A stretch of 62,924 nt of DNA, filler included, from Licmophora abbreviata (Eukaryota): assembly GCA_900291995.1 (NCBI GenBank). It is 13 parts of 13 records of this genome, joined end to end, with 100 filler letters (N's around TTAATTAATTAA, not from the genome) between each part and the next. Parts side by side here need not be neighbours in the genome. Positions count along the whole stretch, not along the records: positions 7,048 to 12,353 come from OLMU01003464.1; 12 more parts are not named here. One strand, 5' to 3'. Below, one piece after another: positions 1 to 62,924 of the stretch. How positions within the stretch are numbered: the stretch's first letter is position 1; every line of letters starts with the position of its first letter. Below the pieces are notes generated by a model that saw only the letters and a list, made by a program, of their open reading frames with translations, ran no database searches and was not told the DNA's origin. Position numbers and translations under genes: made by a program.

Positions 1-2432
1 GCGCTATAAGTGCACTCTGCTGCGCAGCGCCCGGCTTCCTCGGAAGTCCTCTGGATTGAGCCACCTGAAGTGCCCGAGTCACTCGACTGGCTTTTTTCGT
101 CTCGTGCTCTTTGAATCGCAATATCGACTGATACATCCATTCGTATCTCTGCAATTCCTCAATATCCTTCATCAGGAAAGAGTTTTGCTTGATAGTAAAT
201 TGACTCAGAGCGTAGTTATTCTTTGGCGTACTCAATCGTTCCAGAATTCGAAGCGCTTCATTCGAGGTCAGTGCCGAGTTGGGGGTACGCAAGACCGTTT
301 GCAGGCGTCGATGCGAGACGGATTTCAATTGGGAGTTGATTTGATCGGCGCGTCGACTCTCTTCGAAAGCACTGTGAAAACCAAAGAAGTGAAGCTCGAT
401 AGTGTCAGTTCGAGTGATGCATCCATACGTACTCAACACAGTAGTTCAGGTTTGCTTACAGTTGCTCGAGCTCTTGACGTTGCTGATACCACTGCTCTTG
501 ATCGCCCTCACGTGGCATTCTCTGTCCGTTCGCAGGATCGGAGGTCCTCGCATCACGCACGGTTCGTCTTGTGTCGACAGCACCCTCCGGCTCCCACGCA
601 GCAGCACCAGTAGCAAACTCGTTCATGCCAATATCTCCCTGGAGCCTGTTGGCAGTCTTTCTGATAGAGTTTACAGCGCCATTTGTAAAACTGGCTGCCT
701 TCGTCGGCGCGGCGTCGACTGGGTCATCCGTCATGAAGTCACTCGACTTGGCCGTATTGACCGGCACTTTGGCAGCTCCGACAGGTCTTCTTGTGATACT
801 CTGAGTAGTCGTGGGTGCAGCATCGATAGTCGGGGTCGTATCCATGGTGCTCTTCGAGAACCGCTTCACCTTTGCAGTCTCGCTTTTGGCATCTTTATTG
901 ATTTTCATAGTCGTCTTCTTTGGTGCGACGCTCGCAGCTCTTTCCGGATCACCAGCGCTGACCTCTCTGACCCCCATAGGACGCCTGGCAGCATTCTTCG
1001 TCTTGCCCTCAACTGATTTCATAGAAGGCTCATTAGCTCTTTCTGGATCACCAGCGCTGATCCCTCTGATCGGCGACTTAGCAGCATTCTTCGTTTCGCC
1101 CTGAACAGAATCCATAGAGGGCCTATTACTGGCTGTTGTCTTCTCACCGTCAGCTCTTCTTGCGATCGTCGTCCTTGCTGACCTCACAGAAGGCTCATTG
1201 GCTGTTGACTTCTCAGAGGGCTCTTTGTTTGTGGGTTTCTCACCGTCAGCAGTTCTCTTGATCGTCGGCATCTTCTTTCTGGCGGATTCAGCAACCTTCT
1301 GTGCCATCCTGACCGCTTTTTTCGTGACTTCAGCAGTTTTTCTGGATGAGTTTACAGCGCTCTCTGTGATGCTGGCAGCCGTCTCGGTCGCAACCTCCGC
1401 AGCTTTTCTGGTCGCATCGGTCGCCTTCTTCGTAGCATCTGCGGCCATAATGGTGGTATCCGCCGTCTTTCGAAGGAAGGGTACAATCGTGTTACGGAAT
1501 CCCCCCTCGACCATGCGCTCGACATTGTCGGTGAAGGCCTTTGCCTGCAAGGAGCGATCGTATCGCAGTCGCTCTTTCTGATCTCCCAATATTCTCCAGG
1601 CGGCGGCAATCTCACGAAACTCCCGTTCATTCTGGTCTTTGTTACTGCCGCCAACCTTGGTGTCGGGGTGTGTCTGTTTTGCCAACATTGCGTATTTCTT
1701 CTTGAGTTCTGCTCGAGAGTCTTCTGGAGAGGCGCCCAGAATTTCATATAGTGTTCGATCTGTCGAGAGTTGTACAGCTGAATCTTTTTTGTCGTTGTCT
1801 CTGCCAACGCCACGTCGAGGAGCGGCTGATGAATTTTCTTGGTCGTCTGTCTGAAGATCCTTGTACGACGTCTTCTTGCTTTGCGGTCGAGTAGCAGCCT
1901 TTGAGACTCGAGGTGCCATTTTCTCATTGCCAGCGCCCCGAACAGGAAATGCAGATGCATCATCTTCGTCTTCTTCATTGTACAACGTTTTCTTGCTCTG
2001 TCGCCGAGTAACCTTTGCGACGCTGGGTGAAAACTCCTCTTTGTCAGCGCCCCGGAGAGGAAGTGATGGGGAATCCCCATCGTCCTCTTTCTGAACATCT
2101 ATTACATCCTTGTACATCGTCTGTTTTTGTGGTCTAGTGACCTTGGCAAAGCTGGCTGAAAAGTCCTTTTCGTCTGTTTCTTTATCATCGTCATCGTCGT
2201 ACGCGTTGTTCTGTCGTTGGGTATCCTTGGTGATGCCGGACGGCGGCAACACTACTACGGTATTAGACTCTTCCTCTAGTGGCGATGACGGTGATTCGAT
2301 GGACGCAGCCCACGACGCGACACTTCTTCTTGATCGTTGCGATCTCGAACGAGGAGCCGGGTTCAGAAGTCCATTGGCGCTCTCTACGAGCAAGGCGAGA
2401 ATTGTCAAAGCAGTCGCTGGAAGACGTCGCAT
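1..2432 (-). CDS. J-domain (DnaJ) protein with signal peptide and internal repeats; 3' end runs off the window
   Basis: J-domain TLYEILG...KQTHPD...FREIAAAWRILGDQKERLRYD. N-terminal signal peptide (ANG|LL). The ORF-track stop at 456 lies inside a GTAAG donor; splicing intron 372-459 gives an open frame (LAFEESRRADQINSQL...) to the window edge. Confidence 0.8.
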
Positions 2433-3002
2433 TCTCTGTGTTTGTTGTTTGGATTTGTGACAAGAAAAATGCGCGCCAAACTGTCTTCCGAGGAGTTTGA
2501 TTCTTCCAATTTACTTCCGACGGCTCGATTCACTACTTTCCGTCTTCGGAACAGACTTCTGCCGACGATGGAACGAACAAACGTCTCTGGAGAGAAGCTC
2601 TTCCTCGCTGCCAGCCATTCCCGATGAACTTATTTTCGAGCGAATTTCCACGCGCCATGTCGCAGCGGGTTGACCCCCGTCGCGTCAGAACAGAGCCACA
2701 TCAGCGCGTGTTGAAGCTTTTCAAATCTGAGAAGTTCGATCTTCAATTTTCTTTGCAAACTTAACCAAAACTTCACTCGGGACGATGGAGAGTGACGACG
2801 TGTTGCAGTTGGCATGTGTGTCTGTTTGTCCGCTGCAGGAAGAATGGGAATGCCCAGCCTGATATTGTTTGTCTGTGTGGTACAACATCGCGGTGCAAAC
2901 CAATGACGACAAGACACTCACACGCACATCACACAGCAATCCATCTCGTCGCTTCAACACAGTCTCGTCCTGTCGCCACTCTCGTTGCTTTTTGTGTCCC
3001 AC

Positions 3003-4134
3003 ATGAAAGCGCTGTCACCCCTTGTTAGAACTCTTGCGGCAGCTTCAGTCGCGACCACCTTTTTCTCGACGAACGCAGCTCTTCCTTTTTCCAGCGATAG
3101 CATCATGTGGTTTCGACAGGTGCGGCCGCTGCATGTCTTTCTTGCTTTGCCTGAGCCCTTATCATTGGTGCTTGTTGATGGAGTTTGCGCTTACCTTCCG
3201 TCTCGTGTACGCCTCATCAGTATCAATCCGCAGGGGATATCCCCGACCGCGCGTTTCGTGAGCACCGAGTCATTCGCGGCCGCGTCGTCAAGATCATTGA
3301 CGGCGACACCGTTCGCGTCAGGTGAGACAAGACAAACTACGGTTTTCATTGCTGTATTATACCCGGTATGTTTCGTGCTCATGACATTGATGCATGTGTA
3401 TTCAGGCACTATCCGTTCTACCCCTTGGCGTGGCGCAGTCGGTACGACGGTCTCTTGTCGGAGAATACTATAAGCGTGCGACTGTACGCAGTCGATTGTC
3501 CCGAGACTGGTGAGTAATGCAAGATCTACCCAGTAGTGAATGTGTGTCCGTGCCATACTCACCGGCTTGCTTGATTCCTGTTTTCTCCGTCGTCCCGTCC
3601 GATACTCTACGATATCGACGCATACACAGCAAAGTTTGGCAACCCCGCCATGCCCCTTGCAGACGAGGCCACGGACTTTACTCGCAAGCTCATCGATCAA
3701 AAGGTCGTACGGGTAAAACTTCTCAGCCGTGATCAGTACAGTCGTGTCGTGGGCAAGGTTCAGGTTCGAGGTTTCCTGCCCTTTACCAAGGTGGACGCAA
3801 CGCTAAGTCTCGCGAAACGGGGATATGCGACACTCTACACGGGAGGAGGTGCCCAGTACGATGTGAGTCTAGAATGTTGTGTGAAAACTGATCCTCTCGA
3901 CCGTGGAAGATCTCTCTCACTCAACAAGATTTTCATCTTGGTTGCCCACCTCGTCGTATCTTTCATTCCTCACAGGACAAGAAGGATCTCATTGAAAAGA
4001 ATATTGAACTTGCCAAGCGGAAGAAACGAGGCATCTGGAAGAACGGATCCAACTTTGAGACACCTGCCGACTACAAGCGTAAGATCAAGCAAGGAAAAGC
4101 CCGGTCTGTGGGAGACAAGGCCCGGGTGTACTAG
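3003..4134 (+). CDS. Staphylococcal nuclease (SNase) family endonuclease, LCL3-like, multi-exon
   Basis: Spliced exons give GRVVKIIDGDTVRV, VRLYAVDCPE, RDQYSRVVG, LAKRGYA and AKRKKRGIW...ETPADYKR. Four probable GT-AG introns; stop TAG at 4132-4134. Confidence 0.85.
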
Positions 4135-4407
4135 AGTTGCCAGTCGGTTCCTGTGTGGACCGCACACGGCTTGGAGTGGTAGATGGTGGGCTCAAGCTCT
4201 ACGATAGTCCTTTTGTAGATATTCGATTTCGCGAATACTATTGCAAATATAGGCAGCGTATCCCTGCTGCGGCATAGGCAAATACAGCTCAGACTGATAG
4301 CTCGACTTTTCTCAACACCTACCGGTACCACTGGTAAAACTCTCTCTGGTGGCCGATGGACCGGTGCCATCTACGATTTTAATCAGGAGTCTAGGCTCGG
4401 GCTGGTT

Positions 4408-4872
4408 GTGGAAGCGTGTCGAGACCTGATTCCTGGAGAGCAAATATACACAGACTACAAGGACTATGGACAGATTGGAACTCCGGAACTCCTTCGAGAT
4501 AATGGATTTGTCGAGTCGTTTCCGCAACGATGGATCTTTGCGGACAAGAGCGTTGCGTTTAACTTGAAGCGGCGAGATGACCATGCCCTCGTTGTCCATT
4601 GGCTCTACGAATTGCGGAAGACGAGGTATTGCAACGCTGGGAACGATATCAAGTCCCTTGAGAAGCAGTTCGCAAGGCTGAACCTTGTATGTCCCACGTT
4701 GGAGCGGAACAAAGAGGTGCCTGAACAGGAGCTGGCCGCAATATCGAGCTTCTGCAAAAACATGCGGAGAGCATTGACTGCTACGATCCAAGCGCGACCC
4801 AGGGCACTCGTCAAGAGTAGAAGGGAAAGCAGTAGATCGTCAGGGGTTATTTCGAGTAAAATCAAATTTTGA
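4408..4872 (+). pseudogene. SET-domain C-terminal fragment, probable relic
   Basis: ACRDLIPGEQIYTDY...GTPELLRDNGFVE resembles the SET C-terminal motif of Rubisco-LSMT/SETD-type proteins. There is no in-frame ATG upstream, no NH motif, and an in-frame TAG at about 4298. Confidence 0.45.
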
Positions 4873-5106
4873 TAACTTGAATATATCTAGAGAGTACAGC
4901 CTTGGACGTCCAACAGGCACTATGCGTGAAGCATCTCGATTGCACGTATTCAATTACAAGGATAATAAGCATAGACAAAGAAAAATTAAAGTACGGCGGC
5001 AATCCACACTCTCAACATAGGTTCACTTAGGTGTGTGGATGTCGCAATTTTGAAGGTATCCCGCAACGACTGAATGAAGAAAAAAACACTTATGATCGTA
5101 CGACTC

Positions 5107-6840
5107 TCATGAATTGCGATCGACCTGTGATAACATAGCTCCCAAAGTAATTGCGAAAGCGATAGGTACGATGACACGGCACACTTGATCGATGCGGAGG
5201 GAGACCTTCTTCCAACGTTTGTTGTTTCGTACTTCGGTCATATCATTGAAGTCTTCCGCACCACGTGTCACGTTGATGACCGACGCGCCCTTCAGAAGTT
5301 GACGGTTGTTGTCAAACGAAGTCTCTTGGCTTTCGAGTGAATGATTCCCCTCCTTCTTGAACCTGACAGCTGGTTGCGTCCCTCTTTCGACAGCAACTGC
5401 ACCATCAACGTCAACATCATTTTCCATTTCGTACTCAGGAGAGGTGCTGCAGTCTACAGGAGTATTATCGCCACTCCCTTCTGATTCTTTCGCGCTGAAT
5501 GTTTCCGCCGCGCGGCCTTGTATCCTTCTCCACCATCCAGGCACCAAATCGTTCCCAGTGTAGTAGAAAAAGAAAATGACGGCGGCAGACTCAAACAGCG
5601 CAAACGCCCCATATGCCAGTGACATGAGTGAAAATCTTTGAAACCATGTCATTTCGGAGGTAGCGGGGAGGTTGGCGGCTACCACTAGCTCGGATGCGAC
5701 GGCAGCAAGCAATGCTGTGATAGCCAAACTCATTCGCTCTCCGCACGCCACGGGAAGCCAGAAGGCCGCAAAGCCAGCGCAGTTCAGCATGACCTGCAAG
5801 AATATATATCCCCGTGCGTAGGGCTGCCACGATCTGTGGAATCGAATGTCGTACAACAGAACAGGCCAGTCCTCTTCTGGTGCCCCTGGGAAAGGCGGGT
5901 AGATCTTCTCTCTCACTCCGACCGACTCCTCGTCGTCCGAAAGCTGGTACTCGGTAAATGATTCTCCAGCAGTCTCCGACCCTCCAACCGTGAATCCAAC
6001 CCCATTCATGGGGGTAGGCCGCAAGTAGAGGCCACTGAAAGACCAGGATCCTATTTCCATGGTACAGAGAAGATTATCGAAAGGGAAGGAGTCCAGACCT
6101 CCAAACTTGCAGGCTGCTCTCAAGTGTCCGGGCCTGGACCAAAAGACCGCGCCTGTGCTATCCACAGTGGCATATGTGTCGGTCAGCGTTCGAGTCAAGC
6201 TCGACTCCATGTTCCACAGCTCTAGGTCAGGAGTCCAAATTTCGGACATCTCCCCTGCACTCCCAAGACCGTCGCCGACCCAGAACCATGCGTTCGTAAT
6301 GCCGCCGTACTCTTCTGGGTCCCAACTGAGACGGGGATCAGTCCATCGTAATCGAAACCACACAATCAAGTCAGTAACAGAGCTAACGATGTCCACAGAG
6401 AAGACCCGGTGGAAGTTGATTCCCACCTCAATGCCGAGTCCCTCCCGCGTTCCAGTCTGGTCGGTTTCATTCCAGCCGCTCTGAGTCCAGGCATATTTCC
6501 ATGGGTACACTCCACGGTCATAATTCAGCAATAGGTCGCTTCGGAGCTTCTGTCCCTCCTGGATTTCGATCCCAACATTGTTTTGGAGGCGTCGATTCAT
6601 GCCAGCGAGAGGGTTCAGTCCTACCGGCAGCTCGTATGACGAGGCAAGGACAGCAGGGTGCTGCGCTGCGTGATATTGCTGTTGTGCAATTTTCGGCGGC
6701 GGGCGAGCCTCAGCGGATGAAAACGAAGCATGCACGATAGCAATCGCGAAGTACACGAAGGTGGGGATCACCATTGTTGTGCTGAACGGAGAAGCGGAAA
6801 TAGTGAAGAGTTGTGGCTGCCACGGCGCCCGCTCTCTCAT
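5107..6840 (-). CDS. Pentameric ligand-gated ion channel (Cys-loop, nAChR/5-HT3-like)
   Basis: WTDPRLSW, WTPD (loop A), Cys-loop CKFGGLDSFPFDNLLC, GSW (loop B), M2 GERMSLAITALLA and an M4 segment preceded by W..VSLRID. Signal peptide probably starts at the Met at 6774. Intronless. Confidence 0.93.
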   Translation of the reverse strand: MRERAPWQPQLFTISASPFSTTMVIPTFVYFAIAIVHASFSSAEARPPPKIAQQQYHAAQHPAVLASSYELPVGLNPLAGMNRRLQNNVGIEIQEGQKLRSDLLLNYDRGVYPWKYAWTQSGWNETDQTGTREGLGIEVGINFHRVFSVDIVSSVTDLIVWFRLRWTDPRLSWDPEEYGGITNAWFWVGDGLGSAGEMSEIWTPDLELWNMESSLTRTLTDTYATVDSTGAVFWSRPGHLRAACKFGGLDSFPFDNLLCTMEIGSWSFSGLYLRPTPMNGVGFTVGGSETAGESFTEYQLSDDEESVGVREKIYPPFPGAPEEDWPVLLYDIRFHRSWQPYARGYIFLQVMLNCAGFAAFWLPVACGERMSLAITALLAAVASELVVAANLPATSEMTWFQRFSLMSLAYGAFALFESAAVIFFFYYTGNDLVPGWWRRIQGRAAETFSAKESEGSGDNTPVDCSTSPEYEMENDVDVDGAVAVERGTQPAVRFKKEGNHSLESQETSFDNNRQLLKGASVINVTRGAEDFNDMTEVRNNKRWKKVSLRIDQVCRVIVPIAFAITLGAMLSQVDRNS

Positions 6841-6947
6841 TCGTTGTGTATGATAGTCACCTTTTCCTGTGCTTCCGTGTTGGCAAAGGACGCGCGGCTC
6901 ATCGATTAATAGAGCGGCGATGAGATTTGGATTATGTAGAAGGTTAT

Positions 6948-7047
6948 NNNNNNNNNNNNNNNNNNNNNNNNNNNNNNNNNNNNNNNNNNNNTTAATTAAT
7001 TAANNNNNNNNNNNNNNNNNNNNNNNNNNNNNNNNNNNNNNNNNNNN
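6948..7047. other. Artificial scaffold linker N44-TTAATTAATTAA-N44, first of twelve (others start at 12354, 16594, 21486, 23554, 24771, 27165, 45093, 46479, 49396, 54314, 59795)
   Basis: Identical 100-nt blocks whose central 12-mer places stop codons in all six frames. Confidence 0.99.
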
Positions 7048-7776
7048 GACAATATCGAATCTCTGAGGGGCCAACGTCCCATCTCCCCACGAGTACTTCT
7101 GCACTTGAATTGGCGCGCATGATACCGCTTCCCCTTGCTGCGCTCTCATTTTTAAAGTCGTACAAGCCCGCGCGACATTGTCCTGGGCCAGTCTCACCAC
7201 GGGCACGCACCCATCCGTACAAACGACGTGTTTCGCTCCCAGCAACGCCGCCGCCAGACTGGTCACACCTGTCCCCGCTCCCAAGTCGACCACTGATTTA
7301 TTCCGCAGCAGTACGTGAGATGTACAGCTCTTGTCAATAGAACACTGCTTTTGTTGTTGGTGCTCGAGATACTTGGTCAAGACCATACTTGCCGGCCACA
7401 CCGTCGCACCGGTTCCAAAAGTCCCTTCGACTTCTCCTCGCTGGACTTGTTGCATTGTAAATTCGATTTGTTGGTTCGTCTTGATGGCATTTTCATCCTG
7501 ATTCCTTATTCTTCGTTCAGAAACGTCTCTCGGCACCCGCAGTGTCACTGGATACTCGATCGCTTGTGCATAGCGATTCCTCCACCCCAAAGTCTGGGTC
7601 TGTTTGCGAATGCGCATGGAGCATTGTCTTGTTTCATGTTTACGACTCTTCGACTCGGCAGTCGTTTCCCTTTGCTGTGCATCGAGAGCTTCGAATAAGG
7701 CTCGCGCAGTCGGATGTGCTCTTGACGGCAGCGGCGTCGAAGAGCCGGCAGTCGGTGGCGTTGTCGTCGTCGTCAT
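7048..7776 (-). CDS. Protein lysine methyltransferase, METTL21/Methyltransf_16 family; 3' end lost in gap
   Basis: GTGATVWPASMVL, VVDLGAGTG (motif I), VVCTD, YSWGD and FDIV. Confidence 0.88.
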
Positions 7777-8135
7777 GGTTAAATGAAATTTGAAATTTAC
7801 AACCTTTGCGGAATTTGGAGTGGATCGACTGATTCATTCGATTCAAAAAGTCCGTCGATGGTCGAGCTTTCTGAGATGAAGACCTCGTGTAAGAGAAGTA
7901 GGACTCGTTGGACTCAATTCTGAATCCCGCCGCGCGAGCTCAAAGATCTTTGTTTCTTAGCACGTAGCGTTCTACGCGTAAAGCAGTACTGATGGTGGCT
8001 ACAAATGAAGAACGAGAACTCGCTTTCGTCGTGACACAGCGAGACCACATCAAAGCGCGCAGTGATCTTCCTTGTTGTTGTTGGTGCTGTGGTGCATTCA
8101 TTTTTCGTTCTCTTTGCTGCTGCTCCATCCGTCTG

Positions 8136-9344
8136 ATGTGTATTCCGTGCTTCTTCACCATTTCGACGGCAGAGGTGGGAGTCGTCGAGCGATTCGGAAA
8201 GTTTAGCCGCCTCGCAAGCCCAGGACTGTCTTGTGTGCTGTAAGTCATGTCTCTAGTCGATCGTGTTGGGTCGTGCCACCCTGCCGGGATTTTGGTTCCT
8301 TGACTCTGACAACGCCTACACTACTGGTGCTCCGTTCTATACTGCGTTGTACTCGTATTGCAGTTGCCCCTGTGAACAGCTGGTGGGACGTCTCAGTTTT
8401 CGGGTTCAGCAACTTGACGTTCGCGTCGAGACCAAGACACTCGACAATGTCTTCTTGACAGCCGTCGTCAGTGTCCAGTATCAGATTCTTCGCGACAAGG
8501 TCTACGACGGTAAGGTCTTAGGCTGACTGGGGCATCTGAGTCGTACTATATAGCGCTGGCGAATCTGTGTGTTTCTTCTTTACTCATTACAAAACTTCTA
8601 CCCCTCTCTCTCTTGATAATAAAGCCTTCTACGCGCTCACGAATCCGCAACAACAAATCACAGCCCATGTCTATGATGTCATGCGCTCCCAATTACCGAC
8701 TCTAGAGCTTGATGCGGTCTTTGAAGCCAAGGAAGAACTGGCACTGGCCGTCAAGAATGCTCTTTCTGAAACCATGACTGGATAGTAAGTGTTTTTGCTC
8801 TAGGGGAGCGTGTATGGTGGTAGACTGTCGTCGTTCTTTCTTCTTCTTTGCCCGTACAAGGAGACCCACGCTTGCTCTTCTTCTTGTCGTCTGTCTACAT
8901 CTCTTCAGCGGATATCAGATCCTACAGACGCTCATTACAGATCTTGACCCCGACCAGCGGGTCAAGAACGCCATGAATGAAATCAATAGTAGCAAGCGCT
9001 TGAAGTTTGCAGTCGCCGAGCGAGCGGAAGGAGACAAGATTCTACAAGTCAAGAGTGCAGAAGCGGAGGCGGAAGCCAAGTATCTGAGTGGTGTCGGAGT
9101 GGCGAAACAGCGCAAGGCAATTGTCGAGGGACTCAAGAGCTCCATCCTGGACTTTAGCACCGAAGTGCAGGGCTCCTCTACCAAGGAAGTCATGGACTTG
9201 CTCTTGCTCACACAGTATTTCGACATGGTTCGTGATGTGGGACAGGCGAATCATTGCAAGACAACATTCGTGCCGTCCAGTCGCACTTCCGGAGACGATG
9301 TGCGCAATTCCTTGTTGCAGGCCAACATGGCCAAGCTGGCGTAG
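8136..9344 (+). CDS. SPFH/band-7 protein, HIR (hypersensitive-induced reaction)-like
   Basis: VGVVERFGKF, LDVRVETKTLDNVF, ITDLDPD, AMNEIN, EAEAKYLSGVGVA and LLTQYFD. Introns 8240-8363, 8510-8624 and 8785-8908 restore one frame. Confidence 0.93.
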
Positions 9345-9694
9345 GACAAAGAATTATGGCAACTCTAAAACCTACCGACATACTATACAGGAGAGGGAAA
9401 GAAAGTGTATGTACGAGGCTGTGAATGTACCTACTTTTGCATGTAGTTGAATGGTCTAGTCTGCTGTTGTGATGAGAGCTGTACTGTATTATGGTATAGC
9501 TTGTTGCTCGTAATGATGACAATGAGAGGACCGCGGTATATTGAATATCGCGTCGCGATGTGTGATGTGACCGCGCGCACCGCGGCGCCAACCCATAGGA
9601 AACTGAAAGACAAAGGACGCGGACGCTATATTCAATATACACATCATGATGTCCACCAGCACCGATCGCTTGTGTCTGGAGAGCTGACAGAAGG

Positions 9695-11095
9695 ATGAGC
9701 AAGGCTTTGGTTGTCTGTGTAGTACTAGCTTTGGGTATCATTGGGATCAGGAGTGTTGTTGGGTACGAGCCGCACATGAGAGCCAAAATTGCATCGAGCA
9801 TCGCCAAGGGTGAACGACGTGCACAGGAACGCCGAGCAGTGGGGCGGGAGCTTTGCAACCGATGCCGCCGTCCGCCTGTTCAGTGCGTGTGCGACTCTCT
9901 TCCACTAGAACCGATTCCTACTGCCACTGACGTCCTGGTTCTACAACATCCTAACGAGTTTCGGAAGAAATCAGTATCGACTGTGCCACTGCTGTCGCTT
10001 GTTCTACAGAACGTCTGCGTGCTTGTCGGCGAATCCTTCGGTACCGGTTCCGGGCCAGTACGAGATGCCCTTTCAGAAGGCCACAGACTACTACTGCTAT
10101 TTCCGGGAGAAGATGCGATTGATCTGGACTCGCCCTCGTGGAAAGGATTCAACACTGATGCTTTCGATGCGCGTCATCCTCAGTCAAAGACGGTCGATGT
10201 CGATGAGTGCAAGAACACCTTGATTCTGATCGATGGCACGTGGACCCAAGCTGCACGAATGATACGAAACTCGCCCACCTTGCTGCAATGTAGTCAGCCC
10301 GTTCAGTTCACATCCGATTCGGTCTCTATCTATAACGCCATACGCAGAGAGCCCAAGGGGCACTGTCTCTCGACACTCGAAGCATGCGCCCAGGCGCTCT
10401 CCCTCCTTGAACCTGATAGTGACAATGTCAATGTCGCCACTGAGCACCTTCATGCAGCGCTTCAAAGCTTGGTGAAGACACAACTACTGTACAACAACGC
10501 TAGCTCAGCCTCGGATCCTCGCTTTGTCGGTAGGACTCAGAAAACTATGATAAAGAGACGACGAAGTTTGGAACTTGAGACAGATCTGTTTGGTCCTCTT
10601 TCGGAGGATGAGAGTTGCTCAGAGTACAATCATACGGACATTACGAATCCTCCTGTCAGAAAGGAACTACGAGAAGGTGTAGTTCTGCGCTCACTAGAAA
10701 CATCAGATGTACCATTTGTGGATTCGCGATGGCCGTACCGATCCGCAAAGTCCTTCGCGATGATTCATCGCCAAATAAGTGCAGATGGTGGCTCCTGCCT
10801 TGGCATTGATCACAATGGAAAGCTGTGCGCGTTCATTCTTCGCTACCAGAATGGTGCCCTTGGCATGTTGCACGTTGAGGAGGCGTGTCGACGGCGCGGT
10901 TATGGCGCAGCACTGTTGTCGGAAGCAACAAGGCTCCTCGAACTACGTGGTGACACACTATTCGCGTTCATTGTCGATGGCAACAGTGCCTCGGAAGCGC
11001 TCTTTGCAAAACAAGGGTGGGTAAAGGCGGATCCCAACGTCCAAAGGGGAACCGGGAGAAGAAGAGCTAAAAGAAAGTGGGTCAAACCAAGTTGA
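9695..11095 (+). CDS. DTW-domain tRNA aminocarboxypropyltransferase (TapT/DTWD2-like) fused to a C-terminal GNAT (FR47-like) domain
   Basis: CxxC..CxC, LQHPNE, LLFPG, IDGTW and LSTLEA (DTW), followed by LGMLHVEEACRRRGYG and NSASEALFAKQGW (GNAT). N-terminal signal peptide. Intronless. Confidence 0.9.
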   Translation: MSKALVVCVVLALGIIGIRSVVGYEPHMRAKIASSIAKGERRAQERRAVGRELCNRCRRPPVQCVCDSLPLEPIPTATDVLVLQHPNEFRKKSVSTVPLLSLVLQNVCVLVGESFGTGSGPVRDALSEGHRLLLLFPGEDAIDLDSPSWKGFNTDAFDARHPQSKTVDVDECKNTLILIDGTWTQAARMIRNSPTLLQCSQPVQFTSDSVSIYNAIRREPKGHCLSTLEACAQALSLLEPDSDNVNVATEHLHAALQSLVKTQLLYNNASSASDPRFVGRTQKTMIKRRRSLELETDLFGPLSEDESCSEYNHTDITNPPVRKELREGVVLRSLETSDVPFVDSRWPYRSAKSFAMIHRQISADGGSCLGIDHNGKLCAFILRYQNGALGMLHVEEACRRRGYGAALLSEATRLLELRGDTLFAFIVDGNSASEALFAKQGWVKADPNVQRGTGRRRAKRKWVKPS

Positions 11096-11158
11096 AAGTG
11101 CGAAACGTCGTGTCGACAGACTTCTTCGCTGATTGTTAGATACTATTTTACACGATTA

Positions 11159-14100
11159 TTAATTGCTACTGCCGTCAGAACTCGACCTCGATGAGTCGGA
11201 ATCTCCAACTTCATCTTCCTTGTCTTTCTCCCTGTTGTCGTTTTCAATCATTGTTTCATCAGCGACACTCTCGTCGTCATCGGAAGAGTCGCTCTCCCCA
11301 ATAGTGACAACTTCGTCATCATCGTCGACAGTCGCTGCTTGCTTGCTACGTCCCACTATGGCCGTTCCTCCGACTTGAACGCGACCGTCGACTTGCTTGG
11401 GTGGTAGTACCAGCCTACGTGTGGATTCCCATTCGGCGTATGCCTTGGAATCAGTTTGTGTATCGGTGTCTAGGCTGCCCATTGAAAAGAGCGCAAAGTC
11501 CAGCAGGAAGGTATTCGCGTGTAGTCTGTCCAATCTGTCGAAATGACGTTCAGCGTAAGGGGTAATACCAGCGAGGATTTCAGGGATGCCGTCGGTCGTG
11601 GCCAATGTATGGGCCGGAATAGATGTCACGACTGCTTGCACAACCAACATGGCAATATGACAGTTGCGCGCTCTTGTGTTCCAGTCTCGACAATATCGAA
11701 GAATCTGCGTCGTGCGCGTAGCGGGCCAGCCCTTGACATGTCGTTGAAGTGTCTCGAGACCGCTTTGGCCCTTTTGCACATCAGTCTCCACAATTGAGTT
11801 CAGAACCTGTACATTACGAGGAAAAGACTCGTTAGGTCTTATCGACGGGTTCAATAGGCAAATATCACGAGTTGATGAGTTACAACACATACCTTCAGCG
11901 CCTGAAACGGCTTCTCGAGCTCGAGGGCGATCTCGAGTGCCTGCTCGAACTCCTTATGACGCAAGTGGTTAGCTAGCCTTTGCTCCATTAGTATGTTCCC
12001 TTCTTCCGTTTCACGCTTGGTGTCTTCCTCTTGTTGTGTCGTGTCGTTCCATACTACAATGCGAGAATCGGCACCCCCGCTAACAAGAGTCTCACCATCG
12101 GGTAACATGTCGAGAGCCCAAACCTTGTCGCTATGACTGTCCAGGGTTGCCTCGCATTCGTTCGTTCGAATCGTCCATAACTTCACCAAGCCATCCGCAC
12201 CCGCCGATAAGAGCTGCAGTCCAACACTTAGGAATCGCACCCGCAATGCGCTCGCGGCGTGCCCCTGGAAAGTGCGTACGCAGCTATAATCACCCAATGA
12301 CCAAAGCTTGACAGTACGATCGCCACTGGCTGTCGCCACCACTCGATCATACGNNNNNNNNNNNNNNNNNNNNNNNNNNNNNNNNNNNNNNNNNNNNTTA
12401 ATTAATTAANNNNNNNNNNNNNNNNNNNNNNNNNNNNNNNNNNNNNNNNNNNNAAAACTGACAGTCCCAAACTCCACGTCGGTGACCCGTCAGCGTGGCC
12501 TGAAGAGTGAGATCGGTTGAACGCCAAAGTTTCACAGTCTTGTCTTGTGATCCGGTTGCAACGAGCGAATCGTTGGGCGCAAGCGATACAATGTTAATAT
12601 CCTTCCGCGATGGAATAGGATCGGGCCAATGAGATGAGTCGTCGTCGATGCAAATGGGACAGGATCTCACAATTGCGTTTGCAACCTACCTTTTCGTGTG
12701 CGCGGGCACTAACAAATGCACGAAGCGCAATTTCCTTTCCTTCATCTAAAGTTCCAAGCGCATCAAGTTCGGAAGATCCTGGCAGGTTCCATCGCTTGAT
12801 AGTTCTATCCTTACTTGCGGTTATTGCGAAGGAACCACCGCCGTTGGTCGCCGCTCTGCCGGTGACGTCGTATCTGCCTAACTTTCGTGAAAGTGCATTT
12901 GAGCCGACCGCTTCAGTGTGTCCGGTCGCTATCGCGACGCAGCTGACCAGATGAGCGCCCACATGAATGGTTAATAGAGGCAATCTGGAGAAGCCGAATA
13001 CATGACATTGCACAATTTTCACTCACCGTTGACTGCCAAGGTGCCACAGTCGCATTGTATTGTCCTTTCCACAAGTCGCCAGGTATCGACCGCATGGGCT
13101 TACGTCGATACAAAGAACTGTGGCACTGTGTCCATCCAGAACGTCGCACGAGAACGTCTCCAGTTCGAATAGACGGACCTGAGCACTATTTGTTGCGACG
13201 GCAATGCGAGGGTTCGTCGAATCATTTTCAGATACGGATGGAATTACTTTCAAATCCAATATTTCGTCATTGTGCCCCACAATAGTACGCTCAGTCGATA
13301 ACGACGCTCGTTGATTGGTAATTGAAAGGGACAAGAAGGAAAGATTATGCGCGGCATCAGCGATAATGAGTTGCTGTCGAGCGACATCCGAGTGGCTCAG
13401 TGGCTCGCCGTTACCCGAATTCGATGAAAGACCCCGCGGAGCGAATAAAAGTTGCATGTAGCCACCTCTGTCCGCCCCAAAGGCTTCTGACGCATTCTGC
13501 TCATCAAGACAGTCAAAGCCCGAAACACAGGGCGAAGATTTCTGATATTGAGCGTTCCAGACGCGGACGACACCTTTGCTTCCAGCAGTGGCAACTCTGA
13601 GCTCTGATGTCGACGAAGGTAGGACCGTCATTCCCTCGACTTGCTCGTAGATGGGCAACGTATGAATGCGTTTGTACTTGATTTTAGATGCTTCTGACTT
13701 CTGTTTCTTTTTAGTCTTTGATGACACCTCTCGCACAATTTGCCATGTATTCAAGACCGCATCGCGGCCGGCCGACACAAACACGTCCTCCATGTGAGGA
13801 CACCATTCCATGCATGTCACTGCACTCACATGATCTCGCAGCACTACCAAGTTCTTTTCATCACGCAAGTCATGAACCACAATACTGCCATCGTCGCGGC
13901 CAATCGCAATCACTAGATGCGACGCATCATTTCTCCACGACAGACCTGTGACCGCGTGCATTCCACCTCCTCGATCCTCGCCATCACCGCCACCCCGCAT
14001 GGGACGAAAGACATGCGTCACATAAGCTCCCCGAACATCCCATATCCTCACTGTCCCATCGACAGAGGCAGTCGCCAGGAATACGTTCGACGTATGAAAC

Positions 14101-14651
14101 TCCATATGTGTAATGGGCAGCGAATGTCCCGAACGTCCCCATAGTTTCTGCACTGGAGCGGGCTGGGAAGCCTTCCAAGAAGACAGTGAGAGTGAATACT
14201 GTCTCAACAGCTGATTCCGACTGGCCGTAATGAGCATCTGGTCATTCCCAGATAAAGCGTAGCATGAAATGGCATCCGCGTCGATACCGTCCTCTTCGGT
14301 GTCTTCTTCATCGACCAGATCATTGACTACGCCATCATCTCCCATGCGGATCGTCCGAATCTTGATTCCTCGATGAGCATCTACAATAGCCAAATCACCG
14401 TCCACTGGTAGTAAGAGAAACGGGATAGGCTCGACTGTCTCAGAGTCCACAGTGTCACTGGATGGCAGGTAGATACCTGCTGTACGACAGTGCGACACCT
14501 TGCCGCCGGTGTACGTGGGAACATGGGCAGATTGGACAGACCAGGATTTCGACAGTCTGGTCGCTTGCAGGACCTTGGTTGTAGATTCCTGCTGCTTGTG
14601 AGCCTCTGGTGAGTCGATGGCGATGTCCATGCTTGAAACCTTTCCCACCAT
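11159..14651 (-). CDS. UTP13: U3 snoRNP WD40 protein Utp13/TBL3, multi-exon, spans a linker
   Basis: YTGG start, many WD repeats (GHNDEILD, VATNS, AHEKDIN, GHRRGVWDCQF) and a C-terminal Utp13 domain (WNTRARN...PYAERHFDRLDRL). Three probable introns at about 11.81-11.89, 12.60-12.69 and 12.96-13.03 kb. Confidence 0.93.
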
Positions 14652-14989
14652 CGCCAAGGTAAACGACGGCCTGCTACTCTATTTCATCATTTCGAGTCTC
14701 GACACAAAACAAGAATATCCGAACTAAATAGTTCGCGGCGCGCCAAAAATGGATGGCTGTACTCGTCAGTGAGTCACGCATTCCTCTTTCGCAAGTTTTC
14801 GAAATGACAAAATAGCATCCGGGACTCGACTACAAGGTTGTGCTGTCCAACATCATCCATGATGTGCTCATGTGATTTGCCGATTTGCCACCAGCCGCGA
14901 CGCGACACCGCAGTGGTGATCCTCATAGTCGAAAGCGAAACGCTGTGATGATTGGCGCCGGGTGTATACGCTACTAGTATTGATGACTC

Positions 14990-16174
14990 ATGGAAAATGA
15001 AGCGCTGGTGTGTTCAGGTGACTCGATCCCAAGGACGCCCGAAATTTCCAAACTCGACACTACTAGAAACGAAGGAAGTGCCGAGGACGAAGACGACGAG
15101 GATTATGAAGCAGATCAAGACCGGTTTGGCTCGTTTCTCGACTTACTAGAAGACGGTATCGACAGCGAAGATAAATGCGATGCCAAGGTCGATATCAATA
15201 CGTCTACCGTCGTTGTGGCCGCCGCTGATGACGATGACTTGAGTTCTGTCGTTGCTCGTCTGCGGCAACGGGCCGATACAAGTACCACGACCGACGATCA
15301 AGTGGCCAAAGTCTACAAAGAGAAAATTCACTTAGTCCAAGCCAATATGGGAAGCATGACTCAGTGTCGAGGAAAGAGGGGGGATCTACTTGGTGAAGCA
15401 GGTGCCGTCGACGCATTGCTACGAATGCTGCTGGAGGCTGTCGATCGAATGCCGGGTCCGACGGAAGATATTGCTGACGACGAAAATCTGGCAAGGGCCA
15501 CTGTGGAACTGGTAATAGCTTGCCTGGGCGCTGTGCGAGACTTGGCATGTGGTCTGGCGTTGAATCGAAGCGCTGTCCGGACCTTTCATGTCGACGAGAC
15601 CTCTGGACTGGGCCTGCTGGCGTCGTATCTCCAACTCTATCATGGGACCACCTGGGCTGCCATTTCCCGTCCTCTACACCTTCGACTGCTCACAAATGTG
15701 ATTGGGACGATGCGAAATGTGACACATTCAACGCCTGAAAACTGTTCGGGACTCCACGAGTGCGGCGTGTCCGACATGCTGATCTGGCGCTTGCTCCACG
15801 GCGAAAGAGGCGCATCCATCATGCCGGACATATCTTGCCCGTGGCGGGAAGCCTCCTTCCGAGCCTCTGGTACACTCATTAACATGGCTGAAAAGTGCCC
15901 TGAGTGTGCTACACTCTGTGGACGAAATGTATCCTTGATTCACTATCTTGTAGATGCCTGGGGTGGCTCCATCAAATCGAACCTCGTACACGTGGGATTG
16001 CTGGCTGTTCTCCGAGCGGCCCAGTGCGAGCTATCGGACGACATGTATGACGAATGTTGGGATAAGATCTTGCAAAACGAAAAAGAACGAAAACAGTATG
16101 CACAACGAGCGGAGAACGAACGCAAGGCAAGAGTCCAGAAGCGAGTCGATCGAGGTGACCCAGTCATTCTGTGA
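14990..16174 (+). CDS. Armadillo-repeat-like protein of unknown function
   Basis: 394-aa ORF with an acidic N-terminus and ARM-like helices (GAVDALLRML, LGAVRDLA, IGTMRNVT, ASGTLINMA). Confidence 0.65.
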   Translation: MENEALVCSGDSIPRTPEISKLDTTRNEGSAEDEDDEDYEADQDRFGSFLDLLEDGIDSEDKCDAKVDINTSTVVVAAADDDDLSSVVARLRQRADTSTTTDDQVAKVYKEKIHLVQANMGSMTQCRGKRGDLLGEAGAVDALLRMLLEAVDRMPGPTEDIADDENLARATVELVIACLGAVRDLACGLALNRSAVRTFHVDETSGLGLLASYLQLYHGTTWAAISRPLHLRLLTNVIGTMRNVTHSTPENCSGLHECGVSDMLIWRLLHGERGASIMPDISCPWREASFRASGTLINMAEKCPECATLCGRNVSLIHYLVDAWGGSIKSNLVHVGLLAVLRAAQCELSDDMYDECWDKILQNEKERKQYAQRAENERKARVQKRVDRGDPVIL

Positions 16175-16693
16175 ACAAGTAGGAAACTTTTTAAAATACA
16201 GTCAAGACTACTCGTCGATGCACTAGAGAGTACATTCTATTCTCATGATTCACAAACAGTTGTCACATCACTCCACAGTGTCACTGAATACTACCGGATC
16301 AAGCTGACCAAAACCATTGGATTTCGCCAATACATATCGCCCGGTAGGTCTGAGGGTGCAGTGGGTGAGCGATACTGTAACCATATAGCCTTTCTCTTGC
16401 CTATAACCGCCTACGCTGGCCTTTCCTTGTGACTTACACAGTCATTGTGGCCCTTCTTCCGTTAGGTATTGTCTACCAGATACCGACATGAGTACCTTAG
16501 ACTATATGCGAGGAGTTCGTTGTTTCCTTCCATCAACGGAGTGGCCAATCCCGCGATAAATTGAGAATGGCGCGGGGGATGATGCGATGACTGNNNNNNN
16601 NNNNNNNNNNNNNNNNNNNNNNNNNNNNNNNNNNNNNTTAATTAATTAANNNNNNNNNNNNNNNNNNNNNNNNNNNNNNNNNNNNNNNNNNNN

Positions 16694-17189
16694 CAATGGA
16701 GAGGTATCCCTCTCCGCCTACCATGAGGTAAACAAGATCCGGCTCTTCCGAATAACAAAATACGCGAGTGCAAGCGGGAGGTATGACAGTCTGCTCAACA
16801 ATGCGACAGAAGCGGTAGTGTTCGCTTCGAAGTTTCGCAATTTGGGAGAATGGGCCCACAACATGCGATTGGTACTACCGACAGAGTTAACGCCGGTCTG
16901 TTATGCAGGAACGTTTGTTGCTACAAGCCGTCAAATACATGAGCAAGGTGCGGAGTTATGGTCAAATCTGGAGCGGAGTTTGTCTCGGGGCGATAATATA
17001 GAGGAAGGCCACTATGCGGAGCGGATATGGGGAGGATTGCTGTCGAACCCCTTGACTGAAAATCAAGTCGCGTCGCTGCGGGAACACAGTGATGGCGTCC
17101 TGCTAAGAAGAGGGTCTGCGTGGGGAACGCTGAGCCTGACGAGAAAGGAAGGTGACGGTTCCCCCCCAGAAGGCAACTCCATACTATGA
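16694..17189 (+). CDS. C-terminal part of an uncharacterised protein (possibly DUF3431-like); 5' end lost in gap
   Basis: Frame open from the gap to TGA. Motif-like segments PVCYAGTF and LSRGDNIEEGHYAERIW. Confidence 0.55.
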
Positions 17190-17585
17190 CGAGTGTGAGC
17201 ATCTGTTCTTAATTGCTACGCAACATATACTCGTAACTCAGTCGTACGACTTTATTTCAATGGCCACAGTTCACAGTTCCCTACTCCGGAGTAGTTTATA
17301 GGCCGGCGTCATACGAGATCTGTGAGGTATCATATGTCTTGCGAGCTTTTTCCCTGAGACACGCGTTGCTATCACAGGTACCGGTAGGAATATACAAGTA
17401 GCAGGACAAAGGACCTCGTTTCTTGTATTACTCATATCAGAATTCATCTTAACTGTTCAACAATCATTGCAGTGATGACATGGCCACAGCACAGCCACTC
17501 CGCTCGTCTTCATCGCTCTTCATCAACGCCTCGTTGGTGCTGTTCTATTCTCCTCCTGCACCCGTTTTCGCATCAAAAGTTGCTC

Positions 17586-18680
17586 ATGTCGGACGTCCCT
17601 GAGAACGCCAATGTTGGCTGCGTTGGTCCTTCTTCAGAATCGGCAGGAAAAGCAAACGCTTGTGACGGCTGTCCCAATCAGGGCGCTTGTTCCTCGGGCG
17701 CCTTTAGCTCTCCCGAAGCCGTCGCCAAGGCCCAGCAAGAGGAAGTTGTCTTGAAGCAAGCACTGGATAATGTGTCTCATGTTGTGCTTGTCCTGTCAGG
17801 CAAGGGCGGTGTCGGAAAGTCGACCGTGGCGGCGCAATTGAGCCATGCGCTGGCGGCACGTGGATATGCCACGGGACTCCTCGATGTCGACTTGTGCGGC
17901 CCCAGCGCACCTCGCATGACGGGCGTCGCGGACAAGGGATCGGTCGTACATCGTTCTGGATCGGGAGCGTGGACTCCGGTCTATGCATCGCCCAACCTGG
18001 CCGTCATGTCTATTTCCTTTTTGCTGCAAGACTCGAACGCCGCTGTCGTCTGGCGAGGACCGCGAAAGAATGCGCTGATTCAACAGTTCTTGACGGAAAC
18101 AGATTGGACGGGGGACACAGGTGGATTGGATTATCTAATTGTGGACACGCCTCCTGGGACGAGCGACGAGCACATTTCTACCGTCAATTACTTGCAAAAG
18201 GCCGACGCCGTGAGCGGTGCTGTCGTCGTCACGACCCCGGAAGAAGTCAGCATGGCCGATGTGAGGAAGGAACTGAATTTCTGCCAAAAAACCAAGGTTC
18301 CAGTGTTGGGACTGGTAGAAAATATGGCGTCGTATCAAACCAAAGTTTCGGACATGAACTTTTTGAACAGTTCCGGACAAGATTTGACCGCCGACGTAGT
18401 GGCTACTTTGAAGGAAAAGTGCCCCGAAGTGTTGAACATGGTGGCATCGACAAATATCTTTCCAGCATATGGTACGGGGCCGAAGGGTATGGCGGAACAA
18501 TACGACATTAACTATTGGGGAACGTTGCCACTGGATTCGGACCTCTTGCGATGCTGCGAGGAGGGGCGCTCGTTTGTGGAAGCATACCCAAAGGCTCTCG
18601 CCGCAGAGGCTATCAATAGCTTTGTGGATCGTTTGGTTAAGGCACTTCCTGTCGACGAGGTTGATCCCATGCAGCAATGA
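17586..18680 (+). CDS. NBP35: Cytosolic Fe-S cluster scaffold ATPase Nbp35/NUBP1
   Basis: N-terminal C-x13-C-x2-C-x5-C motif, SGKGGVGKST, DVDLCGPS, WRGPRK, DTPPGTSDEH and VENM. Confidence 0.95.
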   Translation: MSDVPENANVGCVGPSSESAGKANACDGCPNQGACSSGAFSSPEAVAKAQQEEVVLKQALDNVSHVVLVLSGKGGVGKSTVAAQLSHALAARGYATGLLDVDLCGPSAPRMTGVADKGSVVHRSGSGAWTPVYASPNLAVMSISFLLQDSNAAVVWRGPRKNALIQQFLTETDWTGDTGGLDYLIVDTPPGTSDEHISTVNYLQKADAVSGAVVVTTPEEVSMADVRKELNFCQKTKVPVLGLVENMASYQTKVSDMNFLNSSGQDLTADVVATLKEKCPEVLNMVASTNIFPAYGTGPKGMAEQYDINYWGTLPLDSDLLRCCEEGRSFVEAYPKALAAEAINSFVDRLVKALPVDEVDPMQQ

Positions 18681-18892
18681 TGGAGTGGTGCAGCGTAACA
18701 TGAGGAACGTTTACTAGCATACGAATCGAGTACACTGCCTGTTGGATTGGTTAGCCTACAATTTTTAACTCGTGCATACCGGACTATTGTATTACGATAG
18801 AATGCCCTGATTGCAAAAGGGCTTTGGCGAATGAGCGTTTCCTCTCATTGCCGTTTGCCCCTATTCAGCTTGGTTGTGTTGATGTGATGGGC

Positions 18893-18898
18893 AAAAAA
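18893..18898 (-). terminator. RNA polymerase III T6 terminator
   Basis: Six T residues immediately 3' of the tRNA on the minus strand. Confidence 0.8.
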
Positions 18899-18970
18899 GG
18901 TCGCTTCCGAGAATTGAACTCGGGACCTCGTCCACCCTAAAGACGAATCATACCACTAGACCAAAGCGAC
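18899..18970 (-). tRNA. tRNA-Pro (anticodon AGG), intronless
   Basis: Acceptor stem GTCGCTT/AAGCGAC, A-box TGGTCTAGTGG, anticodon arm CGTCT-TTAGGGT-GGACG and T-arm CCGAG-TTCAATT-CTCGG; 72 nt. Confidence 0.95.
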
Positions 18971-19383
18971 TGGTGAGTTAGTGGCAATAAAAAAGATTAG
19001 TGTATATACCTCACAAAATGAAGAACCAAGTTGTCAAGCCCTCAAAACGCAACAGAAGGTTGAAGAGGACAGTAGTTAAAGACTGCCAATGCCATACTCT
19101 ATGACTGTAACTAGATCTAGATAGTCGTTTCGGGAGAAACAAATTCATCCGTTGGTCTACGTGAAACGTAACACTGCTCTGCCACAAGACATTGTGCCGA
19201 TTTGTGTAAAAAATGTATACGTCTGTCTGTCAGGCCGTTCCACGTGGTTTGATCAACCGGTACGAGGGGTGAAGTACGTCAGTTTTGCTCCACAGCCATC
19301 CAAATGTTTCTGATTCACATGGTCCTCTGGTCGCGTCGATAACACATCACAAACCAACACGTTCTTTGCTATATCCTCCCACC

Positions 19384-20750
19384 ATGTCGTCCTGCATAGC
19401 TACATTGCTCGTGCTGTTGTCCTTGTCGACTCGAGGCTTGGGCTTTGCACCGTCGTCTCATTTCGGTGTGATCCGCCAGACTTCGCTTTCGAGATTCGGA
19501 GCGCCGCTCTTGAGCGAAACGAATGATGTGTCAGAGGGAGCGGTTGACGGCGATGCAGTAGAAGAATCGGCAGAAAGCGGCCTGCCAGAAGTGGAGTTGT
19601 CTGATGACGCTGACGAAGAGGAGACCTCCGAGCCTAGCGTCCCCCGAGAGCGCTTCACCATGTTTGTCGGAAATGTTCCTTTCGGTACGTATCATGACAA
19701 TTTGTGGTTGCTTCTGACATTCACATGCAAAACTCATTGTATTCCTTCTGGCTTTTCACTTTTGAAGAAACGACGGACGGAGAGTTGCGTGACATGTTTT
19801 CCGAGTACGGAACAGTAGAGCTGGTCAGCGTTCCTCGGCATCGTGAGACTGGACTTGCCCGTGGTTTCGCCTTCATCGATATGGCCTCGCAGGAAGAAAT
19901 TTTCAAAGCGATTGATGGTCTGAACGGAATAATGGTTGGGGGCCGACCCATTCGCGTGGTCGAATCAAAACCGAAGGAGGAGAGAGGCCCGCCGCAGTCA
20001 GGTAAGATTCGTGTCGTGCTGCTGTAAGAATATGAGTTGATGCAAACCCCCACCGAAAATAGAATATCTCACGAAACCACCCATGTGTACGACACGTATA
20101 GACGACGGAAACCAAAAGATCTATGTTGGAAACATTCCGTTCGAGGCGACAAAGGAAGATTTGCTTGACTTCTACGCAGAGTACGGCGATGTCAAAGAGG
20201 TGTACATCCCCCTTGATGTGTCCACCGGGCAGCAGCGTGGGTTTGCTTTCGTCACAATGGGCGCAGAGGACGCGGAAAAGGCAATTGAGGAGTCGGATGG
20301 AACTGACTTCATGGGGCGTACCCTTTCTGTGAGCAAACCTCTACCAAGAGGAGAGAAAGCACCACAGCGTGCTAGTGGTGAGTCAGCGCAGGTATCGTTG
20401 TGTAATTGCTGTACTTTTCTTGAGACTTACACCAACAAATATTTGATTGCAACTCAGGACCTCCCCGCACGAAGATGTACGTCGGAAACTTGTCTTTCTA
20501 CACGGAGCTTGATACGGTGAAGTCTATGTTCGAGGAGTACGGTGACGTGATCGACTGCTACATGCCGGAGGACAGAGAAACTGGAGGCTCCCGGGGCTTT
20601 GCTTTCGTGACAATGGCCAAAGATGATGCCATGTCAGCGATCGATGAAACCGACGGATATGAGCTCGATGGCAGAATCATTCGCGTAAACGAGGCTCAGC
20701 CGAAGGGTCAACGTCAGCCGCCGTCGGACGAGGAAGGGGATGCATGGTAA
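19384..20750 (+). CDS. Plastid-targeted RNA-binding protein with three RRM domains (cpRNP-like)
   Basis: Signal peptide ending GLG|FAP, an acidic linker and three RNP2/RNP1 pairs (MFVGNV/RGFAFI, IYVGNI/RGFAFV, MYVGNL/RGFAFV). Introns 19685-19767, 20002-20101 and 20378-20457. Confidence 0.9.
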
Positions 20751-20867
20751 AGGACAGTGAGACGACCAAAGAGGTAGTGTAACAGCATAACGACACCCAG
20801 GGTCGATTTGTTATATGAGTACGTAGATCTAGGAGGCGAACATGATCTATCAGACATGCGGCAAGAG

Positions 20868-21697
20868 TCACAGCTTCCACTCGCATACCACTTCGGGCTC
20901 GCTTCCAAGAGGGCGTCCCTTTGAGGTGACACCAAAGATACGCGATGTCTCAGAGTCGGTACTTGCGAACTCATCGAGAAAGGCTGCTATGGCTTTCTCT
21001 GGATCCAAAGGAAGGAGCTGAACGTTGTCGCCAGGACGTAAAAAATCCACCCATTCACTTCTTTTGCCGTCATTCGAGTTACACTCGGTAGGACCGCCCT
21101 CTTCCTCCCACCGCAACCTTCCTTTGGTGTCATTGCTCGCATCGAAAAGAACGCCGGGAGCCTCCATCGATGCACCCGTACCGACCGACCTAGCCCAGTA
21201 GTAAGATCCGACGTGATGGTTGTTGAGACCAAGCACAAGATGCGCGGGAGAAATCCGATTGTCGTCAGCGAAATCCATCGCTCCACATAATCTTGGTGGT
21301 AGGTCGATTTCAGCGAGAAAGGTTGAGGTAGGCTCATCGTCTGAAGAAACCTCCTCACGTGATCGATCTACTCTGGAGTGCAGATAGAAAATTCCGTCCT
21401 CGGCATCCAAGTCGCTGAGCATCATCTCAGCACTTCTGTCTGCACCTCTCGAAGACGTCGGACCTTTGGCTCCAACAACAGAGGGNNNNNNNNNNNNNNN
21501 NNNNNNNNNNNNNNNNNNNNNNNNNNNNNTTAATTAATTAANNNNNNNNNNNNNNNNNNNNNNNNNNNNNNNNNNNNNNNNNNNNAGATACTTGGGATGC
21601 TTTCCGTTGATACAAGGCGCTGTAGAGCTTGAAGATCCAAAACCAATGACGGCGTCGGAAGATCGCTGAGCAGCAATGTCATACCATCGGTTGTCAT
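20868..21697 (-). CDS. Uncharacterised protein spanning a linker, with weak resemblance to fold-type III PLP enzymes (D-serine dehydratase/D-threonine aldolase)
   Basis: DLPTPSLVLD before the gap. After the gap the frame is open from 21485 to 20868 and includes LRPGDNVQLLP. Start codon uncertain. Confidence 0.45.
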
Positions 21698-22134
21698 TGG
21701 TTGGCGCACCAAACTTAGGAGGAACAGCATCCGGAATGCGTGGGCAGCGCCACGCGATCGCACACATGTCTCTCCATCCGCCATGTCAGCGAGGCGAGCC
21801 TTCCTAATACTCTTTTCATCACGTCAATGACGAAGACCCATTGATTCAGACACCATACAGATACCGGTGTTGCCTGGGACCGAGTCACAGTTTCAAGTTG
21901 CGAATTCAGCTTCGAAGATCTTCCTGCAAAGGATTTCCCGCCAAACTTCAACCGATGAGTCACTCTTGGATACACATATGCAGTACAAAAAGTGCGTAGG
22001 ATCCTACACCGCTGTGTTGGCGGGAAAATCGAATGAGTCGAAAGATACCACAACAGTGGCATCAGGGCAGCCAACATCTTGACAGTTTGTCTCACAATAT
22101 CACACCTTACAGAAGCAACCAACAGACATATACC

Positions 22135-23319
22135 ATGCCTTCACTAATCAAAACCTCCGCTCTATCCATAGTATGCCTTTCGGCAGGCAGTCAAGCCTTT
22201 GTGACGCCGTCGCGACCAGTGTCTGGCGCGCACTCCAAAGTAGCGTCCTTCGCGACAAGATCTTTCGCCTCAGCGCCACAATCTCTTCACATCTCATCCT
22301 CGTCCAGACTGTACATGTCTGGAAATAAAGACGTAGATGACGCTGAGATTGAGCGCCTCAAAGCCTTGGCAGCTGAGCTTCGAGCTGAAGCCGCCCAGCT
22401 CGAGGCAGAAAAAGCGCAAGAGCTGGCTGTTGCGGCAGAACGAGCCTTCCGCCAGTTTGATACAAACCAAGATGGCGAGATCAGTCTAGCCGAACTGAAG
22501 GGTGGTCTAGAAAAGAAATTGAAGACAGAGCTTACTGACTCCCGAGTCGCCGCTCTCATGAGTGAGTTCGATGCGTCTGGCACTGGAGCCCTTCAACTCG
22601 AGGAGTTTGTCACGGTCGACAAGTTTCGCAATCGGCTCGAGGCACTGGCACGGGAAGAAAAGAGACTCGCCCAAGAGGCGGTGCAGGAGGAGAAGAAGGC
22701 GAAAGAAGTTGCAGCCCTTTTGGAGGCACGAATGAACATTGTGAACGACAATGCTCCGACAAACTCTGAGAAGTTGCTCTCCGTTCTTCCATATTTGTTC
22801 CCTCTACTCGATGGACTTCAATTTGGACGATTCCTGCTGGAAGGACAAGACAATCCAGCCATCGCCGTTATTGCTGTGCTATACGGGCTTTATAGAAGTG
22901 TCCCATTCAGTGGATTCATCACTTTCATTGGCTTGAGTTTCCTCTCCAACAATCCTTCGATCAACCGCTTGATTCGGTTCAACATGCAACAAGCAATCTA
23001 CCTCGACATTGCTTTGTTCTTTCCAGGTCTTATTGCTTCTATCTACGCACTTATAATGTCAGGCTTGGGAGGCGGTATTCCTCCTGCAGTGACGGAGCTC
23101 GGGACCGATGCAATGTTTGTGACGCTCGTCGCAACGCTGGCATACGCCTCCATCAGTTCTCTGTTGGGCATTACACCTGACAAGATCCCGTTCATTTCCA
23201 ACGCCGCTTCAGATCGAATGCCAACGATCGACATGTTTGACGACGAGGGACGTTTCGTCCCCCGAGAATTACGCGGGGGAAAGGACGAAAAGAAGAAGGA
23301 CGACGACAAACAAGACTAA
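22135..23319 (+). CDS. TIC20: Plastid-targeted Tic20/Ycf60-family protein with an N-terminal EF-hand pair
   Basis: SQA|FVT presequence; EF loops DTNQDGEISLAE and DASGTGALQLEE; Tic20 motifs LPYLFPLLDG, IRFNMQQAIYLDI and PDKIPFIS. Confidence 0.88.
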   Translation: MPSLIKTSALSIVCLSAGSQAFVTPSRPVSGAHSKVASFATRSFASAPQSLHISSSSRLYMSGNKDVDDAEIERLKALAAELRAEAAQLEAEKAQELAVAAERAFRQFDTNQDGEISLAELKGGLEKKLKTELTDSRVAALMSEFDASGTGALQLEEFVTVDKFRNRLEALAREEKRLAQEAVQEEKKAKEVAALLEARMNIVNDNAPTNSEKLLSVLPYLFPLLDGLQFGRFLLEGQDNPAIAVIAVLYGLYRSVPFSGFITFIGLSFLSNNPSINRLIRFNMQQAIYLDIALFFPGLIASIYALIMSGLGGGIPPAVTELGTDAMFVTLVATLAYASISSLLGITPDKIPFISNAASDRMPTIDMFDDEGRFVPRELRGGKDEKKKDDDKQD

Positions 23320-23794
23320 GTCGCCTGCGGGAAAAGCGGCCTTTGTTACATTGGCTCAGGCAAACAAGCATAGAAAGGAAAGTACTGTGTAGTTTATGTG
23401 TTGAAGTACTCTATACTTTTCATGTATCAGTAGGTTACTCATTAGGTGCGTCGGCCGTCAGCTGGGGGTATGTCTTCTGTAATGGGCTGATGGTGTGTGA
23501 TCGAGATACTCGCAGCATAAACCCGGAGGTTTGATGACGTGTCCACCACGACANNNNNNNNNNNNNNNNNNNNNNNNNNNNNNNNNNNNNNNNNNNNTTA
23601 ATTAATTAANNNNNNNNNNNNNNNNNNNNNNNNNNNNNNNNNNNNNNNNNNNNGGGTTCCGGCTCCTCATCTCGCTAACAATAGAGCTGTGTCATTCCAA
23701 CCGCGGCTGCGCCGAGAATGAGACATTGCAATCCTCGCCACCATAGCTTGTTGGCTTTCTTATCAGCTCCCAGTTTTTCCAATCATCAGCGAGG

Positions 23795-24727
23795 ATGCTG
23801 AGGTCATGGATGATGGTGGTCGTCCTGGCCGCTTGTTTGCTCGCGCAATTCCATGTCAATGGATTCGCGCCTGCATCTTATCCGTCCTCTGCAACGCAAA
23901 AAAAGACAGTCGCCCGGACAAAGAGCAGCAGCATGCACCGGCTGCTGGTCAGTAGAGAGGATGACGATGAACTTCTTCCCGAAACAAGTTTTGGTGCGGA
24001 GGTTGTGCCAGAGGGCCAGCGACCTGTGAACGAGTACCTCGATCTCATTCGAATGCCACTTTTCGGGTGGGCTTCGGAGGAAACGGGAAGTGCAGGTCTT
24101 CTGATACGCTTAGGTGCTGTGTATGCTGCGATTTTTGGACTTGTGTAAGTGAAGATGTGTGACGGTTTGGCGAAAGCTATATTCTTGACTGACCTCCAGT
24201 TCTCCATACTAACGCGCAGGTGCTACCCTATCTCCGGGGCGACGTTCACGCAGGAGGGATACCTGTTGCAGAAACTCGCAGCAAGCAATGTAGGTGCCCT
24301 GCTTCTGACTCTGTTCTTGTTACTTCGTTTATATTCTGGCTGGGGGTACGTTGGCTCTCGGCTCAAGAGCAAGTTTATTGAATTTGAGGAGACTGGATGG
24401 TACGACGGTGACGTGGAAAAGAAGACGGAAGCCGAAACGAAACGAGATCAGTTTCTTTACCAAAGCAAAGTAAAACCAGTGGAGGATCGGCTGAAGCTCT
24501 TTACATTCGCAACAGGCGGGCTATGGGTCGCTGCCTGTATAAGCTTCAACGTTGCAATGTCGACAAAACCTCTGTTTGATCAGTACGACCCAACGATGCT
24601 GGAGAGGCTTCGATACGACGAGAAGCTTGCAGGAGTCGCTGCAGACCAGAGTGGTGGAATGCCCTCCTACTGCGACAGTCGATACTACCGCGCCATCGCG
24701 AATGGAGGACAAGGTACGAAAGCTTGA
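23795..24727 (+). CDS. Plastid-targeted CGLD27/Ycf36 (DUF1230) protein
   Basis: VNG|FAP presequence, VPEGQRPVNEY, RLYSGWGYVGSRL and EETGWYDG. Intron 24145-24219. A further donor may follow GGQG, so the last few residues are uncertain. Confidence 0.88.
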
Positions 24728-24870
24728 TCGCGTGCGTAGTGAGGCAGTGGTACATTGAACAGTGGAAGCTNNNNNNNNNNNNNNNNNNNNNNNNNNNNNN
24801 NNNNNNNNNNNNNNTTAATTAATTAANNNNNNNNNNNNNNNNNNNNNNNNNNNNNNNNNNNNNNNNNNNN

Positions 24871-26752
24871 ACTCGTGGACGCTGTCAACAGAGAATCGCA
24901 TCGAAAGCTTGTTGGCCGGCTTCACAATAGGGTTCTCAAAGAAGTAGTCCGCGTCCAAAGCCTGTTCGGCGCTCCAACGCGACGAGGGGTTCAGCGTCAA
25001 CAGCTTGTCAATAAGGTCAATCGCACTTTCCGTCATCCATTTTGGGTTAGGTAGTTGCGTCTTCAGGACTTGCCGAATCCGACGAGGAAGACGCGGTTTT
25101 CCTGCGTCAGGCTCGAAATTCTTCCAAAGTCGGCATTTCGTGTGGATATCAGGCCATTCTTCTTTCGTCGGATGGCCGCAGGTATGGAAAATCAAGTCGA
25201 GCTGGGCGGCCTCTGTTGCACCGCGGAGAAAGCCGGAGCGATGAAACATCTCAGCTACGATGCATCCGACACTCCACATGTCAATCTTGGGTGTGTAGTT
25301 TACACAACCCAAAAGCAATTCGGGAGGACGATACCAAAGCGTAATCACTTTGTTAGTGAGGCGCTTCATTTCACTGTTCCAGCTTCGCGCCAGGCCCCAG
25401 TCGGCAATCTTCAGCTCGCCCTTTCTGTTGATCAATAGATTCGATGCCTTCAAGTCCCTGTGCAAGACCTTGTTGGTGTGAGCGTAATGAACGCCGCTGA
25501 GGAGCTGCTGCGACCAAGACTTGATGTGATCTTGTGTGAAGCGAATCTCTCTACAAGTCGAAGTGGAGTGCGAGATATCAGATGGAAGAGCTTTTGGGCA
25601 CGAGAAATTCATTGGTCGAGAAACGAGGGGTGCACGTACCTAGTTTCGAGTAGCCCGGTTAGATCGTACTCGAGATATTCGAACACCATGAAGACATTCT
25701 TGGGGATTTCTCCTTGCTCTGCGTTGCGGGGAGATCCGAATCGCCGCACACAAACACAAAGAGACGTGAGTACTCCATAGCGAGCGATGCTAAATCAAAC
25801 GATGGGAAACGTCAAAATGCAGACCAAGATGTGGCAAACACATGATGCGGACCACAGACGATACAGAGGTCAGAAGCTGCGTCTTTTCCATGCGGTACGA
25901 ACAAAAGAAAATCGAGCAAGACAATGATCGACCGCCAGAAAGGAACGACAAGATAAAGCGACGCTTCGCACCAGGCTATCGCCCGTCCTCCATCGAAAAC
26001 CATACGCAGGCAATACAAGAAAAATGCCCATATGGGCGTCGAAAAGTAGACACGCACCCTTTGAAGTCACTATCTCCTTCAAGTCGACAATGTTCACGTG
26101 ATTCAAAGCCTTCAGGATCTTGACTTCCCGGAGTGCAGTGATCGGAAATCCATTCTCTTCTTGTTCCGTGTTGATGCGCTTCAGAGCCACAATTTCACCC
26201 GTATCTTTGTCAGCTCCAACGAAAACACTCCTTTGCAGATGCAGAAAAGAAAATGTCCAATCAATCGCAAGCGCACAGAAGCAAGACGGTGTCAAGAGGA
26301 TTGCATCAAAGGGAAATGCATGTTAGTCGACATAAGTCTCTCGGTAAAATACACTTCTTGGCCGCTGTGAGCATCCAAGAAACGTACCCGTAGGTGCCCT
26401 GTCCTACTTGTTGTTTCTTGGAGAAGACATTAACGTCACGGAGCACCGCGGGAGCATGAATCGTAACAGTGGCCGCCTTTCGCGGCTTCTTTGTCACAAA
26501 AGGAGGTTCTACCGCCTCGACAGCACCTGGAGGACGCTTCGCACCAGCAGGAACCTTCGGAGGCCCAGGGGGCGGAGGTGGACGACGAGGAAGCGGCGCT
26601 TTCCCTGCATGATGCCGGGGAGGCGGTGGCTTCGGACGCGACGTTGGAGGCGGTCCTGGCGGTGGAGGGGGTTTCTTGTTGCTGTCGACACGGCGTTCCA
26701 CAGGAGGTGGTCCCGGAGGAGGGGGAGGTCGGACCATTGTAGTAGACGCCAT
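24871..26752 (-). CDS. Cyclin-dependent kinase of the CDKC/CDK9/CDK12 type with a Pro-rich N-terminus; multi-exon, 3' end lost in gap
   Basis: VGQGTYG, VALKRI, GFPITALRE, HRDLKASN, IADWGLAR and VITLWYRPPELLLG across exons. Confidence 0.92.
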
Positions 26753-27834
26753 TCCGATACGTATCGGGAGGGTGCCCGAAAGAGCCGTCGACTCTGAGTT
26801 CACAGTGATGATTGTTGTTTTGTTCCGCACGAAACCAGACGTTTGAGCCAAACCGCGAGTTTCAATAAGCTACCTGATAGCAGCGACACTCCGAAAATGC
26901 ACTTGCCCCTCCGTACGATAGGATGCAGCCGGAAAATAAGAAGGGTGCGGATCAGTAGGTGACTTGTCCCTCAGTGATGATCCTCGACACTCGATGACGA
27001 CTCCGGACGGAGTAGACAATGCTCGAGAGTCTCCTCTGCGTTCTAGATTAAAGAGTGTCTGCGAAACGACGGCACAAACACGGTCAGAATATTGGCGAAA
27101 GGCGTTCATTCGGTCGTGTGTCGATATCGTGGGCAGTCAGACCGCGCAATGGCGGAGGACGATGNNNNNNNNNNNNNNNNNNNNNNNNNNNNNNNNNNNN
27201 NNNNNNNNTTAATTAATTAANNNNNNNNNNNNNNNNNNNNNNNNNNNNNNNNNNNNNNNNNNNNCAGTCAGACCGCGCAATGGCGGAGGACGATGACCAA
27301 CCAGATCACGTGAGCGCAGTACAGACAGCCTGGTACATCAACGTAGATTTCCACGCAAGATAGACCAACCTGAGCAGCTGAAGTTTGCGTCGTCGTTTGA
27401 GCCGATTGCAGCTGTGTTTCGAGTCAAACTACTTACAGAATAGTTAATAGGAAGTCTAGAAAGGAAACGGCCTACTTTGCTGGCCGAGGGAAAATGCAGC
27501 AGGGACAAAGAAGAACGCAAGGACGAGAGGAGCGAGGCAAAGAGGGACAGTGGGATCGGCGTGACCACGTCCCTACACGTCACGTAACATTCTACGTGAA
27601 CTATGCTTAGCCATAAGTGGAGATCGACAATGATGACGTTTCATACAAGTGAACCCGCTGATTGATAGAAAATGCTTTCTGCGCGCATCGCGTCGCGATC
27701 TTATGTGAGCCCTTCATTTCTCATTTCAAATTTGATCTCAGCTCCAAACTTCAGCAGAACAAGGGGACCATTACTCTCATATGACGAACGGTCGAAGGCG
27801 GCGCGGCGATAGAGCATATCGTGAAGCCTAAAAT

Positions 27835-29486
27835 ATGAGTGCTTTAGTCGGAATGAGACTTCTGAGAAATCGAGCAGAGTCCGTGGCTTGGAATGGACCG
27901 AAACAACGAATATGTCTCGATTTCTTGACGGGCACAATCCATCACGACCTCTCGTCGTCACCCCTGCTGATGGACGACGTTCCTGTCATGGCTCGATGCT
28001 CTAGCCTCTGGGCTGTTCATTCACGTCGATATAGCTCCTACAAAATAATCTTCGAAGAACCAGATCGACCTGTGGACGCCGTATCCCCTCATATAAGAAC
28101 ATGTCTCAATTTATCCAACTTAGCAAAGGACGACGCAACTTTCCGAGACCATCAGGAGCACCACTCGGACTTTCACATTGCATTCCTAGGCACCGGCGGC
28201 GGACAGCCTTCTACGAGACGCCTCCCCACCGGCACGCTTCTCCATTTGGGGGGTATGTCATTTCTATTCGATGCAGGCGAAGGGATTCAGCGACAGCTCA
28301 TGTTCAGTCACTTCCGATTTCGTGAAATTGACAAGATCTTCATTACTCACCTGCATGGCGATCACGTCTTGGGTCTCATAAGCATCATTCTGGCTCTGAA
28401 TCTTGCGGTCCAGGCACGGAAACAACCTTTGCACTTACACGTTTATGGGCCTCCTGGACTCTACAACTACATTGCGGCGAACGTAGCCCTTTCCATGGCT
28501 TCATTACATCCAGACAAAATGATTGTAACAATTGCCGAACTCGTCGGTGGCCGCACAGAACGCCCATCACCCCAGAACAACGACACGCGAAGCATATTTC
28601 ACTCTGACTATCCGGAAATACGCAATCGTTGTCTTGTAAAAGAAAGTATCGAATGCAATAGCGACGGAACGTGGACGATCCAATCTCGCGAGGGGATTAC
28701 CAAGGACATGCTGAGGGGGAACATGTCCGTTGAGCGTTCTCATCGGCGACAACTATACATCGCGGCCGCGGAGGTGAAGCACATTCGTGGTGTACAGACT
28801 TTTGGTTTTGTCGTTCAGGAGCCCCAGCCACTGCGTAACATTGATGCCTCCAAAGCGATTGAGCTTGGGGTTGAGAGAAAGAAGTTCAATGCTCTCAAGT
28901 TGGGATTCACCGTAACAAATGAAGATGGTTCCCGAGAAGTGCGACCAGAAGAAGTTCTGCTCAAGAAGACAAAAAAAGCAAGAAAGGTTGCCGTTCTAGG
29001 AGACAATTGTCACGTTCCACAAGAAATGAAAGGCTTGTGTCAAGATGCTGATGTGCTCGTTCAAGAGGCTACGCTATTGAATGAGGCGAGAAGCTCTGTA
29101 CGTTCTACAGTGTGGGCGCGATTCGTGCTAATGTTGCTGTGCTCAAGTTGTTCTTTTTTCATATGCATCAATTGCAGGCTCGCGAAAGAGGTCACTCTAC
29201 GGGTAAAATGGCTGGCAGTGTTGCAAAAAGTGTTAATGCCAGAGTGTTGGTACTTAACCATATAAGCAACGCCCTGCCAGAACATTCGCTAATGGATACG
29301 TTGGTTGCCGAAGCAAGAGCTGCGAACGACGGCGTCAGCCAGGTTATTCCGTCGTACGATTTCATGGAGTTGTGCGTGCCGAGAGAAGGTTTCAACTTCG
29401 ACGGTGTTGCTCAGTCGGAGGGCGATGACGGAACGGAAGGCGTATGGGGTTTCAGATACTGGTGGAACAAGATTTGGCAACAATAG
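27835..29486 (+). CDS. Ribonuclease Z (short form, ELAC1/tRNase Z) with an N-terminal extension
   Basis: FLGTG, FDAGEG, THLHGDH, GP, flexible-arm-like segment, GHST and LVLNHIS. Intron 29098-29177. Confidence 0.9.
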
Positions 29487-29527
29487 AGGTTTTCTGTGGC
29501 CATACAATAGCTAAGCACAGATCTTCA

Positions 29528-31013
29528 CTACACTGTTTTCTGTTTCGAGGGTGTCTTGGAAAGGTTCAGTAAACCGTAGAGAATGAGACCAGAACCGAAT
29601 CCTATCGTAGGACTTGTCAGCATCGTCAATATTCCTGTTCCCCATCCGGCAGTTGCGTCGCGTCCCCTGAGACTCATCAGATCCGTCGGCAAGAACACGG
29701 TCTTCAGTACAGCGCTCACAATGACGGCACTTAAGGCCGCCTTCGGGGTTGGGGACATGATACTCATGTATGGAAGAAGATAGATCCAGAATACGGCTGT
29801 GAAGAGACATGCCAACTGCGACGTCGCTCCTGTCATGCGTGCGACCAAGGATCGGGACATGGATCCACTCACCGGCGCCGAGCCCACGGCGGCGGCCATT
29901 CCACACGAAACCCCTTGCGCAATGATCTCACGCGGTGCAGACCAAGCAATGCCATCCTCAGCTTCGAATACGGATGCGATGCCTGTTGTGGCAAGAAAGT
30001 TGACGGCCGCGAAAAGTGAAGCGGACACGAATAGCATGATGTTGGAACCTCCAAAGCGATCGACGATTGGAACATCCGTGACGAGCTCCTTGACATCAAT
30101 AATTTCAACAGGTAGCTTGATGGCGCCGTCAAAGAAAGACATCCCAGCATCTGGGTCTACTTCGGGGATCTCTCCCACCACACCGCCGTCATATTCGTTG
30201 TACATGCTGTAGAGAGTTGCAGCTGCAGTCGCGATGATGACCTCGGTGCCCGGCGGCACTGCCTTGGGAAGAAACTTCGATCCTTTGACGACCACCAAGG
30301 TACATACCACAAACAAGACACACGGGGCAACACTCCAGAGGTGGGGATGCGTCACACCGAAGAGAAAGTTGGTGACATTGACTGCACCCGTCGCCGCTGG
30401 AAAGTTGTCTTTGAGAAACGTTACAAGCTCGGCCACCGGCACCGACGCTGCCACATTGGCTTTGAGCTCCTTAGCACCACGAGCCAAAATTCCATTCGGC
30501 ACAGCAGACACGAAAACTCCTACAGTACAGCCCCACTTGAAACCCTTGGAAACTGGCTTTGGGACCTTTTGAGCCAAAGTCCCGAAACCAACGACGGCCA
30601 ATAGGATTGACGCGATTCCGACGTAGAGCGAGTAGGCCGCGACCAGCTTGACGTACTCTTCCTCGCCGTGATCGGCTACATATGCCTCTCCGTCCAGATC
30701 TGTTTTGGCCATGAGTGCCGAAATGCTCGTGACACCGCAATTCATGAACGGGCTTCCTGTGATGAGTCCCCAAGCTAGTAATGGAGGTCCTGCAGTGGAC
30801 AGACCGCGATATCCAGCGTACCCGACCGTCTCGGCGTAGGCGATCAGCTGCGGGACCGAAGTTGCCGCCATGACGGCGCCTGAGAGAAAGTCACGAAGCG
30901 GGCTGTCGTGATGTAGCGTTGAGAGGCGGGGATGAGTCTCGTGTCAGATCTTGCGGTACCCTAAAGAGGCAGGTGCAATACGATCATACTCACTTGAAAT
31001 TTGGCTTTCCCAT
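29528..31013 (-). CDS. SLC26/SulP anion transporter lacking a STAS domain
   Basis: A short first exon plus intron 30903-30993 gives MGKPNFNPLRDFLSGAVMAATSVPQLIAYA. Also REIIAQG, GSMSRS and PKAALSAV. The protein ends about 12 aa after the last TM segment. Confidence 0.88.
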
Positions 31014-31594
31014 TTTATGTTGAATCTTCTTCACTCTCTAAGTTCGGTTTACACTCTCAACGTGGGCGAGGTCGTCAGCTTGCTGCAATATCTTCACTGT
31101 GTCGACTTGGCGTGAGCTCTGAAGTGTTGATGCTTGGAATGTTGTCGATTGAGTGCGGCTTCCATGTGGCATCATCACATCACTGTGATGTTTGTGTGTT
31201 CGTGTGGACGAGATGCGCTATCGCGACAGAACGCGACTGACTGGGTCGTGATCGTGATTTGTCAGCTCGTGACTGGTAGGTATAGAGCGGCATACACTGT
31301 TACATTCGTGTGACTGGGCTAGGTGCAAGGAGGACATTAAAGACCTAAAGTATTGTCAGATCGAATCGATTTGCATGGACCCAGCCACTCAGCTTGGCTG
31401 GGTCTGAGAAAAAGAATGCATTGCATTTGCAGGTGATCTCTCATGTACGAAACGGAGACCAAGAAAACGATGCTAAAATGTACCGAGGCCAATAGGCGAG
31501 GCTCGATTGAGGCACCGCAGCCTCTACTCAAGCCTGGGCACTCTCCATACATGTCTTCTTTCAAAGCATTGTATTTGAACATTATTACTAGTTA

Positions 31595-33261
31595 TTAGCT
31601 CTCTACCAATGATTCAAAGCTGCTCCATTGATGCATCTCGCCGACATTTACTTGTTCTTCGGATGTGATCGAGAGCAATCGACTTCGTTCATTAACGCAG
31701 CCATAGTACGGAAGATGATGGTGCCCCACAACTTCTGCTTCGATATCCCCATCATCGACGCCTTCTCTTTGTCGAATCGTCGCTTGAATCTTTTTCCAAT
31801 CGGTCAAGAAGAAAGCAACCATGAGCATCACGTTCATCACAATGTAGGGGGGGATGATCCACGACCAAGCGGCATTCAGTCCACCGCCTCGAACAACAGC
31901 GAAATAGTAAACTGTTGGAAGTCCCACAATCCATAGCATGATTGTGTTGATGATCCCCAGTGTCCATTGCATTCCCAGACCTGTCGCGATGCCAGTGTTG
32001 ATGCCAAAAATGGAAAGAACGAAAAAGTATACAGTGACTTTCCACCAAATCTGTTCGCAACCCTCTAGTACTCGTTCGTCGTTACTCACAAAGATATGAA
32101 AGATGGAATGTCGTTGTATGTACAATAATGTCGACATGGCTGCAAAGAGTACTGTGGAGACAGCGAAGCAACCGAACACGAGCCGCTTGGCACGCGTGAC
32201 ACTGTGGGGCAGAGTGACGCCGAGTCGTATACTGAGCGCAATACCAATGCCAATGGGGATCATGAATGACACGGACATCACTTGCGTTGGTACTGTATGA
32301 ACACTCAGGGGCACTACGCCAAATGTACCAATCAAGAGACACATCGCCTCCCAGTACCACCATTCCTGTTGAAAAATTGGCGCGAAAGGCGCATGCTTGT
32401 GAGTGACACTTTTCATTCAAGTATCGCGATATATCTCGCAATAGCTCAACGTACCGACGACGCCAACATCCCGCCAGACGACAGCTTCATGTACGCCAAG
32501 AATGGTTTCCAGGTCAGTGCAGCGGGCCATGCTTGGAGACCCGGCCAGGTCATTGGATGGTGAGGTCGTTTCCATATCAAGTAGAGTAGGAGCATGAGTA
32601 TTTGCGAAGACTGATACAGTACTATAGCAAATGCTGACCCAATAAATCCCAACCAGGGCACCAAGATTTCGAGCGACAGTGGAAGCACGAGTCCAGTGGA
32701 GACCAGCATTATTATAACGAGCGGCGCCATGATACCCTGAGCCGAGAGAAACTTCCAAGTGACATTGTAGAGCGCATACATGGGAAGCGTAAAGACATAT
32801 ATTCGATACCACTCTGCCGCTAAACGAGCAGGAAGAGGATCCTCTCCCACAAACAGTAAAAGGTCTTCCATACAGAGCAGCAGAACGGCATTGACCGGCA
32901 AAAGCACTAGCAAAGACCCCGCAAAGCCGCGCATCGCCACCAGACCCACTTCTTTGTAATTTCCGACACCATAGGCTTGCGGAGAGAGAGTATCACTGGC
33001 GCTATAAATGCCTTGTAGCAAGCTGAGAGTCAGTAGATTCCCAGTAAGAGAGGCTAGTGTGAAGCCGTCCAAATATGCAGCACCGAGGTGTCGGCCAATG
33101 TACGAGGCGGTGAGAGCCGGGGGGATGGTCGCCCCTAGCTGTACAATCACCGTCGGAACGGCCAGATTGAGCAGCAGCTTGGCTTCTGACCAAGCCGTGG
33201 AATGGAAAACGGGCTTTTCTCCCCCCATAGACTCTGTCGTTACAGCGTCAGTCACCACCAT
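31595..33261 (-). CDS. MATE family transporter
   Basis: NLAVP, DTLSPQAYG, KFLSAQG and EWWYWE, with about 12 TM segments. Intron 32366-32454. Confidence 0.92.
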
Positions 33262-33579
33262 GGTGAAATGCGATGTTGTCGCGTCGTCGTCTTTCTTTTG
33301 CCAAAACGAAAATCTGAGATCGCCTTCGAAACGCACGACTGATGACGCGGCGGGAGCGTTCGCGAATTTTCAACTCTCGGGTCGGCCGAACTCGGAGAAC
33401 TGACGATGAGCGCATGTCCGCTCGTCGTGTGGCCTAGGACCTAGACAGGAGCAAAAGGAGAACAGAAACCAATACAAGAGTGGCATGAGCCAATCAATTC
33501 ATCGCCTACTTTTTGAAGACCTAAGTTGTTCATGAGAGATCGCTTTATGTTACAGTGAAGCGTCATCTTCTGGTCCAGT

Positions 33580-34252
33580 CTACTTGAAAGACAGTGCCAG
33601 CACAATGATCAAACAACACACGAGGAAGGGCCCAAACTGACTAAGAAAGCCTAGTGGAGACAGGAATCTCGCCCGAAAGAAGACAAGGAAGCAAATCCTG
33701 ACCATGTCCCACTTTTGGATTCCATACGCCGACACAGGCATTCGATTCAGAGCGTTTGCCACGTGTGAGTGGCAATTGTCACAACAGATATTGTGCATCC
33801 TTCCCCTGTACACTTGGTTCGCTTCCTGAATTGCTTCGTCCCATCGCTCAGCACCGCCTAAAGTGATCACGAGGCGCGTGGTGATGAGCAAATTACTATT
33901 GGCTGATCTCAAGAATCGAACAGCACTGGTCCCACGCCGGAGGCCCCAACTAAGGCCAAACGCAACTTATCTGCACGCTCTTACCATAAAGGTCTCCAAT
34001 ATCAATCTTGATGGCTCGTGTGGGGCTGCCGAACGCCATACGTCCAGAATCACCAACATAGTACGGCCCTTGGAAGTCCGAAGCGACACCTCGAGAATCT
34101 GTGATCCCCGTGTGTCCAATGAACGGCAGTAGCCACGTAATTGGTGGTAGCGGGCTCCATACTATTGAAAAGGAGATATCATGACAAGATCCCTTCTTGG
34201 AAGCGATGGACATCGACGAAGAAGAAGATGAAGACGGCGGCGGCTGCGTCAT
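33580..34252 (-). CDS. TMEM222/RTE1-like membrane protein
   Basis: IVWSPLPPITWLLPFIGHTGI, DFQGPY, MAFGSPT and HNICCDNCHSHVANALN. Intron 33858-33984. Confidence 0.92.
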
Positions 34253-34530
34253 GGTAACAGTCACATCGATGAGCTCGATTTGTATGCGAGGATTCCTTGC
34301 TGTGATGAGCTCGCCGTCGTCACGACAGCTCCATCATTTAAGAGAGACGTCACCATTCGTGTATGTCTTAACACTGAATGTCTTCTTGATGCCATTGGGC
34401 CTAATGCTTTTCGAAAAGAGGCGGACGTCGCGGTCACGCCACAAAACAAAAAAAGGATATTATCGAACATGGATTCGATGACGACGACAACTATCCAAAT
34501 GAATGTCTGAAGCCTGTTCCAACCACAGCA

Positions 34531-35643
34531 ATGGTGCGAGCGAAAAGAAAGCCAGCAGGTTGTCACTTCTACTTGGCATCGATTCTTGGTCTGTGTGGAG
34601 TCGTATCGATCTACAATGGTCAAAGTGCCGTTCTGCACGTTGCGCGGGTTTCAATGACTACCAATAGTGCAGCGCCATCCATAGTACCACAAGTGTCTTT
34701 GATGACCAGAACTCTCATTCAGAAGAGAGAATCACCTGGAGAATCCACGGCATCAATGTCCAATGCCATCGATATAATCGACTCCTCTGCGTGGCCTGGA
34801 CGATTGGATCACATCGCCGACTCTCTCAATCGGATAGTTGTGCTTATTGTCAGTTGCCCCTATCTGGACATGGCGGACAATGCAATTCATTCCATGATAC
34901 GACTGCATGCAAACAATTTTGTGGTGGTACCGCTCGATGATGTAGCGTACGACGTATTGATGCAGTTGTACCCACGAAATGTCGTGCGCCCGATGCCAAC
35001 GATTCAAAAGCTCAACGTGTCGAACCAAGCGGCGAGTTACAATTCCGATCACTTTCAACTGCTGACCTCGACGAGACCAGCGATTCTATCTGCTTTTCTG
35101 AAGCAAAACTATACAGTGTTCTATTGTGATATCGATACTGTCTGGCGATCGAACACTCTCTTGGACATGTTGGAGGCTTCAACGCTAACTACTGAACAGC
35201 ATCATCATCTTCTTCAACAAAATCAGCAACCGTCCCACGAGCTAGTTCTGACAATGGACTCTGCAATTCTCAGCGAGGAAAAGTTTTGTTCTTGTTACAT
35301 CTATGCCAAACCTACACTTAACAACCTATACATGCTTGATCGTTGGACCAACGAGATCGCTACCAACCGGTATCGGAACGACCAAGACGCATTCCAATCC
35401 GTGGTGCAGGCAACTCGTCGTCGCATGGGCGTCCGTATCCTATCGGGTGACGACAGCCACATTCCAAATGGATGGTTCTACTTTCAAGTTTTCAACGAAA
35501 CGCAACGTGAGGGTGTCTCGATTGTTCACAACAACTTTATTCTAGGCCATGAACGAAAACGGACACGGTTCCGTCAACTGAAGCTATGGCGTCCGTCGGG
35601 TAGACTCGAAGCAATATCGCATAGTTGTTCCAGTAAAAGCTAA
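34531..35643 (+). CDS. Nucleotide-diphospho-sugar transferase (GT77-like), type II membrane protein
   Basis: N-terminal TM anchor, YCDIDTVW (DxD), NDQDAF, PNG and HNNF...KRTR. Confidence 0.82.
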   Translation: MVRAKRKPAGCHFYLASILGLCGVVSIYNGQSAVLHVARVSMTTNSAAPSIVPQVSLMTRTLIQKRESPGESTASMSNAIDIIDSSAWPGRLDHIADSLNRIVVLIVSCPYLDMADNAIHSMIRLHANNFVVVPLDDVAYDVLMQLYPRNVVRPMPTIQKLNVSNQAASYNSDHFQLLTSTRPAILSAFLKQNYTVFYCDIDTVWRSNTLLDMLEASTLTTEQHHHLLQQNQQPSHELVLTMDSAILSEEKFCSCYIYAKPTLNNLYMLDRWTNEIATNRYRNDQDAFQSVVQATRRRMGVRILSGDDSHIPNGWFYFQVFNETQREGVSIVHNNFILGHERKRTRFRQLKLWRPSGRLEAISHSCSSKS

Positions 35644-35920
35644 TAGCGTATGGCTTAGAGCAGTAGAGTCACGATTCGTCTGGTGTTTTTACCATGGTTT
35701 CCCTCCAAGAACAGCACAGCGAGTGTCACAGAGGGAGAGTCTTGCCGTCGCTCGCAGTGCCCCAATTCTGATGAAAGTTGCTGCTGCACAATCATGGCGA
35801 CCGCGACGACTCACTCATCTCGTGTCGCGTGTCGCACTCAATCACAATACGGCTATTGTCTAGGGCGACGCTTTGAATAGTGAGGTACAGAGGGAGAAAA
35901 AGCACGAGTGAAAAGGAGAA

Positions 35921-36799
35921 ATGCTTCGTGCATTTGGCGGTGCCGTCGGGAAAAGATGTATTTTGACGTCGTCATCTGTGCTTGGACGACCGGTTGCAGC
36001 CGCAGATGTGTCGTTTATGACTGTCTGCCGTCCTTCGAGTCATTCTATCCCTTCCCAGGCTGTCCCTAGACTGTCGAACAACCAAACGAGTGGGTCGTTA
36101 CGTTGGAGTAGCACCCAAGGCAAGGACGACCATGTTCCTTCGATTGAAGATCTTTCCGAGGCCTACAAGGCAAAGGCCATGCGCGCCGAACAACTCTCTC
36201 GCGATCTTGCCAAGCTCATGGAGAATCAAGACCAGCGCTTGCGTGAAGAACAGTCGAGGGGACTTGTCCAGCGTGTGGGAGATTTCATGAAGAGTAGCAG
36301 ATCGCAGATGATCAATATCGTTGCAGCCTTTCTCTGTGTGGTACTGGCGTATCAAACTGCATTGACACGACGGTATGGACGCTTGTTGGAGCAAAAGGTC
36401 AAAGAGAAGGAACGAGAGTTGGATCACAGACAAGCGTTGCTTCGATCATTGGCGAGTGACGACTTTCTGGCAAGCGTCGCGGAGCAGTGTGCAGCACAAG
36501 CATCGACGCTGTCGACGCGCTCTGGGTGGATGCTGTCGGGGTTAAGCAGGTCAGTGGCGTCGTCAGAGAAGATCGCGGAGGCCATGCTTCCCATTCTGCA
36601 AAAGGAGGTAGGCATTAAGGTTGGAGATTCAATACTGACGGACGAAGAAAAGAAGGAAAAGGTAGTTAGAGAACTCATGACAACTCAGCAAGGTGCCAAC
36701 ACGTCAAGGGTTGCGGTCGTAGAGGACGAATTGCAGGTCGAACTTATTGAAGACGAAAGCGGGACAAAGGTTGTCAAGGAGAGAGTGTTAAGTATTTAA
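35921..36799 (+). CDS. Uncharacterised single-TM coiled-coil protein, probably mitochondrial
   Basis: 292-aa ORF with an R/S-rich MLRAF presequence, an LRWSS cleavage-like site and one TM segment between coiled coils. Confidence 0.6.
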   Translation: MLRAFGGAVGKRCILTSSSVLGRPVAAADVSFMTVCRPSSHSIPSQAVPRLSNNQTSGSLRWSSTQGKDDHVPSIEDLSEAYKAKAMRAEQLSRDLAKLMENQDQRLREEQSRGLVQRVGDFMKSSRSQMINIVAAFLCVVLAYQTALTRRYGRLLEQKVKEKERELDHRQALLRSLASDDFLASVAEQCAAQASTLSTRSGWMLSGLSRSVASSEKIAEAMLPILQKEVGIKVGDSILTDEEKKEKVVRELMTTQQGANTSRVAVVEDELQVELIEDESGTKVVKERVLSI

Positions 36800-36871
36800 A
36801 GTCATTTAATAGAATAGTGTCATGTGAACGACGGGGTACAGAATACATCCGGTCGATTGATGGGTCCGAGG

Positions 36872-37351
36872 CTAGTCTGTGCTTCGAGGGTTTCCGTCCG
36901 AGTCTTGGCAAACACGAGAGTCCTTGAGGCCTTTGTCGTTTGAATACCACCTACCAGCAACAAGTCTCTTCGATCGCTTCTTCACAAATCGCACGGACTT
37001 GCCTAGCTTATGACGGACCGAGGTAGCGAGGTTCGGAGTCGGCTTGCTCGTGATGATCACGAATGCACCACTTGCATCACTGAAATGATGCAGATCTCCG
37101 CTGTGTCCTTCTCCGTCGTGAAGGTCGACTTCTGTAGTCTCTGAGGTCATCAAAGACGCCGAGTCGCTTCGATGCTTGGTGGGGCAGCTGAGTTCCAGTA
37201 GGCTTTTGTCTTTCATTGCATTCTTGAGGAGGATATTCCCACTCTTCTTTCGCCCTTTCACCGTGTGAATCGACTCCACGACAGTATCATCAACACTTTC
37301 CTCATCGTCGTCAATACTGTCGCTTCGAACGTACAGCTTATTGTACGTCAT
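36872..37351 (-). CDS. Hypothetical protein
   Basis: Roughly 160-aa open frame from MTYNKLY with a disordered composition; no recognised domain. Confidence 0.4.
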   Translation of the reverse strand: MTYNKLYVRSDSIDDDEESVDDTVVESIHTVKGRKKSGNILLKNAMKDKSLLELSCPTKHRSDSASLMTSETTEVDLHDGEGHSGDLHHFSDASGAFVIITSKPTPNLATSVRHKLGKSVRFVKKRSKRLVAGRWYSNDKGLKDSRVCQDSDGNPRSTD

Positions 37352-37751
37352 TATCGGTTGCGTTCCTACTGATAAGGTCATCTTGTATGGCGTGCAATAC
37401 TTCGTACCGGTCACAGTGGCAGAATTGTGTCGACAACATACGAAGAGCTCAAATGCAACCGTTGCACTCCTGTCAGGATTGAAGGGAGTAGAGACTTAGA
37501 CCTAAGATGCCCTTCTTAGAACGTTACATTTTCTTCCACGATCGTTTCTACCCCGCGGCACACACAAAGGTGCGCGGAGTGGATGCTACTGACATGCAGT
37601 GTACATGTGGTGAGAAGATGATGATCAAGTTGTTTTGGTAAGAACAATGTACACACATTCGGAACTTTCGACATCTCATTGTTACTCAGAAAGACGAATG
37701 GTATGAGCAGTTCCTCTTCCAATGTTAATTCTACATCTCTATCGATATGTG

Positions 37752-39332
37752 TTACAGTTCTCCTCGACGCTGCATATCGCGCACTTTCTTCCTCAAATCT
37801 TTCAGCTTGAAGGACTCTCCATCGTTCTGAGAAAAATCGTCCTCGAGTTCATCATCTGTGTACGCGTCGTCGTCGTCCGCGAAGGACTCCGCGTCGTACT
37901 CATCGTCATCCGCGTTGCCCTCGTACATGACGGCAGTGTCGTGGACCCAATCGTAGCCTTGATCGTAGGCAACATCTTCATCGTCCGCAAACATGAGAGG
38001 ATTACCCTGATCGTCTAACTGAATGGTTTTGTCTTGTTGCTCTTTCCAAGGGTCCTGGTAATCCGCCCGTTCAAATTTGTCTCGTAGCTCCTCGATCCGG
38101 CCTTCACATGCCTCTAGAATGATTTTCCACAAATCCTTCGTTCCTTCGCCTGTGATGCTACTTACACTGAATGGTTGTCCGTCAGGGAGACCTAGTCCCA
38201 TTCGAATTGCTTCCAATCGCGGATCGATCTCTTTCTTGCCTAGCTTGTCCAGTTTTGTTGCTACAACCACCAGCGGCACCCCCATGTCGTACAAGGCAGC
38301 TAGGACAGCACGGTCGTCGTCACTGGGTTCTCTTCTAGCATCCACCAGTAGTATACCCAATGCCAGTTCTTCTCGCCTATCTAGGTATCGTTCTGCTGCC
38401 AGCTGTACGGAGTCCTTGATTTCCTTGCTAAGTTTTGCATAGCCAAACCCAGGTAAGTCGACAAGTCCCAGTATCGGTTTCGCCAAGACCCCCTTCGCTT
38501 TGGTATTTCCCAACATAGCATATAGATTGACGGATGCTGTAGCTCCTGGAGTCTTTCCTACACGTGCTTGGTCACTGGCAAAGTCGGCACCGCTGCCCAG
38601 GGCCGCCGATGACAGGCGATTGAGCAATGAGGACTTGCCAACGTTTGATCTACCCAAGAATGCAACTTCCGGGACCCCGACTCTAGGAGGCAGTCGTGTA
38701 CCGAGATAGGATCCAATGTAGCTCATACCACACGGTACAGTGGACGGGTTGAATCGTTTCCATTTGAGTAGCTGTTGATTGGCATCGCTCAAGAGGGCCT
38801 TTGATTTCATTTTCGGCTCATTGTATGTATTCCATTCGTCATCGTCGACATCACTCATGTCACCACTCAATCCCATTTTGATGCGCTCACGACGAATTGT
38901 TTCGACTTCCACATTCTTTTGGGCGTCCTTGGCACTCAGAACTTGCCATGGTGGCACGTGAGACTTGGAACTGGGCAATACGACAGAGGCACGTTTCCCA
39001 GATTTCGGTTGATCCTTACTATTGGTTGAGTACGGAGACGATACTGACTTGCTTGGTGTACCGCTTCCAGTAGCTGAACTAGTACGTTTTGCCGTTTTCT
39101 TCTTGTTGTTTCCGTTCGACCTTGACTTCTTTCCAGGCTTCTTGGCCATTTGTAGGCGCAGGGGAGACTCTCCGAATGACAGTTGTCGCCGTGGAAAGAT
39201 CGTGATGGCGTGTTGATGATGCGAAAGTCGTAATTTCGCACTATTCAGAAACACAAGGAACCCAGCAGCTCGACAAACAGCTACAAGTAGAGTGCAGACG
39301 ATGGCGAGCGAGCGTATTCTATAAAGGCCCAT
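37752..39332 (-). CDS. engB: EngB/YsxC ribosome-biogenesis GTPase, probably plastid-targeted
   Basis: PEVAFLGRSNVGKSSLLN, KTPG.T, DLPGFGYA, TKLD and VSS. Presequence AAG|FLV. Confidence 0.92.
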   Translation of the reverse strand: MGLYRIRSLAIVCTLLVAVCRAAGFLVFLNSAKLRLSHHQHAITIFPRRQLSFGESPLRLQMAKKPGKKSRSNGNNKKKTAKRTSSATGSGTPSKSVSSPYSTNSKDQPKSGKRASVVLPSSKSHVPPWQVLSAKDAQKNVEVETIRRERIKMGLSGDMSDVDDDEWNTYNEPKMKSKALLSDANQQLLKWKRFNPSTVPCGMSYIGSYLGTRLPPRVGVPEVAFLGRSNVGKSSLLNRLSSAALGSGADFASDQARVGKTPGATASVNLYAMLGNTKAKGVLAKPILGLVDLPGFGYAKLSKEIKDSVQLAAERYLDRREELALGILLVDARREPSDDDRAVLAALYDMGVPLVVVATKLDKLGKKEIDPRLEAIRMGLGLPDGQPFSVSSITGEGTKDLWKIILEACEGRIEELRDKFERADYQDPWKEQQDKTIQLDDQGNPLMFADDEDVAYDQGYDWVHDTAVMYEGNADDDEYDAESFADDDDAYTDDELEDDFSQNDGESFKLKDLRKKVRDMQRRGEL

Positions 39333-39638
39333 GGTGCAATCTCGTCTTCACTGAGTGCATGGTCTTTGTGTCCTGTGTGTGTCGGCCTTTGATGTTTTGT
39401 TCCGTATTAGCAAAGTGTGTTCGATTCGAATTCTTGTGCGGTGCAGAGCTCACACGTCTGTATGTCGCTCCCTAGATAGAACAAGACGCATTGACGTCAT
39501 ATACGGAAGTTCTACGTGATGCTACGGTGGGCAGAGCGGACCACGCACAGCCACGTTCAACACAACATCCAAATTTGATGGATTGACGTTGTTGACGTTG
39601 CATTGATCGCTCGAAGATCGGCCGTTCCCTGCCTTACC

Positions 39639-40674
39639 ATGCGGAAAGTTCTTGTTTCGTTTGCCTTTCTGGCCTTGACGTCGCCCAAGGTGCACGCGTT
39701 TAGCGCGTCGTTCCGTCCTGGGTCGTCCAAGAGCTTCGTGAGAGTCGCCGCCAATCATCGATCGCCATCAGCCATTTCGACGACCACGGGGCTCTCCATG
39801 TCGGAGGAGGAGGGAGATCAAGTCGCAGTAGACAGTAGTCCCATGGAAGAGGGATCGCATGGGGAGCTCATGTACGCGTTGGGGGTCAACCTAGCGCGCC
39901 AGTTGGGAGACGTGAGACCGCTCGTCGCCGATGGAGAGGAACTCGCCTCTCTCGCACGGGGCTTGTTGGATACCGTGATAGGACGCTTGTCGGACGAGGG
40001 ACAGCGTTCCCTTCTGGGACGACGAGGCATGGAGCTCAATGAGCTCATAACGCAACGAGCGTAAGTATTGCAATGAGTGTTCTAGAATGTGCGCACTGCT
40101 CGTTGGTTTGGCTCGGGCATGTTCGACTCATCGTTTGCCTTCCTCTCCATACGCTTCCCAACAAAGCAACGAGATTCGCGATAACCTGATTGAACGAGGC
40201 CGAGTCATGTTGGCGGAAATGTCCGAAAACGAGAATGCTGAATATTTGGAAACCGGTGTGGTCGTGCATGTCTTGGAATCAGGCCCTGAAGGCCCGGGCC
40301 AAGGAGCACGCCCCACTCAGGCGAGCACGATCAAGGTGCACTACCATGGAACCCTTTGCGACGGAACTGTCTTTGACTCCACTCTAGATGGAGAACCAGT
40401 CACATTTCCCTTGGCCGGTGTCATTCCTGGATGGCGCGATGGACTCCTAAGGATGCACGAGGGAGAGACGGCCATGCTTGGTATTCCGCCGGATGAGGCG
40501 TATGGAGCCGAAGGAACACCCGACGGACGCGTGCCCCCAGGATCGACCCTTTTTTTCAAAGTGCAGCTCTTGGAAGTCATGTCGGCAGAAATAGGTGGAG
40601 CGCCCAAGCTTGTGGACGCACAAGGAAACAAGTTGGATGGCAGCCAGCCCGATAACGGTGGTTTGATCTATTAG
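39639..40674 (+). CDS. FKBP-type peptidyl-prolyl isomerase with an FkpA/MIP-like N-domain, plastid-targeted
   Basis: VHA|FSA presequence, YALGV, VHYHGTL.DGTVFDS, VIPGW, IPP..AYG and STLFFKVQLL. Intron 40061-40166. Confidence 0.92.
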
Positions 40675-41055
40675 CTAGCTACGAGTAGATGAAAGCAACA
40701 CGCATGGCGAAATCTCTCCAAGAAGTGAACTCGAGCATAGCTGATTATCTTCCCGTTTAATAGTAATATAAATCAGCCAACAAGAGAAATCATAGCGATT
40801 ATAGAGCGCAGCAGGGCCGAGATACAGGTACATCGATCGAGTAAAGCCTAAAGCTGCTTAACATGAACATTGGAGCTCGCGTTGAATCTGCGTAGACCTC
40901 GCGCTCCTGTGTAGCGACGCGGGAGAGGTGATGGATGATGTTGATGGTGACCATGAGAATATATTTCGTGTGTTTGGAGGCACAGTACTCGGCACCTTAG
41001 GCTTATTTTCTTTTTCTTTATCCAAAATTGACGCATCCTATCGATAGAGCATAAA

Positions 41056-44000
41056 ATGAGCCAAGAAGAACTGACAAAGAGAGCAGCGACAGCCGACGAA
41101 TCTCCAGTGAAGGAAGTTGCGCCGGATGCCGGAGACACTGCTTCTGAATCCCAGGAAGAGGCATATTTTGACAACGACGATGAAATGCCGCTGTTGAAAT
41201 ACGCTCGTTTAGTCGGATCCTTACCAAGGTTGCCTCGCGCCACGACCAAACATCCAAGTCGCCCTTTATCCGTCGACTGTACTTGCTCCGCCATGGGCAA
41301 GGTTGGACTCACGCCTGAGGTGCTGCTCCCGGATGGCAGCAGCGGCGACGCTACGAGAAGTAGCAAAGTGGCGGCGTCCATTCGATCTTCAGACTTGGTC
41401 TGGAAGCATCCTCATTATTTACTCGCCATGGGATTTCGAGACGGAACTGTGTCTCTGGTGGATGCTCATACGGCAATGGCGATCGCACCGTCCGATCAAC
41501 TCGTCGTCGGAATGAAATCAGAAGCGATTGTTGACATTTGCTTCGATGCAAGTGGGACATTTCTAGCAGCAATCAATACTGCAGGCGTGTGCGCTATATG
41601 GGAGCTGAAGTATACTGCAACGAGATCCATGGTAGTCGTCAGCGACGTGGATGAATCGGCGGCTGCCGGGACAAGTGGATCGCAAGACCAGTCTGGCAAT
41701 CCGTTTGCCAGCTTCTTGACAAACTTGGCTGCTCCCAGCTCAACTCGTCCCAACGCTACGACTTCGGATGGTGGTGCCTCGTGGCCATCCACTCTGATTA
41801 CGACGACATCTTCGATTCAGGTCACGCGCATCTCGTACCCAGCTTCCTTTGGAAGACCAACCGCACTCAAGATTGATCCATCCTACAAACGCAAACGCGA
41901 AAAGGCAATTCTGGTTGGATTTTCCGGTGGTCGATTAGTGTTTACGAAACGCGGCTATGTATTTCAGCGCAGAAATGATATGCCGATCTACCAAGGGGTC
42001 GTGGGAGCTGACTATCAGGGGATTGAAGCGATTGCCTGGCGAGGTTCGATGGCGGCATGGGCAGATGCGAATGGCATCAAGATATACGATACGGACGCAA
42101 TGGCGAAGATTGCGCATGTGGATCGGCCGACGGGGGCACGCGCGGTGCTCTATCCAACGATTTCCTCACTGCGTCCGTCGTTGCTCTACGAGACGAGCGA
42201 CAGGCTTCTGGTGGCCTGGGGTGATTGCGTAATGAGTTTGACTGTACAAGAAACTATTGTGAACCGAAGGCTGACGGTTGAGTCAAATGCCATGACAAGT
42301 GCCGGAGCGAACGGCTCGGGGACTACCGAAACAGCAGTCGTCAAGAAGCGAACGGTACAGGGATCCATGGCATGGGAGCTGGACTGTGTCGCTTGTGATG
42401 TCGTACCACTGGATGAGGAACATGTGGCTATCCTCGGCCTTGTTCCGCCGGAGACAGATGACGAGGCGCGAGACACCCTACAAGAGGGTTGTGTGGGAAG
42501 TGGAAACGATCTGGAGGTGCAGGTTGTTTCCCGGACACATGGAACGATAACGTATGCAGACGCGTTGCCCATTCTCCGCGCTGATGCGCACGAAGCGGCC
42601 GAAAAGGAATCTGCAGGCGACTTTCGTCTACTGTCCTCTTTTGCCATACCGCGCATGGAGGACTTAGTTGAAGTGGAAGAGGAAGATGCACTGAATGCCG
42701 ATGATCAGGACTTCGACCTCCAGATGCCCATATTTGGTCCAAGTGGATCTACCGCGAATACTACCTTCACAAACCCGCACACGCGATGGAGTCTCATGGA
42801 CATATCCTATCAATTCCACGAGGATGATGACGCCACCAGAATTTTCAACATAGTCAAGGATAAACCCGAAAAGTCTGACGAAGGTCTAGGACGTAATGGA
42901 GCGGCGAATGGCGAAGATTATTCGGATGCGGAGAGCGTCGATAGCGACGACTATTCCTTCGTGCTGCGGCCGTGGTCGCCACCAAGGATCGATGAAGGCT
43001 CAACGACAACTGTTCCGCCACCTGTCATGATCGTGTGTGCTGCGTCCGACTCTGTCCTTGTCAGGACACGAGAGGTAGACGACGCAATTTCTCACGCTCT
43101 TTTAGCAGGTAGGCGAGGCCTCGCACTTAGACGAGCACTGCAACACAAGCGACATTTGCGTCGGTACGATCTCAATACCCTCATTGATGAATACCTGGGC
43201 GCTGTGTTGCGAATGGGAACTAGGATCGGAGAGCAGAAGACGGAAAGAGACGAATCAACCTTGGGACTACCACATAAACAACTGTCGATTCGACGTTTGA
43301 AGCTTGCGGCAGAGGCGATGCCAATGCTTCTGGGCGGGCACGTCCGCATGTGGGAGAAGTGGTGTGACGTATTCTCGCGAATTCCCGGAGGGTTATTTGT
43401 TCTACGCGAACATCTTCCTGTAAGAGGTGAGCCATTGTCACAAGAGTTAGTATGGGGAAAGGTCCCGATGAATATATTCTGTCTCATGTGTCAGTGTTCA
43501 ACGTCCGATCTCTCGACACAGACCCAGTTCTTCCCTCCATGGTGTACGAAAATGCATTGCTGACGATGCTAACTGAAGCCGAAGGAATCTTTTTGAAGAC
43601 CGAGAACGGCAGCAATGAAGCAGATTCGCCTGCACTTTATTCTGGTGCCCTGCTTCAGCTCTTGAGTACATTGAAGTCCTGGGGGCCCGTTCAGTATTTA
43701 AGAGAAATGATCCGGTTCTACCGGTACTTCGATAGCTTGCAAGCGAGGAAGCTGCACACGGAGGAAGTACCACCGAGTAACGCTCTGATTGACGCCGAAA
43801 GGTCTCTCGGTCGACGGCTCCATCAAACGTCTGCGGGTTATCTACAACTCCGACCTACAGAAGGGTCGCAAACAGCGCAGGAAGCGTCGATCGTCCGTGC
43901 TCCAGACGATTCGCCTCAGTCGCTTTTCGCGCTGGAGCGTATTCTCTCCGAAGTAGCATCTCGTGCTCCCCTCATTGACCAGTCCAACAGCGGTACAGAA

Positions 44001-45092
44001 ATAACGCCACTCACCAACAACCAAGCAGCCTTAGAGGCATGTGCTGAGCTAAATATGATGCGGGGGAGATACGAGCTATCATTGAAATACATCATGGCCA
44101 TCGCAAACCTGTATGCTCCGATAAGTGTCGAGGATGTAGAATCGGCTGCGATTGGAATAGTGAATAGTGGCTCGGAGGATCAGGCTCGAACTCAGAAAGA
44201 TGCCCAGCGTTACGGTTATGTGCTTGCGATGATCGAGTATCACCATCTGCACCACTGTCTTCTCGATGAGGACTTTCTTATCTCGGTAGACTCCGCTGAC
44301 ACGGGCAAGTCGGAGCGTTGCGCACCCCCGCTGGTCTCCTTGATGCGGCTCATTGGTCTTGACTCGATCGGCGACTTCCTCCTCGAGCATTGCGTGCCGC
44401 CTCCGACCAATAAGACGCGCTCTCCCTGGAGTTTGCGCGTACGGTCCAAGCCTTCGGAGGAGGCACTAGCAATGAACACACACGATACGCTTCCGATAAA
44501 CGTCGTGGCCGAGCAGCTCAGTGGGACCCCGAAGCTTCTTCACTGGTATCTCCATCTGGTTTTTCTGCGAAAGCCAGAGATGTACGTCAAGTTTCCAAGC
44601 ACTGCTGTTCCACCCAAGTCCGTCACAGATCTGCATCGCCTCCACCTCGACCTTTACATCAAGTACACGGACAAAAGAGATTCGTCAATGTCGTTGGCAG
44701 GCACGGAGGTGTATAATCTGGAACGAACGACGACTCCATTGCTTTCTTTCCTGAAGGTACGTTGAACTCGTTTTGCTGTTCTAGAGTTTGCGCGCACTCC
44801 ACGATGTGGCTTAGATCTTTTCTCGTTTTTGATCATCAGGCCGCGTTACCCCTCGGTGGTATTCGACCGGAGGAGGTACGCCGTCTCTTCGAATCTCAGC
44901 GCTCTGGTGTGCGGCAAGGCGTGCCATCCAACGTTGTAAAGGACCCGCAAGCATTTGCGATTGAGCTGGCTTATGTTATTGAGCACCATGGCGACGACTC
45001 AGAGGAGGAAGCAAAGACCATATTGGATTTATATCTGAATGGGTGCAAGTCCCTCATGCTCGCAGTCGCATTTGCCCAACGCGACAGGTCCC
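41056..45092 (+). CDS. VPS41: HOPS subunit Vps41-like; 3' end lost in gap
   Basis: Acidic start followed by PLLKYARL, a beta-propeller (IAWRG..AAWA..GIKIYD, LLVAWGD) and a helical region (LLHWYLH, LLSFLK). Introns 43427-43521 and 44757-44839. Confidence 0.8.
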
Positions 45093-45192
45093 NNNNNNNN
45101 NNNNNNNNNNNNNNNNNNNNNNNNNNNNNNNNNNNNTTAATTAATTAANNNNNNNNNNNNNNNNNNNNNNNNNNNNNNNNNNNNNNNNNNNN

Positions 45193-45942
45193 AGCTGCTG
45201 CCCCCGGAGGAGGGAGCAGGAGCGGGAACGTCCAACAGATTGCCGGTGCTCGAATGAGCCGACGACGGCGCCGATCTAGAATGGCCGTCTTCCGCAAAGA
45301 CGTCCAGCAAGGGTTCCGACGATGCCACTCGATGAGGAGCAGCCGGCGTCGGTCGCGGATTTGGGGTTGGTGCAGCACGACGCGCTGCCTCAAACTCAGC
45401 CTCGTCGTCATCATCGTCGTCCTCTTCGATACTGACACGCGTCACTTTGGCAACGACACTACCGAGCCATGTGGGGATAAGCTCATTGTCATTGACGCAG
45501 TCCATCCAGACCGCCATAGCCCCTTTTACACGATCGCCTCCAGGAACAAGCGGACTCTTGAAACGAAAGTGATAGCGTCCTGGAAGCGGAAAGGCGTCCC
45601 TGACCTGGCCTAGAGTAGGAGGAGCGCCCGCTTGTCGCGGCTTGGGCGCCAAGAAGACATTCGGATGCGATTCAACGTCGCCATCCTCCGGAATAAAGTA
45701 TCTGAAAGAGAGCGAGAGAGAAGAGCAGAGCAGACTAGTACTGTGAGAAACGTGAGTAGGGAAGAGGCTTGGCGCCGGGACTCGCACGAGACCGCGACGT
45801 CTGGGCTCAGCAAGACTGAGGTGCGTGCAGACGCCTTTCTTCTGAGAGAGCAGGCTTCCGTCTCTTTCTCTCTTCCGCCACTCAACGCCCACAAGAGGAC
45901 AGGCGACAATACGACACACGAGACGCACCGAATAGACGTCAT
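45193..45942 (-). CDS. DIX-domain protein; 3' end lost in gap
   Basis: Micro-exon MTSIR plus intron 45702-45928 joins to YFIPED...PTLGQVRDAFPLPGRYHFRFK...VWMDC...IPTWLGSVVAKV, followed by a disordered linker. Confidence 0.75.
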
Positions 45943-46286
45943 GGTGGGGCTTTGCTGCTCGCCCCAAAGGTTCCGCGGCAACAATGAGCTCATGGTCGAG
46001 TCAAGTCGCATGCATCGCAGCGCCTCAGCGGTATGTTCGTCTATGTTCACTAGGGTAACATTCAATGACCTTTGTCGTAGGATTCAGTAGCATTTCTACG
46101 GCCTTCTCAACGGATGGACTTTCTGGCCGGCGACAAGAAAAATGAGACTGACGACGAGCAGGACACAAAAAGTTTTGTCATGTGATTGATGTCTGTCGTC
46201 CCAGTACCTGGTAGTCTAGTCTAGTCTAGTCCTCTCTTCAATACCATGCCTAAGTATCATACGAAAATGAAGCATACCTCCAGAGC

Positions 46287-47394
46287 CTACAGTTCCTTGC
46301 CTTCTCGCCGTTGCTGCTCTTCATACAGGGCATTCAAGTCCTGTCCTGCCAGCCTCTTTTCCAATTCGGCCATCTCGTCATCGGTCGGAACCTGCGAATC
46401 GGATGCCGACTGCACTTCAGGGTTCGCCGCTCGCCCATCTTCTGTTCTCCACGTACGAAAGCCGTCTTCCCCTTGCTGNNNNNNNNNNNNNNNNNNNNNN
46501 NNNNNNNNNNNNNNNNNNNNNNTTAATTAATTAANNNNNNNNNNNNNNNNNNNNNNNNNNNNNNNNNNNNNNNNNNNNCGGACGCATCATTGCTGCGAGG
46601 CTGCTTCTCGAACACAACCGAGGGCCGGTTGTACGCCACGTCCAGTTCCGAATCGCCCGGAGCGGTCCAAACCTCCATCTGACCTCGATGAGGGTACAAC
46701 TCAATGGGACGCAAGTTGGCAGCATGCTGCTCAATCATGGGATACTGCCGTGCCACACACTGTTCCAACGACACGTCTGTGTTTCAAAGTATAGATAGAC
46801 AGAAACAACAACAATAAAAAACACATATGAGTATAATTCATACGCGAAAGTAGTGTTCTGCGACACACAATACAGCATACAACATACCTGATACCCTTGC
46901 GACTTTTCCGACAAACCAAAATATACCCGAGTCTGGCTCTCGCACATAGATATCGTTCGTGAGTTCCTTTCCTCCCGCATCTCGTATCGCAACAAAGTGC
47001 TTGTTTTGTCGCATGACATTGCGAGGGACGTAGGTCATATCGGGAGGGATCGATGGAGTCTGTCATGTAACAACAAAGGAAGAGTATCGAGACGGCGATC
47101 AGGAGTGAGTTGCAAGAGTGGTGCCTCCTCTCTATCACAGTGTGAAGGCGTCGTACTTCCTCCACAGTTCCACGCCCCGGCGCGACGCACCTCGTCGTCT
47201 TCGTCGTCCTGCAAGTTATCCCACTTGGATCCTTGGAGGATCACTGCGCGACCCACATGACGTCTCTGGATGCATGGATGATCGTTATAGACCGCTGGTA
47301 GAGGAGAAAAGGTCTCCGCCACGTGCACCCTGGCGACAATACCGACAACAACACAGGCGACAACTGATGCGTTGGTAGCTCGGAAAAGAGTCAT
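46287..47394 (-). CDS. Uncharacterised, probably plastid-targeted protein; multi-exon, spans a linker
   Basis: AET|FSP presequence. Exons encode DMTYVPRN..FWFVGKVAR and LRPIEL..WTAPGDSELDVAYN; after the gap GEDGFRTWR...KEL-stop. Confidence 0.7.
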
Positions 47395-47945
47395 GACTGA
47401 ACGCGCGGCCTGGCGGCTTTAAAATTTATACTCTCCTCTTGGAAAGCGCTATAACTGCAGATTCTTCAGCGGACGAGGAAGTCGGGGTGAGAAAAGGAGC
47501 GAACATTAATTCAAAATGCAGACCCAAGTCCTTCTCAAACAGCAGAGTCCCAACTCTCATCGGCGCATGATGCCCGCCGTGTTTCGGCGCGCGCTAAATC
47601 TCGCGATCTATGCTGGCTCGCGCCGGCGCAGGGCGGGGGGCTGCCACGACACTCCGACAGTTCTAAGGATGCTAACTCACATCAGCAATACATGAAGCTG
47701 CCATACGACAGCTCCTGCTCGTGTTCGATTCTTTCTTACACAATCATGTGCAACCTAATTTGACTAACTAGCTAAGCAGTCTACCAGTTCTTTCAGTTCC
47801 TTACTCGTAGACAGTGAATGAGCGTTTCGCGAGTGCAACCCTCGGGGACTTGCGGGCTCGATTCTTCGTGTATAATATACAGTCTCTCGTATTCAAGAGA
47901 GCACCTACAACTCGCATCGCATGAGTTCTTGGGGTTCTCTTCTTT

Positions 47946-48798
47946 CTACCACCACTTCTTCGTGCAGTAGTCGGTGCGCGAGCCATCTTTGTCGCCGCCT
48001 TTGCAGTACGGGACGGGCTTGTTTTCACCCTTGTCGCGATGGTAGCAGTAGAGGCCGTGCTTGCAGTCCTTATGTTCATCGCAATCACCTGAAACAAGAA
48101 TAATAAAACGGGAATGGTGAGTTCTTCTCATGGAGTGTCATGCCGTCGATGAGAACACAGCAGTAGTACTTACCCTCGCACATGCCGCACCTATCCTTCG
48201 GCTTGGGTCCACACTGTCCAACATTATCAATATAAGGTTTGGGCTCTGGCTTTTCTGGCTTTTCCGGCTTCTCAGGCTTTGCAGGCATGTAGCACTGCGA
48301 CAACAAGATCGATCGCGAGGAAGAAGTATGTTAGACGGATGAAAGCTGCGGTCGCTCGACGTAAGATTCCCTTTCAAACGAAGGTACTTACGTAGTCATC
48401 GTAGTCTCCAGACTTGGACATTCTGCGAGTTCCATCACAGCCAGGGACATGAGATTTCTTTTTGTTGTCGAAGCACTTCATGTCACCAGCGCAGTCAGAG
48501 TCCTTGTCACAGTCGCCCTGACAGAGTCCTAGGGGGTAGGCCGACTTGGGCTTGCCGTTGTTACCGACGTTCATCAAGTCGGGGTCTCCGGTAAGCTGTG
48601 AGAAGAGAGAGCAAACAAAAACGGTGAGGTCATTAAATGAATCTAAACCCGGCAAGATATCTATCAAGTAGGCTTCGCATCCCCTCATATCGATACATAT
48701 ATCCTGCCTTGACAACGTACCTTGCGCTTCTGCGGGACCTCAAGACGACCCATGGCCAGCGGCACCAAGGCCAAGAGAAGCAAGGTAACAAGACGCAT
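47946..48798 (-). CDS. Frustulin-like secreted cell-wall protein with two ACR domains (181 aa)
   Basis: Exons 48798-48721, 48595-48392, 48294-48174 and 48088-47946 splice in frame. Signal peptide, then LGLCQGDCDKDSDC..C..VPGC..DYC and CGMCEGDCDEHKDC..C..VPYC..DYC. Confidence 0.88.
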
Positions 48799-49371
48799 GT
48801 TGAATCGAAGCTCAATGGAGAAGTTGGGTATCAAGATACGATGGAAATTTTCCTTCGCGGTTAGTAATTTGTGAGATGGAGTGAGTAGAAAGTACGAGCT
48901 GATGAGAGCCCTTCATGAGATTGGGTTCGCAAATTCGGGACTCGAGAGCACGAGCCGAAGAATAAGCAGGCACGCGCTACCATAAATGTTGGTCTTGCTG
49001 AAAATTCTTTCGATAAATAATGGAAATGAGACTTTGTACGTGTCATGTGCTCTATACACCGAGCGTCGAAAGTATTTCAGTCAATCCTTCAGAGTGTCAT
49101 CTGCTGATTGTATCTCTCAAGACTAAGGAGCATTCTCTACCTCACCGTCTCGCTTCTGTCAGGTTTGCCCTAGGGACGGACAGACGAGCTCCCCACGATG
49201 GTATTTCCGCCGCGCTCTCTCATCTTTTGAGGATTGCGTCGGCGCGGCCGGCGACGCACTTCATCGCGTCGGCGGTTTGTGTATAAGTCGTGTCGTTGTT
49301 GATTGATTGCTCCTTGTTGACGACACCGCTTATAATTCAAGGGCGCCCACCGCTGAGTGAAAGAAAACAAC

Positions 49372-50868
49372 ATGGTGCGCAGAAAGCGTGGAAAANNNNN
49401 NNNNNNNNNNNNNNNNNNNNNNNNNNNNNNNNNNNNNNNTTAATTAATTAANNNNNNNNNNNNNNNNNNNNNNNNNNNNNNNNNNNNNNNNNNNNGGATG
49501 GAGAGCTGTATCTTTCGTGGTCGGACTGGTGATGCTTGCGACGCCGATCCTCGCGCTTAGGTTGCGCCGCGATTACAGTGCCTGGATCGAGGCATTTGCT
49601 CCCTCAAGCTCCAAGAGTAGGGCTGTTGTATCAAGTAGCAAATCTCAGCTAGAAATGTTCCAGAATCTTCAGTTTTCTCCGGTAATAAATGGAAAGAATT
49701 CAAATCGAGAAAGACCACGCATTCCTTATATTATCGAGCAACTAGGAGAGCGCCCCAAAAAGCAGGTACTCTACAGAATTAATCTACTCATTGCATATCG
49801 CCGTCGCATGTACTGAATGACCTTGCTTTTCTGTCCTCTTTCTTTGTATTGCTGTGTAGATTTTTGACGAGATATCAGAAGTGTGTATTGCGGTTTTCTT
49901 CAACGAGGATGGACCATCCAAGGGAACGTAAGTGCGCGCAGGAGGTACTGCAGTGCAGACTAACTCTCCGCTATGTTACATTTTCTCACTGTTCCTACGT
50001 GAATGTCGCCGACAGACCTTTTAAAGAGTTTCATCTTTCTTACTTGCGACGACTGCAAAGCGACGTAAGTTTTTACCACCGACGCATCGTTGAGTCGTCA
50101 CTCCTCTATTGTTCCATCCAACACGCCCCTCTTTCTTTCATACCCTCTGCTGTTTCAGGATCTCCGCTTACGCCGCTTGATGCGCCGACCTGAGCGAGCG
50201 AATGCAATGTTTGTTGCAAGACGAGCAGTACCGCTATCATCACCCTCCGCTCCCTCTAATACGCCTCTGATTCTCGATATGTCGTCGGTTTACAACCTTC
50301 CGGTAGGAACGGCAGTAATGGATGAGGAATTCGTCAAGGGCGATGTCTTGGGGTTCTGTGAAATAACAAGAAAGCCGTACGGACTACCGGGGTATGAAGA
50401 ACAGATCGACGGTACAATTGTCAACGGGGAGACCCCCGCCATGCGAAAGCTCACAGGGAGGGACAGAGGAATCTATCCAGTCCTAACGAATCTAGCAGTC
50501 GCGCCTGAAGCACGTAACAGCGAGTAGGTAGTAAACTTCTCAGTGCTTGCGAAGACGTGATTCAGAAGTGGGATCCACCGTCGAGCACACTCCTCTTGGA
50601 AGTAGAAGACGACAACGAATCTGCGTTGGATTGGTACCAGAGAAGAGGCTACCGAACGGTGTTTGCAGATCCAGCGAGTCGGCGATACGATGCCAATGGA
50701 TGGTTTCTACAGAAGGAACGTTGTACCAAGATCTGTATGCGAAAGGATCTCAGGAGTGCTGCTATTGAGAGAGTCAATGAGCAAGTAGCAGCTGGACTTG
50801 GGATGCTGGGGTCCAAGATCTACCAGTCGCTGCGAAATACCGTATTCCAGAATAAGGAGGCAGCTTGA
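49372..50868 (+). CDS. GNAT acetyltransferase, multi-exon, with an apparent 1-nt frameshift at about 50522
   Basis: VLGFCE and LTNLAVAPEAR, then in a shifted frame VGSKLL..LEVEDDNESALDWYQRRGY. Three probable introns. The start lies across the linker and is uncertain. Confidence 0.75.
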
Positions 50869-50937
50869 CGCGGTTGCTAGCTATTAGAATAATAGCACTG
50901 CATCTCATCTGGCTATAGAAAAACAAGGCTGGGGTCG

Positions 50938-53466
50938 TCAGATGTTCAATGCCAAAAGCGCCTTCTCGAACTGGGCTTCGTCAAACTCGTCGTCTTGTTG
51001 CGCAGCTCTGTTAACATCTTCGCCCTCTCTTCTATCCTTGAGCAAGGTTTGTTCATCAAGCAGAGCAAGTTGGTGCTCAAACGCCGCCTCTTCGATCGCT
51101 TCCCTGACTGCGTCTGGCAGGGGCACTGGTACGCCACGGAATTGTGTCATTCGACATTCCGGGTCATGACAACTCTGAGTACACGACATGGCGACAAAGT
51201 CAACCGTCCACATTATATTGTTGCTACGGTGAGCCCGACCGATGCGTTCGCACCACCGGTTGCGACTCATTTGGTACGTGATGGCTCTCGGGAGCGTGCC
51301 ATCATCTAATTGTTCGGAAGACTTTTCGATGGCCCATGCCCGAATCGACCCTTCCACGCCACCTCGCTTCGCTAGCACTTTCAAAACGAATTCGTCGATT
51401 GAAGGAAAAGGAGAGGCTCCCACGCCGTTCGAGGACATGCGTCGCCCAACGCCAGGTCGAGTCGAGACTTTTACGGTATAGGAGGAATGATCCTGTCCAA
51501 CCGCGGGATCGACTTTACCAGTAACGTCCAGTGCCTTGGCGTCCGCAGAGTCTTGTAGTATCGGAAAGTCAATCTTGGTCCCGTTCATCGGCACCACCAG
51601 AGTGTCCGCCAGAGCCCTTGCATGATCCGTCCAGTCTACAGCCGACAAGAAATTCTTAATGTCGTCTTCCTGCCATATTGTTGTGAAAGCCAACTAATTT
51701 GTGAGACGACATACATCATAGATACATCCCTGTTGTCAAGTCTCCAACAGAAAAACTTTCAAACAAATACTCACCATGTCCAACCGCTTATCGCAAACAT
51801 CATTTTCGCCAACGCTGTTTCTGGATTGAGTACTCTTCTCCATGACCGGCACGTAAAAGCTTTCATTGGAAAAGCCTGTTGGAAAGGCAAAGGTGTTTGT
51901 CGCTGCAATACGTAGCGCTGCCGATGAGGGCTTGCCAAATTTGGAAGAACCCAGCAACCGAAACAATCGGTTCCGAGTGTATACTCCCAAGTCGACAAAG
52001 CAAACCTTGTTTTTGTTGGTCATCTCGACTTCAGTACTCGCAGTTTGTGCACTAGTGCTCGTCGGAATGGGTTCGATGGCTTGCCATTGCGGGAACGATG
52101 CGAGCGCATTGTCTGTGCTTGGTGGAACCGTTGACGTTGACTCACTACAACCGAGCGCGCTCGTAGTAGCATCCGCTCCACCACGCTCATTCTTCCGTTC
52201 GACATTGACAAACAAGTACTTGGCCAGAGCTGGACGCGTCTCCTGCAATCGCCCCGTCGCCTGTTCGTCAGCCAAACGACCAATAAAGGTGCGTACAAAG
52301 CGCCCCACCGCGACGGCGTCGGCAAACAAGGACTTGTCCGGCAGGTGCACGATCCAATGGCGCGAGAATTTGGTCATGGTGGAGGAGTCCAAATCGACAA
52401 TGCAAGAGCGATCGATCGCGATAGCGTAGCGTCGCTGAAACTCGTGCACCAGTTCGGCATAAAACTCATCCAACAGATGTAGCACGGTCGCGTCATCGTC
52501 GCCGTCGGCAACCATGTCAGGATTCGCCCCTTTGGAAAACTCCAAGTCAAAGTAAAGTCGGCATGGTGTTTTCTCTCGAATCAGTTCATAAAAGTGACGA
52601 CTTCTCGCATCCGTCTTGCGCCAATAGTAGTCGCAGAACCTGCCCATGTGTCCCACAATGTACTTGCGCTTTCCCTGATTGCTCTTTTCGATGGAAAAGA
52701 TGCGGGGTTCCATACACCACAAGGCAGGTTGAAAGTCGACACTCTCATCACTCTTGTCGACTCCAATACCTGCAGGAAGCTGTTGCTCGTGCAGTAACTC
52801 AAGCTTGAACTGGTGGCGCATGGTACTCTTGCGTGGCGAGAGAGCCTCTTCGGTCGATCCTGCTGAGGACGATGTAGAGGATGGATTATTCATACGAAGC
52901 TGTCGACGCGCACGTTTGGGTTCGTCCAAGGAGGAAGACGACAGTCCCGTCGAGTCCCCATGATTGTCAACAAGAGGAGAGGACGATGCGTCAATCACGC
53001 AATCACTCGTGGTCGTCGCTGTTGTGAATTGTGGATCATCAGTGGTAGCAGCAGAAGTCTTCTTATCATCATCATCATCGTTGCAACCATGCATTCTTTG
53101 CCAATAATCAAGATCCCGGAGCGCCATGTCTTGGAGCGGCCATGTTTTGAGGGAGGTGAGTTCCTTGAAGGCGGCACGACGCAGCTTGAGATGCGTGGTG
53201 ACTTGACTACGCCGTTGCTTGATGACAGACGTGCAGGCATCGGACAAGGCCTTGGACAGACGAGCTTGACTGCTACTAGACTGGATTGTGGAGTCATTCG
53301 TCTCATTCTCGTGATGACGGTGAAAGTGGGAGGGCGCAATGCCGGAAGAGCGTGATGATGAGGAAGCAGTAATAGCATCGTCATTGGCGACGGTGCGCCA
53401 CTCATTGGAAGAATCGACCAATGGCGTCTTCTTCCGATGAGGACGGGGTGGACGATGTTCGCTCAT
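50938..53466 (-). CDS. PRIMPOL: DNA primase-polymerase PrimPol
   Basis: HFYELIRE.TPCRLYFDLE, KFSRH and FVDLGVYTRNRLFRL, plus a C-terminal Zn finger RWCERIGRAHRSN..CHDPEC. Intron 51694-51774. Confidence 0.95.
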
Positions 53467-53784
53467 GACAGTCCACGATGGATGTAAGGCTCAAGCACAC
53501 CGCATCCTCCGACAGAACCGTCTTACGTATGCTGTTTGTCGTCGTCATGGACTTGGTGATCACACATTGAACATGGTCGCACATCAGCTTTGGTGTTTTG
53601 GAAGGAATCTTGAATCTTGCCGCTCCGTCACTTTCTCTCGTCATTTTTGGCGCGCCGAACGAAAGATTCCATCAGGAACATTCCTGTGGATTCTAAAGAA
53701 CCCGGAAAAGTATCCTTTCCGCACGCGGTTTCTCAGGAACAAAACCTAAAATCTAAAATCTGTCTTTTTGAAACACACACAACC

Positions 53785-54939
53785 ATGAGGATGAACTCAC
53801 AATCTCGCTTCAGCTTCTGCAGCAACAAGAACTTTCTCATCACACTACTGCTCTTACTGTTCAGTGTCGGTAGTACTAGTATATTGCTTGTACAATCTCA
53901 AGAAACCTGCGATACTTCGACTACTTCGAAAACCATGACAAAAACTGTACTTGTCGTCGGCGCCACAGGTGCCACTGGCAAACACGTCGTTCGGCAGCTG
54001 CTCGAACAAGGACACACGGTCCGAGCTATAGTGCGATCCAAGGAAAAGATGATAAATTCCTTACTGTCCATGTCTTCCTCCGAAGATACGAACAACAACA
54101 ACGAACAAGCACCGACCGAACTACTACACTCCTACTACGGCGACCGACTGCAGCTCACCGAAGCGACCTTGCTGGATCTGACCGACTCGGACTTGCAACG
54201 CTTGGTTCAGAACTGCGATGCAGTCGTCTCGTGTCTCGGACATACCATGGACAGCGCGGGCTTGTGGGGCCGAAAGAATCGTCGATTGGTTACGGATGCA
54301 ACCACGCGACTCANNNNNNNNNNNNNNNNNNNNNNNNNNNNNNNNNNNNNNNNNNNNTTAATTAATTAANNNNNNNNNNNNNNNNNNNNNNNNNNNNNNN
54401 NNNNNNNNNNNNNTCGTCGATTGGTTACGGATGCAACCACGCGACTCACGTCTGCCATGACACGTACTACCAGTACCACGACTACATCACCCAAACCCAA
54501 ATTCATTCTCATGTCTTCCAATGGCGTCTCCAGTCCCTACAAGACCGACGATCCTCGACCTCTTGTCGAACGAGCCATTATCTTCTTGATCCGTCACCTC
54601 ATTACTCCTCATGCTGACAATGAACAGGCGGCACAGTACTTGTATGACATGCTGCATCAGGATAAAAATAACAACAAGGACGAATCGTCATTGCTGGTGG
54701 AGTGGTGTGCAGTGCGACCGGACGATTTAATCGATGCCGCAGATACTCAGAGTGTTGCAGTATCTGACTACGAACTCGTTTCCAGACCCAAGAGTGGTTT
54801 ATTCGGAGCCAACGTGTCGACGAGGGCCAATGTCGCGCATGCCATGGTGCAGTTGATTCTCGATGACACAGTCTGGAACAAGTGGAAGTTTCAGTTCCCT
54901 GTTCATGCCGACACTACGCCAATGGACAGTGAATCATAG
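53785..54939 (+). CDS. NAD(P)H-binding Rossmann protein (flavin reductase/BLVRB-like), split artificially by a linker
   Basis: [24 protein letters not shown] and RANVAH. The 35 nt on either side of the linker are identical (54279-54313 = 54414-54448). Confidence 0.88.
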
Positions 54940-54994
54940 AAGAATGATGAAACAGAGTTATAGACGTGATGGTATATGTCCATCTACTTTTAGT

Positions 54995-56443
54995 TCATCG
55001 TCTCCCGTCGGCGCTTCTGTGTTGCCGTATTCGATCGTCGTCGATCTCCACTTCCAATTCACTGTTGCTATTATTCACTACCACATCACTACTAGCCTTG
55101 TTGCTCTCAAGATTTACAAACGCAAACCCCATCAGCACAGACAAAGCACCGAGAATCGACCCAGTCGATGCAACATTGCTGTGTCCCATGATCCAGTCGC
55201 TGACAAAGGCTAGCGGGATGGTAAGTCCGAGACCGACCGTTGCCACTGTAGCGCTTGTCAAGACGACCGCGCGGGCCCACAAGTAGTCCGAAAGGACATT
55301 GTCGAGCATTCCCTTGGCTACGAGATAGCCAAAGACGACCAGTGTCAGTCGCTTTGCAGTTTCTGTCGTACCAGTAGTATCGTCATCGTCGTCGTTGTTC
55401 GACGGTGCTATTATTCCGGCGGGCCACACGAGAACATAGATAGCAATCGGGGACAACACGACAGCATTGAACAAGCCAATATACCCCAACAATAACTGCA
55501 TCGACATGCATCGCTCGTCATGGGGACACAGTATGCGAATCATGACGGCATAGGCCCCATACCCCACTGCCGAGAGTAGACCTAGAAAATCGCCCCACAG
55601 TGCAGAATGTCGTTCGTCCCATCGATCAGACCCACTATCACTACTACAAGGTTTCAAGTGATGCGGCGTTCCCAAATGTCCTGCACCAACACAGGATGAT
55701 GATAGCGATGACGACAGAGTGCTATTCCACAGATCATCATCGTCAATGATGCCCGCAGGTGGGCTCGCCGAGCCAACGTCGCTCCACCCAGTCAAGATGC
55801 TGCCGGTCACACCCAACAAGACGCCGCTCAACTTGAAACAGGTAAAGGGTTCGTCACCCCATAGGACGGCGAAAAGGAATGTAAAGAGTGATCCAGTACT
55901 CGCCAAGACCGTAGATGACGTAATGGACGTGTAAGCCAAGGAAGCATTGTACGACCAATTGGCAATGAACCAAATGAGCGCAATACGCAGTGCCGCCTGA
56001 ATGTGCTCTTGATGGCTCCAGATGAAGAGTTCCTCTTCGTGGGTAGCGCCGGATATAGCAAAATCACCGCCGTCGACATCAGGTGGTTCCATCATTTCAT
56101 GATCGCCATCCTCTTGTATTTCAATCATCTCGGTGTCTTCTGCCACCAACGACGACTCGGCCAAGGGTACATGCTCGTACAACGGACGGCCGCTGTTGTT
56201 CCATGCCGTAATTTCAGAGTCGTCGTCACCGTGCAGTCCTACTCGGCACAGTTTCCTTCGATGCTCCCAAAATAGTCGTGTTGGAAGAAATAATACAAAG
56301 AGGGAAGTACCGATGTAGGTTAGAAGAAAAGGAGAGTCGAAACTTTGCTCCGTGTACAAGTATTGCACGACAATTGACGCCAGCGACCAAATTAGCGAGA
56401 CGCAGACAATAAAAAACAGCCCAAGCGCATACGAAGGAGTCAT
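54995..56443 (-). CDS. DMT-superfamily transporter, SLC35F5/THI74-like
   Basis: FDSPFLLTY, WFIANWSYN.SL, GDFLGLLSA and LSDYLWARAVVLTS...LTIPLA; about 10 TM segments. Confidence 0.9.
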   Translation of the reverse strand: MTPSYALGLFFIVCVSLIWSLASIVVQYLYTEQSFDSPFLLTYIGTSLFVLFLPTRLFWEHRRKLCRVGLHGDDDSEITAWNNSGRPLYEHVPLAESSLVAEDTEMIEIQEDGDHEMMEPPDVDGGDFAISGATHEEELFIWSHQEHIQAALRIALIWFIANWSYNASLAYTSITSSTVLASTGSLFTFLFAVLWGDEPFTCFKLSGVLLGVTGSILTGWSDVGSASPPAGIIDDDDLWNSTLSSSLSSSCVGAGHLGTPHHLKPCSSDSGSDRWDERHSALWGDFLGLLSAVGYGAYAVMIRILCPHDERCMSMQLLLGYIGLFNAVVLSPIAIYVLVWPAGIIAPSNNDDDDDTTGTTETAKRLTLVVFGYLVAKGMLDNVLSDYLWARAVVLTSATVATVGLGLTIPLAFVSDWIMGHSNVASTGSILGALSVLMGFAFVNLESNKASSDVVVNNSNSELEVEIDDDRIRQHRSADGRR

Positions 56444-56735
56444 AGCTAGGCTCTAGTAGAATGTGGAGAAGGAAGACGAACGTGTGTCCATGCTGGCCCG
56501 TAGGATTGAAGTTCGTCGCTCCTCCACAGTCATGGTGAGAATGACGATGAGAAAAAGTGGACTGCCCGTTCGACATGAGGTGGCCGGCCAGACGGGTCAT
56601 TGATACTTGAAAAGATATATTGATAATGTCATGATAGAATGACCTTCTAGCGGCTTCCAACAAAGTGCTAGCCATGATTTCTCCTGTTCGTCACTTTTTG
56701 GCCAACACAACACACACGGTTGTCCAACCATCATC

Positions 56736-57494
56736 ATGGACTCGTCGTCGCTGCGCGTCGCAGCTCTGGAGCAGGAGCTTCAAGATCTCAGGAACAGTAC
56801 GACAGAGGCATTGGAAGAGGCATGGGGTGAAGTGGAAACATTGACAAGAGAAAACTCGCACCGAGAGGACCTCTTGTTTTCTATACAAGCTCAACTGGGA
56901 GAAAAACTGAGTGAAGAGAGCAGTCAAAATGGAATGATGATGAATCGAAGAAACATATTGAGTCTGAGCAGAGCCGATAGTACACGATCTGCCTTATCCA
57001 TGTGTTCCGTGGCATCGGCTCATGACGAAACCAGTCTGCCTCCACAACCAGGACGTGGATGGATGACACCTGTGAATAATAATAGTCGTCACGGTGCCGC
57101 GACTCCACCGACGCCTAGTATGACGGATGTCAGGTCTGTGATGACTTCTGATTCAAGTGATAGCAACGAAACAAACAAGTCCGGTATCGGTCTCTTACTT
57201 TCCGCTGGACTACGACAACGAAAAGAACACAAACGAGTGCGAAAGCATACTGAGATTGAAAAGAATCTGATGAGACAACTAGAGATTCTCCAGGAAGACA
57301 GAAATCGAATGATTCACGATCTTGAATTCAAGTTGTATCAACGGGAGGCTGCTATCGAGACACTGGAAAGAACCGTTGCCGTTAAGGAAGAGACGATCGA
57401 GTCGTTGCGATACGAGTTGGCCAAAGTGCGACTTGAAGAGCAACGGCATCTTCCGGCCTCCGAGAAACCACGGATGTCATTGCACCATCCTTGA
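56736..57494 (+). CDS. Coiled-coil protein of unknown function
   Basis: 252-aa ORF with heptad-rich ends and a Ser-rich middle. Confidence 0.6.
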   Translation: MDSSSLRVAALEQELQDLRNSTTEALEEAWGEVETLTRENSHREDLLFSIQAQLGEKLSEESSQNGMMMNRRNILSLSRADSTRSALSMCSVASAHDETSLPPQPGRGWMTPVNNNSRHGAATPPTPSMTDVRSVMTSDSSDSNETNKSGIGLLLSAGLRQRKEHKRVRKHTEIEKNLMRQLEILQEDRNRMIHDLEFKLYQREAAIETLERTVAVKEETIESLRYELAKVRLEEQRHLPASEKPRMSLHHP

Positions 57495-58194
57495 CGGAAC
57501 TGTACAAATAAGCACGACACAATGTAGAATTGTATACATGATCCACAAGAAAGTTTTGACTAATTTTAGAACACCGTGGTAGCTTGATTGTCAACGAATT
57601 AGCGAGCTTCTAGTAAGGTGTCTCTACGTTTCTTTACAAGCCAGCTTGGTGTAGTAGAGTGGATAACCTTGGTCTAGGCGTGAGTCATCAGACTCTCGCG
57701 AGACAGATAGCATCTGATCTCCGACTAAAAAGTCCGGAAATGCGCACCCATCGGCCCAACGCTCCGTGACAAAAAATTGGATCTCCGACCCCTCCGACTA
57801 GCTCGCTCATCTGCGCGCGGTCTTGCAGTGTCTCGTCGCCACTCACCTCGCCGCTGTGTGTTCTTGCATGACGACAAGAACAAAACGCTGCATGCGTGTC
57901 ACAAACCAATCACATTCATTGCTCTCCAGCTTGTCCGAACCATGTGGATGGCTGAGCAATGTGCCTTGTGTGATCCTTTGACTTGTTTTTTAATAACCTG
58001 AAAGAGAAGGAGCGCCGCTAAAACGATCACAGCGAGAAGGAAGGAGCGTTCCAAAATCTCAATTTTCTTGTTGATAGCAAATCACCAAGAGCATCAGGCT
58101 GAGCAGCCAAAATTTCCACTCAAGATTCCCAACACGAATCTGTGCAAAACTGGGAATCGAATCTGACACTTCGCATCGTCACGCAGTCGCAGTG

Positions 58195-59794
58195 ATGTCC
58201 TTGCTATTTTCGAATCTACAACAACGACAACAACAACAAAGACAGGCCAGTAGTTCTGCGAGAAACTTGGAAGAAGAAGGACAAGAAGACGACGACGAGG
58301 CTGAAGATCATTACAATCTGCAAATGAACACCTTGCATCATCAGTCAGCCACCAACCCAGGCGAAGTGGCACCGCTGCTTTCGCAGACCAGTCAAAGAGA
58401 CGACCTGCTACGTCAGCCTTCTCAAATTGTCCGAATTGGGAAACTCAGCGACGATAAACAACAAGAGCAGTTCGATCCATTGCTCGAAGTCGTCGATAGG
58501 ATCGAAGATGACCTCGATCAGCCATACGAAGACCTCGTTCCGCTCGAAGTTAAGCTCGCGTTGGAGGAAAAGGTCTTCGGATGGTCGCATCTCTCGTCCG
58601 ATATTCTGGGTCACATTGTCTTTACCGCTGGAGCCTATTGCCTTGTGTACATTATCTGTACGAATCTTTTGGAGAAACACCTATCAGAATGGTTGTTTCG
58701 AGGGCTGCGTGTTCTGCTCGCCTCGTGGGCAGGCTTGTCTGCCTTTCGTATGGTACGACGTCGCCGTCGCGTCTGGTTGCGATCATCTTATGGTTCCAAA
58801 GATTATGAAAGGGATGCATCCAGACGAAGGGCATCGATTCGGGATAGTGATCGCAATACGATATTGGGGAGAATACGGAGGAGGCGAGCTGCCATGGCAG
58901 AGCGGGGACATCAACGCAAGTTACGTCGAGCCGCGGAGAGATTTACGAGTCGACATCAGCGGCACCGAGATCAGCTCATGCTGAAGCAACAGGAGGCGTC
59001 GTTTGGACCACCCTCACCGGTCAGTGTATGTCACTTATCCGATAGTGACAAGGAGGAGGAGACTGCTGATTCGACAGAGTCGCAGCAAGATGCATTGCCG
59101 TCGTTGCCGGTACAAGGCAACACAACCCATGTACATGCAAAGGTGGCATTTGATCCTCAGGTCATCCAGAAACAGCCAACGCTACAACGCCGACGACGAA
59201 AGAGAAGCCGGTCCTTCCACGCCTTTTCCATGGAAGAAACCAAATCGATTGGCCACGACGAGATTCTGTTTTCCAGTGGTCCAGTATGGAAGGTGCCGTA
59301 CGCTCATGGTGGCTTCTTCGGAGCCGCTCCGTTCATGCTGGCAAATCCTCACTGGATCGACGTGTTGCGATTGCTCATGCCGGATGTCTATATTGAGATA
59401 TCGCGTCGCGTGTTGAACGCACCGGCGCCTCGACTCATTCACTGGGCCGAGAACAACCCCGTTGTTGCTGCGTACGGGACGGCACACGAGTTGGAGAATA
59501 ATGGGCGGGTTCCCAACATCGAGTGGGATGTATTTTTGGACCCCCATCATGTTCATTTGGTTAAGGTTGTCCTGGACGAACAAGAAAAGTTCTTGAGATC
59601 GTGCGTCCCGATCGAAATGCGAGACGTCCCGGGCAATCAACTTCGCAAACAGGTGCTTGGATCCATAGAAACAATCGGATTGTCCGCATCGCAGCATAGC
59701 ATCCTTCAGTACTACGAGAAGGAGCTTCAAGATCGAACGGCGCTGCTCGTGGACAAGATCCTCATTGCGCATGGCAACTTGACGCAGCTCATTC
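58195..59794 (+). CDS. Uncharacterised two-TM protein with a globular-looking C-terminal region; 3' end lost in gap
   Basis: Open frame of more than 530 aa with two TM segments and an Arg-rich stretch, then PYAHGGFFGAAPFML..WAENNPVVAAYG..EWDVFLDP. Confidence 0.7.
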
Positions 59795-59945
59795 NNNNNN
59801 NNNNNNNNNNNNNNNNNNNNNNNNNNNNNNNNNNNNNNTTAATTAATTAANNNNNNNNNNNNNNNNNNNNNNNNNNNNNNNNNNNNNNNNNNNNAGTCTA
59901 CCGGAATGTGGATCCATTCTAGTTTAGAAGTCTCTAAAGGAGATG

Positions 59946-62666
59946 CTAATCTATCTTCGGTGCATATAGCCAGTACGGTATTGCTTCCTCGTATTCACCA
60001 CCATCTTCATACTCTACGTCAACCTCAAGACTCGGGTGCACGCGAAGTACTGTTGCAGAGAAGTATTCACCACTCTCCTCCCAATCTACCCACAGCTGGG
60101 ATCCTTCTTCCACTGGGGAGTAGGGGCGAATGTTGGACTCGCGCAAAGCGAGACGCACTGTACCATCGTCAAACTCAACGTCGTACGAGATGTCCTCGTC
60201 CCGATATGCCCGTATCTTGATTATCTTGCCTCGCATCCACCACCCGGAATCTCTGGATCGAGAGAACACTACTTCTCCAACGTTCAAATGTGAATCTTCT
60301 ATGTTGATGCGAGTCCACCGTGCGTTCTGAGGCCTGCGTGGTTCCATGTCCTTGATGTCAGCTCGTTGGCGTCGATGGTTTCGAAGCTGTGATTGAAGCT
60401 TCATCGCCTGTGTTGGTAGATTGGACAAATTTCTACTGCTTGTCCCGACGAGAGCTTCAGTCCTTGGAAACAGCAAGTTCCGCTTCCAATGATACAAGTA
60501 TCTTTGTGATTCATCTGCTAGACGCGTCTCTCGCTGGAGACCAAAACGATACTCCGCAAGCAAGTAGGCAATTTCTTGCTGAACGAACCCCCGCGCCTTG
60601 CTGCCTTGCGCTAGAAGCGCGACACGCGTGTATTCTAGACCTTCTTCGTCCGACATGACTCTCCATTCTCCCGACCGGTAATCTTGCTGTACGAATCGAC
60701 CATGAGGCATCATCGAAGACACTACAAGCTGGATCACACCATCTGCAATTTTTTTGGGTAATCCAACATAGCTCTTGAAATACGGCGCCTGCAACGACAC
60801 TAATCTCGTATAGGCTTCGTTGCCAGGGTGGAAGTCTAAGAAGCGATCAAAGCCTCGCAGGAAGCGGGCGTCATAACGGCTCCCCACGAGTACGTCGGTG
60901 CGTTGTGGAGCAGTCGTCCGTCCGCTCGTGACGGCTCCTTCCACGATGACTTCATTTGTTGGGTTCGGAAATCGCAGAAGCATCCGTCGGGTAGCAATGT
61001 CCGTCGCAAAGGTCGTTTCCTTCATGCCCTTCATGACGAGATAATACAGCAAAAGCATGAGCCCGTGAAGGTATGCCATCCGGAGTATTGTCCCAGTTAC
61101 AATGCGACGGTCTTTCCAGAGAAGAGCGAGTACAACCACAAGAGCAAGGTGGATCGCATGTGCGGAACCAACGGCAATGGCAAAAAAGGAGCCACACTTT
61201 TGAAACGTTTCGCGCAAATACGTCGTCCAGGCATATCTGTCGTCTCCGACGGGGCCCTGTAGAAACTCTGGAATGCCTAACTTGGAAACAAACTGGTTGA
61301 CAAAGACGGGAAGGTCTTCCACACAAGCGCCGTCCTCGTTGTTGGCCATTCGTAGCGCAGACGATGTGATAAAATCGAAACCATACTTTCGATCCTTCGG
61401 TTTCCATACTCCCAGACATCGCAGTATTGAGAATGGCTTTGCCATGGACGCATGCGCGTCATGCATGTCCTCGAATGTATGCCCCCACATATTCCACTTC
61501 ATATGAAAGTAGGTTCCACGCGATAGCTGTCGTCGATCATGTGTCAAGTCGGGACGTGGAAGAAACGTGACGGTAAACAGTATCCGCTCTGGGGCAAGCG
61601 GATCGCGATGAGCGGCGCCACGATGCCATGCTTGCTGACTAATGATCGCGGCGTCTCCACTGTGCCAGATCCCATCAGGAGATGCTTCGTTTACCTGAAG
61701 GCCATATTTTTCGCATAGGAGCTCCATACTATCCGCATCGTTGCAATAGTGCGTCCCCGGCAACAGGTCGGTAGCCCCCATTTCCCTGGTTGTGTCTTGC
61801 AGTGGGATGAAAACAGTGTACGACTGCACATAGGTGCGGGCAAACTTGAAAGGACTTCCATCCACCTTGACGTCAGCGTGCCAAACTTGCGCTGGGCAAC
61901 CAAAGAAGGCAATGATGGGACTCAGCTCCGACAGTGCAGGATCGGGACCTAGCAGACCTTCCATCAGAGGCTTGAGCTGTGGGTGCGATGCAATTTCCTC
62001 TAATGCGACAGACAGAATCGGATCCTCCGTTGCGTCGAGTGTAAATGAGCGTCGATTACGTCCCTGTGACACCGGCAGCTCCTTCTCCGCTGGGAGAGAA
62101 TTGCTCTGTCGCACTATGAATTCCCGAAGGGTAGTGATCGTGTTCTGTGAGAGTAGCCGAGGTAGTACCGCAGCGCCGTGTTTTCTCACAACATCCACCG
62201 CTTCCACCGTCGATGAATTCTGAGATATAATCAGGTCGGAAAGATTTGTTGTACTGATATCATCGGCGTTACAGGTACGATCATAATAAGTGAACTCATT
62301 GCTCAAGTGTTCGTCGTTTCGCTCGGCTGCCTTGAGGAAAGGTACAAAGTAGTCTTCATGCAGTTGGCCGAATCCATAAACTATCAAAAACAAAGTAAAT
62401 AGCGTGACCAGCGGAATGTCCAAAATAAGCGTCCGCAAGAGGAGGAATAATCGACTATTTGAGCGTCGCTTCGTTGGCATCGAGGAGCATATCTTCTCCG
62501 AATTGGTCAAGGTGCTGCTACTAGTTTGGCGTCTTTGCTGCCTTGACAAGTGCGTTCGGAACAAATCCATGCCCCCGTTTCGTTCCACTCGTGAAGATCC
62601 CTCTAAACTGCTGTGAGAATTTCCGTTTGACGTCGATGCGTCGCCATTGGGTGCATCAGTCGTCAT
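59946..62666 (-). CDS. Membrane-anchored PhyH-type Fe(II)/2OG dioxygenase with DUF6824-like and tandem Tudor-like domains
   Basis: QVWHAD, FIPLQD, GAT..PGTH and WHRG; three TM segments; DVLVG..HPGN..GRF; two Tudor-like repeats ending YDVEFDDG and DVEYEDG. Intronless, 906 aa. Confidence 0.8.
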   Translation of the reverse strand: MTTDAPNGDASTSNGNSHSSLEGSSRVERNGGMDLFRTHLSRQQRRQTSSSTLTNSEKICSSMPTKRRSNSRLFLLLRTLILDIPLVTLFTLFLIVYGFGQLHEDYFVPFLKAAERNDEHLSNEFTYYDRTCNADDISTTNLSDLIISQNSSTVEAVDVVRKHGAAVLPRLLSQNTITTLREFIVRQSNSLPAEKELPVSQGRNRRSFTLDATEDPILSVALEEIASHPQLKPLMEGLLGPDPALSELSPIIAFFGCPAQVWHADVKVDGSPFKFARTYVQSYTVFIPLQDTTREMGATDLLPGTHYCNDADSMELLCEKYGLQVNEASPDGIWHSGDAAIISQQAWHRGAAHRDPLAPERILFTVTFLPRPDLTHDRRQLSRGTYFHMKWNMWGHTFEDMHDAHASMAKPFSILRCLGVWKPKDRKYGFDFITSSALRMANNEDGACVEDLPVFVNQFVSKLGIPEFLQGPVGDDRYAWTTYLRETFQKCGSFFAIAVGSAHAIHLALVVVLALLWKDRRIVTGTILRMAYLHGLMLLLYYLVMKGMKETTFATDIATRRMLLRFPNPTNEVIVEGAVTSGRTTAPQRTDVLVGSRYDARFLRGFDRFLDFHPGNEAYTRLVSLQAPYFKSYVGLPKKIADGVIQLVVSSMMPHGRFVQQDYRSGEWRVMSDEEGLEYTRVALLAQGSKARGFVQQEIAYLLAEYRFGLQRETRLADESQRYLYHWKRNLLFPRTEALVGTSSRNLSNLPTQAMKLQSQLRNHRRQRADIKDMEPRRPQNARWTRINIEDSHLNVGEVVFSRSRDSGWWMRGKIIKIRAYRDEDISYDVEFDDGTVRLALRESNIRPYSPVEEGSQLWVDWEESGEYFSATVLRVHPSLEVDVEYEDGGEYEEAIPYWLYAPKID

Positions 62667-62924
62667 GGTGAATCATCGATCATTTTCCGTTGAGGGTCAA
62701 TCTTGTTGCGAATGCGAATAGCTCGATGCAAAATTGCGCGACACCGATTGTGACACAGACACACAGCCATGCCACAACCCATCGGGAACTCGAATCAGGC
62801 CCAGACGCTGACCTCCAAGCAAGCAGCCCAGGCCGTGATGGTTTCTGTCGGTTTCTGTACAATTCTACGTGATCTCAGTACACTTGAACGCGGCCGTTCA
62901 CGTTAGTCACGTTTGACCGTCGTG

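Follow-up and report, generated by a model that had tools for sequence, protein, structure and literature searches.

A DTW-GNAT fusion protein conserved in diatoms, a candidate enzyme for forming and capping acp3U on plastid tRNA

The window analysed here, 62,924 nucleotides joined from 13 records of the Licmophora abbreviata assembly GCA_900291995.1, contains a single uninterrupted open frame that encodes 466 amino acids followed by a stop and joins a DTW domain to a GNAT domain (Table 1). The earlier note on this DNA had claimed one ORF with an intact DTW domain and a full GNAT domain; translation of the window bears this out, with both domains above their Pfam cut-offs, and all of the motifs quoted there (CNRC...CVC, QHPNE at residues 84-88, DGTW, LSTLEA at residues 225-230, RRRGYG, and YEP after the leader) are found in the translation. 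The stop-to-stop frame spans 9650 to 11095, with an in-frame stop 15 codons 5' of the ATG and no ATG between the two. From one sequencing run of presumed kind, a single 257-base contig matches positions 9818-10066 with one mismatch, and is uninformative as to transcript structure. Downstream lies a Utp13 gene in convergent orientation, with its frame ending 64 bp past the DTW-GNAT ORF, indicating that the fusion was not merged from neighbouring genes. The two-domain ORF is real, and far beyond what chance would produce.

Table 1. Features of the DTW-GNAT locus; positions count along the window.
Feature	Residues	Position	Strand	Basis or description
Whole ORF		9695..11095	+	leader, DTW domain, linker, GNAT domain, basic tail
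Hydrophobic signal-peptide-like leader; candidate cleavage VVG↓Y24	1-23	9695..9763	+	sequence, rule-based scan
Conserved basic helix	26-48	9770..9838	+	AF2 helix, 28-protein conservation, hhalign
DTW domain (acp transferase fold)	51-264	9845..10486	+	Pfam, hhalign, Foldseek
Four-cysteine zinc knuckle (C54, C57, C64, C66)	54-66	9854..9892	+	invariant
D-G-T-W catalytic/SAM motif	180-183	10232..10243	+	invariant, aligned to TapT
Linker	265-328	10487..10678	+	conserved PRF..G...K..RRR.E.E..LF helix, then low-confidence loop
FR47-type GNAT domain	329-446	10679..11032	+	Pfam, PDB sequence match, Foldseek
RRRGYG, GNAT acetyl-CoA motif A	399-404	10889..10906	+	sequence, family consensus
Conserved basic C-terminal tail	447-466	11033..11092	+	consensus KKGTGxRRAKRKWI, 28 fusion proteins

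The DTW domain matches PF03942 over the full length of the profile (positions 1-195; E 9.7e-43, 146.6 bits against a cut-off of 33.7), and hhalign pairs it with Escherichia coli TapT (probability 97.2%, E 3.8e-11). TapT structures are also the top Foldseek matches of its AF2 model (pLDDT 84; E 8.4e-7 to 1.5e-5, TM (target) 0.64-0.70), the best of them being 9kz5_B (E 8.4e-7, TM (target) 0.70); the modelled fold is SPOUT-like and resembles that of TapT. The four cysteines of the zinc knuckle are invariant in alignments of 24 and 28 sequences, and hhalign aligns C54 and C57 with C31 and C34 of TapT, which are zinc ligands according to the accessible text of PMC12630136. Likewise invariant in both alignments, D180-G-T-W183 matches D137..W140 of TapT; D137 and W140 mutants lose most of their activity (PMC12630136, same portion), and Arabidopsis DTWD2A variants at the matching positions, D133A and W136A, give no modification signal (PMC7704012). 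Counterparts of TapT C31/C34, P111, D137 and W140, mutation of which lowers activity in the available part of that TapT study (PMC12630136), are all kept in the diatom domain. Two basic patches are retained as well. In the conserved helix HMRAKIASSIAKGERRAQERRAV, K38, R41 and R46 fall on R16, R19 and R24 in the hhalign alignment, residues that belong to the tRNA-binding Patch1 of TapT, and basic residues occupy three of the four Patch1 positions; this helix is probably a tRNA-binding patch. As far as the accessible portion of PMC12630136 goes, TapT depends on its counterparts of the zinc cysteines, the motif and the basic patches for SAM binding, tRNA binding or activity.

The earlier note also stated that acp3U is made by TapT, DTWD1 and DTWD2, in agreement with the part of PMC6895100 available to us. 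By BLASTP the diatom DTW domain scores 120 bits with a plant protein (P0313) and 103 bits with a fish protein (P0327), compared with 58.5 bits for one Vibrio cholerae paralogue and 32 bits for E. coli TapT, the last match being confined to the DGTW region; the closest ESM Atlas clusters bear the names DTWD2 or aminocarboxypropyltransferase. These scores suggest that the domain is DTWD2-like rather than TapT-like, a placement that is a lead and not a curated assignment, since the fish and plant references carry automatic names or none. The earlier note implicitly assumed descent from a TapT-like or plastid-type domain; we rejected this because the sequence looks DTWD2-like. With the DTWD2 enzymes (human DTWD2, Drosophila CG10050 and Arabidopsis DTWD2A/AT2G41750; tRNA acp3U20a/20b synthases) it shares the DTW domain, the zinc knuckle and D-x-T-W, but those enzymes are described as single DTW proteins, whereas the diatom protein adds a leader, a basic helix, a linker and a C-terminal GNAT. 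In the accessible text of PMC6895100, the DTWD2 type is one known to act at 20a/20b in the D-loop of cytosolic tRNAs, and a TapT-like type is predicted for plant plastids. E. coli TapT (YfiP/TuaA, acp3U47 synthase; PDB 9kyt, 9kz5, 9kza) has the same fold, zinc cysteines, P111/D137/W140 and Patch1; unlike the diatom fusion, it has neither leader nor GNAT. In E. coli K-12, the GNAT-containing patZ is a separate gene 31 bp downstream of tapT and has a known protein-lysine substrate.

The second domain scores above threshold with four GNAT Pfam models, including FR47 (PF08445, residues 373-446; E 7.5e-14, 51.9 bits against 22.1) and Acetyltransf_1 (residues 347-442; E 1.4e-8, 35.4 bits against 20.7). 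Its PDB sequence match is 1sqh_A, Drosophila CG14615 (E 9.6e-7, query residues 329-444), and RimI, 1sqh and Naa50 are found by Foldseek at E ~5e-6. FR47-like GNATs thus provide both the best Pfam match and the best PDB sequence match, and, in the alignment with 1sqh, share the LRxL...D...V...WP.. pattern ahead of the core. In 1sqh, which was deposited as a hypothetical protein, the GNAT occupies residues 174-290 of 312, at the C-terminal end; upstream of the diatom GNAT, by contrast, lies the DTW domain. The listed Foldseek neighbours include RimI (ribosomal-protein-alanine N-acetyltransferase), the amino-terminal acetyltransferases Naa50 and Ard1, a putative phosphinothricin N-acetyltransferase, ArsN, the diaminobutyrate acetyltransferase EctA, serotonin N-acetyltransferase, SpeG and uncharacterised GNATs; the neighbours of the modelled domain are thus generic GNATs with mixed substrates. 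Its best NCBIfam match is rimI, a weak one (E 0.0059). Motif A of GNATs follows the pattern R/Q-x-x-G-x-G/A, and we take RRRGYG to be the acetyl-CoA pyrophosphate loop; the family consensus is RRxGYG, in which at least 90% of 28 aligned proteins retain G402, while P0116, P0104 and P0103 have lost the Arg residues. F437, invariant in the 28-protein alignment, sits where GNATs often have a general-acid Tyr; that Tyr is common in the superfamily, and many active GNATs do without it. Two stretches of the linker, residues 274-278 and 303-317, have a pLDDT under 50 in the AF2 model. The basic C-terminal tail may have a role in RNA binding.

A precedent for acetylation of the acp group is known from V. 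cholerae. The side chain of acp3U has a primary amine, and acacp3U is made in V. cholerae, where the stand-alone GNAT AcpA/VC0317 is needed for it (10.1101/723049, in its accessible part); the mention of acacp3U in this species in the earlier note agrees with that source. The precursor m/z of acp3U in that preprint is 346, and that of acacp3U is 388. When the diatom GNAT was compared with the genome of V. cholerae ATCC 14035, the best match had E 0.35 (12.5 bits) and lay in a stop-containing frame; this genome yields 30 PF00583 matches, a set from which AcpA was not singled out. Among 401 sampled genomes of the class to which a Salmonella genome belongs, the best match reached 28.5 bits. At the sensitivity used, orthology to AcpA was therefore rejected: with no recognisable relative among the V. 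cholerae GNATs, the diatom domain shares no more than superfamily membership with AcpA. Both are GNATs, and AcpA is the only precedent known to us for acp-amine acetylation (10.1101/723049), but AcpA is a stand-alone bacterial protein and nothing among the V. cholerae GNATs resembles the fused diatom domain, so that a diatom activity of this kind would be analogous to that of AcpA, not orthologous.

The fusion is widespread among relatives. By Pfam architecture, both domains occur in 138 of the 250 relatives fetched and the DTW domain alone in 89. All fusion carriers that have a name are diatoms, both pennate and centric, ranging from Amphora and Seminavis to Thalassiosira, Skeletonema and Corethron, and MMETSP transcripts marked complete are among them; absence from relatives, which the earlier note had named as grounds for abandoning the idea, is thus not what we observe. 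The linker and C-terminal tail are also conserved in the alignment of 28 fusion proteins. That two genes have been read as one, through a faulty gene model or assembly, is consequently very improbable. Such an artefact would be compatible with the lack of RNA coverage across the DTW-GNAT junction at the Licmophora locus, and with one MMETSP contig on which the two halves appear as separate ORFs (P0108 and P0253); however, the frame stays open through 466 codons, the same fusion recurs in the 138 relatives, and P0252, a 90% cluster-mate of P0108, is intact at 544 aa, marking the DTW-only P0108 as a truncated call. Some of the DTW-only relatives are thus truncated calls, and real stand-alone forms may exist as well. 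In a FastTree phylogeny of 168 DTW domains, restricted to single full-length matches with split or partial ones left out, fusion and DTW-only labels are interspersed, with 18 changes, at least 6 of them forced by well-supported branches. Many of the DTW-only entries break off just past the linker motif or can be shown to be truncated, and for this reason we draw no inference on gains or losses of the fusion from the tree. A word-based search for stand-alone short GNAT relatives returned 8 matches at 50-65% identity, which we read as pieces of the fusion family, and an ESM Atlas search with the whole protein gave no usable match. The earlier note knew of no description of such a protein in eukaryotes; our literature search likewise found no paper on a DTW-GNAT fusion. 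A different arrangement is seen in P0202, in which a leader and a DTWD2-like DTW domain are followed by a GNAT and then by a second DTW domain that is weakly TapT-like; its GNAT has no pairwise similarity to that of the Licmophora fusion. Two relatives from the same DTW clade, P0169 and P0173, are fused to RluA-type pseudouridine synthases.

The Licmophora leader reads MSKALVVCVVLALGIIGIRSVVG and is followed by YEP. In diatoms, plastid targeting is associated with F, W, Y or L at the +1 position of the signal-peptide cleavage site, as formulated in the ASAFind literature. A hydrophobic leader is present in 140 of 190 family proteins, and by a rule of our own (not SignalP or ASAFind), applied to sequences that are related to each other, 122 of these 140 carry, past the leader, a small residue with F/W/Y/L immediately behind it, compared with a shuffle mean of 79.6 and with none of 500 shuffles reaching this count; restricted to F/W/Y, the figure is 69 of 140 against 35.7 in shuffles. 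ASAFAP-like sites (CNA↓FSA, CSA↓FSA, CNG↓FST) occur in several members, and the enrichment fits import into the diatom plastid. The Tyr that the earlier note placed at the predicted +1 position is in keeping with the family-wide pattern; on the other side, this protein has almost no weakly conserved transit-peptide stretch behind it. Only about 3 residues, an acidic Glu among them, separate Tyr24 from the conserved helix, so that a classical transit peptide seems to be missing here. Other members carry longer Ser/Thr/Pro-rich stretches after the site, and the distance from leader to helix motif has a median of 27 residues in the 68 proteins in which the motif was found.

Taken together, we tentatively favour a bifunctional, plastid-routed tRNA-modifying enzyme in which acp transfer by the DTW domain is followed by N-acyl capping by the GNAT, a reading we regard as quite possible. 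The signal-peptide-type leader and its Tyr would route the protein via the ER to the plastid, where the zinc knuckle and the two basic patches would hold the tRNA. The DTWD2-like domain would move the 3-amino-3-carboxypropyl group of SAM onto N3 of a plastid tRNA uridine, probably in the D-loop (20a/20b type), and the FR47-type GNAT would cap the alpha-amine of the acp group from acetyl-CoA or another acyl-CoA, producing acacp3U or a related N-acyl form. In Arabidopsis chloroplast tRNAs, acp3U-like marks are present at 20/20a/20b and at 47 (10.1101/2024.06.14.598963). In this scheme the enzymatic activity, the plastid location and the modified tRNA position are conjectural, and what the GNAT acts on is the most conjectural element of all. 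For N-acetylation of the acp amine by the fused GNAT, we infer a second step from the conservation of the fusion, from fold neighbours that include enzymes with names denoting alpha-amine acetylation, from P0202 with its unrelated GNAT and from a test of domain contact, which together point to it indirectly. In that test, the DTW and GNAT parts folded together score 0.49 against 0.02 for the best control, in a range (0.60 or below) where 5 of the 78 solved complexes lie, along with every one of the 4 mismatches that passed; runs agree in at least 44% of contacts with partner pLDDT of at least 74. The result hints at a contact between the domains, and the whole-protein AF2 model (pTM 0.54) gives no confident domain arrangement.

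Parts of this scheme have competing explanations. The protein might not be plastidial at all: the leader could be an ER signal or anchor, or translation could start at Met28, and the enzyme would then modify D-loop uridines of cytosolic tRNAs in the manner of DTWD2. The stronger scores of the DTW domain with fish and plant proteins than with E. coli TapT, the names of its nearest Atlas clusters, the lack of a clear transit peptide past Tyr24 and the presence of Met28 are all in keeping with this, as is the nuclear and cytoplasmic location of human DTWD2 in the accessible text of PMC6895100. We nevertheless consider a location outside the plastid unlikely, if far from negligible, given that the leader is encoded from the first ATG of the open frame and that leaders, the residues enriched after them and ASAFAP-like sites recur across the family. 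An ER location would also be hard to square with a tRNA substrate, since the ER lumen is not a place where tRNA would be expected.

As for the GNAT, the DTW domain could make acp3U while its partner works on a different target in the same compartment, be it an aminoacyl-tRNA, another nucleoside, a small amine, or a lysine or the N-terminus of a protein; joining the two would then serve only co-expression, co-targeting or recruitment. The presence of named protein N-terminal acetyltransferases (RimI, Naa50, Ard1) among the best structural matches, the rimI match in NCBIfam, the absence of similarity to AcpA and the hypothetical status of the nearest solved FR47 protein would all suit another substrate, but fusion, linker and basic tail are kept across named pennate and centric diatoms, a second, unrelated GNAT lies between the two DTW domains of P0202, and an interface between DTW and GNAT is hinted at; we judge this explanation, too, to be on the unlikely side. 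It is more doubtful still that the GNAT has ceased to catalyse anything and instead adjusts acp3U formation by binding tRNA or sensing acetyl-CoA. The Phe at 437 in place of the usual general-acid Tyr and the loss of motif A Arg residues in P0116, P0104 and P0103 could be read in this way; against it, motif A and the core glycines are kept in most of the 28 aligned proteins, four GNAT Pfam models are passed, and active GNATs are often without that Tyr.

If the bifunctional reading holds, several consequences follow. acp3U is widespread, and its purpose, like the reason for its acetylation in Vibrio, is poorly understood; a conserved fusion of transferase and acyltransferase predicts N-acyl-acp3U in diatom plastid tRNA. 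In its fullest form the proposal is that a single polypeptide N-acylates acp3U on diatom plastid tRNAs, that eukaryotes would thereby have their first example of an acacp3U-type nucleoside and of a bifunctional acp-transferase/acyltransferase, and that capping arose at least three times; so broad a claim is rather unlikely to hold as a whole. Were it true, three unrelated GNATs would cap the acp group (Vibrio AcpA, the diatom FR47-type domain and the P0202 type between two DTW domains), and at least three independent inventions would suggest a general need to neutralise the amine. acacp3U, so far tied to a single genus of bacteria, would also occur in a major eukaryotic algal group, and the FR47-type GNAT, whose nearest solved relative was deposited as hypothetical, would gain its first substrate. 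The plastid, in turn, would gain a nuclear-encoded tRNA enzyme of eukaryotic type, in line with the acp3U-like D-loop marks of Arabidopsis chloroplasts.

The earlier note had described one intronless ORF that joins a DTW domain to a GNAT domain. This architecture is borne out: a single frame carries Pfam matches to both domains, and every motif quoted in the note is found in its translation. The stop-to-stop frame starts at position 9650, placing an in-frame stop 15 codons 5' of the ATG, and there is no further ATG between the two. Three general GNAT Pfam models also score above their cut-offs in the C-terminus. The Utp13 domain of the convergent gene is divided between two ORFs, suggesting a short intron near 11850-11890, and the ORF 5' of the fusion may represent a single exon from a longer gene.

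Features of the fusion protein and of the window (coordinates are window positions unless given as residues)
Feature	Location	Strand	Description
DTW-GNAT fusion ORF	9695..11095	+	single open frame, 466 codons
DTW domain (PF03942)	residues 51-264		Pfam E 9.7e-43, 146.6 bits (cut-off 33.7); full-length match
C-terminal GNAT, FR47-like (PF08445) as best description	residues 373-446		Pfam E 7.5e-14
Utp13 gene (SSU processome, WD40-associated)	11159-12108	-	convergent; frame ends 64 bp past fusion ORF
ORF 5' of fusion	8814-9344	+	176 aa; no Pfam match at E <= 0.001
tRNA-Pro(AGG) gene	18899-18970	-	ARAGORN; sole tRNA it finds in the window

A word-indexed search returned 256 relatives, and nearly all of the 120 matches listed contain both PF03942 and PF08445; those among the 120 with an organism name are all diatoms (Amphora, Entomoneis, Seminavis, Nitzschia, Cylindrotheca, Corethron, Skeletonema and two Thalassiosira species). 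Databases label these relatives automatically as aminocarboxypropyltransferases, and several are MMETSP transcripts flagged as complete. At E <= 0.001, an exhaustive HMMER search yielded 3178 proteins. Local phmmer searches with the two halves as queries, covering the 250 proteins fetched, detected both domains in 138, only DTW in 89 and only GNAT in 23. Several of the one-domain entries are fragments, and many DTW-only entries end right past a conserved linker motif. In one MMETSP species, P0108 (DTW only, 381 aa) and P0253 (GNAT only, 137 aa) are two ORFs of apparently one 1670-base contig, while an intact 544-aa fusion from a Logan contig (P0252) falls in the same 90% cluster as P0108; a frameshift or retained intron in the assembled transcript probably accounts for the split. 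When 28 fusion proteins are aligned, conservation extends beyond the two domains to a basic helix at the N-terminus, a helix in the linker and a basic tail at the C-terminus (consensus KKGTGxRRAKRKWI). That the fusion is an artefact is scarcely credible.

The DTW half resembles E. coli TapT both in profile alignment (probability 97.2%, E 3.8e-11) and in fold, TapT crystal structures being the top Foldseek matches (E 8.4e-7, TM 0.64-0.70 on target) of an AF2 model of the fusion protein with a mean pLDDT of 84. In TapT, zinc is bound by C31/C34/C41/C43, mutants of P111, D137, W140 and T182 drop to <20% or <10% of wild-type activity, and mutation of two tRNA-binding patches abolishes activity (PMC12630136). 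The profile alignment places C54/C57 of the fusion at C31/C34, P137 at P111, and D180 and W183 at D137 and W140; K38, R41 and R46 of the N-terminal helix align with Patch1 residues R16, R19 and R24, and R188 and R191 with Patch2 residues K145 and R148. Each of these residues is either invariant or conserved across the 28-protein alignment. Because the zinc, catalytic and patch residues are kept, and Arabidopsis DTWD2A likewise needs the Asp and Trp (PMC7704012), the DTW half would be expected to be an active acp transferase, and its activity on tRNA is highly probable. Pairwise scores (plant protein, 120 bits; fish, 103; myxobacterial, 101; a V. cholerae paralog, 58.5; E. coli TapT, 32) and the names of the nearest Atlas clusters (DTWD2 or aminocarboxypropyltransferase) offer a lead that the domain is DTWD2-like, within a comparison set free of curated reference sequences. 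The DTWD2 type acts on D-loop positions 20a/20b. On this lead, the diatom domain would not be of the TapT-like kind, which Takakura et al. predicted to operate in the plastids of plants.

Diatom plastid precursors have F, W, Y or L after the signal peptide cleavage site. The set examined comprised 190 family proteins with an initial Met and a zinc motif 25-160 residues from the start; a strongly hydrophobic 9-residue window is present in 140 of them. Under a site rule of our own, distinct from SignalP or ASAFind and applied to sequences related by descent, small residues at -1/-3 followed by F/W/Y/L occur in 122 of the 140 (local shuffles, mean 79.6; none of 500 reached 122), and F/W/Y alone in 69 (shuffles, 35.7; none of 500 reached 69). 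Many sites resemble the diatom ASAFAP motif (CNA|FSA, CSA|FSA, CNG|FST); the members nearest the window protein have [small]|Y-[E/D/N] there. Only Y-E-P lies between the candidate cleavage site and the conserved basic helix in the window protein. Since we assign this helix to the mature enzyme, as the counterpart of TapT Patch1, the protein appears to have no classical transit peptide; other members have longer Ser/Thr/Pro-rich stretches past the site. Given that the substrate is tRNA, the plastid stroma would be the only sensible endpoint of an ER-type route. Arabidopsis chloroplast tRNAs are reported to carry acp3U-like reverse-transcription marks at 20/20a/20b as well as 47 (10.1101/2024.06.14.598963), so a eukaryote-type D-loop enzyme inside the plastid is not far-fetched. 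We consider a plastid location probable.

The nearest solved relative of the GNAT half by sequence is Drosophila CG14615 (PDB 1sqh; E 9.6e-7, residues 329-444); a putative phosphinothricin acetyltransferase and RimI come next. Fold neighbors among the matches listed include RimI, 1sqh, Naa50, Ard1, a putative phosphinothricin N-acetyltransferase, ArsN, YncA, EctA, serotonin N-acetyltransferase, SpeG and uncharacterized GNATs. As 4-substituted 2-aminobutanoates, phosphinothricin, methionine sulfoximine and arsinothricin share their skeleton with the acp side chain; these substrates are suggestive of that side chain, though generic. Most of the 28 aligned fusion proteins conserve motif A (R399-R-R-G-Y-G404). 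Among the closest non-fusion GNAT relatives (33% identity) is P0208, an 884-aa protein of the fly Teleopsis dalmanni in which three FR47-type GNAT units stand in tandem.

In V. cholerae, acacp3U requires AcpA (VC0317), a stand-alone GNAT identified through comparative genomics (10.1101/723049; cited in PMC12588516). The best match of the diatom GNAT in a named V. cholerae genome, which has 30 PF00583 matches, reached only E 0.35 with a stop within the frame. Of 401 genomes sampled from the class to which a Salmonella genome belongs, 58 had a match at E <= 0.1 (best, 28.5 bits), three unpublished genomes in this set having no bearing on the outcome, and a word-based search for short relatives gave eight matches, all fragments of the fusion family. 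We therefore reject homology to AcpA beyond the superfamily level; if the diatom GNAT does AcpA's job, it does so by convergence.

In the reading we tentatively rank as most likely, the fusion protein would be imported into the plastid, its DTW domain would put acp3U on plastid tRNA with SAM as donor, and the GNAT would acylate the new alpha-amine from acyl-CoA. Action of the GNAT on the acp amine, taken by itself, has a little under an even chance. A different GNAT substrate is rather unlikely, and a non-catalytic GNAT decidedly more so. On a separate axis from these GNAT rivals, residence of the protein outside the plastid is also rather unlikely. As to contact between the halves, the AF2 model has good individual domains and no confident mutual arrangement (pTM 0.54). 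A fold test with controls, pairing residues 26-300 with residues 318-466, scored 0.49 (runs 0.49, 0.00 and 0.50; best of three controls, 0.02), with the runs sharing at least 44% of contacts and partner pLDDT of at least 74. Of 78 solved complexes, 51 reached the mark, as did 2 of 108 mismatched pairs, and scores <= 0.60 came from only 5 of the 78 complexes and from all 4 passing mismatches; the test weakly suggests that the halves touch.

Literature searches found no paper on acp3U together with diatoms; among the papers listed for the other topics, none on acacp3U concerned eukaryotes and none, by title or abstract, dealt with a fusion of a DTW domain to an acetyltransferase. The fusions named for the TDD superfamily by Burroughs and Aravind in 2014 include no GNAT in the text of PMC4275035, where 'GNAT' is absent and 'acetyltransferase' occurs in the reference list only.

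Other DTW fusions emerged among the relatives. P0202, an ENA metagenome protein of 755 aa with a leader ending AAC|F, combines, in this order, a DTWD2-like DTW (38% identity to the diatom DTW), a GNAT for which BLASTP gives no match to the diatom one, and another DTW that weakly resembles TapT. It is possibly a three-domain acp3U enzyme and, by its predicted domains, a second DTW-GNAT link with a different GNAT, from one cluster only (n=2). P0169 (718 aa) and P0173 (659 aa), which likewise start with hydrophobic leaders, join a DTW (~45% identity to the window's) to an RluA-type pseudouridine synthase (PF00849), and P0214 (563 aa) has DUF218 (YcdF, a SAM-binding protein in one source) upstream of DTW. 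These four fusions set the DTW clade firmly within RNA modification. At the E. coli K-12 comparison locus (L001:7224-10614; NC_000913.3 2719223-2722613), patZ, for a peptidyl-lysine N-acetyltransferase, lies 31 bp downstream of the acp3U47 synthase gene tapT on the same strand, so DTW and acetyltransferase genes adjoin in E. coli too.
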